64,000 bases of DNA from Halarcobacter sp. (GTDB lineage Bacteria > Campylobacterota > Campylobacteria > Campylobacterales > Arcobacteraceae): contig OY781089.1 of assembly GCA_963676565.1 (NCBI GenBank), forward strand, positions 3,200,001 through 3,264,000, in the 5' to 3' direction. Positions within the stretch are counted from its first letter, which is position 1. Each line of letters starts with the position of its first letter. The notes under the pieces were generated by a model. That model saw only the letters and a list, made by a program, of their open reading frames with translations. It did no database searches and had not been told where the DNA came from. Below, in pieces: positions 1 through 64,000 of the stretch. Position numbers and translations under genes: made by a program.

Positions 1-1308
1 CATATCTGTATTTTTAGTAGATAAATTAAATGATTCACTTTCTTGAAGAACATCATTATTAGTACCAGTAAAATCACTTTCGTCAACTGTATAAGCTCTT
101 AATCCAGATATTTCAGAAATTGTATCGGCTAAACCTCTATATGTAGCAATCCTACTTGCTGCAATATCTGCATTAATTGTTAATGAACTACTATATGAAG
201 CTTCTGATATTGTAGTTGGAGAAATACCTAACTCAACTGTTGTTGCAGTTGTTGAAAGTGTACCACCATAAGTTGAATTTAGTGCAGTATTAGATGAAAT
301 TGCATCAGCTAAACCTTGAACTATTTCTGCAACAGTTGCATTTTCATCAGAAATATAAGATACTGTTTCACCATCAATAGTTAACTCATATTTTGCATTA
401 TTTTCAGCTGTATCTATGCTAATTTGGTCATTTGTACCTGCATTATTCGCTAATGACATTGAACCACTATCTGTAGATGTATCTAAAAAACTTTCTTTAA
501 ACTCATCTGTTGCAACTGTTGCTACATAATTTTGTGAATACTTATTTCCATTTATATAAACATAAACCTGATCACCATCTTTTGATATTAAAGCATCATT
601 TCCAGATTTAAAGTTTATTTGTGAGACTTGAGCAGTTGAACTTGCACTTCCACCATCTGGCTCATCTTGTAATTTTGACAACCAAGAAGCATAGTTTGAA
701 ACAAGTGCTTCAACATCTGCAATTTTTGCAGATTTACTTTTTGCACCAGCCCCTTCAAAAATTACACTTGAATCTGCTTTTGCTGTAGCTGTATAATCTG
801 TAGCTTTTGCTGTAATAGTTTCCACATAAGTTGAGTGACTTACAACTTTTGATGTTAATAATTTAGTATAATCATTTGTAAACATATCAACATTAGGATT
901 TGTACTTACTACATCTTGGCCAGGATCAAGTGCTCGCATAGCCCATCCTTGAACCTCATTTCCAGCTGCATCTTGTAAGGTACCATTATCACCCATTCTA
1001 AGATTTCCTGCTCTAGTATACATGTTTTCACCAGAAACACTATTTTTAACAGTAAAAAATCCATCTCCACTAAGAGCCATATCATAATCAACTCCAGTTA
1101 GTTTCAGATTTCCTTGTACATATAATTTTTCTGCATCAAGTATTTTAGACCCTTTACCAATTCTATCTTGGTACATTTGGTCTGCAAAAGATATCCTAGA
1201 TGCCTTATAACCTACTGTATTTACGTTTGCTATATTGTGTGACTCATTATCTAACGCCGTTTGATGAGACGAAAGTCCTGAGATTCCTGTCCATAATGCT
1301 CCGATCAT
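1..1308 (-). CDS. flgE: Flagellar hook protein FlgE-family paralog 2 (partial, 3' end runs off the window)
   Basis: Not in the ORF track because it has no stop in the window. Manual translation from ATG 1308 gives MIGALWTGISGLSSHQTALDNESHNIANVNTVGYK...GDGFF...YTRAGN, the hook/rod N-terminal motifs. SD AAAGGA upstream; frame open to base 1. Confidence 0.88.
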   Translation of the reverse strand, partial: MIGALWTGISGLSSHQTALDNESHNIANVNTVGYKASRISFADQMYQDRIGKGSKILDAEKLYVQGNLKLTGVDYDMALSGDGFFTVKNSVSGENMYTRAGNLRMGDNGTLQDAAGNEVQGWAMRALDPGQDVVSTNPNVDMFTNDYTKLLTSKVVSHSTYVETITAKATDYTATAKADSSVIFEGAGAKSKSAKIADVEALVSNYASWLSKLQDEPDGGSASSTAQVSQINFKSGNDALISKDGDQVYVYINGNKYSQNYVATVATDEFKESFLDTSTDSGSMSLANNAGTNDQISIDTAENNAKYELTIDGETVSYISDENATVAEIVQGLADAISSNTALNSTYGGTLSTTATTVELGISPTTISEASYSSSLTINADIAASRIATYRGLADTISEISGLRAYTVDESDFTGTNNDVLQESESFNLSTKNTDM

Positions 1309-1346
1309 GATTTATCCTTTTAGATAAATTTTCAAACACTTTCACA

Positions 1347-1398
1347 TGTTCAAATATTAATGCTCTCTAATAAATGTTTAAGCACTAATATTTAAACA
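1347..1398 (-). other. 18-bp intergenic RNA hairpin between the two flgE genes
   Basis: Arms 1347-1364 and 1381-1398 pair fully on the minus strand with two G-U pairs. Confidence 0.6.
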
Positions 1399-1411
1399 AT
1401 TAAGATGAAAA

Positions 1412-2857
1412 CTATTTTTTCATCTCAATTGCAGTTCTTAAAAACTCATCTGATGTAGTTACTGATTTTGAACTAGCTTCAAATGCTCTTTGATATACCA
1501 TCAAATCAACTAAACTTTCACTAAAATTTGTATTACTTAATTCTATTGACCCACCAGTTAATGTATTTAAATTATCAGCATTATAAGGATTTCCTGTATC
1601 TTTACCAATTGTATATAATGTTTCACCTTTTGGTTCTAAAGATTCAGGGTTTTGAAATGTAACAGTTTCTAATTTTCCAATCAAAAATTTGTTATCTTGA
1701 TCTTTTGCATAGATAAGACCATCTTCAATAGATAATAGTCCAAATACATTTTCAGATATATTCAAATCATCAAGTTTTAATTGAAGTTCCCCTATTCCTG
1801 CAAGTGTAGGACCAGCATCATTAATTGTATTAGTTACCTCTAAAAACTCTCCTCCAGCAGTAACAATTGCATCTCTTAAAGCATCCCTTACACTATTAAC
1901 AGCTGCATATCCTGTCCCAGAAACTGGTGAAACAATTTCATTTATACCATAACCATTTGAATTAATTGCAGCACCTGTTATTCTGTTATCTCGACCAGGG
2001 ATCAAAGAACTTATTGTTAGAAGCCCAGTGTTATCAACAGTTGCACTCATACCAGCTACATTTGAAATCTTATCAGCAAATAGATTCATAGTTGTTTGAG
2101 CATCTGTTTCAAAAGGTTGTTTTATTGAATCGTTATTAATATAAATTTCAATATATCCACTTGTTAATTCTGTAGAAAAATCTGAAAAGCTAACTTGTGT
2201 AACTTGAGAAGTTGAAGCAGTACCATCTACAGGATTTGCGGAATATAAATCTAATTGAACATTATATTCTGCAGATAATTCTCTTATGTCATTTAATAAA
2301 GCACTTGAACTTTTAAAACCTTGTCCACTGATTCCTGTATCAACTGCGGTTAATGTATAATCTGTAGCTTTTGCATTAATAGTTCTTGAAAAGCCAACTC
2401 CATTGATTGGTTCTGTTGCAATAAATTCTGTGTAGTTATTATTGTAAGTTTGAGTACCATCAGTACTTACTATACTAGAAAAAGTTGTAGGACTTCCATA
2501 AATTTTATCACCATAAGCAGTTTGCAAAGTTCCATCAGTTCCCATTTTGAAGTTACCTGCTCTAGTGTATAAGGTTTCCCCTGTTTTTACATCATTTACA
2601 ATAAAAAAACCTTGTCCATCAATTGCTACATCAAGTGTGTTATTGGTTACTTTTAAATTTCCTTGTTCAAAGTTTTTCTCTACATTTTGAATTTTAACAC
2701 CATTACCATATCTTGATTGATACATCAAATCTTCAAAAGATACATCATCTTTTTTATGGGCAATTGTATTTGAGTTTGTAACATTATTAGACTGAGTATT
2801 TAATGCTCTTTCAAAAGTATTTAACCCCGTAACACCATTCCATAATCCACTAATCAT
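1412..2857 (-). CDS. flgE: Flagellar hook protein FlgE-family paralog 1
   Basis: N-terminal SNNVTNSNT, LDVAIDGQGFF, YTRAGNF, C-terminal ELSNTN...LMVYQRAFEASSK; directly follows flgD. Confidence 0.9.
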   Translation of the reverse strand: MISGLWNGVTGLNTFERALNTQSNNVTNSNTIAHKKDDVSFEDLMYQSRYGNGVKIQNVEKNFEQGNLKVTNNTLDVAIDGQGFFIVNDVKTGETLYTRAGNFKMGTDGTLQTAYGDKIYGSPTTFSSIVSTDGTQTYNNNYTEFIATEPINGVGFSRTINAKATDYTLTAVDTGISGQGFKSSSALLNDIRELSAEYNVQLDLYSANPVDGTASTSQVTQVSFSDFSTELTSGYIEIYINNDSIKQPFETDAQTTMNLFADKISNVAGMSATVDNTGLLTISSLIPGRDNRITGAAINSNGYGINEIVSPVSGTGYAAVNSVRDALRDAIVTAGGEFLEVTNTINDAGPTLAGIGELQLKLDDLNISENVFGLLSIEDGLIYAKDQDNKFLIGKLETVTFQNPESLEPKGETLYTIGKDTGNPYNADNLNTLTGGSIELSNTNFSESLVDLMVYQRAFEASSKSVTTSDEFLRTAIEMKK

Positions 2858-2866
2858 ATTAAGCCT

Positions 2867-3538
2867 TTAAAATATTCTAGTGATTGCACTAAAAGGAATC
2901 GAAGTTAACTGATCTGAATAGATAGGCATAACACTTCCATCCACTGTATATCCTGAATCTTCAATTATTTCATTATTTTCATCTAATATTACAGGATTAC
3001 CTTTTTCATCAATTATTACTTTTCCAGGATCTTCTAGAGCAACTTTTTTTCCGGTAGCTTTACCATCTTCATCTAATATTTCACCTTTTATATTATAAAA
3101 AACGTAATCACCATCTTTATCTCTTACTTGATCTTCAATATATAATATTTGTTGGGCATTAACTGTAACTTCACCATCTTGACTTTCAACAGATCTAACC
3201 GTATAAGCTTTGTTAACTCCATTTTCACCAATATTACCATCTTCAATATTCTGACCAATTACATTTGAAGCATTGGCAAGAGCAGATTGAGAAAAAGTAC
3301 TCACTAAGGCTTCCATAGTCTCTATTGTCTTTAGATTTGTATTGATTGTAGACATCTGCATTTGTGTATCCATCATTCTTTGTGAATCCATTGGAGCAGT
3401 TGGGTCTTGAAGTTTTAATTCAGTTAACATCAACTGTAAAAAATCTTCAGTTGTTAACTGATCATTACTAACAGAAGTTGTATAGGTACTTCCATCTACA
3501 CCTGTTGCTGACTTAACTGTAACATTATCTACTGACAT
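2867..3538 (-). CDS. flgD: Flagellar hook capping protein FlgD
   Basis: DFLQLMLTELKLQDPTAPMD motif. Confidence 0.92.
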   Translation of the reverse strand: MSVDNVTVKSATGVDGSTYTTSVSNDQLTTEDFLQLMLTELKLQDPTAPMDSQRMMDTQMQMSTINTNLKTIETMEALVSTFSQSALANASNVIGQNIEDGNIGENGVNKAYTVRSVESQDGEVTVNAQQILYIEDQVRDKDGDYVFYNIKGEILDEDGKATGKKVALEDPGKVIIDEKGNPVILDENNEIIEDSGYTVDGSVMPIYSDQLTSIPFSAITRIF

Positions 3539-3546
3539 ATTAACTC

Positions 3547-3840
3547 CTAACTCATGTTTTCTTCAAAGAAATATCTTACTACATTATCTGAGTCCATGGC
3601 CTCTTGAACTCTTACAGCAAGTTTTTCATCAATTACTATGATATCACCTGTTCCTATAATTCTTTTGTTGACATAGATATCTCCACCAGAACCAGCTGGT
3701 TTGTCAAGGGATAATATATCGCCAGAGCTTAACTCCAAGAACTCCTTGATTGTTATATTTGCACTTCCAAGCATCACATCAACAATAATCTCAGTATCAA
3801 CTAATAAATCATAATCTCTTTCAGTAATTTCCATAGGCAC
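3547..3840 (-). CDS. fliN: Flagellar motor switch protein FliN (SpoA domain)
   Basis: LG-x-ANITIKEFLELSSGDILSLDK...IGTGDIIVIDEKLAVRV. Start may be ATG 3834. Confidence 0.85.
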   Translation of the reverse strand: MPMEITERDYDLLVDTEIIVDVMLGSANITIKEFLELSSGDILSLDKPAGSGGDIYVNKRIIGTGDIIVIDEKLAVRVQEAMDSDNVVRYFFEENMS

Positions 3841-3860
3841 ACTTTTTTATATATTGCTAG

Positions 3861-3869
3861 ATTATACCA
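3861..3869 (-). promoter_or_regulatory. Extended -10 (TGGTATAAT) upstream of fliN-flgD-flgE-flgE
   Basis: Exact TGnTATAAT match in the fliH-fliN intergenic gap. Confidence 0.6.
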
Positions 3870-3923
3870 TAAAATTAGATTAATTTTGGTTATTTAAATA
3901 TTTTAATTATAAATTAGGAGATT

Positions 3924-4589
3924 TTAAACTATTACGTCCAAAGATTCAAGCATTGTACTAACCTTTGACTCAATATTCCCATCAAAGTTTCCAAGATCAC
4001 TTGCAATAACTACACCACCAGCAGTAACATTAGCATCCTCTACTAACTCAATATGATTTTCTAAATTTAATTGATTTTTTAATATTTCATAATCTTTTGG
4101 ATTTAAATGAATTCTAATCTTAGAAGCATTTTTTATCTTCTCAAATAGATGTGTTATAGTTTGTTTAGCAATATTAGCTGAGTTTTCACCAATTTCAATT
4201 GCGATAATTTTTTGTGCAATTGCAATTGAAGTTTTTAGAAGTTTTGTTTCCATCTGGAAAGTTGCTTGCTCAAAAAAGTTTGCATATTGTTTTAAGTCTT
4301 TTATAGCTTGAACAACTTGAGCATCAATATCTTTTTGTGTTAAACCATTTTGTTGAAGAAGTGTTACTTTTTGATTTAATTCTTGTATTTGAACGCTTAG
4401 ATTTTGTACCTCTTTTAATGTAGCTTCAGAAGATATTAAAGTTTGAGTATTTACAATCCCTGTATTAGGTGTTATATTGGTTTGTTTATCATCATTTCCA
4501 TCTTGAACAAAAGTACCTAATTGATAACTTTGTATATCATCATTGGAATTTACAATTTTTGCACTTGAATATACGTTATTTTTATCCAT
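3924..4589 (-). CDS. fliH: Flagellar assembly protein FliH
   Basis: IHLNPKDY and GGVVIASDLGNFDG motifs; follows fliG. Confidence 0.88.
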   Translation of the reverse strand: MDKNNVYSSAKIVNSNDDIQSYQLGTFVQDGNDDKQTNITPNTGIVNTQTLISSEATLKEVQNLSVQIQELNQKVTLLQQNGLTQKDIDAQVVQAIKDLKQYANFFEQATFQMETKLLKTSIAIAQKIIAIEIGENSANIAKQTITHLFEKIKNASKIRIHLNPKDYEILKNQLNLENHIELVEDANVTAGGVVIASDLGNFDGNIESKVSTMLESLDVIV

Positions 4590-4591
4590 TT

Positions 4592-5596
4592 TTATTCATC
4601 CATATCTCTATCAATTACACCCTCTTCTATCATTTTTTGGGCTACATCTAACATCTTTCTTTGAGCTGATTCAATATCTTTAATTTTGACTTTTGTTAAC
4701 ATCTCAAACTCTTCTTTAAATCTTTCACTTGCTCTTTGAGACATTGCACCTGTAATTTTTGTCATATCTTCATCAGTTGCATTTTTCATAGCAACTGCTA
4801 CATCAGCGGTATCAACATTTTGTAAAATTTTCATTATATATTCAGATTCTAAGTTTAATAAATCTTCAAATACAAACATATTTTCTTTAATTTTTGTTGC
4901 TAATGTTGTATCAACACCATTAATGTTTTTAAGGATATCTTGAGCTTTTGGTCCCATTCTATTTAACATATCTGCAACAACCTTAACCCCACCAACATCG
5001 ACAATAGATGACAACAATGATTCTAATTTTTTCTCTAAAACTAAAGAAATTGTTCTGACAACATCAGGAGAAACATCTTTAATTGTTGCCATTTGCATAG
5101 TTACTTTAACTTTTATATCCTCTTCAAGCTGTTGTAAAACTTCAGCGGCTTTAGGAGGTTCTAAGTGTGATAAAATAACTGCAATTGTTTGGGGAGATTC
5201 ATCTTTAATAAAGTCAGATAATTGCTTTGGATTAATCCCATCTAAATAAGCAAATGATTGAGCTGCAAGCTTCATTCTAGATAATTTTGCTAAAACTTCA
5301 TCTGCCTCATTTTTTCCTAATGATTTATATAAAATATCTTTAGCATAATCATATCCACCTGAACTAATAAATGCTTTTGATCTAGTAAATAAATGAAACT
5401 CTTCTAAGATAGCCAAAGAAGTTTCTTTATCAATAGAATTAATCATTGTAATATGTGTTGAGATATCTTCTACCATTTGTTTTGGTAGATGTTGAAAAAT
5501 TTTTACAGTTGACTCTTCCCCAATAAGAACACAAAAATGTGCTACTTTATCAAGCATCGCCATACCTTTTAATATCTCTTTTACACTTTCATCCAT
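4592..5596 (-). CDS. fliG: Flagellar motor switch protein FliG
   Basis: GGYDYA, ESPQTIAVILSHL, GGVKVVADMLN and MFVFEDL motifs. Confidence 0.96.
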   Translation of the reverse strand: MDESVKEILKGMAMLDKVAHFCVLIGEESTVKIFQHLPKQMVEDISTHITMINSIDKETSLAILEEFHLFTRSKAFISSGGYDYAKDILYKSLGKNEADEVLAKLSRMKLAAQSFAYLDGINPKQLSDFIKDESPQTIAVILSHLEPPKAAEVLQQLEEDIKVKVTMQMATIKDVSPDVVRTISLVLEKKLESLLSSIVDVGGVKVVADMLNRMGPKAQDILKNINGVDTTLATKIKENMFVFEDLLNLESEYIMKILQNVDTADVAVAMKNATDEDMTKITGAMSQRASERFKEEFEMLTKVKIKDIESAQRKMLDVAQKMIEEGVIDRDMDE

Positions 5597-5604
5597 TTTA
5601 AACC

Positions 5605-7341
5605 TTATTTAAACTTTCCACTACCCTCAGTTAATAGCAATTCTATCATTCTTGCTATCTCTTCTGGGTTACTATTTATCTCTTTATCTAAAGCCTCAAT
5701 CAACACTTCATATTTTGCAGCATTTTCTTCATCTAAACCTTCTAGATTATTCATGATTTGACTTTTTACTTTTGCTTTCAATCTACCTTGTGCAGTTGAA
5801 GCATCAAATTCATCCTCATAATTTGACATAAATTCATCCATAAATTTATCATCAATAGGATTTCCATCTTTATCTATTTTTTGAGGTTGTCCATTCTCAC
5901 CAATAACAACAACTTCGTGATTTACTATAAATTTCTTATAAAAAACAAAAAGTAAGATTGCTGCAATAAGATATTGAAAATATTCACTAAAATCTCTTAA
6001 AATTGATTTTACCATAGCCAAGGTATCTACAACATCGCCATCGGATGCACTACTTTGAACTGCATTTCCATTGACATCAACTTGTTGATTTCCTGTTGTT
6101 GCAGTATTCAAAAATTTAAAATCTCTTACTGTGATTTTATCACCTCTATTTTCATCAAAACCAATTGTATCTTGAACTACAGATTCAATTGAAGCTAAAA
6201 ACTCGTCTCTATTTTGCACATCAGCTAAAATTGATGAGTCAAAGGTAACTGCAGCTGTAACTCTTTTAACTTGTGAATAATTATTACTTTTTTCTTCAAT
6301 TAATTTTTTTGAAATTTCGTAATTAGTTATAGTTTTCGCACTCTCGTTATTTGATTGACTAGAATTATTTCCATTAGCACCATCTGGAGTTTGAATATTG
6401 TTTTCAACCCCCGCTGTTCCACCAGTTTGGGTACCATTACCAGAAGAACTTGCTGTACTTTCTGTTGTTTGTTGACTTCTAATTGTCCCTTCAGGTTCAT
6501 ATATCTCTTCTTGAATATGTCTTTTTTTAAATTCTAAATCTAAAGAAACCCTTGCAACGACTCTTCCTACACCAACAAAAGGTTCAAGTAATGCAACTAT
6601 TTTATCTTCATAATCCTCTTCAAGCTTTTGTTTATATTTATTTTGTGTAAGAGATTTTTGATTTTCCATATCATCTGAAGACATTTGAAGTAAAGCTCCA
6701 TCTTGATCAATCAATTGGATATTTTCAACTTTTAAATTTGATACAGCAGATGAAATGAAATTTTTAATCCCGTCAATTTGTTTTTGTGTTAAAAAAACAC
6801 CTGGTTTTAATGAAATAACAGCTGATGCAGTTGGATCAGTTTTTCTTTCTGTAAATATTGTTTCTTTTGGAATTGCGACTTTAACACTTGCTCTTAAAAT
6901 CCCAGATAAAGATTCCAAAGATCTTGATAATTCACCCTCAAGGGCTCTTAAATATTTAACTTTATTTTCAAAGTTTGTTGTTCCTAAAGAAGATTTTTCA
7001 AAAATCTCCCAACCTGCATGATTACTTGTAGCAGCTTCACTTGTAACAAGTTTTATTTTTGCAATATTTACAAAATCTTTAGATGTTTTTAATGTTAAAT
7101 TATCACCACTACCTATAACTGAAAACTGAATACCTGAAGCTTCTAACTCATTTGATGCTAACATAACTTGGTTTTTTGTTAAATTTGTTGCAATGGTGTA
7201 ATTTAATTTTTTATCTTGGGCTTTTATATTTGAGTAAACTAACAATCCAATTAAGAGTATAAATAATACTGAAAATCCTCCTATAATTACAGCTCTTTGG
7301 GCAGCATTTAGATTGTTAATAAACTTTAAAAGTTGATCCAT
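5605..7341 (-). CDS. fliF: Flagellar M-ring protein FliF
   Basis: Two TM segments, GWEIFE, RALEGELSRS, TASAVI motifs. Confidence 0.96.
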   Translation of the reverse strand: MDQLLKFINNLNAAQRAVIIGGFSVLFILLIGLLVYSNIKAQDKKLNYTIATNLTKNQVMLASNELEASGIQFSVIGSGDNLTLKTSKDFVNIAKIKLVTSEAATSNHAGWEIFEKSSLGTTNFENKVKYLRALEGELSRSLESLSGILRASVKVAIPKETIFTERKTDPTASAVISLKPGVFLTQKQIDGIKNFISSAVSNLKVENIQLIDQDGALLQMSSDDMENQKSLTQNKYKQKLEEDYEDKIVALLEPFVGVGRVVARVSLDLEFKKRHIQEEIYEPEGTIRSQQTTESTASSSGNGTQTGGTAGVENNIQTPDGANGNNSSQSNNESAKTITNYEISKKLIEEKSNNYSQVKRVTAAVTFDSSILADVQNRDEFLASIESVVQDTIGFDENRGDKITVRDFKFLNTATTGNQQVDVNGNAVQSSASDGDVVDTLAMVKSILRDFSEYFQYLIAAILLFVFYKKFIVNHEVVVIGENGQPQKIDKDGNPIDDKFMDEFMSNYEDEFDASTAQGRLKAKVKSQIMNNLEGLDEENAAKYEVLIEALDKEINSNPEEIARMIELLLTEGSGKFK

Positions 7342-7357
7342 ATATAAATTATCCTAA

Positions 7358-7765
7358 TTAATTTTTTTGTGATGATTCAATTACAGATCTGAACAATCTT
7401 GAATCCTTTGTAATAGATGATTGTAATGCATCGAAAATCATTTTATTTTTTGACATCTCACTCATTTGAGTATCTAAATTTACATTATTACCATCTGTTT
7501 GTTCTTCTAAACCTTTTACTTGCGTAAGTGTAGCTTGATTTTTGTTAGTAGTTTCATTAAATCCACTCATATGCATTGAATTTGTTTTTGACATTTGTAA
7601 GTCTTTACCCAAATCAACTTTTTGCAATTCATGTTCAAAAACTAAATCTTTTGTTTTATATCCAGGAGTATTTATATTCGCAATATTACTTGAAATTACT
7701 TTTTGTCTATCACTTCTAAAACTTAACTGATTAAAAAGTAAATCTGTTACTGTACTAGGTTTCAT
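7358..7765 (-). CDS. flgB: Flagellar basal-body rod protein FlgB
   Basis: RQKVISSNIANINTPGYK and DGNNVNLD. Confidence 0.95.
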   Translation of the reverse strand: MKPSTVTDLLFNQLSFRSDRQKVISSNIANINTPGYKTKDLVFEHELQKVDLGKDLQMSKTNSMHMSGFNETTNKNQATLTQVKGLEEQTDGNNVNLDTQMSEMSKNKMIFDALQSSITKDSRLFRSVIESSQKN

Positions 7766-8493
7766 TATTTAGTGTTACTTCCTATTTTTTCTATTAAGCT
7801 TCCATTTAACTCATCAATTGTTTTTACAGCTCTTTGTGCTTGATCAAACCGTCTATGAGCATCTATTAATTCTACCATTGTAGTTACACTATTAACATTT
7901 GATTTTTCAATCGATCCTTGTCTTAATTGTCCATCATTATTCTCAAAAACTTGAATAAAGGCTCCATTTTCTTTCTCTTTAAAATTATTGTCTTTAAACT
8001 TTTCTAATTCATTAAAATCAATTTTAGCAACTGAAATTTGATTAATAAAACCTTCCTCTTCAACTGCAATTGCTTCATTGTCAACACTTAAAACATATTG
8101 TCCATTAGAATCAACTAATAAACCTTCTGCATTAATTTTAAAAGCTCCATCTCTAGTGTAAACTATCTCTCCACTTTCATCTTGAATTCTAAAAAATGTA
8201 TCTGATTGACTTAATGAAAAATCTAAAGTATTACCTGTAGTTACAATTGCACCTTTTTCTTCATTTACAAATTTTGTATCCATTTTTGGTATTGTATTAG
8301 TAACTTCATTTATTTTTGTAGGGGCAAAGCCCTCATTTCTAGCTCTTTGTAAATAATAATTAAATGAACCTTCACTTGTACCCTCTTGCTTAAAACCATT
8401 TGTTGTACTATTTGCTAAATTATTAGAAATCATATCAATTCTATTGATTTGATTAATCATTGAAGCAGCTAGTGGGTAAGTACCTTGATTCAT
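7765..8493 (-). CDS. flgF: Flagellar basal-body rod protein, FlgF/FlgG2 family
   Basis: SNNLAN, YTRDGAF and IEKSNVNSVTTMVELI; 242 aa. Confidence 0.8.
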   Translation of the reverse strand: MNQGTYPLAASMINQINRIDMISNNLANSTTNGFKQEGTSEGSFNYYLQRARNEGFAPTKINEVTNTIPKMDTKFVNEEKGAIVTTGNTLDFSLSQSDTFFRIQDESGEIVYTRDGAFKINAEGLLVDSNGQYVLSVDNEAIAVEEEGFINQISVAKIDFNELEKFKDNNFKEKENGAFIQVFENNDGQLRQGSIEKSNVNSVTTMVELIDAHRRFDQAQRAVKTIDELNGSLIEKIGSNTK

Positions 8494-8505
8494 TTATTCT
8501 CCTTA

Positions 8506-9540
8506 TTATTTATTAAATTCAGCAATTAACGCTTCTAAATCGTCATCACCAACTAAATCATCATTTTTATCACCATGGATATGTTTAGCTATGGCAACCT
8601 CTTCTCTATTATTCTCATCTTCAAATAGATTGTTTAAATATGTTGATAGTTTTCTAATTACTGACATTACTCTTTCAATCTTTTGTCTGTTGATATCATG
8701 ATATTGCATTAATTCCATTGCTTGAAATATCTCTGTACTTCCATCATTTATTTTTTCATTTGCATCATTTATATATGCTGCCATTTGATTTGCTTGTTCT
8801 AAATTTTGTTGAAAAGCATTAATATTTGGAAACTTTTGACTCAAAGATGATAACATAGCTATTTGCTTTTCATTAAAGCCACTTAAAGCTTGTATATCAT
8901 TTTGAATTGCATTATTATAATCTAATATATTACTTAATACATCAAAGATTTTTGTTGCTTTCTCTTCTGAATCATTTGCAACGGCACTTAATTGGTTTAC
9001 AACTTTTGTATCCTCTTCAACAGGGAATGGAAATACTCCTGAATTTATCTTATAATCTAAATTATCTTCATCTTCTTCTTTTGAAGGAGTTTCCATTTGT
9101 GCTTGAATAGAAGGTGTTTCTTCACTAATGCCTTCAATTGAATTTAAAATATCATCAAAGTTTTCTTCAGGTGCTTGAGTAATTGATTCTTCTTTTATGT
9201 CCTCAACAATTTTGTCTTCAGAAATATCATCATTGTTATTGCCAATATCCAATTCTTTCAAAATATCGTCAATATTAGTTTCTTCTTGACTTGTACTCTC
9301 ATCTTCATTTTCAGAAGACTCTAAACTTGAAAGTATCTCATCTATGCTTTCATCTTTTGCAGCATCTGAGAAAACTGCCTCATTTGAAGCTTCTTCAGTT
9401 TCTTCTATTAATTTATTAATATCATCTTCGGACATACTTTCATGGGATTCAATCTCTTCATTAGTCTGTTCTTCTGATTCACCCTCATTGAAATCTAAGC
9501 CATTCATCAAAGATTCTATTTCTTCTTGACTCATACTCAT
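8506..9540 (-). CDS. cheZ: Chemotaxis phosphatase CheZ (Campylobacterota type) with long acidic N-terminal region
   Basis: Catalytic D-x3-Q motif in QYHDINRQKIERV; C-terminal amphipathic helix DDLEALIAEF; directly downstream of cheY. Confidence 0.8.
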   Translation of the reverse strand: MSMSQEEIESLMNGLDFNEGESEEQTNEEIESHESMSEDDINKLIEETEEASNEAVFSDAAKDESIDEILSSLESSENEDESTSQEETNIDDILKELDIGNNNDDISEDKIVEDIKEESITQAPEENFDDILNSIEGISEETPSIQAQMETPSKEEDEDNLDYKINSGVFPFPVEEDTKVVNQLSAVANDSEEKATKIFDVLSNILDYNNAIQNDIQALSGFNEKQIAMLSSLSQKFPNINAFQQNLEQANQMAAYINDANEKINDGSTEIFQAMELMQYHDINRQKIERVMSVIRKLSTYLNNLFEDENNREEVAIAKHIHGDKNDDLVGDDDLEALIAEFNK

Positions 9541-9566
9541 AACTACACCTCGTTAATTGAAATTAT

Positions 9567-9938
9567 TTATTTTTTTAAAACTCCGTCAAGTTTTTCTTTT
9601 AAAATTTGTGCATTAAATGGCTTAACAATATAATTATTTACCCCAGCTTTAAGTGCTGTGATAACCTCTCCTTTACCACCTTCAGTAGTAATCATAATAA
9701 TTGGAGTTTTCTGATGATTTCCCTCAGACCTAACTTTTTTAACTAAATCAAGTCCATTCATATTTGGCATGTTCCAGTCAGTTAAGATAATATCGTACTG
9801 TGTTTCAGTTAACAATTTCCATGCTTTAACACCATCTTCAGCTTCATCAAACTCTTCTTTTGAATAACCAAGTTGCATTACAACATTACCTATAATCCTT
9901 CTCATAGTGGAACTATCGTCAACTATTAAAATTCTCAT
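9567..9938 (-). CDS. cheY: Chemotaxis response regulator CheY
   Basis: Stand-alone receiver domain: VDDSSTMRRI, DWNMPNMNG, YIVKPF. Confidence 0.93.
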   Translation of the reverse strand: MRILIVDDSSTMRRIIGNVVMQLGYSKEEFDEAEDGVKAWKLLTETQYDIILTDWNMPNMNGLDLVKKVRSEGNHQKTPIIMITTEGGKGEVITALKAGVNNYIVKPFNAQILKEKLDGVLKK

Positions 9939-10094
9939 ATCTATACCTTTTTTTAAACTATTCTCAAAATCCCATTATTATATATTATTTGTTTTAAATT
10001 TACACTTAATATCATTCTTAATAAAATTATCATTTTATCTAATTTTAAAAATTCTTTAAATATAATCTAAGAAATTAGTAAAAAGGATAAAGCT

Positions 10095-10883
10095 ATGATT
10101 AGAGGTTTATACACAGCTGCAACAGGAATGACTGCAAATCAACATAGTATTGATGTAACATCAAACAATATAGCAAATGTTAATACAATGGGGTTCAAAC
10201 AAGATAGAGCAGAATTTCAAGACTTAATGTATGAATCTTTAAACTTCACAGCAGGACAAACTTCAGAAATATCTACAAACCCGACTGGAATGGATGTTGG
10301 ACTTGGTGTAAGAGTTTCTGGTATCCAAAAAAACTTTTTACAAGGTGATTTAAAATTAACCTCAAATACTCTTGATTTAGCTATTGAAGGTAACGGATTT
10401 TTCCAAGTTACTATGCCTGATGGTGAGATTGGTTATACAAGGAATGGTGCTTTTAAGCTTGATGCAGAAGGAAACATAGTAAATGGAAATGGTTACCTTT
10501 TAGAACCTCAAATAACTATTCCTGAAAACTTAACTAATCTTTCAATAGGTAGTGATGGAACAGTTACAGCAGAAGATCCTACTACAGGTGCAGTTACTAA
10601 TCTTGGTCAAATTACTCTTGTAGACTTTATTAATCCTGCAGGATTAACACCAGCAGGTGAATCTTTATTTAGAGTAAGTGAAGCTTCAGGTGAACCTATA
10701 GAAGGAGTAGCAACAGAAGATCAATTTGGTTCAATCAACCAAGGTATGGTTGAGTTATCAAACGTAAAGCTTGTTAATGAAATGGTTGATCTTATTACTG
10801 CACAAAGAGCCTATGAAGCAAACTCAAAAGCAATAACAACTGCTGATAGTATGCTTGATACTGTTAATACATTAAAAAGATAA
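10095..10883 (+). CDS. flgG: Flagellar basal-body rod protein FlgG
   Basis: 262 aa; LYTAATGM, NNIANVNT, EFQDLMY, AQRAYEANSK. Confidence 0.96.
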   Translation: MIRGLYTAATGMTANQHSIDVTSNNIANVNTMGFKQDRAEFQDLMYESLNFTAGQTSEISTNPTGMDVGLGVRVSGIQKNFLQGDLKLTSNTLDLAIEGNGFFQVTMPDGEIGYTRNGAFKLDAEGNIVNGNGYLLEPQITIPENLTNLSIGSDGTVTAEDPTTGAVTNLGQITLVDFINPAGLTPAGESLFRVSEASGEPIEGVATEDQFGSINQGMVELSNVKLVNEMVDLITAQRAYEANSKAITTADSMLDTVNTLKR

Positions 10884-10899
10884 TTTCTAAATTAGCTTC

Positions 10900-11343
10900 A
10901 TGTCACTAAATTTAGAAGAGCTAAAAAAACTTCGAGAAGAAAACTTTAAGAAGCATAAAAACAAAAAAAGAGAGTACTATTTAAAAAGTAAAGAAAAAAG
11001 TACTGATCCTAAATACAAAAATTATAAAGAGATTGATTACGCACAAGAACTTAATAATGAAAACTTTGAAAAAAACATTAAATTAATTGCAAAAAAGCAA
11101 AAAGCTCATATTGATGATAGAAAAGATCAAATTGTTCAAAAAATAGAAGAATATCGGGAAAAGAAACAAACTTATTATCAAAAAAACCGAGAAAAAAGAT
11201 TAGAATATGATAAAGAATATAGAGAGAAGAAAAAAGAGCAATTAAAAGAGTACAGAAGAGAATATTACAAAAGAAATAAAGAAAAAATTTTACAAAAACA
11301 AAAAGAAAAAAGAAAATCACTAAAAGAAGAAAACAATGGCTGA
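10900..11343 (+). CDS. Hypothetical K/E/Y/R-rich helical repeat protein
   Basis: 147-aa ORF 16 nt after flgG and overlapping the next gene by 8 nt; ~15-aa EYY-x-KNKEK-type repeats. Confidence 0.75.
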   Translation: MSLNLEELKKLREENFKKHKNKKREYYLKSKEKSTDPKYKNYKEIDYAQELNNENFEKNIKLIAKKQKAHIDDRKDQIVQKIEEYREKKQTYYQKNREKRLEYDKEYREKKKEQLKEYRREYYKRNKEKILQKQKEKRKSLKEENNG

Positions 11344-12502
11344 AAAAACAGATGAAGAGATTATAGAGGAATTATCACTTGAAGCAAGTAATGATATTTC
11401 AGATGAAGCGGCTTTAGAAGAACTTACAATAAAAGATGACACAATAGACGACACTAATATTACCCCTAAATCTACTAATAAAACAAATGAGAAAGTAGAA
11501 ACAACAAATGAAAATGTAATTGAGAATGAAGATAAAGATGATGCTGAACTATCGTCAAAAAAAGAGGACTTAAATCCTGATGAAATTCCTGTCCAGAAAA
11601 AACAATCTAAACTACAAAAAATACTTATTGGTGTAGTTTCATTTTTAGTTTTAATTCTTATACTTGGTACTATTTTATATTTTACTGGTTTTTTTGATCC
11701 AGAGCCTATAAAAAAAGTTGAACAAGTTGTACAAAAGAAACCAGAACCTCAAATTGTTTTTGATGAAGATGAAATTAATAAAAAATCCCTTAATAAAAAA
11801 CTTACAAGATTAACAAAAACAGAAATAATGAATAAAGAAGAATTAGAAGCAGAAGAACAAAGAATAAAAGAAGAAGAAAGAAAGAAAAAAGAAGAAGAGC
11901 AAAAAGCTATCGAAGAAAAGAAAAAAGAAGAAGAGGCAAAATTAGCAGCACAATTTGCAAAAATAGAAGCAGAGAAACAAGCATTAAAAGAGCAACAAGA
12001 TAAAATAAAACAAGAACAAGAAAACTTCTTAAAACTTCAAGAGGAAGCTACAAAAGAGTTCGAAAAGAAAAAAAATGAATTATTAAGCAGTTTAGAAAAC
12101 AATTCAAACGATACTATGCAAAAGCAAGAGACAACTACTGAAGTAAATCAAAATGAGTCTATAAAAGAAGATCAAAATCAAGAAGAAGATTTATATTCAG
12201 AAGAAGCAATGAATAATCAAAAAATTGAAGAAACTAAAGAGATTAATACATTTTTATCATTTATAAATGTAGCAACAATAGAAGGAGAATTATACAAATC
12301 ATTTCTAGATAAAGTAACAAAAATAGATAATAATGTATCTTTATGTAGAGATAATAAAAATAGAGTTGAGATTTATTTTGGCCCATATTATTCAAATAAT
12401 GAAAGGGAAAAAGTCTTAAATAATTTATTAGAAAATGGTTTTAAATATTCATATTCAGTAGATTTCACTCAAGAAGAGTATAATAAAAGATGTAAGTATT
12501 AG
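11336..12502 (+). CDS. Bitopic membrane protein with charged coiled coil and probable C-terminal SPOR-like domain
   Basis: Acidic N-terminus, one TM helix (ILIGVVSFLVLILILGTILYF), long E/K helix, C-terminal VEIYFGPY...EREKVLNNL...GF pattern. Confidence 0.7.
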   Translation: MAEKTDEEIIEELSLEASNDISDEAALEELTIKDDTIDDTNITPKSTNKTNEKVETTNENVIENEDKDDAELSSKKEDLNPDEIPVQKKQSKLQKILIGVVSFLVLILILGTILYFTGFFDPEPIKKVEQVVQKKPEPQIVFDEDEINKKSLNKKLTRLTKTEIMNKEELEAEEQRIKEEERKKKEEEQKAIEEKKKEEEAKLAAQFAKIEAEKQALKEQQDKIKQEQENFLKLQEEATKEFEKKKNELLSSLENNSNDTMQKQETTTEVNQNESIKEDQNQEEDLYSEEAMNNQKIEETKEINTFLSFINVATIEGELYKSFLDKVTKIDNNVSLCRDNKNRVEIYFGPYYSNNEREKVLNNLLENGFKYSYSVDFTQEEYNKRCKY

Positions 12503-12509
12503 AAACTTT

Positions 12510-13040
12510 TTATGAGTTTTCTAATATTTCAAAAGAGTTTTTAACTTCAATTCTTTTATTATCAACATCCATATTAATAACATAATTTTCAAATTTAAAA
12601 GGTATTAAGAAGTTTTTAGGAAGGTTCTCTTTTACTAATGATTCATCTGTATCAATTTCCATATAATCATCAAGTGGAAACCTATGCATCTCTTTTACAA
12701 TACCTAAAATTTTTCCATCTTCAAAAACTTTACATCCAACAATATCAAACCAGAAAAATTCATTTTCATCAAGTTGACAATTGTTTTTTGTTTCCTCTAC
12801 TGAAGCATAAAGTTCTTGATTAGTTAATTTTTTAGCAATATCCATATCATCATAATTTTCAAATTTTATTAAATCACGTGAAGGAATATATTCTGAAACT
12901 TTTAGAGTTATTTTTTTATTTGTAGTAAAAGTTACACCTTTTTTAAATTGCTCAGGAAAGTCAGAGTCAATAAAAAGTCTTAAATGACCTTTTAAGCCAA
13001 CTGCCTTTCCTAATTTTGCAACATAAATTTTATCAGTCAT
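12510..13040 (-). CDS. rimM: 16S rRNA processing protein RimM
   Basis: VAKLGKAVGLKG, EFFWFDIVGCKV; rpsP operon context. Confidence 0.94.
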   Translation of the reverse strand: MTDKIYVAKLGKAVGLKGHLRLFIDSDFPEQFKKGVTFTTNKKITLKVSEYIPSRDLIKFENYDDMDIAKKLTNQELYASVEETKNNCQLDENEFFWFDIVGCKVFEDGKILGIVKEMHRFPLDDYMEIDTDESLVKENLPKNFLIPFKFENYVINMDVDNKRIEVKNSFEILENS

Positions 13041-13050
13041 AACTTGTTAA

Positions 13051-13293
13051 TTAAGAGTTTGCAAGAACTTGTATTTTATAAGATACACCATCTTTAGCTT
13101 TACAACCATTAGCCATAGTTTTTAAAGCATTAATCATATTTCCATTTTTGCCAATTAGCTTTCCAATATCTGAAGAATCTGCTTTTATTGTAATTTCAGT
13201 AAAAGTATCATCAACTTTTTTTGTACTAATAGTAATATCATTAGGTTTACTAACAATAAGTTTTGCGTAGTTCTCTATAAAATTTGTAATCAT
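13051..13293 (-). CDS. khpA: KH-domain RNA-binding protein KhpA
   Basis: DIGKLIGKNG GxxG loop; located between rpsP and rimM. Confidence 0.9.
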   Translation of the reverse strand: MITNFIENYAKLIVSKPNDITISTKKVDDTFTEITIKADSSDIGKLIGKNGNMINALKTMANGCKAKDGVSYKIQVLANS

Positions 13294-13312
13294 GTTATAT
13301 TGTATAATAAAA

Positions 13313-13543
13313 TTACTTTTGAGATGCTAATTTTTTAACTTTTTCAGATGGTTTAGCACCAACACCTAACCAATAGTTATATCTCTCTTCATCAATTTTT
13401 AATACTTTTGGTTCAGAAACTGGGTTATAGTATCCAATTGATTCAATCCAACCTGAATCTCTTCTTTTTCTTGAGTCTGTTACAACGATTCTATAAAATG
13501 GTTTTTTGTTTCTTCCCATTCTTGTTAATCTAATTACTGTCAT
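13313..13543 (-). CDS. rpsP: 30S ribosomal protein S16
   Basis: [21 protein letters not shown]. Confidence 0.98.
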
Positions 13544-13569
13544 ATTTTCTTTCCTTGTTAATTTATATT

Positions 13570-13631
13570 TTAGTATTGAATTCTAAACTCTATCCTTTAT
13601 AAAAATAAAAGAGTTTACAACTCAATACTAA
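13570..13631 (-). other. 22-bp intergenic RNA hairpin between ffh and rpsP
   Basis: Arms 13570-13591 and 13610-13631 pair with one G-U and one mismatch on the minus strand. Confidence 0.65.
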
Positions 13632-13642
13632 TTAAGTTTTAC

Positions 13643-15004
13643 CTATCTTGGTAAATTAAGTCCCCCTGGACCACCTTGACCTTGCATTTGATTAAGCATG
13701 TTTTGCATACCTTTCATTCCACCTTTAGTTGAAAGTTTTTTAGCCATTTTAGAAGCATTTTTAAACTGCTTAAGTATTTTATTAATTTGAACCTCTGAAA
13801 GCCCAGAACCTTTAGCAATTCTTTTCTTTCTACTTGGATTCATTAAGTTTGGAGTTTCTCTTTCTTTTGGCGTCATAGAACTAATTAAAGCTTTGATATT
13901 TTTAATCTCATCTGAGTTTTCTAAGTCCATATCTTTTAGTTGACTTGACATACCCGAAAGGCCAGGAATCATTCCAATAATAGATTTCATAGAACCTAAT
14001 TTGCTCATCATTGATAATTGATCTAAAAAGTCATTAAAGTTAAATTCACCCTTTTTAATCTTTTTAGTTACAGCTTTTGCTTTTTTCTCATCAATTACTG
14101 CAGAAGTTTTTTCTGCAAGACCTTCAATATCCCCTGCACCCATAAGTCTAGAAACAATTCTATCAGGAATAAATACTTCAAGGTCTGGCATCTTTTCACC
14201 AATACCAATAAATCTTAATGGAACTCCAACTTGATGAGCAATTGAAATAGCAACCCCACCTTTTGTATCACCATCATATTTAGATAAAATTACTCCATCA
14301 ATACCAATTTTTTCTTTAAAGGTTGTTGCAGTTTTAGTCGCATCATGACCTGTTAAAGAATCAGCAACATAAAAAATTTCATCTGGTTTCACTTCGTTTC
14401 TAACATTTTCTAATTGAAGCATTAATTCATCATCAATAGCAAGTCGTCCAGCTGTATCTATTAAAAGAACATCATACAATTCTTTAGTAGCTTTTTCTTT
14501 TGCAGCAAGGGCAATTTTTACAGGATCTTTTTCTTCATCATCATAATAAATATCAACTTCTATTTGAGCAGCAATTTGTTTTAACTGTTCAACAGCAGCT
14601 AATCTTTGTAAATCGGCAGCTGCAACTAAAACTTTTTTCTTTCTAAGTTTTAAATAGTTTGCTAGTTTACCAGTTGTTGTTGTTTTACCAGAACCTTGAA
14701 GTCCTGTCATTAAAATAGTTGTTGGAGGAGTACTTGAGAAAACAAAACCTTGATTTCCTTCAGTAGTTAATACATTTGTTAATTCATTTCTTAATGCTTT
14801 TAGGAATGAGTCTTGTCCTATTCCTAATCTTTTTGTTTCTAATTCAATTGCAGTTACTAATTCTTTTGTAGTTTTATGATGAACATCAGCTTTTAAAAGT
14901 GATTTTTTTAATTCTGTTATTGCTTTTTTTAATGAGGCAATATCATCTTTATGTCTAATTTTATTTACTGCATTTTTTATCGAACCGGTTATTGAATCAA
15001 ACAA
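13643..15004 (-). CDS. ffh: Signal recognition particle protein Ffh
   Basis: GLQGSGKTT, DTAGR and M domain. Start reassigned to TTG 15004 (GGAG SD 6 nt upstream). Confidence 0.97.
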   Translation of the reverse strand: MFDSITGSIKNAVNKIRHKDDIASLKKAITELKKSLLKADVHHKTTKELVTAIELETKRLGIGQDSFLKALRNELTNVLTTEGNQGFVFSSTPPTTILMTGLQGSGKTTTTGKLANYLKLRKKKVLVAAADLQRLAAVEQLKQIAAQIEVDIYYDDEEKDPVKIALAAKEKATKELYDVLLIDTAGRLAIDDELMLQLENVRNEVKPDEIFYVADSLTGHDATKTATTFKEKIGIDGVILSKYDGDTKGGVAISIAHQVGVPLRFIGIGEKMPDLEVFIPDRIVSRLMGAGDIEGLAEKTSAVIDEKKAKAVTKKIKKGEFNFNDFLDQLSMMSKLGSMKSIIGMIPGLSGMSSQLKDMDLENSDEIKNIKALISSMTPKERETPNLMNPSRKKRIAKGSGLSEVQINKILKQFKNASKMAKKLSTKGGMKGMQNMLNQMQGQGGPGGLNLPR

Positions 15005-15106
15005 AATTAACTCCACTATTTTTAAATTTTGTGGATAATACTCTTTTTTTTCTTTAAGTAAGTTTAAATAGGTAGTGATTTAAGTTAAATTTAATTTATG
15101 TGTATT

Positions 15107-15135
15107 TTAGAAATCCCATTTAATGGGACTTCTAA
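15107..15135. terminator. Stem-loop downstream of the pseudouridine synthase gene
   Basis: ttagaaatcccat-tta-atgggacttctaa inverted repeat. Confidence 0.6.
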
Positions 15136-15154
15136 TTTTTATGAAGCTTAAAAA

Positions 15155-15904
15155 TCAATTAAAGTCATACACTTTAAACTCTCTTGGTTCCTTTGCTTCA
15201 AAATCATAATCAAATATTTTAGTTCTTTTTGAGTGTAAAAGAACTCTATTTATATTTGCAGCTGCTTTACCATAAATAGTATCTCCAATAATTGGAAGTC
15301 CTGCATAATTTAGATGAACTCTAATTTGATGAGTTCTTCCTGTGTCAATCACAACTTTTACTTTTGATTTATTACCTTCAACTAGCATTGGATAAACAAT
15401 TGATTTAGCAGGTTTTCCTTTTTTGTCAACTTTAGACTTTGCTTGTCCTCTATCTTTTGTAGTTAAAATTGGTTTATCAATTTCTATCTCTTCAATAACT
15501 TTTCCGTCAACAATAGCAACATATTCTTTATAAACATTATTTGCTTTAAACTCTTTGATTGCTTTTTTCTGGAACTCTTCATTTTTGGCAAAAAGCATTA
15601 CTCCACTTGTTTCTTTATCAAGTCTATTTAACATAATAAAGTCAGGAAATTTACGTGCAACTTCATCACTTGTCATAAAACAAGGTTTGTCTAAAGCTAA
15701 TATATCATCATCTTGAAATATCACTTTAATGGGAGCTAACTCTTTTACTGAAAACTTCATATCAGTTGGTACGTCAGCTCTAGCAATAACAACTTTTCTT
15801 CCCATTGCTCTTACTAAACCTTTATCAATTAACTCTTTTGCCTTTGAATTTGAGATTCCCTCTTGCTTTGCTAATACTTTGTATGCCTTGTCGTATTCAG
15901 CCAT
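15155..15904 (-). CDS. RluA-family RNA pseudouridine synthase with S4-like N-terminus
   Basis: NRLDKETSG, TGRTHQIRVH and PIIGD motifs. Confidence 0.93.
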   Translation of the reverse strand: MAEYDKAYKVLAKQEGISNSKAKELIDKGLVRAMGRKVVIARADVPTDMKFSVKELAPIKVIFQDDDILALDKPCFMTSDEVARKFPDFIMLNRLDKETSGVMLFAKNEEFQKKAIKEFKANNVYKEYVAIVDGKVIEEIEIDKPILTTKDRGQAKSKVDKKGKPAKSIVYPMLVEGNKSKVKVVIDTGRTHQIRVHLNYAGLPIIGDTIYGKAAANINRVLLHSKRTKIFDYDFEAKEPREFKVYDFN

Positions 15905-17050
15905 TTATATTCCTTTTAATTCTTCTAGAATAGGTTTTATATCACCTGTTTGTTTTAAAGAAGATTTTTCTAAATTTTCTAAATCTTCTAATGTTTCTTT
16001 TAATTCATCATTTTCTATTATTTTATAGTTTTCAACACACTCAAATAAAGAGTGTTGATTAAAAATATTTTTTCCACTAATTAGTTTACAACCAAAATAT
16101 GCAGGTTCTACTGGATTATGTCCACCAATATTTTCAAAGGCTCCACCAAGAATAACAACATCTGAAATTGAATATATGTTATTCAACTCACCTAAAGTAT
16201 CAACTAATGTAATATCACAATCAAAACTGTTGTTTTTACTAAACCTATTATACGATAAATTTTTATTTTTAAGATACTCTTTTATAAGTTTATCAACTTT
16301 TTCAAATCTTTCTGGATGTCTTGGGACAATAACTAGTTTGCCAAATTCTCTTTTATAAGAATCTAATATTAACTTCTCTTCATTTTCATGGGTACTTCCA
16401 GCAGTGATTAGAATTTCATTTGGTTTTTTATACTCTTTTGTAACCTTTGGAAGAAGTGCTAATTTTATATTTCCTATAACTTGAATATTTTTTGCACCAA
16501 GTTCCTCTAAACGTTTTTTATCGATAGTTGTTTGTGCAAAAACCTTATCCACATTTTCAAATATCCTTTTGTAAAAAAAAGAAAATCTTTTATATGAAGC
16601 GTAGGATTTATCAGAAATCCTTGCATTTATTAAAAAAGTTTTTGCCCCTTTCTTTTTTGCAAATAAAAAAAGTAAATACCAAAGTTCTGCTTCCATAACA
16701 ACTAAAGCTTTTTGCTTATTTATCCAGAAAGGAAGAAAAATTTCAAAGGGTAAGTACCTTACATTCTTTGTTAATTTTTTAGCCTCTTGGAAACCTGTAT
16801 TTGTAATAACTGAAAGATTTACTGTACTAGTAAGATTTTCAACTAATGGTTTTATTGCTTTGGTTTCACCCATTGAACAAGTGTGAAACCAAATTCCCTC
16901 TTTTTCAAATGAAGGATTATCCCTAAAAAAGAATTTTGAAGGGATTGATACTTTATACTTATCTTTTCTTGATTTAAATAATAAAAAAGGGATTGCTAAT
17001 ATATAAACTAATATTAATAATAGATAGTAGATATAAGAAAAGAGGCTCAA
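15905..17050 (-). CDS. waaA: Kdo transferase WaaA
   Basis: IWFHTCSMGE, EAELW, NARIS, VPRHPERF, GGHNPVEP. Confidence 0.95.
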   Translation of the reverse strand: MSLFSYIYYLLLILVYILAIPFLLFKSRKDKYKVSIPSKFFFRDNPSFEKEGIWFHTCSMGETKAIKPLVENLTSTVNLSVITNTGFQEAKKLTKNVRYLPFEIFLPFWINKQKALVVMEAELWYLLFLFAKKKGAKTFLINARISDKSYASYKRFSFFYKRIFENVDKVFAQTTIDKKRLEELGAKNIQVIGNIKLALLPKVTKEYKKPNEILITAGSTHENEEKLILDSYKREFGKLVIVPRHPERFEKVDKLIKEYLKNKNLSYNRFSKNNSFDCDITLVDTLGELNNIYSISDVVILGGAFENIGGHNPVEPAYFGCKLISGKNIFNQHSLFECVENYKIIENDELKETLEDLENLEKSSLKQTGDIKPILEELKGI

Positions 17051-17052
17051 TA

Positions 17053-17772
17053 TTAAGCCTCTTCAGTTTCTTCTTCTTTGTATAGAATTCTTCCACAATG
17101 AGGACAGTTGATAATCTCTTCTGATTTAATTACCTCAGAATAAGTCTTATCATTAATTTTCATAAAACATCCATAACAAGCTTGGTCTTTTACAGGAACT
17201 ACTGCTGTATCTTTAGCCCATCTTCTAATTTTCTCATAGAAAGTTAAAATTTTCTTATCAAATTTTTCTAATAATTGACCTCTTTCTTGAGATACAGTAT
17301 TTCTTTCTTGGTTAATCTCTTCAATAGCATTATCAACTGCAATTTGAATCTCTTTAATTGATTCTTCCTCTTCAGTTAATTTCTCTTGAAGTTCTTTTAA
17401 CTCTTCCTCTTTTGCAGCAGCAATCTCATCTAATCTAATAATCTCTTCATTTGCAAATGAAACTTGCTCTTTAGCAATCTCTTCTTCAAGTTGTAAAGCT
17501 TTTAATTCTTTTTCATTTGATACTTCATTATTCTTTTTAGAAATATCTTCTAACTTAGTTTTTAATTCTGCTAAGTGAATATTGTTTTTAGTTCTTTTTG
17601 ATTTTACATCATCAATTTGTGCATATGTATCATTTATTTGTGATTTAATAGACTCTGCTACTTCAACAAATGTAGATAATTTTGCTTTCTCATTCTCTAT
17701 CTTTGGCTCAAACATACTAATAGCAATGTCATATTTTGATAGTTTTACCAAATCTTCTAGATATTTATTCAA
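17053..17772 (-). CDS. Coiled-coil protein with C4 zinc ribbon (DUF164 family, HP0958-like)
   Basis: Long coiled coil followed by CYGC...CPHCGRILY. Confidence 0.88.
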   Translation of the reverse strand: MNKYLEDLVKLSKYDIAISMFEPKIENEKAKLSTFVEVAESIKSQINDTYAQIDDVKSKRTKNNIHLAELKTKLEDISKKNNEVSNEKELKALQLEEEIAKEQVSFANEEIIRLDEIAAAKEEELKELQEKLTEEEESIKEIQIAVDNAIEEINQERNTVSQERGQLLEKFDKKILTFYEKIRRWAKDTAVVPVKDQACYGCFMKINDKTYSEVIKSEEIINCPHCGRILYKEEETEEA

Positions 17773-18520
17773 CCGTTTCTCCTTGTGTACAAAACTTAAA
17801 TGGATTTTTCGAACCTGTTATTATAGCTTGTAATTTATTTTTTTTCAAATAGTCTTCAATTAATCCCATCATTAAGGGACTAAAATGTCTTTCACTTTCA
17901 TAGTGTCTTATATCAATTAATGATATACCTCTTGCCTTCGCTTCCATAGCGTCATGATATTTAATATCTCCAGTTAGAAAACAATCTGCATCAACAGAAG
18001 ATATTAAAGACATACCAGCACCTGTTATAAGTGCAACTTTTTCAACTTTTTCATTACATTTTACATATTTGATATACTCTAAACCTAATCTTTTAGAAAC
18101 ATCATTGGCGAAACTTGAAAAAGTATCATTTACCTTTGCATAACAAATATAACCCTCACTATCAATTACATCAAGACCTAAAATCTCACTTGCAACATAT
18201 TTATTTAAATGAGTAGTGTCTATATTTGTGTGCATCGATATAAGTGCAATATTTTTTTGAATCAAAATTTTTAGTAATTTAGTACTATAAGAATCATAAT
18301 TTACTTTTTTTAAAGGTGAAAAGATTAATGGATGATGAGTAATTACTAAAGAGTTTTCATCCATCTGATTTAGATTCTCTTCATCTAAATCAATTGAAAT
18401 ATAAACCTTTGATATCTCATCTTCTAAACTTCCAACCAATAATCCTGAATTATCCCACTTTTCTTGTAACTCAAAGGGAGATAATTCATCTAAAAAATTA
18501 TAAATCTCTTTTAGTTTCAA
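17765..18520 (-). CDS. Nif3-like dinuclear metal centre protein
   Basis: WDNSGL, THHPLIF, HTNID, TGDIKYH, HYESE. Start reassigned to TTG 18520. Confidence 0.92.
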   Translation of the reverse strand: MKLKEIYNFLDELSPFELQEKWDNSGLLVGSLEDEISKVYISIDLDEENLNQMDENSLVITHHPLIFSPLKKVNYDSYSTKLLKILIQKNIALISMHTNIDTTHLNKYVASEILGLDVIDSEGYICYAKVNDTFSSFANDVSKRLGLEYIKYVKCNEKVEKVALITGAGMSLISSVDADCFLTGDIKYHDAMEAKARGISLIDIRHYESERHFSPLMMGLIEDYLKKNKLQAIITGSKNPFKFCTQGETVE

Positions 18521-18521
18521 A

Positions 18522-19406
18522 CTATTTTCTTCCAATTCTTTTTAATCTATCTTCTTCTTGTTCTTTGTATAAAACTGCACACCCTTGAGCTAATTCTCGC
18601 ACTTTTAAAATATAGTTTTGTCTTTCAGTAACTGAAATAGCTTTTCTAGCATCAAGTGTATTAAATGCATGTGAAGCAATCATACATTGGTCATATGCAG
18701 GAAGAGGTAAACCTTTTTCTAAACAAACTTTACATTCATTAAAGGCATCATCAAAATGTCTAAATAGCATCTCAGTATTAGCTACTTCGAAGTTATATGT
18801 TGAGAACTCATACTCACTCTCTTTGTGAACATCTGCATAAGTAGTAATTCCATGGTCGTTTTTATTCCAAACTATATCAAATACAGAATCTACACCTTGT
18901 AAATACATTGCTAGTCTTTCAGTTCCATATGTAATCTCAACTGCAACAGGATCACAAGGAAGACCACCAACTTGTTGGAAATAAGTAAATTGAGTTACTT
19001 CCATACCATCAAGCCAAACTTCCCATCCTAATCCCCAAGCACCAAGTGTTGGAGATTCCCAGTTGTCTTCAACAAATCTAATATCATGTTTTGAAAGATC
19101 TAATCCTAAAAACTCTAAAGATTGTAAATATAAATCTTGGATATTGTCTGGACTTGGTTTAATTAAAGTTTGAAATTGATAATAAGCCCCTAGTCTGTTT
19201 GGGTTTTCACCATATCTACCATCAGTTGGTCTTCTACTTGGTGCTACATAAGCAGTTGACCAAGGAGTTGAATCTAAACTTCTTAAAATAGTTGCAGGGT
19301 GAAAAGTCCCAGCTCCAGCTGGAATATCGTAAGGTTGAACAATATTACACCCTTGACTTGCCCAAAATTGTTGTAATTTTAATAGAATTTCTGAAAAAGT
19401 AACCAT
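18522..19406 (-). CDS. glyQ: Glycine--tRNA ligase alpha subunit
   Basis: [32 protein letters not shown]. Confidence 0.98.
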
Positions 19407-19640
19407 CTATTTAATCCCTAATGCTTTATTTATTTTATTTTTATCAAAACCACAAATCCATGTATTTTCTATCAAAACAACAGGTGCTCCACTGCAACCA
19501 TGTTTTTTACAATCATTTAAAGCTTTTTTGTTTGTGGAAAGATCAATTAAATTGTATCTGATCTTTTTTGCCTTGAAATAAGCCTTTGCCTCATTGCACC
19601 ATTTACATTTTGGTAAAGTAAAAAGTGCAACTTGCTTCAT
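19407..19640 (-). CDS. Glutaredoxin-like (NrdH/YruB-type) protein
   Basis: CKWC active site, GAPV cis-Pro, GFD motif. Confidence 0.85.
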   Translation of the reverse strand: MKQVALFTLPKCKWCNEAKAYFKAKKIRYNLIDLSTNKKALNDCKKHGCSGAPVVLIENTWICGFDKNKINKALGIK

Positions 19641-20134
19641 TAAAGAATTACTTCAATTGTAGCTGAGTCACTCTCAACTTTTTTAGCTTGAACAATTCTG
19701 TCCTCTTTTAGTTTTACTGCTAATTCTTTATCACTTATTGATAAAATTTGCATTGCAAAGTATGCAGCGTTAACTGCACCACTTCTTCCAAGGGCAACAG
19801 TACCAACAGGCATCCCAGCAGGCATTTGAACAGTTGAAAGCATAGCATCCATACCATCCATAGCTCCACCTTTCATTGGAACACCAATTACAGGTTTAGT
19901 TGTAGTCGCAGCTATAGCACCAGCCAAGTGAGCAGCCATACCAGCAGCAGCTATAAATGCAACAGCACCTTTTTCTTCTGCTTCCTTAATATAGTTTTTT
20001 GTTCTTTCTGGGCTTCTATGAGCTGAAGAGATAATAATTTCATATTTTACATCAAACTTTTCTAAAGTATCAGCACAGTGTTTCATAATTTCATAATCAG
20101 ATTTACTACCCATTATGATAGATACAAAATTCAT
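19640..20134 (-). CDS. purE: N5-CAIR mutase PurE
   Basis: MGSKSD, SAHRSP, AGMAAHL, VQMPAG. Confidence 0.97.
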   Translation of the reverse strand: MNFVSIIMGSKSDYEIMKHCADTLEKFDVKYEIIISSAHRSPERTKNYIKEAEEKGAVAFIAAAGMAAHLAGAIAATTTKPVIGVPMKGGAMDGMDAMLSTVQMPAGMPVGTVALGRSGAVNAAYFAMQILSISDKELAVKLKEDRIVQAKKVESDSATIEVIL

Positions 20135-20173
20135 TGATTTTCCTTAAATATTCTTAAAATGGGTAATATTATA

Positions 20174-21481
20174 TCAAAAAGTTTCTAACAGTTTAATAAT
20201 CTGTGATGATTTAAGCTTATTCCACCCTGTAAACTTGTATAAAACCAAGGAATCATTTTCAAAAATAAATTTACTGAAATTTTTTGATTCATCTTCTATA
20301 TACAAAGCTTTAGAGTTTGAATAGATATTAGAGTTTTCACTCTCCTTTGCGTTTGTAAATAAAACAACAGTTGGTATAAAAAAAGCCTCTGCAATATGGT
20401 ATGTTGAAGTGTCAACAGTAACAACTTTTGACATATTAGCAACAATATATGAGAAATCTAAAAAGTTTTGAGAAGAAGCTGATAAATCAACATATCTATC
20501 ATCATCAATCTTTGAGTCGATTTTAATTGTTGAAACAATGGTATATTCAGGTAATTCTTCAATCAAATCTTTTAAAATACGTACGGCTATCTCTTTTGGT
20601 ATTGATTTACTTAAATTTGCTGAATAAGGATGAAAAAGTATTGTTTCACCTTTAAGCTTTAATCTATTTATTTTCTCTTTTAATTCATTTTTTGCTTTAT
20701 ATGACCCAATATTTATAGTGTTAAATTTTTCCTTTTCATCAACTTTTCTATAGTCTATTCCAAGTTTATATAAAAAGGCATCGATTTTTGACAGATGTTT
20801 AAAATAACTTCTATTTGTTACTGAACTAAAATCTACAAAGAAATCATAGGCACAAAAAGATTTTACATCAACAGAAAGAGGATTAACGCTATTGATAAAA
20901 TCTTGATTAGAAAAAATCATTTTATCCCTAGAGTAAAATTTATTTTCTGAAGCATTCAAGTATATATCAAGTTTCACACTTTTGAATTTTTTTATCAGTT
21001 TTTCGTAAAAGATTCTTAATGAAGTACATCCACAAATCATTTCTGACATCGATAATCCAACATTTCCTAATATCATAATAGAAATATCTTTTTTTAGTGT
21101 TCCTTCTAATTGTTTATTTAAATCAACACTATCTTCATTTAGGTATGTTGATTTTATTTCATCTTCATTTATCTCTGCTTTATTTAAATTTTTATACGAA
21201 TAATCATATTTTTGAGTTAAAAAATGTTCATTTAAATTTGTAACCCCTAATTCCCTAGGAAATTGACTTAAATACCTTATTTTAGTTTCATCTATAACTC
21301 TAGCTTTATATTTAGCTCCAACATTTAAAAAAACTTTTTTTATATCTTCAAAGTCTTCAAATGTTGTTATATAAACAGTTTCATTAAAAAGATTAGATGG
21401 TCCCTTTAGTTTAGAATATTTAACTAAGGTACCATCAGTTGTTTTTATATTTATATTTTCAGTAACTCTAAATATAACCAT
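20174..21481 (-). CDS. Hypothetical protein with GT9 (heptosyltransferase-like) C-terminal domain
   Basis: LFHPYS...VVTVDTSTYHIAEAFFIPTVVLF resembles the GT9 nucleotide-sugar binding motif. Confidence 0.6.
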   Translation of the reverse strand: MVIFRVTENINIKTTDGTLVKYSKLKGPSNLFNETVYITTFEDFEDIKKVFLNVGAKYKARVIDETKIRYLSQFPRELGVTNLNEHFLTQKYDYSYKNLNKAEINEDEIKSTYLNEDSVDLNKQLEGTLKKDISIMILGNVGLSMSEMICGCTSLRIFYEKLIKKFKSVKLDIYLNASENKFYSRDKMIFSNQDFINSVNPLSVDVKSFCAYDFFVDFSSVTNRSYFKHLSKIDAFLYKLGIDYRKVDEKEKFNTINIGSYKAKNELKEKINRLKLKGETILFHPYSANLSKSIPKEIAVRILKDLIEELPEYTIVSTIKIDSKIDDDRYVDLSASSQNFLDFSYIVANMSKVVTVDTSTYHIAEAFFIPTVVLFTNAKESENSNIYSNSKALYIEDESKNFSKFIFENDSLVLYKFTGWNKLKSSQIIKLLETF

Positions 21482-21483
21482 TA

Positions 21484-22794
21484 TTAATTACTACATGCAC
21501 TTTCTTCTAATATCTCTTCAGTGTTTTCAACTCTAAGCATTGTTAAATAAGGTAATTTCCCTGGTAATTGGATTTTATTTGTATTTCCACTATGAACTGA
21601 TTCAAGTTCTTTTCCAGTTTCTGTTAAAATCTTTTTAAATGAAATATAGTATTTACCATTATCTTTTTTGTAGATTTTTCCTATCTCATTTTCACACTCT
21701 TCAATTTGAGAATTCAATGGGGCAAAAATCTCTGTCTCTTCATTTGGATAAGTTTTATATTTACACATAAAATGTTTCTCATCTGAAGTTACTAAACCAC
21801 TAACTTCATAGCTACCTTTACTTAATGCATACTCGTGGTTTTGTGTATTAGTTCTATCAAAAGGCCTATGTACTAAATATGCATCAGTAAACCCTCTATT
21901 CTTTGTTGTAGCTAATTCTTCTTGGTATTTATCTGCTTCAAATTTCCCAGCTTCATAATCATCAATTGCTTTTCTATATGCGTATGCTGTTACTGCCGCA
22001 TAATATGGAGATTTTGTTCTACCTTCAATTTTAATAGAATCAACTGCTCCACTTTCTAAAATCTCATCAACATGAGATGCTAAATTCATATCTTTTGCAT
22101 TAAAGATGTAAGTTCCTACACCTGGTTCTTCTTCAAGTCTAAATAAAGTACTATGGTCTTCATTTGCTGCGTATAAAGTATATTCAAATCTACAATCGTT
22201 GGCACAACTTCCTCTATTTGGAACTCTTCCCATTTGTACAGCAGACACTAAGCATCTACCACTATAAGCAAAACACATAGAACCATGAACAAAAATCTCA
22301 ATCTCCATATCAGGTAGATGTTGTTTAATCTCTTTTACATCTTTTAAAGATATTTCACGTGCAGCAATAATTCTTCTAACACCCATATCCCAAAATACTT
22401 GGGCATCTAAATAGTTTAATACATTTGCTTGTGTTGATAGATGAATTGGTATTTGAGGAGCTAGTTCTCTACAAAGTTTTACAACTCCAGGAGCTGCTAC
22501 AATAAATGCATCTGGTTCTAATTCTGCCATTTTAATAATATGTTTTTTTAATAAATCTATTTGAGAGTTAAAAGGGAAACCATTAATTGTCGCATAAACT
22601 TGCTTACCTCTAGCATGGGCATAATCAATACCCTCTTTAAAAGTTTCAAAGTTAAACTCTTTTCCACTTCTAATTCTTAAACTAAAGTGGCTTACACCAC
22701 CATAAACTGCATCGGCACCATAGGCAAAGGCAATTTTTAATTTTTCCAAATTACCTGCAGGGGAAAGCAGTTCTACTTTATTATTTTTATCCAT
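21484..22794 (-). CDS. trhP: U32-family protein, tRNA hydroxylation TrhP-like
   Basis: ELLSPAG, HGSMCFAYSGRC...NRGSCANDCR, KIEGRTKS. Start reassigned to ATG 22794. Confidence 0.85.
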   Translation of the reverse strand: MDKNNKVELLSPAGNLEKLKIAFAYGADAVYGGVSHFSLRIRSGKEFNFETFKEGIDYAHARGKQVYATINGFPFNSQIDLLKKHIIKMAELEPDAFIVAAPGVVKLCRELAPQIPIHLSTQANVLNYLDAQVFWDMGVRRIIAAREISLKDVKEIKQHLPDMEIEIFVHGSMCFAYSGRCLVSAVQMGRVPNRGSCANDCRFEYTLYAANEDHSTLFRLEEEPGVGTYIFNAKDMNLASHVDEILESGAVDSIKIEGRTKSPYYAAVTAYAYRKAIDDYEAGKFEADKYQEELATTKNRGFTDAYLVHRPFDRTNTQNHEYALSKGSYEVSGLVTSDEKHFMCKYKTYPNEETEIFAPLNSQIEECENEIGKIYKKDNGKYYISFKKILTETGKELESVHSGNTNKIQLPGKLPYLTMLRVENTEEILEESACSN

Positions 22795-22916
22795 CATATT
22801 CCTTTGTGTTTCCAAGACACTGTTTTTAAAACGTGATTATATCAAAAATTTCTATAGTTTAAAGTTTAAAAAAAATTAGTTAGATTTTATAAGATTTTAC
22901 TTATGAAGATGAAGAA

Positions 22917-22938
22917 GGAAAGCTTTTAAAAGCTTTCC
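22917..22938 (-). terminator. Palindrome overlapping the MCP stop codon
   Basis: Perfect 22-bp palindrome ggaaagcttttaaaagctttcc followed by a pyrimidine tract on the minus strand. Confidence 0.5.
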
Positions 22939-25832
22939 CATTCATCGTCATCATTATTGTTTGAAGTAATTGTTTTTGAAGTAGTTGTTGTTGAAACTTT
23001 TACAGGAGTTGGAGCTGTTGTTTTATTTTCAATCTTTGTTTCTACTTTAACAGGTTTTGGTCTTGAAATTTCTATATTTTTAGGCTCATTTTCTTTTCTA
23101 CCTTGAATAGAGCAATTTTCAGCTTTGATTCTATCCATTGCTCTAAATAATTCTTCAGTTGTAGTTTCTAATTCTGAAGATATTTTTTCTAATTCTTCAT
23201 TAGAAACTCTTTTTGAATTTAGATCAATATATTCACCAACTAAGTTATGAACTTTTTCATGGTATTCTTTCATTTTATTCCAAGAAGATGAATTACAAAA
23301 CTCTTTTCTTTGGCTTTCTTGTTCTAAAATCCATCTACCAAAATCACACTCTTTTGGCGAAGTTACATTCCAAGAATTAAAAGTTCCAACTTGTGCAAAG
23401 TTTTTGTTTTTGAAAACGATATGATCATTTTTTAGTTTTGACATTGTAAAAACTAAATCTACATCACAAATCTCTTCTTGTTTTCCTTTATCAAAATTTG
23501 CCCTTTCTGCAATATCAAGTAAACTAGCAGATAGTTCAGAAACTTCTGTTGCAAGATTACTAATTTGTGTTGCAGATGATGCATTAACTTGTGTTGCTTG
23601 GTCTAAAGAATTAATAACATCATTAATCTGAACAATACCTGTCTCTTGCTCTTTAGAAGCAGAATCAACATCTGCAATTAATTCAATTGTTTCACTAACT
23701 TTACTATTTAAATCAGAATATCCTTTAATCATATTATCAGCAATTGTTTTACCTTCATTTGCTTTTGTTGTAGCATTTTCAACTAAATTTTTAATCTCTT
23801 TTGCTGCTTCCGCACTTCTACTTGCAAGGTTTCTTACCTCTTGGGCTACAACTGCAAATCCTTTTCCAGCTTCCCCTGCTGTTGCTGCTTCAACTGCTGC
23901 ATTTAAAGATAGAATATTTGTTTGGAAAGCAATTTGATCAATAACAGTAATTGCATCATTAATAGCTTGAACTTGCGTATCAATATCATCCATAGCTGAA
24001 GTTGTTTTAGTTGCTAAACTTTCTCCATCACGTGCTGATTTATTTAAATCATTTGCTAAAATAGACATTCTATTTACTTTTTCATTACTTGATTTAATAA
24101 TTGATGTTATCTCTTCTACTGCTGCTGCTGTTTGTTCTAAAGATGCAGCTTGATCATTGGCTGAATCTGAAAGCTGACTAGAAGACGATGATAAGATATC
24201 GATATCTGCATTTAATTTTTCACCTGTTTTTGTTATCATTGATAAAAATTCTGATACTGTACCACCAAGTTCCCTTGTACTTGCAAATATTGAACCAATA
24301 ATACCATTAGAGCCTTTTTTAGCAGCTGTTAATGATGAATCGAAATTAGAATCTCCATACTCAAGTAAAACATTATTTATATCTTCTAATTTATCATTTG
24401 TTGAATCTATCATTGAATTAATTGATTCTCTTAGTTTTTGAATAGTAGGATTCTTTGATGTTTTTTCAACTTTATATACATAAAAACCATTTTTTATTTT
24501 TCTAATAACATCTTCTACTTCTTCAATCACTAAGGCATCTTGTGCATAGCCAGCTTTTAAGTTATCAACATAACCATTAAAGGCATCAACTAAAGATCCA
24601 ATCTCATCATCATTAGTTTTTCTTATTCTTTCACTAGTATCATTTCCTGAACCTAAATTTTCAACTGCTTCTTTTAAGTCTTCAATAGGTCTAATGATAA
24701 TTTTTTTAACTAAAAATGAATAAACTAAATAAATAATAATAATTGCTATAATAGTAAATACAGAGAAATAAATAATAATATCATTAATCTCTTTATCTGT
24801 TTTTTCTTGCATTGTTAAAATATTTTCTTCAATATCATCTACATAGGCACCAGTTCCTATAATCCAATCCCAAGGCTCGAACTTTTTCACATAAGAGTAT
24901 TTCAATTGAGGTGCATCTTTTCCTGGTTTTTCCCACATATAATCAACTAAACCACCTAGGTTTTCAGTTTTTGATACCTTAACCATTTCATTAAATAAAA
25001 ACTTTCCATTTGGATCTTTAACTTTTGATAGATTTTTACCATTTAATGATGGTTTTATAGGATGCATAATCATTTTTGGTTCTGAATCATTTATCCAAAA
25101 ATAACCACTTTTTCCATATCTCATTGCAGAAATAGATTTTAATGCCTCAGCTTTTAAATTTTCAGAAACATCAGAAACATATTCCCCTGTTCCTATAACC
25201 CATCCAAAAGGTTCAAAAAGTTTTACAAAAGATACTTTAGGTTGTGGTTTTTCAAATCCTGGTTTTGGCCAAACATAATCAACGAAACCTTCTTTACTAG
25301 CCTTTGCAACCGCTGCAAACTCTTTAAAGATTTGTTTTCCACCTTTATCTTTATAATTATATAAATCTTTCCCATCAAGTTGTGGCTTAATTGGATGCAT
25401 CACAATAACAGCATCTAAATCATTAATCCAGAAATAACCATTTTCCCCATATCTGGTACCCTGAACTATACTTTTTAGTCTTTGTTTTAATTCTTCTTCT
25501 GATAATAAATCTTTATTTTTTTCATATTCATGATTCAAAATTGAAAATATGAATTTCGCTTCAGATTTTAAAGTTTCTTGAACTTCAACTTTTACTTTAT
25601 CTATTGATGTTCTTTTATAATATGAATCAACAGTTTTTAAAGCTAATGAAACATAATTTTCAAGTTCTTTCTCCTTATTTGAGTAAGCCTCTTGTTTAAA
25701 GTTCTCAATTTTTTCTTTTGATACTTTTTTTAAAGTGTAAATTGACTGAGTTGCAATTAATACAGATACAATTACAATTGCAAGCAAAGATATAACTAAC
25801 AACTTTCCTTTGATTGATATTTTTGACAGCAT
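22926..25832 (-). CDS. Methyl-accepting chemotaxis protein with two Cache domains, HAMP, signalling domain, CZB domain and C-terminal pentapeptide
   Basis: Duplicated RYG..GYFWIND..MHPIKP repeats; [15 protein letters not shown]...CDFGRW...HEKVH; ends in EWESF. Confidence 0.93.
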
Positions 25833-25863
25833 GAACCTTCCCATTTCCCATTATTTTGAACTT

Positions 25864-25892
25864 ATTATAATGCTAATATATTAAAATGTCAA
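25864..25892 (-). promoter_or_regulatory. Consensus sigma70 promoter TTGACA-N17-TATAAT for the MCP gene
   Basis: Plus-strand tgtcaa at 25887-25892 and attata at 25864-25869, exact 17-nt spacer. Confidence 0.75.
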
Positions 25893-25966
25893 GTAAGTTT
25901 GCACTTGTAAATAATTATTATTTTATTTTATGTTATTATGCTAAAATAAGAAACTAAAGGATTTTT

Positions 25967-27895
25967 ATGATTAAAAAACTATTTAAAAAAGCAACTATTG
26001 ATGATTTATTAAAAGAGTTGAAAAGTTCAACTTTTAAAGAAGATAAAGTTGATTCTATGCTTGAACACCTAAATATTAATCATATAAATCAAAATAATGA
26101 AAATTTCTTACATCTCATGATTTTAGATAATAAAATAGAATCAGCAAAATGGCTTATAAAAAGAGGAATAGATATAAACTATCAAGACTCAAAGGGAAAT
26201 TCACCTTTGATGTTAGCTTCTAAAGATGGCTTTTTAAGTGCAATAGATTTATTACTTGAAAAAAATGCCGATGTTAATTTGGAAAATTACAGTGGCTATA
26301 CAGCAATTGATTTTGCCGCATATAATGGACATTTTGTTGCATATAAGAAACTAAAACCTTTTGTTAAAGATTTAAATAAAAAAAACAAGAAGAATGAATC
26401 AATTTTACATTTTGCAGTAAAATCGCAAAATCTAGAAATTATAGATGACTTATTAGAGGAAAAAAGATTTATAAATGATGATTCTATATTATTTTATAAA
26501 GAATCATTTGAAAATATTAATGTTTTAAATACCCTATTAGATAAATTTGATAGTTTAAATAAATTAGATCACAATGGAAGGAATCTACTTTTTTATGTGG
26601 TTGAAAATGGTTTTGAATGCCAAAATATTTTCCTAAAACTTCTTGAAGAGGGTTTAGATATAAACTGTATTGATAATAAAGGGAATAATATACTTTTACA
26701 CTTAATTGAGTATATAATCTACAAAGAAAACAATCTAGTTATTGATACAAAAGAAGATGTTGAAAAACATAAAAAAGATATAAAAAATCTAATTGACATA
26801 ATTCCAACAATAATTGAATCGCAAATTGATACAACAATATCAAACAATAACAATGAAACTATATTATCACTTCCTGTAAAAAACCAACATCTAGTACTTT
26901 TAAATCTACTTTTAGATTGTGAAGTACCCATTGATGTAGTTGACAGGAATAATAATACAGCATTAAGTTTAATAATTGAAAAAGGAAATAGTTATCTTGA
27001 GACAACTCATATCTTGCTTGATTATGGAATAAATCCAAATATTAAAGATTCAAATAATCATACAGTAATAGAAAAGCTAATTGATGCAATTTTAATTGTT
27101 AGAGAAGAGAAAAAAGCTAGACCTATTCAAAGGAAGAACCTTGATTTTAAAAGTGATTATGTATCTATTCTAGAAAGTGTTTTAGTAAATACTGATGTTA
27201 AACTAAAACAATATAATTCAAAGGGTGAGCCATATTTTTTTGAAGCATTAAGGTATGGAGCAACTGACATTGTTAAGCTTTTAATAAAATATGGTGCAGA
27301 TATAAATGCTCAAGATAAAGATGGCAATAATATTATCTATAAATATATGTTAGAGAATCAAGAGTTTAAAAAAGAGAAAGAGCAAAAAAACTATTATAAC
27401 AATTTACAAGCAATAATCATTATGGGAGCAAATGTAAATGCAAAAGATTCTTATGGTGGAATCACTTTACATAAAGCAATATTAGACTGCGATATGACAG
27501 TAATAAAAATGTTGTTACACAGTGGTGTGGATATGAATGCAATTGATAATAGGGGAAGACATATATTACATAATGCTGTTTGGAAAAATGATATTAAAAT
27601 ATTTAAGCTTATTTATTCTTATAATAAATCTTTATTAAATGAGCCAGATAAATTTGGTGTCTTACCAATAAACTATGCAGCTTTTTTAGGATATACAGAT
27701 ATGGTATTAGAATTCATTGAACTTAGTGCCCACGTTAATAACCCTTATAAAAAGACAAAATATATTTTAAATTTTTTAAAAAAATTTCATAAAAATTTAG
27801 ATACTTTGATATTAAATGCAAGAACAAAAATCCAAAAAGAGAAAATAAAAATTTTAGTAGAAAATATGAAAAAGGAGTTTGAAGTTAATTCTTAA
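25967..27895 (+). CDS. Ankyrin repeat protein
   Basis: Many G-x-T/S-P/A-L-H/M...GADVN units along 642 aa. Confidence 0.92.
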   Translation: MIKKLFKKATIDDLLKELKSSTFKEDKVDSMLEHLNINHINQNNENFLHLMILDNKIESAKWLIKRGIDINYQDSKGNSPLMLASKDGFLSAIDLLLEKNADVNLENYSGYTAIDFAAYNGHFVAYKKLKPFVKDLNKKNKKNESILHFAVKSQNLEIIDDLLEEKRFINDDSILFYKESFENINVLNTLLDKFDSLNKLDHNGRNLLFYVVENGFECQNIFLKLLEEGLDINCIDNKGNNILLHLIEYIIYKENNLVIDTKEDVEKHKKDIKNLIDIIPTIIESQIDTTISNNNNETILSLPVKNQHLVLLNLLLDCEVPIDVVDRNNNTALSLIIEKGNSYLETTHILLDYGINPNIKDSNNHTVIEKLIDAILIVREEKKARPIQRKNLDFKSDYVSILESVLVNTDVKLKQYNSKGEPYFFEALRYGATDIVKLLIKYGADINAQDKDGNNIIYKYMLENQEFKKEKEQKNYYNNLQAIIIMGANVNAKDSYGGITLHKAILDCDMTVIKMLLHSGVDMNAIDNRGRHILHNAVWKNDIKIFKLIYSYNKSLLNEPDKFGVLPINYAAFLGYTDMVLEFIELSAHVNNPYKKTKYILNFLKKFHKNLDTLILNARTKIQKEKIKILVENMKKEFEVNS

Positions 27896-29433
27896 ACTCT
27901 TTTTTCATCTAAAAGATTTTTAGCAAAAGAAAATGCATCTTTTGTAACACTTTCTCCACTTATCATCCTAGCAATTTCATTTACCCTTGATTCATCATCA
28001 AGTTTTTTTACAGTAGAAACACCATCTTTCTTATCAACTAAAAAATGCTGATGTGCTGTTGATGTTAATTGAGGCTGATGTGAGATTGCAAATATTTGAT
28101 AAGAACTTGATAGTTTATTTAAAACTGTTGCAATTGCAGAACTTTCTTTTCCACTTAAATTTGCATCAATCTCATCTAAAAATAAAATTCCATTATTTAC
28201 AATATCAAACTCACTAATAGAAGTTAAAAGTGCAAGTCTAAGTCTGTTGAATTCCCCTGAACTAATTGTCTCAAGGTTTACACCATTTAACTCAAAAATA
28301 ATCTCATCGATTCCATCTTTTGTTAAACTTTTTTCTTCAACTTTTATTTTTGCATTAGAAAGGTATAAAAATTTTAAATAGTAATTCATTCTCTCTTCTA
28401 GTACTTTTACTGCTTTTTTTCTATATTTACTAATATCTTTTGATAGAGCTTCAACCTCTATAGTGATTTTTTTATGTTTTTTTTCTAATACTGATTTTTC
28501 AAAGGAGATATTTTCATAAGATTCTAACTCTTTTACTTTATTATCTCTATATTCAATTGCCTCTTCAATTGAACCAAATCTTTTTTGCAAAGATGAAAGT
28601 TTTTCAATTCTATCTAATACAGTTTCAATATCTAACTCTTCTAATTCATATAAAGAATCATTAAACTTTTCATAGATATTATTTAACTCATTAATAGCCT
28701 CATCAAAAAAACTACTATCTTCATCTAATAAAGATAATGTTTCATTAACTGCTGATGTGTAATTAAAAATAGCTTGTGATTTTTCAATTGATTCTTCTAT
28801 CTTTTCTTTTTTAGATAATTTCTTTTTAATTAAAGCTAAATCTTCATACTCTCCAATTTGTGGATTTATTGAGTTGATTTTATCTATCTCAAATTTGGCA
28901 AACTCTTTTAAATCTTCAAGTTTTGACTCATCATTTCTAATTTTTTCTAACTCTTTTTGAATAGTCGAAAGCTCTTGATACTTTTCATCAAATTGTAATT
29001 TTATTGAACCATAGTCTTTCTCATACTTTTTACAATAAAAGTCTAAAAAGGCAATTAATTTTATTGAATCAAAATCTGAGTTATCTTTCAAATGTAAATG
29101 TCTAATAAGTGTTTTTGAAAATTGATTTAGGTTTTTTTTAGAGATAGTTTGAGCATTTAAAAAATACCTAGTTTTATCTTTTTTTATCTCTTTGATTATA
29201 ATGTCATCATTTTTTTGTATATCATAAGCTTCATCTTCAATACCCATATTACTTAAAGTAATTTCACCAAGTTTTGCTTTACACTCACCTATTCCAAATA
29301 AAGATAAGATTGATTGCATTAAAACAGATTTTCCAGCTCCACTAGGACCTGTAAAAACGACTAAACCTTTTTCTAGCTCTAGTTCAACATCCTTAAATGA
29401 TAAAAAATCATTTAAATAAATTCTATTAATCAA
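27892..29433 (-). CDS. recN: DNA repair protein RecN
   Basis: TGPSGAGKS, coiled coil, SSGEFNR, FLDEID, ISHQPQ; lies downstream of NAD kinase. Confidence 0.92.
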   Translation of the reverse strand: MINRIYLNDFLSFKDVELELEKGLVVFTGPSGAGKSVLMQSILSLFGIGECKAKLGEITLSNMGIEDEAYDIQKNDDIIIKEIKKDKTRYFLNAQTISKKNLNQFSKTLIRHLHLKDNSDFDSIKLIAFLDFYCKKYEKDYGSIKLQFDEKYQELSTIQKELEKIRNDESKLEDLKEFAKFEIDKINSINPQIGEYEDLALIKKKLSKKEKIEESIEKSQAIFNYTSAVNETLSLLDEDSSFFDEAINELNNIYEKFNDSLYELEELDIETVLDRIEKLSSLQKRFGSIEEAIEYRDNKVKELESYENISFEKSVLEKKHKKITIEVEALSKDISKYRKKAVKVLEERMNYYLKFLYLSNAKIKVEEKSLTKDGIDEIIFELNGVNLETISSGEFNRLRLALLTSISEFDIVNNGILFLDEIDANLSGKESSAIATVLNKLSSSYQIFAISHQPQLTSTAHQHFLVDKKDGVSTVKKLDDESRVNEIARMISGESVTKDAFSFAKNLLDEKRV

Positions 29434-30302
29434 TTATTTCCCCACCCTAATTTTTCATTTAAAACTTTAAAGAAATCTCTTTTTGTTCTATGGATAAGTT
29501 TAGCCTTTTTATCTGCAATTGTAACTTTAATAATCGCTTCATTTTTTGCTTCTATAATATCTTGACCATCTATTAAAATAACAGCTCCTTGAGAATCTTT
29601 TATTTTAAATTCTATTTCTATTTCTGCTGGCATTACAAGTGGCCTTTGGGTCAAAGAATGAGATGCAACAGGAGTTATAATAAAAGCTTCAGTTAAAGGA
29701 TAGACAATTGGACCACCAACAGATAGGTTATATGCTGTTGAGCCTGTAGGTGTTGAGATAATTACACCATCACCATGATAAGAGTTAAAAGATTCACCAT
29801 TAATTTTTGCATTTACTTTTAACATAGATGAAACTGTTTTTCTAGAAAGTACTACATCATTAAAAGCTACATAGGTTTTATCACCAATTTTACACTCAAT
29901 TAACATTCTATTGTCAATTCTATAATTATCATTCATTAAATCATTTAAAAAAGAAGGTAGCTCTTCAAATACAATATCAGTTAGAAAACCTAAAGTTCCC
30001 ATATGAATACCCAAAATTGGAATATCATATTTAAAAGAACTTCTCACAACAGATAATAAAGTTCCATCGCCACCTATAGATAAAAGGATATCTGCTTCAT
30101 TACAAATCTCATCTAAACTTTTACCTTGGTCTTCATTAATCATCTTTGCTGAATTTTCTTCAAGAATAAATTCTATCTCATGAACATCAAAACATTTTTT
30201 TATTTTGTAAAAATCTTCTTTTATCTCAGGTGAATTAGGTTTTAAAAAAATCCCTGCCTTTTTTATAGATTTTAATCTTTCTGAACTTTTTGTTAATCTC
30301 AA
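29430..30302 (-). CDS. nadK: NAD(+) kinase
   Basis: GGDGTLL, GTLGFL, TPTGSTAY. Confidence 0.95.
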   Translation of the reverse strand: MRLTKSSERLKSIKKAGIFLKPNSPEIKEDFYKIKKCFDVHEIEFILEENSAKMINEDQGKSLDEICNEADILLSIGGDGTLLSVVRSSFKYDIPILGIHMGTLGFLTDIVFEELPSFLNDLMNDNYRIDNRMLIECKIGDKTYVAFNDVVLSRKTVSSMLKVNAKINGESFNSYHGDGVIISTPTGSTAYNLSVGGPIVYPLTEAFIITPVASHSLTQRPLVMPAEIEIEFKIKDSQGAVILIDGQDIIEAKNEAIIKVTIADKKAKLIHRTKRDFFKVLNEKLGWGNN

Positions 30303-30311
30303 TTAATTATC

Positions 30312-32159
30312 CTATTTAAATTCAATCATTTGAATTTGTTTCATTTCATTTTCCAAAACTCTTCCATATTTTTCAAGCTTTTTTTGTTGGCTTGAAATTC
30401 TTGAAACATATGGCTGATTTTCCCTCAAATCTTCACTTAAACTATTTATAGCTTCATTAGCTTCATCAAAGCTATCATAAACACCTTTAATTACTCTATA
30501 ATAACTATTTTGACTTCCTATTGGAAAAGCAAGAACCTCTTCATATAAGTTATTATATTCAAAAAACTTATCTACTCTCATATCATCTTTTAAAAATGTA
30601 ATTAATGTGATTGTATATTTTTTAGAATCTCTATTAAAGAATTCATCTTTTATTTTACTTTTACTATTTTCAAGCTTTGCATAAACACTTGAATAATCAA
30701 ACTCATACTTTTTAGTTTTAACTTGAGTATCATTTTTCTTACTATTATATATCATTTTATTTTTATGGTAAACTTTATATAGTTTTTGATGATTTTTTAT
30801 ATTACTAACTTTTAAATTTTTTAAACTTGTAACATTTAATTCTTCAATTGTCTTTTTTGCATCATCTTTAGTCTCAAACGCTCCATAAATAAGTCTTGCA
30901 TACTCTTTATTATCACCATATTTATATGCTAGTGCTTCGTTTTTAATTTTATTATTTATAAAAGATTGTTCAATTGTAGATTCTTTTAAATTTATTTCAC
31001 CAAAATCAATTGTAAAAAAAGAACTTCCATCATTTAAAAAAACTTCACTTAAAATATTAAACTCTCCATCCTCTTCAACATAAAAAACATCTACAAGTTT
31101 TGATTCTTTTAAAAATTTATTGTTGTTTTCTAATATTTTTGTTTTAGTTGTTTGTTTTTTTATTTTCTTTTTTATAGCTTTAGATTTTTTTTCTTCAACT
31201 TTTGGTTTTTCCTGTTTTACTTTAGCTATTTTTTCTTTTTTGGGTATTTCTTTTTTGGGTATATCTACGATTTTTATTTCATCACTTAATTTTACGTTTA
31301 CTTTTTTTTCTTCTTTTTTATCATTTATCTTTAATTCAACAATTGGATTATTTTCATCTTTAGAAATATTTTTCTTATAAAAACTTTGAAACTTTTCCAT
31401 TTTCATAGAATAAGGTTTATTACTTTTTAAATTATCATTAAACTCTTTAATTGCATTAATTGCTTCTGCTCTAGTTTTATACAAACCATATATAATTCTT
31501 GCTTTATCTTTATTTTTTCCATATAGGTGAGCTAAAGCTTCATCTCCTACGCCATAGGTTTGAAAGAATTTTTCAATACTACTTTGTTTTAAAGAAATAC
31601 TACCTAGTGCTATAGAATAAAATTGAGAATCATCATTTAAAAACTCTTCTTTTAGTTTTTTTGCTTCTTCTGAGTTATTAATAAAAATTGATTTAGAAGA
31701 TTTCTTAATAGGTTTTATTTCTTCTATCTTTTTTTTACTAGTAGTAGCCTTTTTAATATTTTCATTATATTCTGAAAAAAGTTCTTGATGTCTTTTTAAA
31801 TTCGCTGAGTAAGGTTTATTTCTAATTAATCTTGGATCCAAATCTTTTATTGCAGCAGTTGCTTCAGTACCAGTTTTATAAACACCTGAAATAATCCTAG
31901 CAAACTCTTTATTTTCACCAAATTTATAAGCTACAGCATTTGTCATATTAAAAGTTTTAAAATATTCTATTGGATCATATTTACTTAAATCTAAAGTGCA
32001 AATACTAATAGTATAAAACTTTGTATTAGGGTTTAAAAACTCATCCTTTAAACTTATTTGATTAGAAGTTTTATCCTCTACATATACAATGTCATCTTCC
32101 ATTGCAGCATTTAAATTTAGAAAAAGTAAAAAAGATAAAAAGATAATTTTATAAATCAA
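30312..32159 (-). CDS. Secreted protein with four DamX-like SPOR repeats
   Basis: Signal peptide, then four EF.N..S.[FY][YT][TS]I...ARIIYG.Y.T...A..AI...N.PY units. Confidence 0.75.
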   Translation of the reverse strand: MIYKIIFLSFLLFLNLNAAMEDDIVYVEDKTSNQISLKDEFLNPNTKFYTISICTLDLSKYDPIEYFKTFNMTNAVAYKFGENKEFARIISGVYKTGTEATAAIKDLDPRLIRNKPYSANLKRHQELFSEYNENIKKATTSKKKIEEIKPIKKSSKSIFINNSEEAKKLKEEFLNDDSQFYSIALGSISLKQSSIEKFFQTYGVGDEALAHLYGKNKDKARIIYGLYKTRAEAINAIKEFNDNLKSNKPYSMKMEKFQSFYKKNISKDENNPIVELKINDKKEEKKVNVKLSDEIKIVDIPKKEIPKKEKIAKVKQEKPKVEEKKSKAIKKKIKKQTTKTKILENNNKFLKESKLVDVFYVEEDGEFNILSEVFLNDGSSFFTIDFGEINLKESTIEQSFINNKIKNEALAYKYGDNKEYARLIYGAFETKDDAKKTIEELNVTSLKNLKVSNIKNHQKLYKVYHKNKMIYNSKKNDTQVKTKKYEFDYSSVYAKLENSKSKIKDEFFNRDSKKYTITLITFLKDDMRVDKFFEYNNLYEEVLAFPIGSQNSYYRVIKGVYDSFDEANEAINSLSEDLRENQPYVSRISSQQKKLEKYGRVLENEMKQIQMIEFK

Positions 32160-32259
32160 TACGCCCTACTTTTGTTGTTGATATAAGATAGATTTTAGCT
32201 AAATATAATTTAAACAAGAATTTAAAAGCTAATAGAGAGTAAGTAGTGGGAATTTAAAT

Positions 32260-32295
32260 AAAAAAAAGGGACATGCAAAATGCACACCCCTTTTT
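32260..32295 (-). terminator. Intrinsic terminator of the fusA transcript
   Basis: Minus-strand GGGGUGUGCA-UUU-UGCAUGUCCC (three G-U pairs) followed by U8. Confidence 0.8.
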
Positions 32296-32319
32296 ATCTA
32301 AAGAAAAGTTAATCTAATA

Positions 32320-32541
32320 CTATTAGTTCTGACATTTACCGTTTAATTACGAAATCATAGATTTCTATTAAACAAGGTAAATCTCGTTAATCACTAAAGA
32401 AGTGAAGAATTTCACTTCTTTTCTACGCTATTAGTTCAGACATTTGTCGTTTAATTACGAAATCATAGATTTCTATTAAACATGACAAATCTCGTTAATA
32501 GCTATAAAAGCCAAGCAGTTGGCTTTTATTTTACGCTATTA
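32320..32541 (-). repeat. Tandem 108-bp structured repeat (two copies plus 6 nt), candidate ncRNA or 3'UTR element
   Basis: Copies 32320-32427 and 32428-32535 align without gaps, 89/108 identical; 12 of the 19 differences form six compensatory pairs in two hairpins. Confidence 0.9.
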
Positions 32542-34647
32542 ACCATTTCTCTTTTTGATGATTTCGTCAGAAACGTTTTTAGGAACTTCCATGTATTGAT
32601 CAAATAACATAGAATAAGTTGCTCTACCTTGAGACATAGATCTTAAGTCTGTAGAATAACCGAACATTTCAGATAATGGAATTAATGCAGTAACTAATTT
32701 AACACCAGCTCTGTCATCCATTGATTGAACTTGTCCTCTTCTTTTGTTACAGTCACCAATTACATCTCCCATATATTCTTCAGGAGTTTCAATTTCAACT
32801 TTCATCATTGGCTCTAAGATTACAGCTTGCGCAGCTGCAGATCTACAACCTTGTTTGAATCCCATAGAAGCAGCTAATTTAAACGCCATTTCAGATGAGT
32901 CAACGTCGTGGTAAGAACCATCATAAAGTGTAACTTCAATATTAACCATTGGATATCCAGCTAAGATACCACCAGCCATTGCTTCTTCACAACCTTTTTG
33001 TACTGCAGGGATATATTCTTTTGGTACAACCCCACCTTTAATATCATTATTAAATTTGAAATTGTCTTCAGAATCTGCTGGAAGTGGATTGATTTTTAAG
33101 TATACATGACCATATTGACCTTTACCACCAGATTGTTTAGCATATTTGTACTCTTGATCAACAGCATTTTTAATAGTTTCTCTATATGCAACTTGTGGAG
33201 CACCAACTTCAGCTTCAACTTTAAATTCTCTTTTCATTCTATCTACAAGAATTTCAAGGTGTAACTCACCCATTCCTGAAATAATAGTTTGACCAGATTC
33301 TTCATCAGTATTTACTCTAAATGATGGATCTTCTTCAGCTAATTTACCTAATGCGATACCCATTTTCTCTTGGTCAGCTTTTGTTTTTGGCTCAACTGCA
33401 ACAGAGATAACTGGTTCTGGGAACTCCATTCTTTCTAAGATAACTGGATCTTTTTCAGATGCTAAAGTATCTCCTGTAATAGTTGTTTTAAGACCAACAA
33501 CTGCACCGATTTCACCAGCATATAACTCACTTACTTCTTCTCTATTGTTAGAGTGCATTTTAAGTAATCTACCGATTCTTTCTTTTTTCATTTTAGTTGA
33601 GTTCATTACATAAGTACCAGACTGTAATTGTCCTCTATAAACTCTTGTAAATGTTAATTGTCCAACAAATGGGTCAGTCATAATTTTGAATGCTAATGCA
33701 GCCACTTCACCTTCATCAGAAGAAGGAACAATAACAGCTTCACCATCTTGAGTTTCACCTCTAATATCAGCAACTTCTGTTGGAGCTGGTAAATACATTG
33801 CAACAGCATCAAGTAAAGTTTGAACACCTTTATTTTTAAATGCAGTACCACAAGTCATTGGAGTAATAGTCATAGCTAAAGTTGCAGCTTTTAATCCAGC
33901 AACAATCTCTTCTTCAGATAATTCACCCTCTTCAAAATATTTTTCCATTAATTCTTCAGAAGACTCAGCAGCAGCTTCAATCATTTTTTCTCTGTATTCT
34001 TCAGCTTGGTCTTGTAAATCAGCAGGAATATCTTCAACGTGGTAGTTAGAACCCATTGCAGCATCATCATCCCAAACGATAGCTTTCATTTGTACTAAAT
34101 CAACAATACCTTTGAAATCTTCTTCAGCACCAATTGGAATTTGAATTGGAACAGGATTAGCTTTTAATCTTTCCGCAACTTGTTTTTCAACCATAAAGAA
34201 ATCAGCACCAGTTCTGTCCATTTTGTTAACAAAAATCATTCTTGGTACTCTATACTTATTTGCTTGTCTCCAAACAGTTTCAGATTGTGGTTGAACCCCA
34301 CCAACTGAACAGAATACTGCTACAGCACCATCTAAAACCCTCATAGATCTTTCAACTTCAATTGTGAAGTCAACGTGACCTGGAGTGTCAATGATGTTAA
34401 TTTGCAGTTGCTCATTAGTTTTTGGGTGAGGCCAGTGACAAGTTGTCGCAGCAGAAGTAATTGTAATACCTCTTTCTTGCTCTTGCTCCATCCAGTCCAT
34501 TGTAGCAGCACCGTCGTGAACCTCACCAATTTTGTGAGATACACCAGTATAGAATAAAATTCTTTCAGTAGTTGTAGTTTTACCAGCATCGATGTGAGCA
34601 GCGATACCAATATTTCTAACTCTGTTAAGAGGGGTTTTTCTTGCCAT
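32539..34647 (-). CDS. fusA: Elongation factor G
   Basis: [23 protein letters not shown]; 702 aa. Confidence 0.99.
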
Positions 34648-34683
34648 CTTAAATTTTCCTTTTAAATTTTTAAATTTTGCGAG

Positions 34684-34689
34684 ATTATA
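34684..34689 (-). promoter_or_regulatory. -10 TATAAT upstream of fusA
   Basis: attata on the plus strand between the rpsG terminator and the fusA SD. Confidence 0.5.
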
Positions 34690-34702
34690 TCTAAAACTAG
34701 AT

Positions 34703-34728
34703 AAAAAAAAAGGGTGTTAGACACCCTT
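34703..34728 (-). terminator. Intrinsic terminator between rpsG and fusA
   Basis: Minus-strand AAGGGUGU-CUA-ACACCC followed by U9. Confidence 0.8.
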
Positions 34729-34759
34729 CCTTATGTGATTGAAAATAATTACAGTTTGA

Positions 34760-35239
<480 letters not shown>

Positions 35240-35243
35240 CTAC

Positions 35244-35618
35244 TTATTTCTTAGGTCTTTTAGTACCATATTTAGATCTTGCAACAGTTCTGTTTGCAAC
35301 ACCAGCTGTATCTAATGCACCTCTTACGATGTGATATTTAACACCAGGTAAATCCTTAACTCTTCCCCCTCTAACTAACACGATAGAGTGTTCTTGAAGG
35401 TTATGACCCTCACCACCGATATATGAGATAACCTCAAAACCTGTAGTTAATCTAACTTTTGCAACTTTTCTTAAAGCCGAGTTTGGTTTCTTTGGAGTAG
35501 TAGTATATACTCTTGTACATACACCTCTTCTTTGTGGACATTTTTCTAATGCAGGTGATTTAGATTTTTTGATCACCTTTTTTCGCTCTTTTCTAACAAG
35601 CTGATTAATAGTAGGCAT
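35244..35618 (-). CDS. rpsL: 30S ribosomal protein S12
   Basis: [29 protein letters not shown]. Confidence 0.99.
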
Positions 35619-35638
35619 TCTTTCCCTTTATTTTTTTT

Positions 35639-35810
35639 ATAGAGATCTAGTAAAATTGTTGAATCATTATAGATTCTCTATTTTCGTGGTTTGAGCTTTA
35701 AAGCGGCTCATGCTTCTCGTTACGTCCCAATGACGCCATGACATATGACAAGAGTCATAATCAAAACGATACTACCATTCTAGAGAAACGTTGAGTTGTT
35801 TTCTAAAAAA
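35639..35810 (-). ncRNA. Candidate structured 5' leader of rpsL
   Basis: TATAAT at 35818-35823; several nested hairpins; core 35684-35769 is 38/86 GC in otherwise AT-rich intergenic DNA. Confidence 0.55.
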
Positions 35811-35835
35811 GTTTTGGATTATACTTAATATAAAC

Positions 35836-36600
35836 TTAAATATGACTTAGATTGTCTGTGAAAACTCCTTTTACACCCCAAGAGAAGAGTTCATCTTTTC
35901 TCTTTTCATCATTTACTGTAAATACACAAGTATAAATGCCATGTTCTAATAGTTCTTGAACTAATTCTTCTTCAACAATTTCATCACTACAATGAAAAGC
36001 ATCTATATTATGTTTTAATAAAAATTCCAATAAATAGATTGAATTTACATCTTCACATAAAAAAGCTTTTTTAATATGTTTATATTTTTTATTTAATTGA
36101 ATGATATATTCTGAAACAAAAGATGAAACTATCACACTTTTAGACATCTTACACTCATCTATTATTTTAACAATTTTTTTAACGGCTTTTTTGTGAAAAG
36201 GATTTAATGTTAAATCTTTGATTTCAATATTTACATAAACTTCTTTTTTCTTACAAAAAATTAGAACCTCTTCTAATGTAGAGATTCTTTGTAATTTTAA
36301 ATTTTTATCAAACCATGAAGAAAAATCCAATTGCTTTAATTCTTCAAAAGTAAACTCATCTATATGGGAATCTTTTTTTAAAGGAAATATCTCTTCAACA
36401 TTAGATGTTCTTAAAAGGGTATCATCATGTATTACAACAGCAACTCCATCTTTTGAAAAAGCAACATCAAGTTCAATCATCTTTGTTTTTTTAATTGCTT
36501 TTTTAAAAGCAATCATAGTATTTTCTGGGTAAAGAGAACTAAAACCTCTATGTGCTATTTGGATATCTTGATTATTTTCATAGAAACTAAAACTATTCAT
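35836..36600 (-). CDS. Glycerophosphodiester phosphodiesterase
   Basis: IAHRG, PENT, IELDV, HDDTL, NIEIK, GVFTD. Confidence 0.93.
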   Translation of the reverse strand: MNSFSFYENNQDIQIAHRGFSSLYPENTMIAFKKAIKKTKMIELDVAFSKDGVAVVIHDDTLLRTSNVEEIFPLKKDSHIDEFTFEELKQLDFSSWFDKNLKLQRISTLEEVLIFCKKKEVYVNIEIKDLTLNPFHKKAVKKIVKIIDECKMSKSVIVSSFVSEYIIQLNKKYKHIKKAFLCEDVNSIYLLEFLLKHNIDAFHCSDEIVEEELVQELLEHGIYTCVFTVNDEKRKDELFSWGVKGVFTDNLSHI

Positions 36601-37455
36601 TTATTTCCCTTTTTTTGAAAATATTAAATTAAAAAATGCGATTATTGAAGTGCAAATAATCAATAAAAATGAGATTGAATTTATTATTGGTGTACTTCCA
36701 TCTCTTACTTGAAGATACAAGTTTATTGGTAAAGTTGTATCTGAACCTATTAAAAATAAAGTTGTATTAAAGTTTTCAAAACTCATTAAAAAGGCAACTG
36801 CCCCTGCTCCTATAAGTGCAGGTTTTAAAAAAGGTAAAACTATATAAAAGATAGTTTGAGGCATACTCGCACCTAGATTTAAGGAAGCTTCTTCCAAACA
36901 TACATCAAATTTTTTAAGTCGTGCTGAAACCACAAGTAATACAAAAGTTGTAATAAAAGAAAATTGTCCAATAACTACAAGCCAAAAACTTGGTCTTAAA
37001 ATTTCTAAATCTATTCCAAAGTTATTATCTAAATAAAGTCCTAAATCATTTACTGTAACTAAAAGTGATATACCTAAAATAACACCTGGAATAACTAATG
37101 GGGTTAAAGCTAAAAAATATAAAGCTTGTTTAAATTTAAACTCTTTTCTTTCAAAAATTAAAGCTGCATATGTTCCTACAAGCAAAGAAAATATAGTAAC
37201 AAAAAATGCAGTTTTTAAACTGTTGTAAATACTTGTAAGGTTTTCACTATCATTAAATATCCCTACTCTTTGAGAATTATTAGCAATAAACCAATCTAAA
37301 GTAAATCCATTCCAAGGAAGTGAAGGGAAATTTGAATCATTAAAAGCAAAAACACAAGTTACAACTAAAGGTGCAAATAAAAAAAGAAAAAACAATACTA
37401 CATAAACTCTAAAAGCAATAGTATAAAATGAAGACTTAGGAAGTGTTCTAATCAT
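36601..37455 (-). CDS. ABC permease, PotC-like
   Basis: GFTLDWF, LEEASLNLGA EAA loop, TTLP. Confidence 0.88.
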   Translation of the reverse strand: MIRTLPKSSFYTIAFRVYVVLFFLFLFAPLVVTCVFAFNDSNFPSLPWNGFTLDWFIANNSQRVGIFNDSENLTSIYNSLKTAFFVTIFSLLVGTYAALIFERKEFKFKQALYFLALTPLVIPGVILGISLLVTVNDLGLYLDNNFGIDLEILRPSFWLVVIGQFSFITTFVLLVVSARLKKFDVCLEEASLNLGASMPQTIFYIVLPFLKPALIGAGAVAFLMSFENFNTTLFLIGSDTTLPINLYLQVRDGSTPIINSISFLLIICTSIIAFFNLIFSKKGK

Positions 37456-38315
37456 CTTAAAGCCTTTGAAAGAGATTGTTTACTTAGTTTTAATGCTATA
37501 AAAATAATAAGTGAAGATAAAACCAAAAGTAAAAAGCCAAAGGCAGAACCTTGGTTCCAATTAAAGCTTGAGATAAACTGATTATAGATTTGTTCTGTAA
37601 ACCATAAAGAGTTTTTTCCACCAATTAAATTTGGAGTTAAATAGTTTCCTAAAGTTAGCATAAAAACAACAATTGAACCAGATACAATACCACTTGAAGC
37701 ATAAGGGATAATGATTTTAAAAAAGATTGTAAACTTTGAAGCTCCTAAGTCATAAGCTGCTTCAATATATGAATCATCCATCCCTTCTAAAGCTGACATT
37801 ATAGGAACAACCATAAAAAGCATAGAGGTATAAATTAGTCCCATAATCATGCTAATATCGTTGTATAAAAACTCAATACCTTTTGAAGTTAGACCAAAAT
37901 ATTGTAAAAAGAAATTTATAACTCCACTCTCTCTTAGAAGAATAGTCCAACCATAAACCCGAACCAATTCACTAACCCAAAAAGGAAGAAGCAATAATAT
38001 AGATAAAAAAAGAGCATACCTTTTATCTACTATTTTAGTGATATAAAATGCAACAGGAAAAGTAACTACAAGAGTTAAAAAAGTTACAAATATAGCATAA
38101 GAGGCCGTTCTAATAAAAGTATACCAATAAACTTCATTATTAAAAAACTCTTTATAGTTTGCAAAAGACCAAACTATATCACCCAAATCATCTTCAGTTT
38201 GAAAAGACATAAGTAGAAGTTCAAACTGGGGCATAACTATAAGTAAAAAAAGCCATAACAAAACTGGTAAAAGTAGTAGATATATTCCTAGTTGTACTCT
38301 TGTGTCTTTAAACAT
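37452..38315 (-). CDS. ABC permease, PotB-like
   Basis: PFWVSELVRVYGW, EAAYDLGA, NWNQGSA. Confidence 0.88.
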   Translation of the reverse strand: MFKDTRVQLGIYLLLLPVLLWLFLLIVMPQFELLLMSFQTEDDLGDIVWSFANYKEFFNNEVYWYTFIRTASYAIFVTFLTLVVTFPVAFYITKIVDKRYALFLSILLLLPFWVSELVRVYGWTILLRESGVINFFLQYFGLTSKGIEFLYNDISMIMGLIYTSMLFMVVPIMSALEGMDDSYIEAAYDLGASKFTIFFKIIIPYASSGIVSGSIVVFMLTLGNYLTPNLIGGKNSLWFTEQIYNQFISSFNWNQGSAFGFLLLVLSSLIIFIALKLSKQSLSKALR

Positions 38316-39370
38316 TATTTAAAAACCTTACAATCTTTTTTACTAACCCCTACTTTGATTTTATGCCCTATTTTTATTTGTTTAAACTGTTCATTTTGAG
38401 GTAAGGAAATCATTAACTCTTTATTATTTGGTAAAGTTGCTAATAGTTTAGTATTTGAACCATCAAAAAGTATATTTATAATATCAACTTCAAAACTATT
38501 TATATCTTTTATATCTTCACTTGGATTTATTATAATAGCTTCTGGCCTTATAAATAAAGAGCAAGTATCAGTTACTTCATCAATAAAAATGGAGTGAAAC
38601 TCTAGATCATCACTTTTTACTTTTTCATTTGAAATCTTTGTTGATTCTAAAATATTTGTTTCACCAACAAAAGAGGCTACAAAAGCTGTTTTTGGATTTG
38701 CGTATAGATTTTGAGGAGTATCTATTTGTTCAAATACTCCTTGATTCATAACAGCAACTCTATCACTCATAACTAAAGCTTCAGATTGATCATGGGTGAT
38801 ATAGATAAAAGTTGTTCCAAACTCATCTTGAAGTTTTTTTAGCTCAATTTTCATTGATTCCCTAAGCTTTAAATCTAAAGCTCCTAAAGGCTCATCTAAG
38901 AGTAATATTGATGGTTCTAGTATCAAAGACCTTGCAATTGCAACTCTTTGCTTCTGACCACCTGATAAAGATGAAACATCTTTTTTCTCATATCCACTTA
39001 AATGAACTTTTTCTAAAATCTCTTTAACTTTTTTTTCAATCTCATCTTTTGCTACTTTTCTTCTTTTTAATCCAAATGCAATATTTTCATAAACATTCAT
39101 CATAGGGAAAAGTGCCAAATTTTGAAAAACTAAATTAACGGGTCTTTTATTAGCAGGAATCCCTCTCATTGATTTTTTGTTTATAAAAATCTCACCAGAA
39201 GTTTGTTCTATAAAACCAGAAATCATTCGAAGTAAAGTTGTTTTGCCACAGCCTGAAGGACCTAAAATAGAAAAAAATTCACCTTTTTTTACTTGGAGAT
39301 TAATCTCTTTTACTGCAAGGTGGTCTGCGAATTGTTTCCGCAGACTCCTAATATCTAATATATCCATCAA
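38315..39370 (-). CDS. ABC ATPase, PotA-like with TOBE domain
   Basis: GPSGCGKTT, LSGGQKQR, LLDEPLGALD, THDQSEA. Confidence 0.9.
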   Translation of the reverse strand: MMDILDIRSLRKQFADHLAVKEINLQVKKGEFFSILGPSGCGKTTLLRMISGFIEQTSGEIFINKKSMRGIPANKRPVNLVFQNLALFPMMNVYENIAFGLKRRKVAKDEIEKKVKEILEKVHLSGYEKKDVSSLSGGQKQRVAIARSLILEPSILLLDEPLGALDLKLRESMKIELKKLQDEFGTTFIYITHDQSEALVMSDRVAVMNQGVFEQIDTPQNLYANPKTAFVASFVGETNILESTKISNEKVKSDDLEFHSIFIDEVTDTCSLFIRPEAIIINPSEDIKDINSFEVDIINILFDGSNTKLLATLPNNKELMISLPQNEQFKQIKIGHKIKVGVSKKDCKVFK

Positions 39371-39371
39371 A

Positions 39372-40436
39372 TTATTTTGAAGCTTTAACTTTATCTAAAA
39401 GTTTACCTTCAATAGACTCTAATTTTGCTGGCACTGGTGGATACCAATTAATCTTATCAATATCAGCTTTTGTAAATGATCTTTCAAAATTATCTTTAAT
39501 CTCTTTATCTAAAAATTTATTTGCACCATTTGAAGCAGTTCCATATCCCTCTTTATTTGTGAAATATGCTGCATTTTCTGGCTCTAACATAAAGTTAATC
39601 CAAGCATAAGCACCTTTTATATTTTTAGCTTTTGCAGGAATTGCAAATGTATCAATCCAACCTAAAGCTCCACTTTTTGGTGCAACAAAATCTAAATCAG
39701 GATTTTCTTTATGTAATTTCCATCCACCATTGTCCCATCCCATAGCTACAACAACTTCACCAGATCTTAATAATTCTAATAATGAATCTCCATTTGACCA
39801 ATAGTTTTTAACATAAGGTTTAGCTTTGATTAAATCTCTTGCAACACCATCCATTAATGTTTTATACTCTTTTGCATCTGAATATTTTTCAAATGAATTT
39901 TCCCCTTTTGCAAATGCAACTCCAATTAAAGTTGGTCTTTTTAATCTATAAGAAATTTTTCCTGCATACTCTTTATCTAATAAAGCAGAATAATCTTTAG
40001 CATTTGGTGCTAGTTTTTTATTAACAATTAGACCTGAAGTTCCATAACAAAATGGAACTGCAAAGGAATCACCTTTAACCTTTGTGTTCTTTTTTACAGC
40101 ATCTAACATAGAAGTTACTAAAGCAGAAGTATTTATTTTTGAATAATCTATTGCTTTATAAATTTTGTATTTTTCTTGAACAGATGAAATTCTATCTTGG
40201 CTTGGTTGAGCTACATCAAAACCAGCACCTCTAGTTGCTCTTAATTTAGCAATCATCTCTTCATTATTTGAATAAGTAACTTCAACTTTATAACCTGTTT
40301 TTTTCTCAAACTTCTCAATAAGTTCATTAGGGGCATACCCCTTCCAAGTTAAAATTTTAAGTGTTTCTGCAGCATATGCACAACTTGATAAAGCCGATAG
40401 TGCTAAAGCACAAGATAAAACTAATTGTTTTTTCAT
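39372..40436 (-). CDS. Periplasmic substrate-binding protein, PotD/PotF family
   Basis: Signal peptide, TWKGY, SNNEEM, PKSGALGWIDTFAIP. Confidence 0.88.
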   Translation of the reverse strand: MKKQLVLSCALALSALSSCAYAAETLKILTWKGYAPNELIEKFEKKTGYKVEVTYSNNEEMIAKLRATRGAGFDVAQPSQDRISSVQEKYKIYKAIDYSKINTSALVTSMLDAVKKNTKVKGDSFAVPFCYGTSGLIVNKKLAPNAKDYSALLDKEYAGKISYRLKRPTLIGVAFAKGENSFEKYSDAKEYKTLMDGVARDLIKAKPYVKNYWSNGDSLLELLRSGEVVVAMGWDNGGWKLHKENPDLDFVAPKSGALGWIDTFAIPAKAKNIKGAYAWINFMLEPENAAYFTNKEGYGTASNGANKFLDKEIKDNFERSFTKADIDKINWYPPVPAKLESIEGKLLDKVKASK

Positions 40437-40517
40437 TTTCTTTCCTTAAAAAATATTGGAAATTATTTTACCACTTGGCTATTACGAATTAGTTACAATA
40501 TTTATTATTTTAAGAAG

Positions 40518-41585
40518 TTAATTTTGAGGTATAAAATACATAACAGTTTCATATATACCTTCCATGTAGTGTCTTAAATAAAGTTTGTAGTTAGGATTAA
40601 TATCCAATACAATTAGAGGTATTTTATACCAATCTTGAGCTTTATGATAAATGCAAATAGCTAAGATTGGGGTATATTTTTTTATAGTTTCTTTTGCTCC
40701 ACAAAGGGCATCTTGTTCAGCCCCTTCAATATCAAGTTTTATAAAATCAACTCTTTCTTTGATTAAATTATCAATAGTATCTATATTTATTGCTTGATAA
40801 TCATGTTGCCCATGATGTTTTTTTTCTTGTGATTCTTCTTTTTGAATTTTAATTTTTCCTAAACCACAATTTATAAATTCTATTTTTTCATTTGAAGAGA
40901 AATCTCTTTTTGCAATATCTATGTGCAACTCATTTGGTTCTATTGCATAAATCTTTTTAAAATCTGGAAAGTTTTTTATTATATTAGGTAGGGTATCGCC
41001 TACGTATGCACCACCATCTAAGAAAACAATATTTTTTATATTTGGGATTAATTCCTTATCAAAATATTGTTCATCATGGTTATTTGTAAAACCTTCCATA
41101 AAACCTAAATCAAAACTTAGTTTAAAATTAATTAGTTTTTCAAAAATCTTTTTTGATTTTTTATCCTCTAAACAATTATAAACCTCTTCATATCTTTTTT
41201 TATTGTTTTTATAATCTTCTTTAAAATCACAAATAAAAGGTGGTTCTTTTAAATCTAAATTAGAGTATTTAAAAAAAGCTAAGTAGTTAATATTTTCAAA
41301 GCTTTTTTTATCTAACTCATTTTTTACCTCAAGGGGACTTCCCATGGCAGTTGAGAGAATCAAAGCATCTTTTGGAACCTCATCAATATGTAAAATTGAT
41401 TTTTTTCTTGAGCTTTGAACCCTTGTAAAATCATCAATAATTCCATCAACTTTTACATATTTTTGAACACATTTAGTAAATTTATTAATACCTAGGATAT
41501 ATTTTTTTCTTGTAGTTGAGAAAAGAAACTCATTTACAAGTTTCTTATCTTTTTCGTTTACATAATCTAAGTTAATTAGATTCAT
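40518..41585 (-). CDS. FkbM-family methyltransferase
   Basis: FLDGGAYVGD, IEPN, FIKLDIEGAE, LAICIYH. Confidence 0.9.
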   Translation of the reverse strand: MNLINLDYVNEKDKKLVNEFLFSTTRKKYILGINKFTKCVQKYVKVDGIIDDFTRVQSSRKKSILHIDEVPKDALILSTAMGSPLEVKNELDKKSFENINYLAFFKYSNLDLKEPPFICDFKEDYKNNKKRYEEVYNCLEDKKSKKIFEKLINFKLSFDLGFMEGFTNNHDEQYFDKELIPNIKNIVFLDGGAYVGDTLPNIIKNFPDFKKIYAIEPNELHIDIAKRDFSSNEKIEFINCGLGKIKIQKEESQEKKHHGQHDYQAINIDTIDNLIKERVDFIKLDIEGAEQDALCGAKETIKKYTPILAICIYHKAQDWYKIPLIVLDINPNYKLYLRHYMEGIYETVMYFIPQN

Positions 41586-41586
41586 A

Positions 41587-42468
41587 TTAGATAATTAAGG
41601 ACTTCAAACTTTTTACTGTATATAGTTTTAAACCATTAGATTTTTCTGCTTTTAATTCATTTGAAAAACCTGCCTTTGAAAATAAAACTACATAATCTGG
41701 TGTGATTTCTAAATCTTCACAATAATCTTTTAATATACTTAATTCATTTTTTTTCATTTTTGAATTTGTATATCTACATGAACCAATAATAACTTTCCCA
41801 GAGCCAGTTTGAGCTAAAAGATTTATCTCATTCTTTTCCTCATCCCAATATCTTCCAATATCTTCAATCTCATCATCTTTAAAAGAAACTTTTATAAACT
41901 CATGGCTAAGTTGTTCAAATACTAAGGACATAAATTCATTTTGATAGTTATTGAACTTTTCAAATGACTCATCAAACTCACCCCTTGATATACCTCTATA
42001 AAGAGGAGATACAAAGGCAAACCAGAATCTTAAAAAAGGTGCAGTAAAAAGTAGTTTATCAGCAACATCATTTTCTTCAAAATTTTTAGTTAAAAAATCC
42101 ATTGAAGTTTCAGTTTGAATAATATTTAACTCTTCAAGTTCATAAATTGTTTCAATACCTTCATCATACTCAATATCTGCTCTTTTAAATGCTGAATTAA
42201 TTCTTCTATCACCTAAAGCAATTCCAGTTAAAATTTTATGGTAAGGTGCTTTGTTTTTTGTAAGTTTTTGAATATAGTCTTGAATCTCATAATATCTATC
42301 TAGTATATCTCTTTTTATTAAAGTTCTAAGAGGTTTTGTCATATCAATTTTAATATCAAGTCCACCAAAAACAGCAAAGTAATTTAGTGCTGTTTCCATA
42401 TCACTTGGTTTATTTGTTTCACAAAATATTTGAAACTGTTCTAATAGGGGTTTTTCATTAAGTATAAT
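41587..42468 (-). CDS. DUF234-type protein with degenerate PD-(D/E)xK-like C-terminus; probable ATT start at 42468 (first ATG is 42399)
   Basis: YFAVFGG, PFLRFWFAFV, FEQL, GRYWD..EINL..IIGSCRY, LFSKAGFS. Confidence 0.8.
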   Translation of the reverse strand: MILNEKPLLEQFQIFCETNKPSDMETALNYFAVFGGLDIKIDMTKPLRTLIKRDILDRYYEIQDYIQKLTKNKAPYHKILTGIALGDRRINSAFKRADIEYDEGIETIYELEELNIIQTETSMDFLTKNFEENDVADKLLFTAPFLRFWFAFVSPLYRGISRGEFDESFEKFNNYQNEFMSLVFEQLSHEFIKVSFKDDEIEDIGRYWDEEKNEINLLAQTGSGKVIIGSCRYTNSKMKKNELSILKDYCEDLEITPDYVVLFSKAGFSNELKAEKSNGLKLYTVKSLKSLII

Positions 42469-42497
42469 TGTAGAGCCTTTTTATTTTTTTGATTATA

Positions 42498-42947
42498 TCA
42501 TAAATGTTTTTGGAAAAACATATTTAATTGATTAGCAAATTTTTGTGAATCTTTTTTAGAAAAAGGAGCCGGTCCTTTTGTTAGTTCACCACTGTCCCTT
42601 AACTCTTGCATCAAGTTTCTAAAAGCTAAATACTCTTTTATATTATCTTGGGTGTATAACTCACCTCTGTGGTCAATTGCATGGGCATTTTTTTCGATTG
42701 TTCTATTAGCTAGAGGAATATCAGCAGTTATAACTAAATCACCCTCTTGTAGTAAGTCAACTATTTTATTATCTGCTTCATCTAAGCCTTCTTCAACTAC
42801 CATATAAGTTACTAAAGAGCTATTATCACCAATTGAGATTTTTTTGTTAGATATTACAAGGGTATTAATATTTAATCTATTTATTGCCTTTAAAACAATA
42901 GGTTTTAAAAGATTGGGGAAGGCATCCCCATCAACAAATAAGGTCAT
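42498..42947 (-). CDS. yaiI: YaiI/YqxD family protein (UPF0178)
   Basis: VDGDAFP, DEAD..IV, VITADIPLA. Confidence 0.9.
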   Translation of the reverse strand: MTLFVDGDAFPNLLKPIVLKAINRLNINTLVISNKKISIGDNSSLVTYMVVEEGLDEADNKIVDLLQEGDLVITADIPLANRTIEKNAHAIDHRGELYTQDNIKEYLAFRNLMQELRDSGELTKGPAPFSKKDSQKFANQLNMFFQKHL

Positions 42948-43144
42948 TATAAAATCTCTTTTACTCTACCCACTTGCCCATCTTTTAATCTTACTTTTAT
43001 GCCATGTGGGTGTGTTTTTGAATTTGTTAAAATATCTTTTACAAAACCATGGGTTAATTTATTAGTTCTTTGGTCTTGTTTTAAAACTATTTTAACCTCA
43101 AGACCTTCTTTTATATCAGCTCTTTCTTTTGGGTCTCTAATCAT
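42947..43144 (-). CDS. YwbE family protein
   Basis: VLKQDQRT...ILTNS..HPHGIKVRL.DGQVGRV. Confidence 0.9.
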   Translation of the reverse strand: MIRDPKERADIKEGLEVKIVLKQDQRTNKLTHGFVKDILTNSKTHPHGIKVRLKDGQVGRVKEIL

Positions 43145-43628
43145 TTTGCTTCTTATAAAAAAGTGCTTTTTTTAATTCATCTAAATGATAGAAGAAAATT
43201 GCTTTAAAAATAAAAGTGATTTTTGTTTTTTTCGGTTCACTTGTATCTAAAATATCAAAGGTAAACTTCTGATTTGTTTCTTTTGATTCAAAAGTTACAC
43301 TAATAGGTTTTAATGTTCTAATCATATTCATAGTTGTTTTATACTCTTTTGGATTTGCTCCATCAAGCATATCACCATTTTTTTCTTCTCTTCTACTTGC
43401 ATCATAAAGTGCAGTTAGAGTATCTTTAAAAATTGATTTACTAAGAACTACTTTTGTTTTTGTTGTATGAAAAGTACCAGTTTGGTTTAAAAGTGGGTTT
43501 GGTTTTTGCTTTCTTATCTCTTCAACTGCAGTTAATAGAAAGTTATCTCCACCTAAAATACTCGAAAAGTTTTTAATCTCTTCACTTAAACTCTCTTTTT
43601 GAGTTGAATCTAATTTGTTAAAATCCAT
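43137..43628 (-). CDS. Hypothetical protein
   Basis: 163-aa ORF with GGA SD, overlapping the ywbE-family gene. Confidence 0.75.
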   Translation of the reverse strand: MDFNKLDSTQKESLSEEIKNFSSILGGDNFLLTAVEEIRKQKPNPLLNQTGTFHTTKTKVVLSKSIFKDTLTALYDASRREEKNGDMLDGANPKEYKTTMNMIRTLKPISVTFESKETNQKFTFDILDTSEPKKTKITFIFKAIFFYHLDELKKALFYKKQND

Positions 43629-43790
43629 ATTTATCCATTATTGTAATATTAAATGCAAAGATACCATTGTTTTGCTAAACTTTTACATCAAATTATCAGT
43701 TTGTTCTAAAAATACACAAGTAATTCATTTTTTTATTTATTCTATATTACAGCTTAAGTAAACTTTATTTAATTTATTTAAAGGTAAAAA

Positions 43791-44765
43791 ATGAAATTTA
43801 TATTTTTGATTCTTAGTTTATTTTCAATATCACAAGCCACGTTATTTAAAGATTTATATAATAGAGATATCAATATCAAAGAGAATAAAAAGATTGTCTG
43901 TATCGGTCCTGGAGCATTACGACTTATTAAGTATTTAGATTTAGAGAAAAATCTTGTGGGGATTGAAAAAAGAGAATTATCATTTAATAAAAACTCAACT
44001 TATGCACAATACCTAAATAAAGATTTTATAAAAAGTTTACCAATTATAGGACAAGGTGGCCCTTCTAAAATGCCAAACCTAGAAACACTTATAAACTTGA
44101 AACCTGACATTATTTTTGCAACTTTTTTATCAAAAGAACAAATTAATCTAATTGAATCTAAGACAAAAATTCCTGTTGTTGCTTTAAGTTATGGTCAAAC
44201 ACTAAAAAATGAAAAGAAATTAGACTTTATTAAAAAATCCCTTGAATTAATCTCAAAAATTATGAATAAAGAAGAAAGATATCAAACCTTACTTTCTTTT
44301 ATGCAAAAAGAAGAGAATAAAATTTCACAATTTAAAATTGATGATAAAATAATATATGTTGGAGGAGTAGCCTTTAAAGGGATTCATGGAATTACTAGTA
44401 CAGAAAGTAATTATCCTGCTTTTGAACTTTTGAATATAAAAAACCAGTTATTAAAAGGTTATAAAGGGCATGCTTTTATAAATATTGAAACACTTTTAAC
44501 TTTTAATCCTGAAGTTGTATTTTTTGATAAATTAAGTAAAAAGATTATTGAAGAAGAGATACAAAAAGATAAAACAATTTTTTATAATATAAATGCTTTT
44601 AAGAACAATAAGATTTATTGGTTAAATCCAAGTAACTTTTATAATATAAATGTTGAAAATATTTATATAAATAGTTATCTTATTGCTTCAAAGTTTGGAC
44701 ATAAAATCAATATGAAAGATATAAAGAAAAGAGTTCTTGAAGCCTTTTTCCAAACTAAAGAATAA
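43791..44765 (+). CDS. Class III periplasmic binding protein (iron complex/cobalamin family)
   Basis: DLYNRDI, PNLETLINLKPDIIF, INAFKNNKIY. Confidence 0.87.
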   Translation: MKFIFLILSLFSISQATLFKDLYNRDINIKENKKIVCIGPGALRLIKYLDLEKNLVGIEKRELSFNKNSTYAQYLNKDFIKSLPIIGQGGPSKMPNLETLINLKPDIIFATFLSKEQINLIESKTKIPVVALSYGQTLKNEKKLDFIKKSLELISKIMNKEERYQTLLSFMQKEENKISQFKIDDKIIYVGGVAFKGIHGITSTESNYPAFELLNIKNQLLKGYKGHAFINIETLLTFNPEVVFFDKLSKKIIEEEIQKDKTIFYNINAFKNNKIYWLNPSNFYNINVENIYINSYLIASKFGHKINMKDIKKRVLEAFFQTKE

Positions 44766-44767
44766 AA

Positions 44768-45784
44768 ATGTACACTAAAAAACTTTATTCAAAAGAAAAA
44801 CTAGTTTTAATTGGCTTATTAATATCTCTAACTCTGGTTTTAATTTGGATTTCTTTAATTAGTGGAAATGAAGGTATTAACTTTCAAGATACCTATAAAA
44901 TTTTTAAAATGGAAGGCACCTTTCCTATTATATTTTATGAAATTAGAGTACCTAGAACATTAGCAGCTTTTTTTGTGGGAGCTGCATTGGGATTGTCTGG
45001 TGCGATGATGCAAGCAGTATTAAAAAATCCTCTAGCTTCTCCTTTTACTCTTGGTATTTCTCAAGCAAGTGCTTTTGGAGCGAGTTTTGCAATTATCGTT
45101 TTACAAACATATTCAACTTCTACAACTTATGAAGCTGGATTTATAACTGCGCTATTTGCCTTTGGAGCTAGTATGATAAGTACACTTTTGATTTTATCAT
45201 TGGGTAAAAAAGGGAATATGAGTCCTGAGTCTTTAATACTATTTGGTGTTGCTTTGGGTGCATTTTTTTCTGCTTTTACTATGCTTCTTCAATATTTTGC
45301 AGAAGATACTGATGCTGCAGCAACACTGTTTTGGACTTTTGGAGACTTATCAAAGGCGAACAGTTTATCAATTCTTTTGATATCAATTGTTTTGATTTTA
45401 TCACTTATAATTTATTTTAAAATATTTTGGAAATTCGATGCTTTGATGCTTGGAGAAGATAGTGCTAAATCACTTGGGATTAATACCAATAAACTTAGAT
45501 TTTCATCTATGATAATAGCTTCACTTTTAAGTGCAATTAGTGTTTGTTTTTTTGGAATTATTGGTTTTGTAGGCTTAATTGCTCCACATATTGTTAGGTT
45601 ACTTATTGGTAATTCCCATAAATTTATTCTTCCACTTTCTGCTTTATGTGGAGGTATTTTACTTTTACTAGCAGATATTGTTTCAAGAACAGTTTTATTA
45701 CCTGTAATCATACCTGTTGGGATTATCACATCTATGATTGGTGCTCCTTTGTTTTTATACTTTTTATATGTGAGAAGACAATGA
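44768..45784 (+). CDS. FecCD/BtuC-family ABC permease
   Basis: IRVPR, NPLASPFTLGIS, AKSLGI, GFVGLIAPH. Confidence 0.92.
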   Translation: MYTKKLYSKEKLVLIGLLISLTLVLIWISLISGNEGINFQDTYKIFKMEGTFPIIFYEIRVPRTLAAFFVGAALGLSGAMMQAVLKNPLASPFTLGISQASAFGASFAIIVLQTYSTSTTYEAGFITALFAFGASMISTLLILSLGKKGNMSPESLILFGVALGAFFSAFTMLLQYFAEDTDAAATLFWTFGDLSKANSLSILLISIVLILSLIIYFKIFWKFDALMLGEDSAKSLGINTNKLRFSSMIIASLLSAISVCFFGIIGFVGLIAPHIVRLLIGNSHKFILPLSALCGGILLLLADIVSRTVLLPVIIPVGIITSMIGAPLFLYFLYVRRQ

Positions 45785-46578
45785 GTTTAGAGATTAAGAA
45801 CTTAAGTGTAAAGATAAAAAAAACAAAACTTCTAAATAAGATAAATTTAAAAGTAAAAAATAGTGATTTAAATATAATCATTGGTCCAAATGGTGCAGGA
45901 AAATCAACTCTACTTAAATCAATTTGTAAAATAATAGATAATGTTGAAGGGGAAATTCTTTTAAATGGTGAAAATATTATAGAAAAAGATTTACAAGAAG
46001 TATCAAAAAATATTTCTTATATGGGACAATTTCAAAATAATTCAAATTTAAATGTGATTGATATTCTTGAATTATCAAGGAGAAAATATAGTGGCTTTTC
46101 TTTAAATTATGAAGATCACAAGATTATTGAAAAAATCATCAAAGAAGTTGATATAGAAAAATTTTTACATAAAAATATTGATCTTCTAAGTGGAGGAGAG
46201 AAACAAAAAGTGTTTTTAGCAGCTTCTTTAATTCAAGAGCCAAAGGTTTTATTACTGGATGAACCAACCTCTTCTCTAGACCCTAAAAATCAAATAGAGA
46301 TGTTAGAGATTATAAAAAAAGTAAGTAAAGAGAAAAGCTTGATTACATTAATGGTAATCCACGATTTACAAAACGCTTTACACTATGCAGACAAAATTAT
46401 AATGCTAAAGGATAAAGAGATTATTGATTTTCAAGATTCTTTAAATGTAGATGCAAAAATGATTTCAAATTTATATAATATCCCATGTGAAATATTTTGG
46501 CAAAATGGACATCCCTTTACATTTTTTGGGCATACACATAATCATGGAAATTCCCACCATAATCATCATGAACACTAA
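45781..46578 (+). CDS. ABC ATPase (FecE/BtuD-like) with His-rich C-terminal tail
   Basis: Start ATG 45781 overlaps the permease stop (ATGA); GPNGAGKST, LSGGEKQ, LLDEPT; ends HTHNHGNSHHNHHEH. Confidence 0.9.
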   Translation: MSLEIKNLSVKIKKTKLLNKINLKVKNSDLNIIIGPNGAGKSTLLKSICKIIDNVEGEILLNGENIIEKDLQEVSKNISYMGQFQNNSNLNVIDILELSRRKYSGFSLNYEDHKIIEKIIKEVDIEKFLHKNIDLLSGGEKQKVFLAASLIQEPKVLLLDEPTSSLDPKNQIEMLEIIKKVSKEKSLITLMVIHDLQNALHYADKIIMLKDKEIIDFQDSLNVDAKMISNLYNIPCEIFWQNGHPFTFFGHTHNHGNSHHNHHEH

Positions 46579-46596
46579 GAAAATTAAGGAAAAACA

Positions 46597-47346
46597 TTGT
46601 TACTAAATCAATTAAAAGAAAAAGCACTTAAAAGTGCAATAGAAAACAAACTATTTTTAAAAGAGTTTTTATTAGATAAAACTTTTACTTTTTGTATCAT
46701 AAGTGATGGAGAGAATGATTTTATAGGATTAACTCTTACTCCTAAAAATGAGGGTGAATTAAACTCAATCCAGTTAAATACTATAGAAGAGATTTTAACT
46801 ACAAATAACTATGATTTGGCATTAAGAGCAGTAAGTCTTGCACTTATTAATGCCATAGGACAATATGAATTAAGCAAAAAAGATATCCCCTTAAAAGAAA
46901 ATCTTAGAGTAGAACTTCATGAAACAATATATAATCTAAGTTGTGAAGATGATAATATTGTATTTATTGGAAATTTAAAACCTGTTGTGAAAAAACTTAG
47001 TACTTCAAGAAAAAATATCTCAGTATTTTGCAGATCTATGACAGATGAAAAAAATGGTGTATATAACGATATTTTCGAATATGAAGCAGTAGAAAAAGCA
47101 GATATAGTTATTATAACAGGAGCTGCACTTATTGGCTCAACTATTGATGCACTTTTAAAATTTACATCAAAGGCAAAGGCAGTTATTTTATCTGGTTTCT
47201 CAGCTGGATTAAATCCCTCATGGTTAGAAGGGTATCCTATCACTCATGTGGCAAGTACAAGCTTAAAGAAAAGTAAAAAAGAGGATATATTGAATATCTC
47301 ATTAGAAGGGATATTCAACAATAGTTGTTATACTATTAAAAGATAA
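46597..47346 (+). CDS. DUF364-like Rossmann-fold protein (putative metal chelation)
   Basis: RAVSLALINA, IVFIG, ADIVIITGAALIGSTIDALL. Confidence 0.72.
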   Translation: MLLNQLKEKALKSAIENKLFLKEFLLDKTFTFCIISDGENDFIGLTLTPKNEGELNSIQLNTIEEILTTNNYDLALRAVSLALINAIGQYELSKKDIPLKENLRVELHETIYNLSCEDDNIVFIGNLKPVVKKLSTSRKNISVFCRSMTDEKNGVYNDIFEYEAVEKADIVIITGAALIGSTIDALLKFTSKAKAVILSGFSAGLNPSWLEGYPITHVASTSLKKSKKEDILNISLEGIFNNSCYTIKR

Positions 47347-47362
47347 GAGAGCCTAGCTCCCT

Positions 47363-49486
47363 TTAATCTTTTTTGAATTGTTTATCACTTAGATTTTCTA
47401 TAATATTTTTAGCAATATTTGAAGTATCAACTGAGATTTGTTTTGTATGGCTAGCAACATTTGCATTCTCTTGAGTTCTAGTATCTAATTTACTAACTGT
47501 ATCATTTATTTGTTCTATAGCTTCTCTTTGTTCTTTAGAAGCAGATTCAATTTGTAAAATTAGTTCTGACGTCTTATTAATACTTTCATTTAAAACAATA
47601 TAGCCATTTATCATCTCATCTGCATTTTTCTTACCAATTTCAGTTTTATTAGTTGCATTTTCAACTAAATCCTTAATCTCTTTTGCTGCTTCAGCACTTC
47701 TACTTGCAAGGTTTCTAACCTCTTGTGCTACAACTGCAAAACCTTTTCCTGCTTCCCCTGCTGTTGCTGCTTCAACTGCTGCATTAAGTGAAAGAATGTT
47801 TGTTTGAAAAGCAATTTGATCAATTATAGTTATTGCCTCAGCAATTGCATTTGTTTGATCATTGATTTCATTCATAGATTCAACAGTATTTTTTGCTAAG
47901 TTTTGCCCATCTGTAATTGAATTTCTTAAGATATTAGAATTTTCTGCCATTTGAGATATATTTTCTGTTGTCTCAACTATTGTTGCAGTAATCTCTTCAA
48001 GGGAAGCGGAACTCTCTTCTAAAGAAGCCGCTGTTTGATTAGATGAAGTATTTAATGTATCAACATTATCTAAAAGATTTCTTGCATTCTCTTCTAAAAC
48101 CTGTCCTAATCTGTAATTCTCTTGTAGCATTTTATTAATCATCTCATTAAGATTATTTAAGCCAATAGAGATTTTCCCATCAGCATTTGGAACATTATTT
48201 ACAAAGTTAAAATTAGAATACTCTTCTAAAGATTTTAAAATATCGTTAATATCACTATTTACATTTTTACTAATAGTTTCTATCATCTCATTTAAAATAT
48301 CTTTTAACTCATTTAATGATTTATTAGTGGTTTCATTTTCTACTTTAACATTTAAATTTCCATCTTTTATTTTGTTAACAGCATTCTTTACATCTTCAAT
48401 TAACTCTTTATCTTTTTCTAAACTAATTTTAACACTATCTATTTCTATATCAATTTTTTTGGCCATATTTCCAAATTCATCATTTGTTTTAATATTTAAC
48501 ATAGAAACATTTTCACTCTCACCTTTTAAGTAAGAAAAGAAATCATTCAAGCCATTTTCTAAAGTTTTAATTGGAGATAAAAGTTTAACTAGCATATAGT
48601 AAAGTAATGACAAGATTAAAACCAATAATACTAAATAAAGAAAAATCTCTTTATAAATATCTGCTTTTATATCATTAAAAATTGAATCTTTTTCTATTTG
48701 AACAACTAATGCCCAAGAAGAAAATGGAACCTTACTATAACTTAATAAAGTATCAATATTATTCATGCTAACTTCAACAAACTCTTCATTTTTATTAAGT
48801 TTTATTTTTTTTGAGATTTCACTAACTTTTTTTAATAGTTTTTTATTTTTATGAACTAAATATTTTCCATCTTCAGATAATAAATAAGAAATTGTTGGCA
48901 CTCCCATATCAAGATTTAAAATCTCTTTTACAATAGTGTCCAAAAATATATTTGCCCCAACTACACCTACTAGTTTTCCATCTTTCTTAAATGGAGCAAA
49001 AAGTGTAATAACAAGTTTATTTGAACTTGCACTTATAAAAGGGTCTGTAACACCTTTTCCATCAATTTTTTTTGACTTCACATACCAGGGTCTTTTTCTA
49101 GCATCATAATTCATCGTTGCAATACTTTTTAAAGAACCATCAAATTTAATTAAATCACCACTTTCTTCAACTCCAACATACATACTTGCAAAATCACCTG
49201 ATTTTTTACCAAGTAAAATTTTATCTACTAAAACTTTGTTTTTATTAGTGAATTCTTCATCTTGAATTAAAGCGGCAACAGACTCAACAATTTGCATTTT
49301 TGATTTTAAATAATCATCAATAAATTTTGAAGTTTGTTTTGTCATACTTAATTGATCATATTTTACTAAATTAAACTCTGATTCGAATTTATTTGTAGTA
49401 TTATAGAAACCTAATATTAAAAACGAACAAGCAATACTTGCAAACAAAAGTACTAATAGTTTAGTCTTGATACTTGAAAAATTCAT
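47363..49486 (-). CDS. Methyl-accepting chemotaxis protein with dCache sensor domain
   Basis: YDARKRPWY (amino-acid/amine-type Cache motif), [18 protein letters not shown]. Confidence 0.92.
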
Positions 49487-49528
49487 AACAACCCCTTATA
49501 GTTTTAAATATCTAAAATTTTATAGTGC

Positions 49529-49636
49529 CAAAATGACTTAAGCGTGATACTATTTTACAACAAGTTGTAATAAATAAGATCTTAATGTTGACAAAATGAC
49601 TTAACCGTGACCAATTTTACAACAAATTATATAAAT
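49529..49636. repeat. Imperfect direct repeat (~46 bp, 63-bp period) in divergent intergenic region
   Basis: caaaatgacttaa[g/c]cgtga...attttacaacaa at 49529 and 49592. Confidence 0.85.
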
Positions 49637-49733
49637 TCACCACACCTATTATAAAAAATAATAGAAATCATATTATTCTTCTAAGGAAGTTTTCTATAAA
49701 GTATCACTCTTAATTAAATAATAGGCAAATACA

Positions 49734-50483
49734 ATGTTAGGAACAAAAATAATTGGAAATGGAGATACTAAAATCATTTTTTTACATGAACTTATGGGTG
49801 ACTGTAGAAACTATGAAGCTATATTTCCCTTTTTGGATAAAGAAAATTTTACATATATCTTCATAGATTTAAGAGGTTATGGATTATCAAAAGAGATAAA
49901 AGGGGAATACAACTTAGAAGAAGCTTCCAATGATGTTAAAAATTTAATAACAAAATTAAAATTAGATGAAGTTATCCTTGTAGCCCACTCAATGTCAACG
50001 ATGATAGCCCAAAGAGTTGCACTAATTGAAAAGAAGATAAAAAAACTGATTTTAACAACACCTATTTCAGCTTCAGGTATAAAAGTTCCTGAGATACAAA
50101 AGAAAAGTTTGATTAGAAAGATGACTGAAAATAAAAGAGCAATTGAACAAATTGTAAGAAGTTCAAGTAGAAGATATAATCAAAGCTGGGCAAAATATAG
50201 AATAGATATGGGATATAGTTCATCTTTAGTTGAGGCTAGAGTTTCTTATATGAATATGTACCTTAACACAAGTGATAATGAAAATGATATTAATGAAGAG
50301 ATTGAAGTTAATATAATACTTGGTAAACATGACTCTGCGGTTTTTGCAAAAAAAGAAACAGAAAAAAATTTCTCTAAATACAAGAATGTAAATATAATCG
50401 AATGTCAAGAAGCAGGTCATTATCCAATGATAGAGTGTCCAGTTTTTTATGCAAGTAAAATTGAAGAGTTATCTAAAAAATGA
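49734..50483 (+). CDS. Alpha/beta hydrolase
   Basis: DLRGYGLS, AHSMS nucleophile elbow, GKHD, AGHYP. Confidence 0.88.
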   Translation: MLGTKIIGNGDTKIIFLHELMGDCRNYEAIFPFLDKENFTYIFIDLRGYGLSKEIKGEYNLEEASNDVKNLITKLKLDEVILVAHSMSTMIAQRVALIEKKIKKLILTTPISASGIKVPEIQKKSLIRKMTENKRAIEQIVRSSSRRYNQSWAKYRIDMGYSSSLVEARVSYMNMYLNTSDNENDINEEIEVNIILGKHDSAVFAKKETEKNFSKYKNVNIIECQEAGHYPMIECPVFYASKIEELSKK

Positions 50484-51484
50484 AAATAAAAGTTGCATCT
50501 TTTAATCTTTTCCAATTTTGTGCCCCTCCCTACTCATGGTATATAAAAAAAGATAAATTCACCAATGAACAATGGGATAAAAAAACAAATTGGATAAAAG
50601 AACAAATAGAAAAAATGGATTGTGATATCATAGGCTTTCAAGAAGTTTTTTCAAAGGATGAATTAGAAAAAATTTGTAAAGAGTTAGGGTATAACTATTT
50701 TGTAATGGTTGATGAGGCGAAAAAGGACAAAATAAACTCAAATGTTTATATAAGTACAACTGTAGCATTAGCTTCTAAATATCCAATTTTAAAAATAGAA
50801 GAAATTAAACCCCATATAAAAAGTTTGAAAAAACATTTTTTTAATGAAAAATTTGATTTCTCAAGAAAACCAATAAAGGCTTTAATTGAAATTGAACATA
50901 AAAAAGAGATTTTTATTTATGTAAATCATTTCAAATCAAATAGATTAAATGAGTTTGAATATATTTTTAACAAAGAAACATCACTTAGTGAGAAAAAACA
51001 AAAAGTTTTTACTTCATTAAAAAACAAAAATCTATCAGCACTAAAACAAAGACTTTGTGAAACTTCATCTTTATATTATGATTTTTTAAATTGTGATAAA
51101 CCTATAATTTGTTTATGTGATTTAAATGATAAAGAGTTTTCCCTTTCAATTGATGCATTAACAAATAGTTCATATCACAACGAAAGAAAAAAGTTTAATT
51201 CATATTTATTATATGATGCATATAATTTGGCCTCTAAAAAACAATCAAATCCCCATCCTGAAAAAAAGAATCTAAGAAAAGCAACTAGTTATTACCTATC
51301 AAAAGGAAATGTAATTGATTATATTTTTGTATCAAAGGATTTTAATAAAAAAGATAAGAATGCTATAGGAAAAATAAACTCCTATGAAGTTTTAGACAAT
51401 CATCTAAAAGATAACAAAGACGGCAGTTTATTGCAAAGTGACCATGCTCAAATTGTTTGTGAAATAGAGTTTTTTAACTTATAG
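50480..51484 (+). CDS. Endonuclease/exonuclease/phosphatase family protein
   Basis: ASFNL, DIIGFQEV, HFKS, CDLND, IDYIFVS, SDHA. Confidence 0.9.
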   Translation: MKIKVASFNLFQFCAPPYSWYIKKDKFTNEQWDKKTNWIKEQIEKMDCDIIGFQEVFSKDELEKICKELGYNYFVMVDEAKKDKINSNVYISTTVALASKYPILKIEEIKPHIKSLKKHFFNEKFDFSRKPIKALIEIEHKKEIFIYVNHFKSNRLNEFEYIFNKETSLSEKKQKVFTSLKNKNLSALKQRLCETSSLYYDFLNCDKPIICLCDLNDKEFSLSIDALTNSSYHNERKKFNSYLLYDAYNLASKKQSNPHPEKKNLRKATSYYLSKGNVIDYIFVSKDFNKKDKNAIGKINSYEVLDNHLKDNKDGSLLQSDHAQIVCEIEFFNL

Positions 51485-51969
51485 GCCCAAACTTTGTAAG
51501 CTTTTTGTCCTAAATGAAGCCCATCTGTTGTTAACTCCTCTTTTAAAAGTCCTTTTTCATTGGAAAAGGCACTATTAAAGTCAATCATTTGTATATCTTT
51601 AGTTTCACAATACTCTTTTATCATTTGATTTAAGGTATTAACTTTTTTATTAACTGCTGGCATTTGAGTAATTAATACAGACTGAACAATAACTTTTATC
51701 TTTTTTTGGATAATTTTCTCTAAAATATTTTTATAGTTTTCAAATGTTTTTTCAAGGGGAACAGAAAGACATAAGTCATTTATCCCTATCATCAAACAAA
51801 TTATTTTTGGTTCTAACTCTATTGCTCTATTAACTCTATTTAATACCCCAAGGGTATTGTCCCCATCAATGCCTAGATTTATTACAAAATTGTTTTCTAA
51901 AAGCTTTTTCCAATCACCTCGAGCAGTAATTGAATCGCCTAACATCACAACTTCAATAGTTTTTTTCAT
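51448..51969 (-). CDS. SGNH/GDSL lipolytic protein
   Basis: GDSIT, GIDGD, GIND, DGLH. Confidence 0.92.
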   Translation of the reverse strand: MKKTIEVVMLGDSITARGDWKKLLENNFVINLGIDGDNTLGVLNRVNRAIELEPKIICLMIGINDLCLSVPLEKTFENYKNILEKIIQKKIKVIVQSVLITQMPAVNKKVNTLNQMIKEYCETKDIQMIDFNSAFSNEKGLLKEELTTDGLHLGQKAYKVWAYKLKNSISQTI

Positions 51970-51978
51970 ATTAAATCT

Positions 51979-52677
51979 TTATTTTTTCAAAGCATAATCT
52001 ACGGCACTTAGAACATGCAATTTTGTAGTATCATAAATAGGAATATCAACATAACCTTGTTTTATCAACATAGAGATTTCTGTACATCCTAAAATTACAC
52101 CCTCACAATCATAATCCTCTTCTAGTCTTTTTATAATTTTTATATATTCATCCCTAGATTTCTTAATACATTTACCTAAACACAACTCTTTGTAGATAAC
52201 TTCATGGATTAAATCTTGCTCAATTTCATTTGGAACTATTACTTCTATTTTGTATTTTTCTTCAATTCTATTTTTGTAAAACTCTTCTGTCATAGTGAAC
52301 TTTGTTCCTAAAAGAGCAACTTTTTTAATACCATCTTTTAGTAAAGCTTGTGCTGTACAATCTGCAATATGTAAAATAGGGATATTTATATTTTCTTCAA
52401 TTTGAGGTGCTACTTTGTGCATTGTATTAGTGCATATAATTAAAAAATCTGCCTTTGCATCTTCCACAGCTTTTGCTTCATTTGATAAAATTTCAGCTGT
52501 TTCTTCCCATAAAGAACTGTGTTGAAACTTTTCTATCTCTTCAAAATCAACACTTGAAAGTATTATTTTAGCACTATGTAAACCACCAAGTCTATGTTTA
52601 ATCTCTTCATTTAAAAGTTTATAATAAGTTGAAGTACTCTCCCAACTCATGCCACCTAACATACCAATTTTTTTCAT
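51979..52677 (-). CDS. Aspartate/glutamate racemase family protein (YgeA/RacX type)
   Basis: GGMSWEST, CTNTMH, GCTEI. Confidence 0.92.
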   Translation of the reverse strand: MKKIGMLGGMSWESTSTYYKLLNEEIKHRLGGLHSAKIILSSVDFEEIEKFQHSSLWEETAEILSNEAKAVEDAKADFLIICTNTMHKVAPQIEENINIPILHIADCTAQALLKDGIKKVALLGTKFTMTEEFYKNRIEEKYKIEVIVPNEIEQDLIHEVIYKELCLGKCIKKSRDEYIKIIKRLEEDYDCEGVILGCTEISMLIKQGYVDIPIYDTTKLHVLSAVDYALKK

Positions 52678-52727
52678 ATTTATATAACCTTCATAAAAGC
52701 GTCTATTTATAAAGATTATATTGAATA

Positions 52728-53381
52728 TTAACTTATCTTTTCTAACCCATCATTTTTTAATTTGTAAATTGTTGGTGTTAGTTTCTCAATAAAAGTTTTA
52801 TGGTGTGAAACAATTACCATTGATTTTTTTATGGAGTTTAAAATATTGATTATTCTTATTTCTGCATCTTCATCTAAAGCATTTGTAGGTTCATCAAGTA
52901 AAATGATCTTTGGTTTAGTAATCAAAATTCCTGCTAAGGCAACAATTTTTTGCTCCCCTCCACTTAGATCATAAATATTTCTATTTTCTAAATGTAATAC
53001 ACCTAGATCTTCAAGCATTTTAATTGAAGCTTCATAAGCTTCATCTTTTTTTATACCCTTTGCCCTTAAAGCAAACATCACATCCTCTATAACTGTTGGA
53101 CATAAAAAATGGTCACTTACATCTTGGGGTAAATATCCAATGTCTCCCCTGTATTCTCTAAAATCTTTTTTTGAATTCATCTTGTCATGAAATAAAAAAA
53201 CCTCACCATCTTTTGGAGCGATTAATCCAGCAAGAATTTTTAAAAGTGAACTTTTTCCACTTCCGTTAGATCCAACTATTGCAACCTTTTCTTCATGGGA
53301 TACATTTAAAGTAACATCTTTAAAAACCTCTTTTGTTGAAGTTTCATAACTTATATTTTTTAAATTTATTGAACAACTCAT
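52728..53381 (-). CDS. cbiO: ECF transporter ATPase NikO/CbiO
   Basis: GSNGSGKS, PTVIEDV, LSGGE, LLDEPT. Start reassigned to ATG 53381, overlapping the upstream stop. Confidence 0.85.
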   Translation of the reverse strand: MSCSINLKNISYETSTKEVFKDVTLNVSHEEKVAIVGSNGSGKSSLLKILAGLIAPKDGEVFLFHDKMNSKKDFREYRGDIGYLPQDVSDHFLCPTVIEDVMFALRAKGIKKDEAYEASIKMLEDLGVLHLENRNIYDLSGGEQKIVALAGILITKPKIILLDEPTNALDEDAEIRIINILNSIKKSMVIVSHHKTFIEKLTPTIYKLKNDGLEKIS

Positions 53382-54022
53382 ACAAAAACCTTTACATAAA
53401 GCATACAAACTAAGAATAATAAAATTACATCATAATAAGAAAGTTTAGAATTATTTATTAAATAAATCCTTCCACCAAAACCTCTTAATTTAAAAGAATC
53501 CTGTAAGGCATTAGCTTTTATTATTGACTTTACAAAAATATGCCCAAATAGATTTCCATAGGTTTCGTAAGTAAACATTGATGAGTTTGCTCTAAAACCC
53601 CTTGCTCTTAAAGTCATTTTTATTTTTTTAAATTCATCATTTAAAGTTTGAATCATTTTAAGTGTGAAATATACTGAACTTACTACTTTTTTTGGGAATC
53701 TCAATTCATTTAAAGCCCTTACAATATCATAGCCACTTGATTGTGAGAAAAGTAAGAGGTTAAAAAGTACAATCATATTTGTTCTAATATAGATATTTAT
53801 AGCCTCTTCAAAACTACTTTGAATAAGTAAAACAATAAATATCATCAAAATAAATAGATTAAGAAGAATTAGTTTTTTTATAATACTAATAAGAGATTTA
53901 TATTCACAAAAAGCCATAAAAACTATAGGCACGAAATATATTAATTCAACTTGATTAAAGCTAATAAAAATTGAGTACAAAAAGGCACAGATTAAAATTA
54001 TTGAAGAGTTAAAATTATTCAT
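53378..54022 (-). CDS. cbiQ: ECF transmembrane component NikQ/CbiQ
   Basis: Hydrophobic N-terminus; ARGF and LRGF motifs. Confidence 0.85.
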   Translation of the reverse strand: MNNFNSSIILICAFLYSIFISFNQVELIYFVPIVFMAFCEYKSLISIIKKLILLNLFILMIFIVLLIQSSFEEAINIYIRTNMIVLFNLLLFSQSSGYDIVRALNELRFPKKVVSSVYFTLKMIQTLNDEFKKIKMTLRARGFRANSSMFTYETYGNLFGHIFVKSIIKANALQDSFKLRGFGGRIYLINNSKLSYYDVILLFLVCMLYVKVFV

Positions 54023-54497
54023 TTTCTCTTTTTATTTTCTTTAAAAAAAAGAAAATCCCTACAATTACAAAAAGTGCAAATATCATTTTTAAAATCTCGT
54101 TTTGTTCAATTTTCTCTTTTAACATCTTGTTTTCAGACTTTAATCTTAAAATCTCTTCTTCTAAATTTAAGAGATTTTTATCAACCATTTTATTTTCTTT
54201 TTTTGTAATATTAATCTTTAAACTATCTTTTGCCCCATGTCCACCAAGTGATTCCACAGATACAATAATTTTAGGAGCTAAATTAGTAATAATAAATTCA
54301 CCATTTTTATTAGTTTTTCCTTTTTGAAGGATTACTCCTTTTTCATCTTCAACTTTTATATCACAATTTTTACAAAAACTTCCACTTGCAAAATATGCAC
54401 TTGCAAAAACTTTTTCTTTCTCTTGAGTTAAAAAAAGATTTAATTTGTGTGCAAAAGAGAACTGAAAAACAAAAATAACTAATAAAAACAATCTCAT
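54015..54497 (-). CDS. NikL/CbiL-like accessory component
   Basis: Signal peptide ending SFA-H, GKTNKNGEF, GGH, C-terminal TM helix. Confidence 0.7.
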   Translation of the reverse strand: MRLFLLVIFVFQFSFAHKLNLFLTQEKEKVFASAYFASGSFCKNCDIKVEDEKGVILQKGKTNKNGEFIITNLAPKIIVSVESLGGHGAKDSLKINITKKENKMVDKNLLNLEEEILRLKSENKMLKEKIEQNEILKMIFALFVIVGIFFFLKKIKRENE

Positions 54498-55096
54498 AGA
54501 TTTACCTCTTTTAAAATATCAGGTATACTCTTTTTTAAATAATTTATCAAAAATAGTGTTACTAAACCCTCTATAACCATAGCTGGAATATTTGCCAAAA
54601 TAATTGTATAAGCTGCAAGTAAATACTCCTGTTTTGCAAGAACTAATATCAAACATAAAAATATTGTTGCAAGTAATACAGATACAAAACCAATGGCAAA
54701 ATATTTTATCTTTTCATTTAAAATATTTAATACCCCGCTTTTAGTTAAAAGATAAATCAAATAAGCAGGAAGTGCCATAATAATTATATTTGCCCCTAAG
54801 GAGCTTAATCCACCATAACCTAATAGGGTTGCTTGCAATAAAAGAGCAATTGCAATGGCAAGGAAAACTCCACTTCCAAGAAGAATTCCAATAACTCCAA
54901 TTAAAACCAGATGAACTTGTGTGGGTCCCAATGGAATATGTATAAATGAAGCTATAAAAAATATTGCACTCATAGCTGAGATTAAAGCAATATTTTTATT
55001 TTTTAAATTCTTCAAAGATACTGCAATTAAACCTAAAGAGATTATAGAAGTTGCTATAACTACTTCACTTGAAAGTATTCCATCAGAGATATGCAT
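54494..55096 (-). CDS. cbiM: ECF substrate component NikM/CbiM
   Basis: Diagnostic N-terminus MHISDGIL; HLVLIG; GGLSSLGAN. Confidence 0.92.
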   Translation of the reverse strand: MHISDGILSSEVVIATSIISLGLIAVSLKNLKNKNIALISAMSAIFFIASFIHIPLGPTQVHLVLIGVIGILLGSGVFLAIAIALLLQATLLGYGGLSSLGANIIIMALPAYLIYLLTKSGVLNILNEKIKYFAIGFVSVLLATIFLCLILVLAKQEYLLAAYTIILANIPAMVIEGLVTLFLINYLKKSIPDILKEVNL

Positions 55097-55099
55097 TTT

Positions 55100-55816
55100 T
55101 TAATAAACCTTTACCCACATAAGTGCACCATTTTCAATAGGATACATTTTACCTTTATATTCCTTTTCACCCTCTTCAATTAAAGCTGCGAATCCCCACC
55201 AACCTTTATGATTCATAGTAAATGAAAATACTCCATTATCATCTGTTTTAACTACTTGAGTAATATGTGCATCGCTTGGTGCTTTAAGACCAAACTCATT
55301 ATAAAGCTCTACTTCTACTTCAACATTAGCTGCTGCTTTTCCATTATGTAAGACTTTACCTTGGAAAAGGTTTCCAGAATAAAGACCAAAAGGTTTTGTC
55401 ATAGGGATAATCTCATATTTTAAACCAAGTGGTTCATCCCAACCATCTTCTAAACCAAATGCACTAACAATTAATTTTGGTACATGGATAATATATTTTT
55501 CTTCAGCAGGTTCAAAATAAGCTTCAGGGACTACATGAAATTTATAAACACCTGGTCTTTTTACTTTGTACTCACTGCTCCAAGCTTTGTGATCAAATTT
55601 TTTGGTTTCTTCTAAAGGCAAACTTTCATCACCTAAAAATATCCCTTTAGGTTTAACCATTGTCATTCCAGTTTGTTCAAAGGGATGAATAAACATTGCA
55701 TCAAGTTTTAGTGTAGATTGCTCTTTAGATTGAATATTATCTGTATTAGATAAAAAAGTTAAGAAATGTGCATTTGCACAAACAGCTAAAAGAGTAGCTA
55801 AAATCAGTTTTTTCAT
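55100..55816 (-). CDS. NikK-like periplasmic protein (DUF4198)
   Basis: Signal peptide ending ANA-H; HPFE, EIIPMTKPFGL, KTDDNGVF, GWWGFAAL. Confidence 0.82.
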   Translation of the reverse strand: MKKLILATLLAVCANAHFLTFLSNTDNIQSKEQSTLKLDAMFIHPFEQTGMTMVKPKGIFLGDESLPLEETKKFDHKAWSSEYKVKRPGVYKFHVVPEAYFEPAEEKYIIHVPKLIVSAFGLEDGWDEPLGLKYEIIPMTKPFGLYSGNLFQGKVLHNGKAAANVEVEVELYNEFGLKAPSDAHITQVVKTDDNGVFSFTMNHKGWWGFAALIEEGEKEYKGKMYPIENGALMWVKVY

Positions 55817-55922
55817 TATTGCTCCTAAATAAATTTAGGAAATTATATGATTGTAGCTTTTATATAACAATAAATATTTTTACTACTTATGTATTTTTAG
55901 AACCAATATGAATAGTTATTTA

Positions 55923-56369
55923 CTATTTATATATTATGGTTCTAATATTTTCTTTATCAAGATTTCTTATTTCATCATATTTTTTTTGATAAAAAATTTT
56001 TTCTTCATAGGGAATTGGAAATCTAATAGATTTGTATTCAACTAGTTTTCCATCTTTATAAACGCCACTAACACTTGCATAAACCCAATAAAATCCTTTG
56101 TCTTTTCTAAGGTTTTTAACATACCCTTGCCATTTCTGTTCAGATTCTAATTTTGACCACATCTCTTTAAATATTCTTTTGGGCATATCAGGATGTCTTA
56201 CTAAATTGTGTGGTTTTCCAATTAATTCATCAACTTCATATCCACTGATACTTGCGAAAGTCTCATTTGCATATGTGATTTTTCCACTTAAATCAGTTCT
56301 TGAAACAATTAACTCATCTTCAGGGACAATTGTCTCAATTAAAAATTCACTTTCAGAATATTCTTTCAT
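55923..56369 (-). CDS. Stand-alone Aer/CetB-like PAS protein
   Basis: SRTDLSGKITYAN, GKPHNLVRHPDMP, W.GYVKN..K...FYWV. Confidence 0.88.
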   Translation of the reverse strand: MKEYSESEFLIETIVPEDELIVSRTDLSGKITYANETFASISGYEVDELIGKPHNLVRHPDMPKRIFKEMWSKLESEQKWQGYVKNLRKDKGFYWVYASVSGVYKDGKLVEYKSIRFPIPYEEKIFYQKKYDEIRNLDKENIRTIIYK

Positions 56370-56386
56370 CTTAAAAACCTTTAATA

Positions 56387-56770
56387 TTAATCAATTTTGT
56401 CAAATTCTTCAGCAAAACCTTCTAGGTTTTTTCTTTTTAAATCCCCTCTATAAATTATTTTATTTGGGTCAGTATTTTCATCATTTAACATTTTAGGAAC
56501 TAAATCTGCATTTTCTAAAACCTCAATGTGTTCATCTAATTCGTCTTCACTATATGCCATTTGCATATCTGCACTTGCCACATGGGGAATTGCTTCAATC
56601 ACTCTTAGTTTTTCAAGTTCCTCTTTAACGCCACTACCTTCAATAGTAACAATGATTCTACCCTTTTCATCGTGTAAGTGATAATCGCAAGCTTCACATT
56701 GCTTTAAACTTTCAACCACCTCATCAAGATATTTTGGTAAAGTTTGTACTACAATACTAGATACATTCAT
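56387..56770 (-). CDS. napD: NapA chaperone NapD
   Basis: MNVSSIVV, GRIIVTIEG; nap operon context. Confidence 0.9.
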   Translation of the reverse strand: MNVSSIVVQTLPKYLDEVVESLKQCEACDYHLHDEKGRIIVTIEGSGVKEELEKLRVIEAIPHVASADMQMAYSEDELDEHIEVLENADLVPKMLNDENTDPNKIIYRGDLKRKNLEGFAEEFDKID

Positions 56771-56780
56771 TGTTCTCTCC

Positions 56781-57728
56781 TTATTTCAATTTAAAATAGT
56801 TTATATTCGAATCATCACTACTTACAAACACTTCATTTTTATTTATAAATAAAATTTGCGTTAAAGTAGCTTTTTGACCCTTAAGATTATATAATTTTTC
56901 TTTTGTATTAACATCAAATATTAAGACTTCATTTTTTTCATTATAAGCAATACCACCAAGTTTAGCCTTTGGACTTAAACCACAACTATAAAGTAAAAAA
57001 TCAAATCTCATTGAATAATCTGTAAAATTTTTATAAACAACTGCCTGTCTGTCTTGACCTGCTGCTAAAATAACACCATTTTTGTAATCTATTTGATAAA
57101 CCTTATCTAAGTTTTTATTTTTGTTTTCACCAAAAATTTGAGCGTTTTCAACTCTTATTTTTCTAACAATTCCACTCTCATCTGTTGTAACTAAAACCTT
57201 TTTATCTTCACTTAAAGAAAAATCAGAAAATGATGAAGCACTAACTTGTATAAGATAATCTAGTTTTTCGTTTTTTAAATCAAAAACTCCAATTTGATTA
57301 CTAAGTAAAGCAAAAACTATTTTATCTTTTGAGATAAAGTTTGCTTTTTGAATAAAATATTTTTTATCTATACCAATTGTTTTTTTTAAATTCCCATTTT
57401 CATAAATAAAAATATTTCTGTAACCTTTCATTCCTTGAGAGACTATTAATAACTTACCATCAATTAAATCTATAGAATATATTTTTGCGGCAATTAAATC
57501 ACCCATGAAATCTTTTATATCAGGGATTTTTATCTCATCTATTTTTTCAGTTGTTATTGCATCAAAAACTTCAACTTTACCTTCACTAGTTGCTGCATAC
57601 AAATTATTGTTTTTATAAACTAAAGATTGTACAGTTCCACTTGCTTTAAATATTTTAGTAGGTTCTAAATTTTCAATTGCAAATAGATTTACAAATAATA
57701 AAAATAGAATAAATACAAGTTTATGCAT
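56781..57728 (-). CDS. napL: NapL, WD40-like periplasmic protein
   Basis: Signal peptide from ATG 57728, IKDFMGD, AGQDR; position before napD. Confidence 0.85.
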   Translation of the reverse strand: MHKLVFILFLLFVNLFAIENLEPTKIFKASGTVQSLVYKNNNLYAATSEGKVEVFDAITTEKIDEIKIPDIKDFMGDLIAAKIYSIDLIDGKLLIVSQGMKGYRNIFIYENGNLKKTIGIDKKYFIQKANFISKDKIVFALLSNQIGVFDLKNEKLDYLIQVSASSFSDFSLSEDKKVLVTTDESGIVRKIRVENAQIFGENKNKNLDKVYQIDYKNGVILAAGQDRQAVVYKNFTDYSMRFDFLLYSCGLSPKAKLGGIAYNEKNEVLIFDVNTKEKLYNLKGQKATLTQILFINKNEVFVSSDDSNINYFKLK

Positions 57729-58029
57729 TTGGGTTGAAGCCTGTATCATTTTCTTGTCCATTGATTTTATTTATCTCTTCTTCATACTTTTTTTGTAACA
57801 CTGCCATCTTCTCATTTAAGTCTTGATAACTTGCAGGGCTTAAAGTTTTTGATTTTGTCCAAACAACTTCAATATCATTTGCATAATCTTCACCCATAAT
57901 TTCAATATTTTTCTGGAATTCTTCTAAATCATTGCAAGTTACTGTTTTCTCACCTAAGGTATCAGTTAATTCAATAAACCAAACTCCAGGGTTTTTTTCA
58001 TCTACATGTGATATAAATTTAACAGCCAT
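57721..58029 (-). CDS. Hypothetical acidic protein inside the nap operon
   Basis: 102-aa ORF with AGGAG SD, 3 nt after napF and overlapping napL by 8 nt. Confidence 0.78.
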   Translation of the reverse strand: MAVKFISHVDEKNPGVWFIELTDTLGEKTVTCNDLEEFQKNIEIMGEDYANDIEVVWTKSKTLSPASYQDLNEKMAVLQKKYEEEINKINGQENDTGFNPNA

Positions 58030-58032
58030 CTA

Positions 58033-58515
58033 TTAACTCCTAGTTATTTTAATTGCATTTGTTGGACATACACTTACACAAAAGCCACAGCTGACACATT
58101 TTTCTTGATTTATACTTGGTCTAAACATTCCAATAAACTCTATTGCATCATCTAAACATGGGTCTTTACAAGAGAAACACATTGTGTTATTCCAACTTAA
58201 ACATTGTAACATCTCTATTTCTAAAACTACATCAATATGTTCTTTTTCCTCAAGGATTAAAACCTCATTTGGACAAGCTATTGCACACTCATCGCAATAG
58301 GTACAACCACCTTTTGAGAAATCTATTATTGGTGTTTGTTTTTCATCTAAAACAATAATATTCTCTTGACAAATAGTAATACATGGTTTATCAACACATT
58401 TTATACACTCTTTATCAAAAGAATCTAAATCTTTATAATATGGTGGTCTAATTGCGCTCTCTTTTCCCTCTTTTTTTGAAGGAAAAAGAGAACCTAAAAG
58501 TTCTCTTCTTTCCAT
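58033..58515 (-). CDS. napF: Ferredoxin-type protein NapF
   Basis: IRPPY and four Cys clusters. Confidence 0.9.
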   Translation of the reverse strand: MERRELLGSLFPSKKEGKESAIRPPYYKDLDSFDKECIKCVDKPCITICQENIIVLDEKQTPIIDFSKGGCTYCDECAIACPNEVLILEEKEHIDVVLEIEMLQCLSWNNTMCFSCKDPCLDDAIEFIGMFRPSINQEKCVSCGFCVSVCPTNAIKITRS

Positions 58516-58521
58516 AATAAC

Positions 58522-59151
58522 CTATTTCATTAAAGTATCTAAACCTTCAGTAAGGCTTGAACCTTCCCATGCAGATTTATTTGCTCCATCTTTAGAAGTA
58601 TATTCTGGTTGGAAAGTATTTTCAACTAACTGACCTTCACTTTGTGGGGCGTGACATTGAGAACAATTAAATCTAGCTCCACTTAAAGTTCCCATCTCTT
58701 TAATTGTAACATACTCCATTTTATCACTTGAAGTATTATCAACTGTTTGTCCATTCTTAACTATTTTACCATCTTCAGCCAATGAAGTAGCAGGTCTAAA
58801 GTTAGTCATGTGTGATTTTGGATAAGGTAATGCATTTAATGTTTCTGCAACACCTGGTGTATGACAACTTACACATTGATTATTGTCAACAGTAATTGGT
58901 AACATACCATCAACACTATGTGGAATCATAGGTGGAGCATCTTGAAATGCTCTTACAATTTTTTTACTAGTTCCAGCTGCTGCTTGTGAATATTTTGTTT
59001 CATCAGGTGTTACTGTATTTTCACTATATAAATCAACTTTTCTAAGTCCTAGTGATTCCTCACTATAAGTTTTAGAAGCTGTACTACAACCAGCCACAAA
59101 TAAAACCGAAGCAGAAACAATACCTAAACCTATTTTAGTAATTAGTCTCAT
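58522..59151 (-). CDS. napB: Diheme cytochrome c NapB
   Basis: APPMIPHS, CVSCH, RFNCSQCHAPQ. Confidence 0.95.
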   Translation of the reverse strand: MRLITKIGLGIVSASVLFVAGCSTASKTYSEESLGLRKVDLYSENTVTPDETKYSQAAAGTSKKIVRAFQDAPPMIPHSVDGMLPITVDNNQCVSCHTPGVAETLNALPYPKSHMTNFRPATSLAEDGKIVKNGQTVDNTSSDKMEYVTIKEMGTLSGARFNCSQCHAPQSEGQLVENTFQPEYTSKDGANKSAWEGSSLTEGLDTLMK

Positions 59152-59972
59152 GCTAATTCTCCTTTGCTATTTTTATTTTTTATTAAATCTCGAATTGAAA
59201 AATTAAGTGCGTCATCATCACATACTTCTATGCATCTTGCGCAGTTTGTACACTCCCCAGAAAGTACTTGTTCAGATTTTTTACCAACCATATAAAGTAC
59301 TTGAACCTCAGGACAAACCTCTTTACACTTCATACATAAAGTACATTTTTCCTCTTCATAGTCAACTCTTATTAGGCTAAATCTACCTATTATTGAGTAA
59401 ACTCCACCAATTGGACAGATATGACCACACCATCCATTCTTTAAAACAAAAAGATCAAAAAGAAAGATAACTACAACAGCAGCCCATCCAAAGCCCATGC
59501 CAAAAATTATTCCTCTATGAACCATAGAAACAGGTGAAACAAACTCAAATGCCGTAATTCCAAAGGCAAAAGAGATTACAAGTGAGATTGCAATAACCCA
59601 GTATCGCATATTTCTACTTGCTGGTTGTTTCTTTTGAATTTGATTAAATCCAAGTTTTCTTCTTAAGTAATTAGCTAAATCAGTAATCATATTCACAGGA
59701 CAAACCCAAGAACAAAATGCTCGTCCTCCAATAATCCCATAAAATAAAACTGCTATTAATACTCCTAAGAAAATATCACTTGCAATTAATGCCCCAGCAA
59801 CAAACATCTGTAATACTGCATAAGGGTCACTCATAGGAATAAGACCAAATATTAATGAAGAACTTAAGTTCCCCATAATGATATTCCATCCCCATGCATT
59901 TGCACCAAAATACAATACCATTAAACTAATTTGAACGACTCTTCTTAGAATCAAAAATTTATTCTTAATCAT
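59148..59972 (-). CDS. napH: Quinol dehydrogenase membrane component NapH
   Basis: GRAFCSWVCP, WCGHICP, two 4Fe-4S motifs. Confidence 0.95.
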   Translation of the reverse strand: MIKNKFLILRRVVQISLMVLYFGANAWGWNIIMGNLSSSLIFGLIPMSDPYAVLQMFVAGALIASDIFLGVLIAVLFYGIIGGRAFCSWVCPVNMITDLANYLRRKLGFNQIQKKQPASRNMRYWVIAISLVISFAFGITAFEFVSPVSMVHRGIIFGMGFGWAAVVVIFLFDLFVLKNGWCGHICPIGGVYSIIGRFSLIRVDYEEEKCTLCMKCKEVCPEVQVLYMVGKKSEQVLSGECTNCARCIEVCDDDALNFSIRDLIKNKNSKGELA

Positions 59973-60759
59973 CTAAAAGTCCTCCCATATCATTTAATGA
60001 ATCAACAGCACTTCTCTTACTTCGTTCTGTTGTTGTTGTTTCCATTGTTGCATTTTCAAGCCTTTTTTCATCAGCTTTATCCCAGCCTTTTATATAGTGA
60101 TCCCCCACTTTACCTAAAGCAACTTCCCTTGGAAGTACAAAGATTGCAGCTTTTTCAGTTACACAGGCATGTTCACAAAGCCCACAACCTGTACAAACAT
60201 CACTATCAACTACTGGTTTTAAAAATGCGTGTTTTCCCGTTCTACTATTTTTCTCATACTCTAATTTTATAGCTTCATCCATTAATGGACAGGCTCTATA
60301 ACAAGCATCACATTGAATTCCCCAAAAAGCGATACAGTTTTTTGTATCTACAACTGCTGTTCCCATTTGAGCTTTATTGATATCAAGTCTATTTGAACTT
60401 GAAACTTTTTTAATATCTAAAGCATCTGTTGGACAAACAGGTACACATGGTATATCTGGACACATATAACAAGGGATATCTCTTGGGGTAAAAAATGGTG
60501 TCCCAAGAGGCAAGTTATCACCAGGTTTTGCTAATTGAAGAGTGTCAAAAGGACAAGCTTCAACGCACATACCACATTTGATACAAGTTTTTAAAAAATC
60601 CTCTTCTTTAAGTGCTCCAGGAGGTCGAAGTGTAAGTTGTGAAGCTGTAACCTCATCAACATATGCACTCCATACAAAACCACCAAGAACGGCAAGACCT
60701 GTTGCCCTTGCAATATTTAAAAAGAATCTTCTTCTATCACTAATTGGTTCTTTTTTCAT
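59965..60759 (-). CDS. napG: Ferredoxin-type protein NapG
   Basis: Tat signal RRRFF, LRPPGA, four Fe-S motifs. Confidence 0.95.
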   Translation of the reverse strand: MKKEPISDRRRFFLNIARATGLAVLGGFVWSAYVDEVTASQLTLRPPGALKEEDFLKTCIKCGMCVEACPFDTLQLAKPGDNLPLGTPFFTPRDIPCYMCPDIPCVPVCPTDALDIKKVSSSNRLDINKAQMGTAVVDTKNCIAFWGIQCDACYRACPLMDEAIKLEYEKNSRTGKHAFLKPVVDSDVCTGCGLCEHACVTEKAAIFVLPREVALGKVGDHYIKGWDKADEKRLENATMETTTTERSKRSAVDSLNDMGGLLDD

Positions 60760-60798
60760 CTTTTTCTCTTTTTGATTTACTTAAAAGTATTTATAAAA

Positions 60799-63606
60799 TT
60801 ACGCTTTGTAAATTTTTACTGCACATTTTTTAAAGTCTGTTTGTTTTGATTGCGGACAAGTAGCATCTAAACAAACTTTATTAATAAATACTTTTTCATC
60901 AAACCATGGAACAAATACTAATCCTCTTGAAGGTCTATTTCTTCCTCTAGTTTCTACTCTTGCTTTAACTTTTCCACGTCTAGATTCAACCCAGCAAAGT
61001 CCACCTTGTGAAACTCCATATTTTTTAGCATCTTCTGGATGCATATAACATAATGCTTCTGGAACTGCTCTATATAATTCTGGAACTCTCATTGTCATTG
61101 TTCCACTATGCCAGTGTTCTAAAACTCTACCTGTACTCATCCATACTGGATACTCTGTATCTGGTTTTTCTGGTGGATCCATATATGGACGTGCGAAGAT
61201 TTTTGCTTTATTTTTTAATGATTTTTTAGTTTTATCTTTAATACCTGTTAAATCACCTTGTGCAAGTGCTTTAGCTAATGTACCATAGAATGCAAACTCA
61301 GTGTGTCCAGTTTCTTTTCCATATTTTTTTGCATATGGATCGTATTTAGTATTAAATCTCCATTGAGTCTCTTTACCATCAACAACTGGCCATTTTAAAC
61401 CTCTTACTTTATGATATGTATCAAAGTCAGCTAAATCGTGTGCATGTCCTCGTCCAAAGTTCGCATACTCTTCAAATAGATATTTTTGGATATGGAAACC
61501 ATAACCTTTCCAAACTTCTCCATCACTTCCTTTAACATTTCTACTATCACCTAATGCATCAGTATCGTCAAAACCTGCATTAATTGGGTCTTCCATATCT
61601 TTTGGATATTTTTCTCCACCTTGTTTATATAATATTTCAAACATTGTTGTGTTTTCGTCATATCCCATTTTTTTAGCTTCTGCAATTACATTTGGAAGTT
61701 TTTTACCATTTCTTAGAGTGTATTCACCCCATAAATCTTTAACAGTAAATCTTTTTGAAAGTTCAACCCATTGCCATGTATCTGACATTGCATCACCAAC
61801 TGGTAATACTTGTTGTCTCCAGTGTTGAGTTCTTCTTTCAGCATTTCCATATGCTCCCCATTTTTCATAAATCATTGCTGATGGTAAAATAAGGTCAGAT
61901 ACTTTTGCTGATATACCTGGATATCCATCTGAAGTTACAATGAAGTTATCCATTTGTCTTGCAGCTTTAATCCAGTGAGTTGCACTTGCTGTATCTTGAT
62001 AAGGGTTACATACATTTACCCAAGCAAATTTAACTACACCATCTTCAATATCTCTATGGATTTTCATAATGTGTTGATTTCCTACAGGATTTAAAGTACC
62101 TTCAGGAATTTTCCATGATTTTTCAACAATTTTTCTATGTTTACCATTTGCTACCATCATATCAGCTGGTAATCTGTGACAGAAAGTTCCAACTTCTCTT
62201 GCTGTACCACAAGCACTTGGTTGACCAGTTAGTGAAAATGCACCTGAACCTGGTTTTGCCTGTTTATTTAATAAGAAGTGAACATTATATGCTAAAGTAT
62301 TTACCCAAGTACCTCTTGTGTGTTGGTTCATACCCATAGTCCAGAAAGATACTACTTTTCTTGATTTTTCAATATATAATGAAGCTAATGTTTGAAGTTT
62401 TTGTTTAAACTCTTCAAGTGACTCATCAGGGTTACCTTTTGAAATTTTTGCCACATAATCTAATGTATAAGGATCTAAGAATTTTTTATACTCTTCAAAT
62501 GAGATTTCCCAGTGCTTTAATCCAGCTGGTTTATTAACCATTTCATCTCCGGCTTTATATCCATAAGGTGCTAGTGCAGGAGCTTCTGTTTCAGAAACTA
62601 TTTTTTTCATCTCTTTAGAGATTGTTTCCATCTCTTTATCTGAATATTTACCATCTTTAAGTGATTTTTCACCTTCTCTTCTCATACCATAACCCATATT
62701 AACAGGACTTGCTGCAAAAACAATATGTTTTTTAACAAAATCCCAATCAATTGCTTCAGGATGGTTATATACAATCTCTCTTGCAATATAGTTCCATAAA
62801 GCTAAGTCAGTATTTGGAGTAAAGATAATCTCCATATCAGCTAAATCTGATGTTCTATGTCTATAAGTTGAAATATTTACAACTTTTACATTTTTTGGAT
62901 CAGATAATTTTCTATCCGTTACCCTTGACCATAAAATTGGGTGCATCTCAGCCATATTTGATCCCCAAGATACAACAGTGTCAGTTAACTCAATATCATC
63001 ATAACATCCTGATGGTTCATCAATACCAAAAGTTTGATAGAAACCAACAACAGCAGATGCCATACAGTGTCTTGCATTTGGATCAATTGCATTTGATCTA
63101 AATCCACCTTTCATCATCTTTTGTGCTGCATAACCTTCCATAACTGTATATTGCCCAGAAGCAAATACCCCTACTCCCTCAGGTCCACTAGCTTTAAGTG
63201 CTTTTTTGATGTGAACTTCCATCTCATCAAATGCTCTTTGCCAAGAAACTGGTGCGAATTTACCATTTTTGTCAAATTCACCTTTTGCATTTACTCTTAA
63301 TAATGGAGTTTTTAATCTATCTGCCCCATACATAATTTTTGCATTAAAATAACCTTTAATACAGTTAAGACCTCTATTAACTGGTGCTGCTGGATCTCCT
63401 TTAACTGCAACGATTCGTCCATTTTTCGTTGCCATCATAATTCCACAACCTGTACCACAAAATCTACAAGCTGCTTTGTCCCATCGCCAACCAGCTTCTG
63501 CTTGATTTGAAGCTGCTTGTAAATTACTTGGAACTGACATACCAACTGCTGCTGCTGCAGAAGCTGCTGCCGAACTTTTTAGAAAATCTCTTCTTGAAAG
63601 TGCCAT
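60799..63606 (-). CDS. napA: Periplasmic nitrate reductase catalytic subunit
   Basis: Tat signal SRRDFLK from ATG 63606, [26 protein letters not shown]. Confidence 0.98.
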
Positions 63607-63642
63607 TTCCTCTCCTTTAATGAAATTGTTTTCAAACAAGTA

Positions 63643-63651
63643 ATTCTAACA
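63643..63651 (-). promoter_or_regulatory. Extended -10 TGTTAGAAT of napA
   Basis: Hexamer lies 23 nt from the proximal palindrome. Confidence 0.6.
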
Positions 63652-63671
63652 ATTAAGTAAAGGTTTATTTC

Positions 63672-63685
63672 TTGACCTGTGTCAA
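63672..63685. promoter_or_regulatory. Crp/Fnr-family (Nss-type) box TTGAC-N4-GTCAA, proximal
   Basis: ttgacctgtgtcaa, centred about -42 from the predicted napA transcription start. Confidence 0.78.
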
Positions 63686-63757
63686 ATTTTTTAAAAAGTT
63701 TTTATTCTTTTCAGATACCATAAATTAGGGATTTTAAACTATTATTTTTTTGTGAAG

Positions 63758-63777
63758 AAATTGACTTAAGTCAATTT
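63758..63777. promoter_or_regulatory. Crp/Fnr-family (Nss-type) box, distal; perfect 20-bp palindrome
   Basis: aaattgacttaagtcaattt. Confidence 0.78.
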
Positions 63778-63814
63778 TTTTTGGAAAAAAAGTGGTTATA
63801 ATTTATGTAAAAAT

Positions 63815-63859
63815 AAAACCGATATCCTCTTTATTCAAAGTTTTAATATCGGTTTTTTT
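63815..63859. terminator. Bidirectional terminator-like hairpin
   Basis: aaaaccgatat-N20-atatcggtttt with U-rich tails on both strands. Confidence 0.7.
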
Positions 63860-63860
63860 C

Positions 63861-64000
63861 TTAAGCTTTTTTATCAATACTACAACTAGACAATAACTTA
63901 TCTAATTCTGCTTTTAAATCCTGTAGTTTTTTTGTTGATTTTAATAATTCTTCAGTTGATTCAATTACTATATCTTCACTTTTATCAATCTGATTCATTA
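63861..64000 (-). CDS. 3' end of a gene entering from outside the window (helical C-terminus)
   Basis: Open frame ...MNQIDKSEDIVIESTEELLKSTKKLQDLKAELDKLLSSCSIDKKA* followed by a terminator hairpin. Confidence 0.6.
   Translation of the reverse strand, partial: MNQIDKSEDIVIESTEELLKSTKKLQDLKAELDKLLSSCSIDKKA

Follow-up and report, generated by a model that had tools for sequence, protein, structure and literature searches.

The 3' end of the gene for elongation factor G (fusA) in a Halarcobacter sp. genome is followed by two adjoining copies of a 108-nt sequence, and the question raised by this locus is what kind of element stands there twice and what maintains its fold. The array lies in a window of 64,000 nt, which is the whole stretch of DNA analysed. 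Tandem Repeats Finder described the array (32320-32541) as 2.1 copies with a period of 108, 83% matches, no indels and a score of 311, and direct base-by-base comparison of the two units (32320-32427 and 32428-32535) gave 89/108 identical positions and 19 differences, in agreement with the two gap-free copies of the original prediction. Twelve of the 19 differences form six compensated pairs, all still Watson-Crick and divided between the hairpins as had been predicted: two are located in hairpin B (32338/32378 and 32339/32377; four differences) and four in hairpin A (32397/32420, 32399/32418, 32403/32414 and 32404/32413; eight differences). The remaining seven fall in loops, a bulge, linkers and the segment designated S2. 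The CTATTA after the second unit is the start of a third copy and overlaps the fusA stop codon. The identity of the host gene rests on six Pfam EF-G/EF-Tu domains above cut-offs; rpsG and rpsL are found upstream, and a SPOR-domain gene and NAD kinase downstream. On the sense strand of the array no ORF of at least 40 aa was found, and a 41-aa antisense ORF (32482-32607, plus strand), which overlaps the array and the end of fusA, is probably spurious. Elsewhere in the window (11835-11941), overlapping tandem repeats rich in AAG/A, with periods of 3-36, form a cluster.

The order of parts in a unit on the fusA strand is S1, hairpin A, S2, CGAG and hairpin B, followed by G-UC-N-GA-AC and S3 (Table 1). 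Since S2 complements S1 and S3 repeats S1, S2 can pair either back with the gene end, closing a clamp around hairpin A, or forward with S3. The S2 of the distal unit matches the S1 version found in other species more closely than the S1 of its own locus (6/7 with one wobble).

Table 1. Parts of the array downstream of fusA, with positions in the window
Feature	Position	Strand	Basis
fusA (EF-G) ORF; stop codon TAA at 32539-32541	32539..34647	-	ORF list; Pfam GTP_EFTU, EFG_III, EFG_IV, EFG_C and others
S1, 5' arm of clamp: last Gly codon bases, stop codon and 4 nt (GUUAAUAGC)	32535..32543	-	9/9 pairs with S2 in MFE fold
Hairpin A of fusA-proximal unit (GCCAA-type stem, 4-nt loop)	32505..32528	-	Folds; family helix covariation
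S2, 3' arm of clamp, locus-specific complement of S1; can also pair with S3	32494..32502	-	Covariation
CGAG, 5' base of hairpin B	32491..32494	-	Near-invariant in alignments A1 and A2
Hairpin B of proximal unit: variable P2, 2-nt bulge, P2b, 1x3 internal loop, conserved tip P3	32442..32490	-	A2 helices
3' base of hairpin B (G-UC-N-GA-AC), including the G.G mismatch partner	32434..32441	-	Conserved in alignments
S3, direct repeat of S1; doubles as S1 of second unit	32427..32433	-	
Hairpin A of distal unit (GUGAA-type stem)	32397..32420	-	Folds
S2 and CGAG of distal unit	32383..32394	-	
Hairpin B of distal unit	32334..32382	-	R1 model match, 95.4 bits; folds
3' base motif (GUCAGAAC) and final S1-like repeat of the array	32320..32333	-	
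Intrinsic terminator closing the fusA transcription unit	32263..32295	-	15-pair stem and T run; 1 found vs 0.2 expected

Folding of the minus-strand RNA (296 nt) gave -91.6 kcal/mol, as against -50.8 +/- 4.5 kcal/mol for 200 shuffled sequences (z = -9.2), none of which was as good. The alternative pairings of UAAUAGC with GCUAUUA segments, put forward in the original prediction as a source of alternative folds, are present. A terminator scan of 32100-32700 flagged a single site on the minus strand (32295-32263), so that the array indeed stands between the fusA stop codon and an intrinsic terminator, and neither hairpin A was flagged. Judging from sequence, the array is probably co-transcribed with fusA. 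In two sets of metatranscriptome contigs only the fusA ORF of relatives was covered, save for one low-depth contig reaching a single-unit variant, and two raw RNA runs yielded 0 reads. Related copies sit inside operons, between sufB and sufC and between groES and groEL, and as the element is tolerated there it is not a strong terminator.

Comparison with known RNA families agreed with the first impression that the element was unfamiliar. A cmscan of 31900-32900 against Rfam 15 at E<=10 produced five chance-level matches and none at the gathering threshold; the best of these, L20_leader (19.8 bits vs a threshold of 58.7), covers the terminator only. Literature searches, whose scope stopped short of the drawings of the 'ffRNA' and 'HRC' motifs that might bear on the P3 tip (PMC6429828), found no description of the element. 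Intergenic regions of Arcobacter sp. L were analysed by Stav et al. (2019), and Table S1 of that study has no motif flanked by fusA, fabI or thiC (PMC6429828).

The units of the array are members of an undescribed family of small structured elements, nearly all of which begin at a housekeeping gene's stop codon. They occur in Arcobacteraceae and in some sister families within the order, and measure approximately 85-110 nt, with a longer form of up to approximately 190 nt. By BLAST, relatives were detected in 25 of 61 related genomes, 13 loci being placed directly after fusA. A covariance model of hairpin B (R1), built from 18 sequences, matched 37 of 151 genomes of the same family, each of them having one or two loci; 10 of 22 genera are represented. 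A second model (R2), describing the clamp half, i.e. the 5' half of the element, matched 98 of the 151 genomes, many of these matches being partial and consisting of hairpin A alone. In an order-wide sample, R2 matches at E<=1e-6 were obtained in 26/151 genomes and were concentrated in three families (8/10, 10/10 and 2/10).

All 34 R1 loci follow the stop codon of a long ORF, which is fusA in 19 cases, fabI in eight, thiC in six and sufB in one, and each locus starts 16-28 nt past the stop, or further where extra units or inserts intervene. Among 40 further full-length R2 matches, there are 33 in which the clamp contains the stop codon of an ORF of 80 aa or more, two sit 17-18 nt after nusG and five have no clear placement. 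NCBIfam models named 15 of the 17 hosts tested (ThiC, FabI, SufB, HypD, S7, NusG, AcnB, EF-P, HemE, GlyQ, GroES, NuoH, DctM, SucC and FabG), so that with fusA included 16 host genes are named by NCBIfam or Pfam; groEL and the MoaD/ThiS-like and KH-like hosts were named by eye from their C-terminal sequences. Every placed copy is sense to its host gene, and none of the copies with placed context lies in free intergenic DNA. Full copies are few, with 2-3 loci per genome. In the Halarcobacter genome itself, BLAST with the array found only the array, a strict descriptor scan found two loci (fusA and fabI), and R2 found three (fusA, fabI and a groEL variant). As this module is also found after the stop codons of many genes besides fusA, including fabI and groEL in this very genome, the element is not specific to fusA, and the original prediction needs correcting on this point.

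The two further copies in the genome differ in their preservation. The one at fabI (G000:C1:995779-995910; loci L092/L095) has the same clamp and the CGAG ... GUCUGA base with an unrelated hairpin-B tip. The copy at groEL (G000:C1:1284060-1284200) is degenerate: its clamp lies just past the stop codon, the CGAG motif has an extra C, and GUCCGA follows a different hairpin and is itself followed by a hairpin-A-like terminator.

What the members share was examined in alignments of the two halves. At 34/34 R1 loci, whichever the gene, S2 (positioned just 5' of CGAG) complements the last 9-12 bases of the host ORF and/or the stop codon. In alignment A3, consisting of 27 clamp 5' halves (26 distinct sequences), clamp and hairpin A together were 99.2% paired and 17/19 pairs had changed on both sides; taken separately, S1:S2 was 100% paired in the 26 distinct sequences (8/9 pairs changed on both sides) and hairpin A was 98.4% paired (9/10 pairs). 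The covariation score of A3 was 0.643, as against 0.177 for shuffled alignments (reached in 0/500) and at most 0.097 when the partners were slid. Alignment A2 (45 aligned R1 matches), whose figures lean towards structure because it was fitted to the model and its sequences are related, had 87.9% of cells paired vs 70.5% when shuffled, 25/28 pairs changed on both sides, and a covariation score of 0.398 vs 0.133 for shuffled alignments (0/500 reaching the observed value) and 0.05-0.08 with the partners slid. The helices of hairpin B were 84.8%, 96.7% and 99.2% paired in A2, and the S2:S3 helix 72.4%, with 7/7 of its pairs changed on both sides. Given the slid controls and the many double changes, we consider the A2 helices convincing, and the earlier proposal that selection keeps the fold is upheld by both alignments.

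Individual loci display the same behaviour. The protein end encoded by hypD is the same in two families, while its S1 differs at synonymous sites and S2 compensates. At two glyQ loci the clamp as a whole is built from the ORF end and an inverted copy of it, and the stop codon lies in the loop. Hairpin B has a conserved base (C-GAG ... G/C-UC-N-G), in which a G.G 1x1 mismatch is present at 28/34 loci, and in two copies from other families or distant genomes the GAG of the CGAG motif is replaced by GGG, matched by a change of CUC to CCC. The latter supports plain Watson-Crick pairing and is at odds with a kink-turn or L7Ae-binding site at this position; by eye, approximately 7/40 sequences lack the second G.A, and no PF01248 protein was found in the Halarcobacter genome.

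The kinds of mismatch tolerated bear on the strand under selection. Of the pairs in the MFE helices of the 34 loci, 1415 are Watson-Crick and 49 are G.U, next to a single A.C 1x1 mismatch; the resulting 49:1 ratio of G.U to A.C is inflated because A.C at helix ends cannot be counted by this method. In 40 of the 45 A2 rows (five partial or weak ones being dropped), G.U/U.G pairs outnumbered A.C/C.A by 43 to 13. A DNA cruciform would favour neither strand, and the excess of G.U therefore points to selection on the sense RNA as what keeps the fold.

The six compensated pairs of the array do not testify to divergence after a local duplication. Another species has a single unit, to which the distal unit (32320-32427) is 96% identical across 97 nt, and the GCCAA-type variant of hairpin A in the proximal unit occurs in this genome only there and at the fabI copy. 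Since the distal unit matches another species and the proximal one shares the fabI variant, the two units are different variants of the family standing side by side. At least four stem variants of hairpin A exist across the family, hairpin B may end in any of several tips or lack one, and 7/34 R1 loci have two or more units.

Several departures from the standard unit were observed in other genomes. After thiC there are truncated 76-nt units, which retain the hairpin-B tip and the 3' part and have no hairpin A, repeated at least three times up to the contig ends (L037/L055 on G021:C120, and G021:C222); the fact that the repeats reach the contig ends suggests longer arrays that break assemblies. 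The long form (approximately 190 nt; L303, L304, L305, L310, L314, L316, L318, L320, L324, L326 and L299) has two extra conserved hairpins and conserved linkers. Its hosts in these genomes are efp, acnB, glyQ, groES (in the groES-groEL gap) and a small gene that is KH-like by eye, and the long-form loci of relatives had no Rfam match. Hairpins resembling hairpin A also occur alone in arrays with a spacing of approximately 80-130 nt (G165:C1:1203575-1203855, G167:C1:691986-692183 and G036:C1:39141-39420), and in one genus such lone hairpins are found at up to 24 places per genome.

The P3 tip of hairpin B was also searched for outside the family. A pattern scan of 185,579 species genomes returned many matches outside Campylobacterales, some of which are probably due to chance, as its 18 fixed bases are expected to recur in 596 Gb. 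Others are real: they belong to a Clostridial RNA with the same tip. In Clostridia and Bacteroidales the tip caps other stem-loops, which are related to one another and have other covarying stems; the tip-bearing loci are L144, L185, L170, L152 and L178 (Clostridia), L143, L162 and L164 (in one Lachnospiraceae MAG), and L134, L182 and L168. Three of the Clostridia/Bacteroidales stem-loops adjoin tRNA genes. No Rfam family covers the Clostridial look-alikes, and BLAST of the Clostridial RNA against phages and plasmids returned one 33-nt and one 32-nt match, both without annotation. The scan revealed no binding partner of the tip.

How the element came to stand at gene ends is best seen at fabI. 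Alignment of a filled site (genome G003) with an empty one (G009) revealed an 88-nt block, downstream of which the native ORF end and stop codon are kept; an exact direct repeat of 6 nt flanks the block, whose S2 complements bases native to the host. At other loci, flanking repeats of 6-13 nt were read by eye. The element is absent from 26/30 fabI loci of the family, and the protein tail is the same. Empty fusA sites with the same ORF end occur in five genomes of the same genus, and at the empty fusA sites of relatives a small hairpin is already located over the stop codon. Comparison of filled and empty sites shows that the element was inserted at the very end of the host gene, in the same sense as that gene.

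Two further observations concern the surroundings of such sites. A conserved block of approximately 110 nt lies 3' of fabI in many genomes of the family that have no element there, and in G003 it comes after the inserted element (L099, L096, L098, L100-L103, L109, L110, L114, L118-L120 and others); at the three loci tested, it had no Rfam match at gathering thresholds. At L330 (G039:C1:1884623-1884689 and flanks), a copy stands after a diverged duplicate of the start of the peroxiredoxin-like gene that lies downstream; the duplicate is approximately 60 nt long, includes the ribosome-binding site and the first 20 or so codons, and amounts to an unusually long flanking direct repeat.

Small insertions of this general type are known from other bacteria. 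ERIC/IRU elements of enterobacteria and Correia/NEMIS elements of Neisseria are small, ORF-less, co-transcribed insertions that form long RNA hairpins, lie between short direct repeats and reportedly change how mRNA is processed and how stable it is; they have fixed terminal inverted repeats, a fixed TA duplication and copy numbers in the tens to hundreds, and show no link to stop codons. The present element resembles them as a small non-coding insertion with RNA hairpins and short direct-repeat flanks, to which co-transcription might be added, and the target-site duplication expected of such MITEs was found at fabI. It differs from them in having 2-3 loci per genome, a repeat of variable length, an internal segment matching the host and a fixed position at the stop codon. 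No terminal inverted repeats with an unchanging sequence were found, the S2 and S1/S3 segments following the host sequence instead, and the two ends of the element itself, judged by eye in the alignment of filled and empty fabI sites, do not form an inverted pair.

A REP/BIME-like repeat family, another suggestion of the original prediction, comes closest in spirit because of the insertion signature and fails in the particulars. REPs are approximately 35-40 nt long, occur hundreds of times in a genome and are associated with RAYT (Y1) transposases; as hairpins in 3' UTRs, often in tandem, they shield mRNA from 3' exonucleases. The array shares the 3' UTR hairpins and the tandem arrangement, but with three loci in the Halarcobacter genome the copy number is far too low, and no Y1 transposase was found there. 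PF01797 (Y1, RAYT/IS200-type transposase) was absent from this genome and from G165, and present in three of the five carriers examined; G165 has 24 R2 matches. Among the same five carriers, PF01548 (IS110 recombinase) was absent from the Halarcobacter genome, G165 and G173, and reverse transcriptase from two, so that none of the three mobility enzyme families occurs in all five.

Other known classes were set aside. A riboswitch does not fit an element that is always 3' of a gene, has varying genes downstream and possesses an exchangeable tip domain. Hammerhead, hairpin and HDV-like ribozymes were considered by eye only, and neither an Rfam match nor a conserved core was seen. Integron attC sites, dif/Xer sites and single-strand origins were dropped as the repeats vary with the host, and an IS110 bridge-RNA element was rejected given the absence of PF01548 from the genome.

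The best explanation as a whole, which we put somewhat short of an even chance, is an insertion-derived, cis-acting module acting on mRNA stability or processing at the 3' end or between cistrons, a function that is proposed here. The element would be transcribed with the host mRNA, and the clamp of S1:S2 around hairpin A would provide a stable structure that halts 3'-to-5' decay just past the stop codon. Each terminating ribosome would have to open the clamp, and S2, once released, could pair with the downstream S3 and close hairpin B; tandem copies might arise by slippage between the S1/S3 direct repeats. This reading leaves unexplained the conserved base of hairpin B with its G.G mismatch, the near-invariant P3 tip and the origin of S2 complementarity to a new host, and the small number of carrier genes per genome is odd for a generally useful stabiliser. 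It should be noted that the ribosome-driven refolding step is weakly supported, S2:S3 being only 72% paired in A2 and missing at the fabI copy of the Halarcobacter genome.

The same segments might instead serve a translation-coupled riboregulator or attenuator, in which a ribosome at the stop codon would select between S1:S2 and S2:S3 and thereby set read-through, cleavage or translation of the next cistron; we regard this as unlikely. The three-segment architecture is present in the window, S1:S2 and S2:S3 both covary, and at two loci the ribosome-binding site of the next gene comes directly after S3. The underlying logic of 1:2 and 2:3 helices is known from leader-peptide attenuators, and in these, as in terminators that overlap stop codons, a translated segment joins mutually exclusive helices. 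In contrast, the translated segment here is the end of a full-length housekeeping gene, and no consistent regulated gene lies downstream. S3 is largely what would be expected of a direct repeat of S1 without selection and is degenerate at the fabI copy of the Halarcobacter genome; moreover, the downstream genes vary by locus, an ordinary terminator follows many copies and no regulated output has been identified.

Rather improbable, in our view, is a palindromic DNA insertion of MITE type, selfish or neutral, that would have no function as RNA. Its perfect S1:S2 arms would be generated and maintained by intrastrand template switching (quasi-palindrome correction) nucleated by hairpin A, and its tandems would come from slippage. 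The fabI insertion with its direct repeat, the reshuffling of hairpin-A variants and hairpin-B tips between loci, the variable number of units (two or more at 7/34 loci) with arrays at contig ends, and the copy flanked by a duplicated gene start of approximately 60 nt (L330) would all suit such an origin. The strand asymmetry of the mismatches (49 G.U vs 1 A.C; 43 vs 13) would be unexpected for a cruciform, though, and the copies at hypD, fabI and fusA are orthologous and have lasted, with compensated stems, across genera and families. Nor would this reading account for the sense orientation of all placed copies and the absence of any with placed context from free intergenic DNA, and no single one of the three mobility enzyme families is common to the five carriers. 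Of similarly low probability is a new small mobile element that would home to gene ends (Gly codon and stop) with S2 as its internal guide, S2 being complementary to the target from the outset or coming to be so. It would leave target, complement-bearing element and target in succession, and the RNA fold would be active in insertion or as a switch opened by the terminating ribosome.

Still less probable is a role in trans, in which RNAs of approximately 108 nt would be cut from the fusA 3' UTR, or the P3 tip and internal loop would form a platform for a protein, the two copies providing bivalency. Its appeal lies in the tip, which is conserved in sequence across genera while the flanking stems covary, and which recurs on other covarying stems in the Clostridia and Bacteroidales records; yet the tip is dispensable, as many members have unrelated tips or none, promoters are not enriched (4 found vs 3.3 expected), no L7Ae-type protein was found in the Halarcobacter genome, and RNA ends were not seen in the transcriptome data.

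The least probable reading, which we consider very doubtful, is a guide-bearing mobile RNA or small ribozyme, whose S2 would be an internal guide choosing the site of insertion or cleavage and which would leave behind the target, the element with the target's complement, and the target again: S2 does complement the native host sequence at the insertion point, that sequence is repeated after the element, the S1 types of different hosts are interrelated and centred on a Gly codon and stop, and the fold is selected on the RNA strand, but there is no Rfam ribozyme or intron match and, a few bases aside, no unpaired core that is conserved, reverse transcriptase is missing in 2/5 carriers and the IS110-type recombinase in 3/5, the Halarcobacter genome included, and in-place compensatory drift of S1 and S2 explains much of the match. 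Group I and II introns and IS110 bridge RNAs likewise use internal guide pairing, and the element resembles them in having a segment complementary to the flanking target; it differs in the absence of an intron or ribozyme core and, in the Halarcobacter genome, of an IS110 recombinase, and in the duplication of the target, which introns do not duplicate.

If the reading as an insertion-derived stability or processing module is true, Arcobacter-like bacteria and some of their relatives possess an unannotated family of structured RNAs welded to the stop codons of core genes, among them those for translation factors, ribosomal protein S7, NusG, chaperonins and enzymes of fatty-acid, thiamine and Fe-S metabolism. 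The last codon and stop codon of some host genes are provided by the element or replaced by it, which is of consequence for annotation. Arcobacter-like bacteria are not known to possess RNase E or Hfq, and the family would be a test case for how 3'-end structure shapes the fate of mRNA without them. It would likewise be a test case for the remodelling of downstream RNA by a terminating ribosome, and for the way in which a short element may gain a segment complementary to its host.
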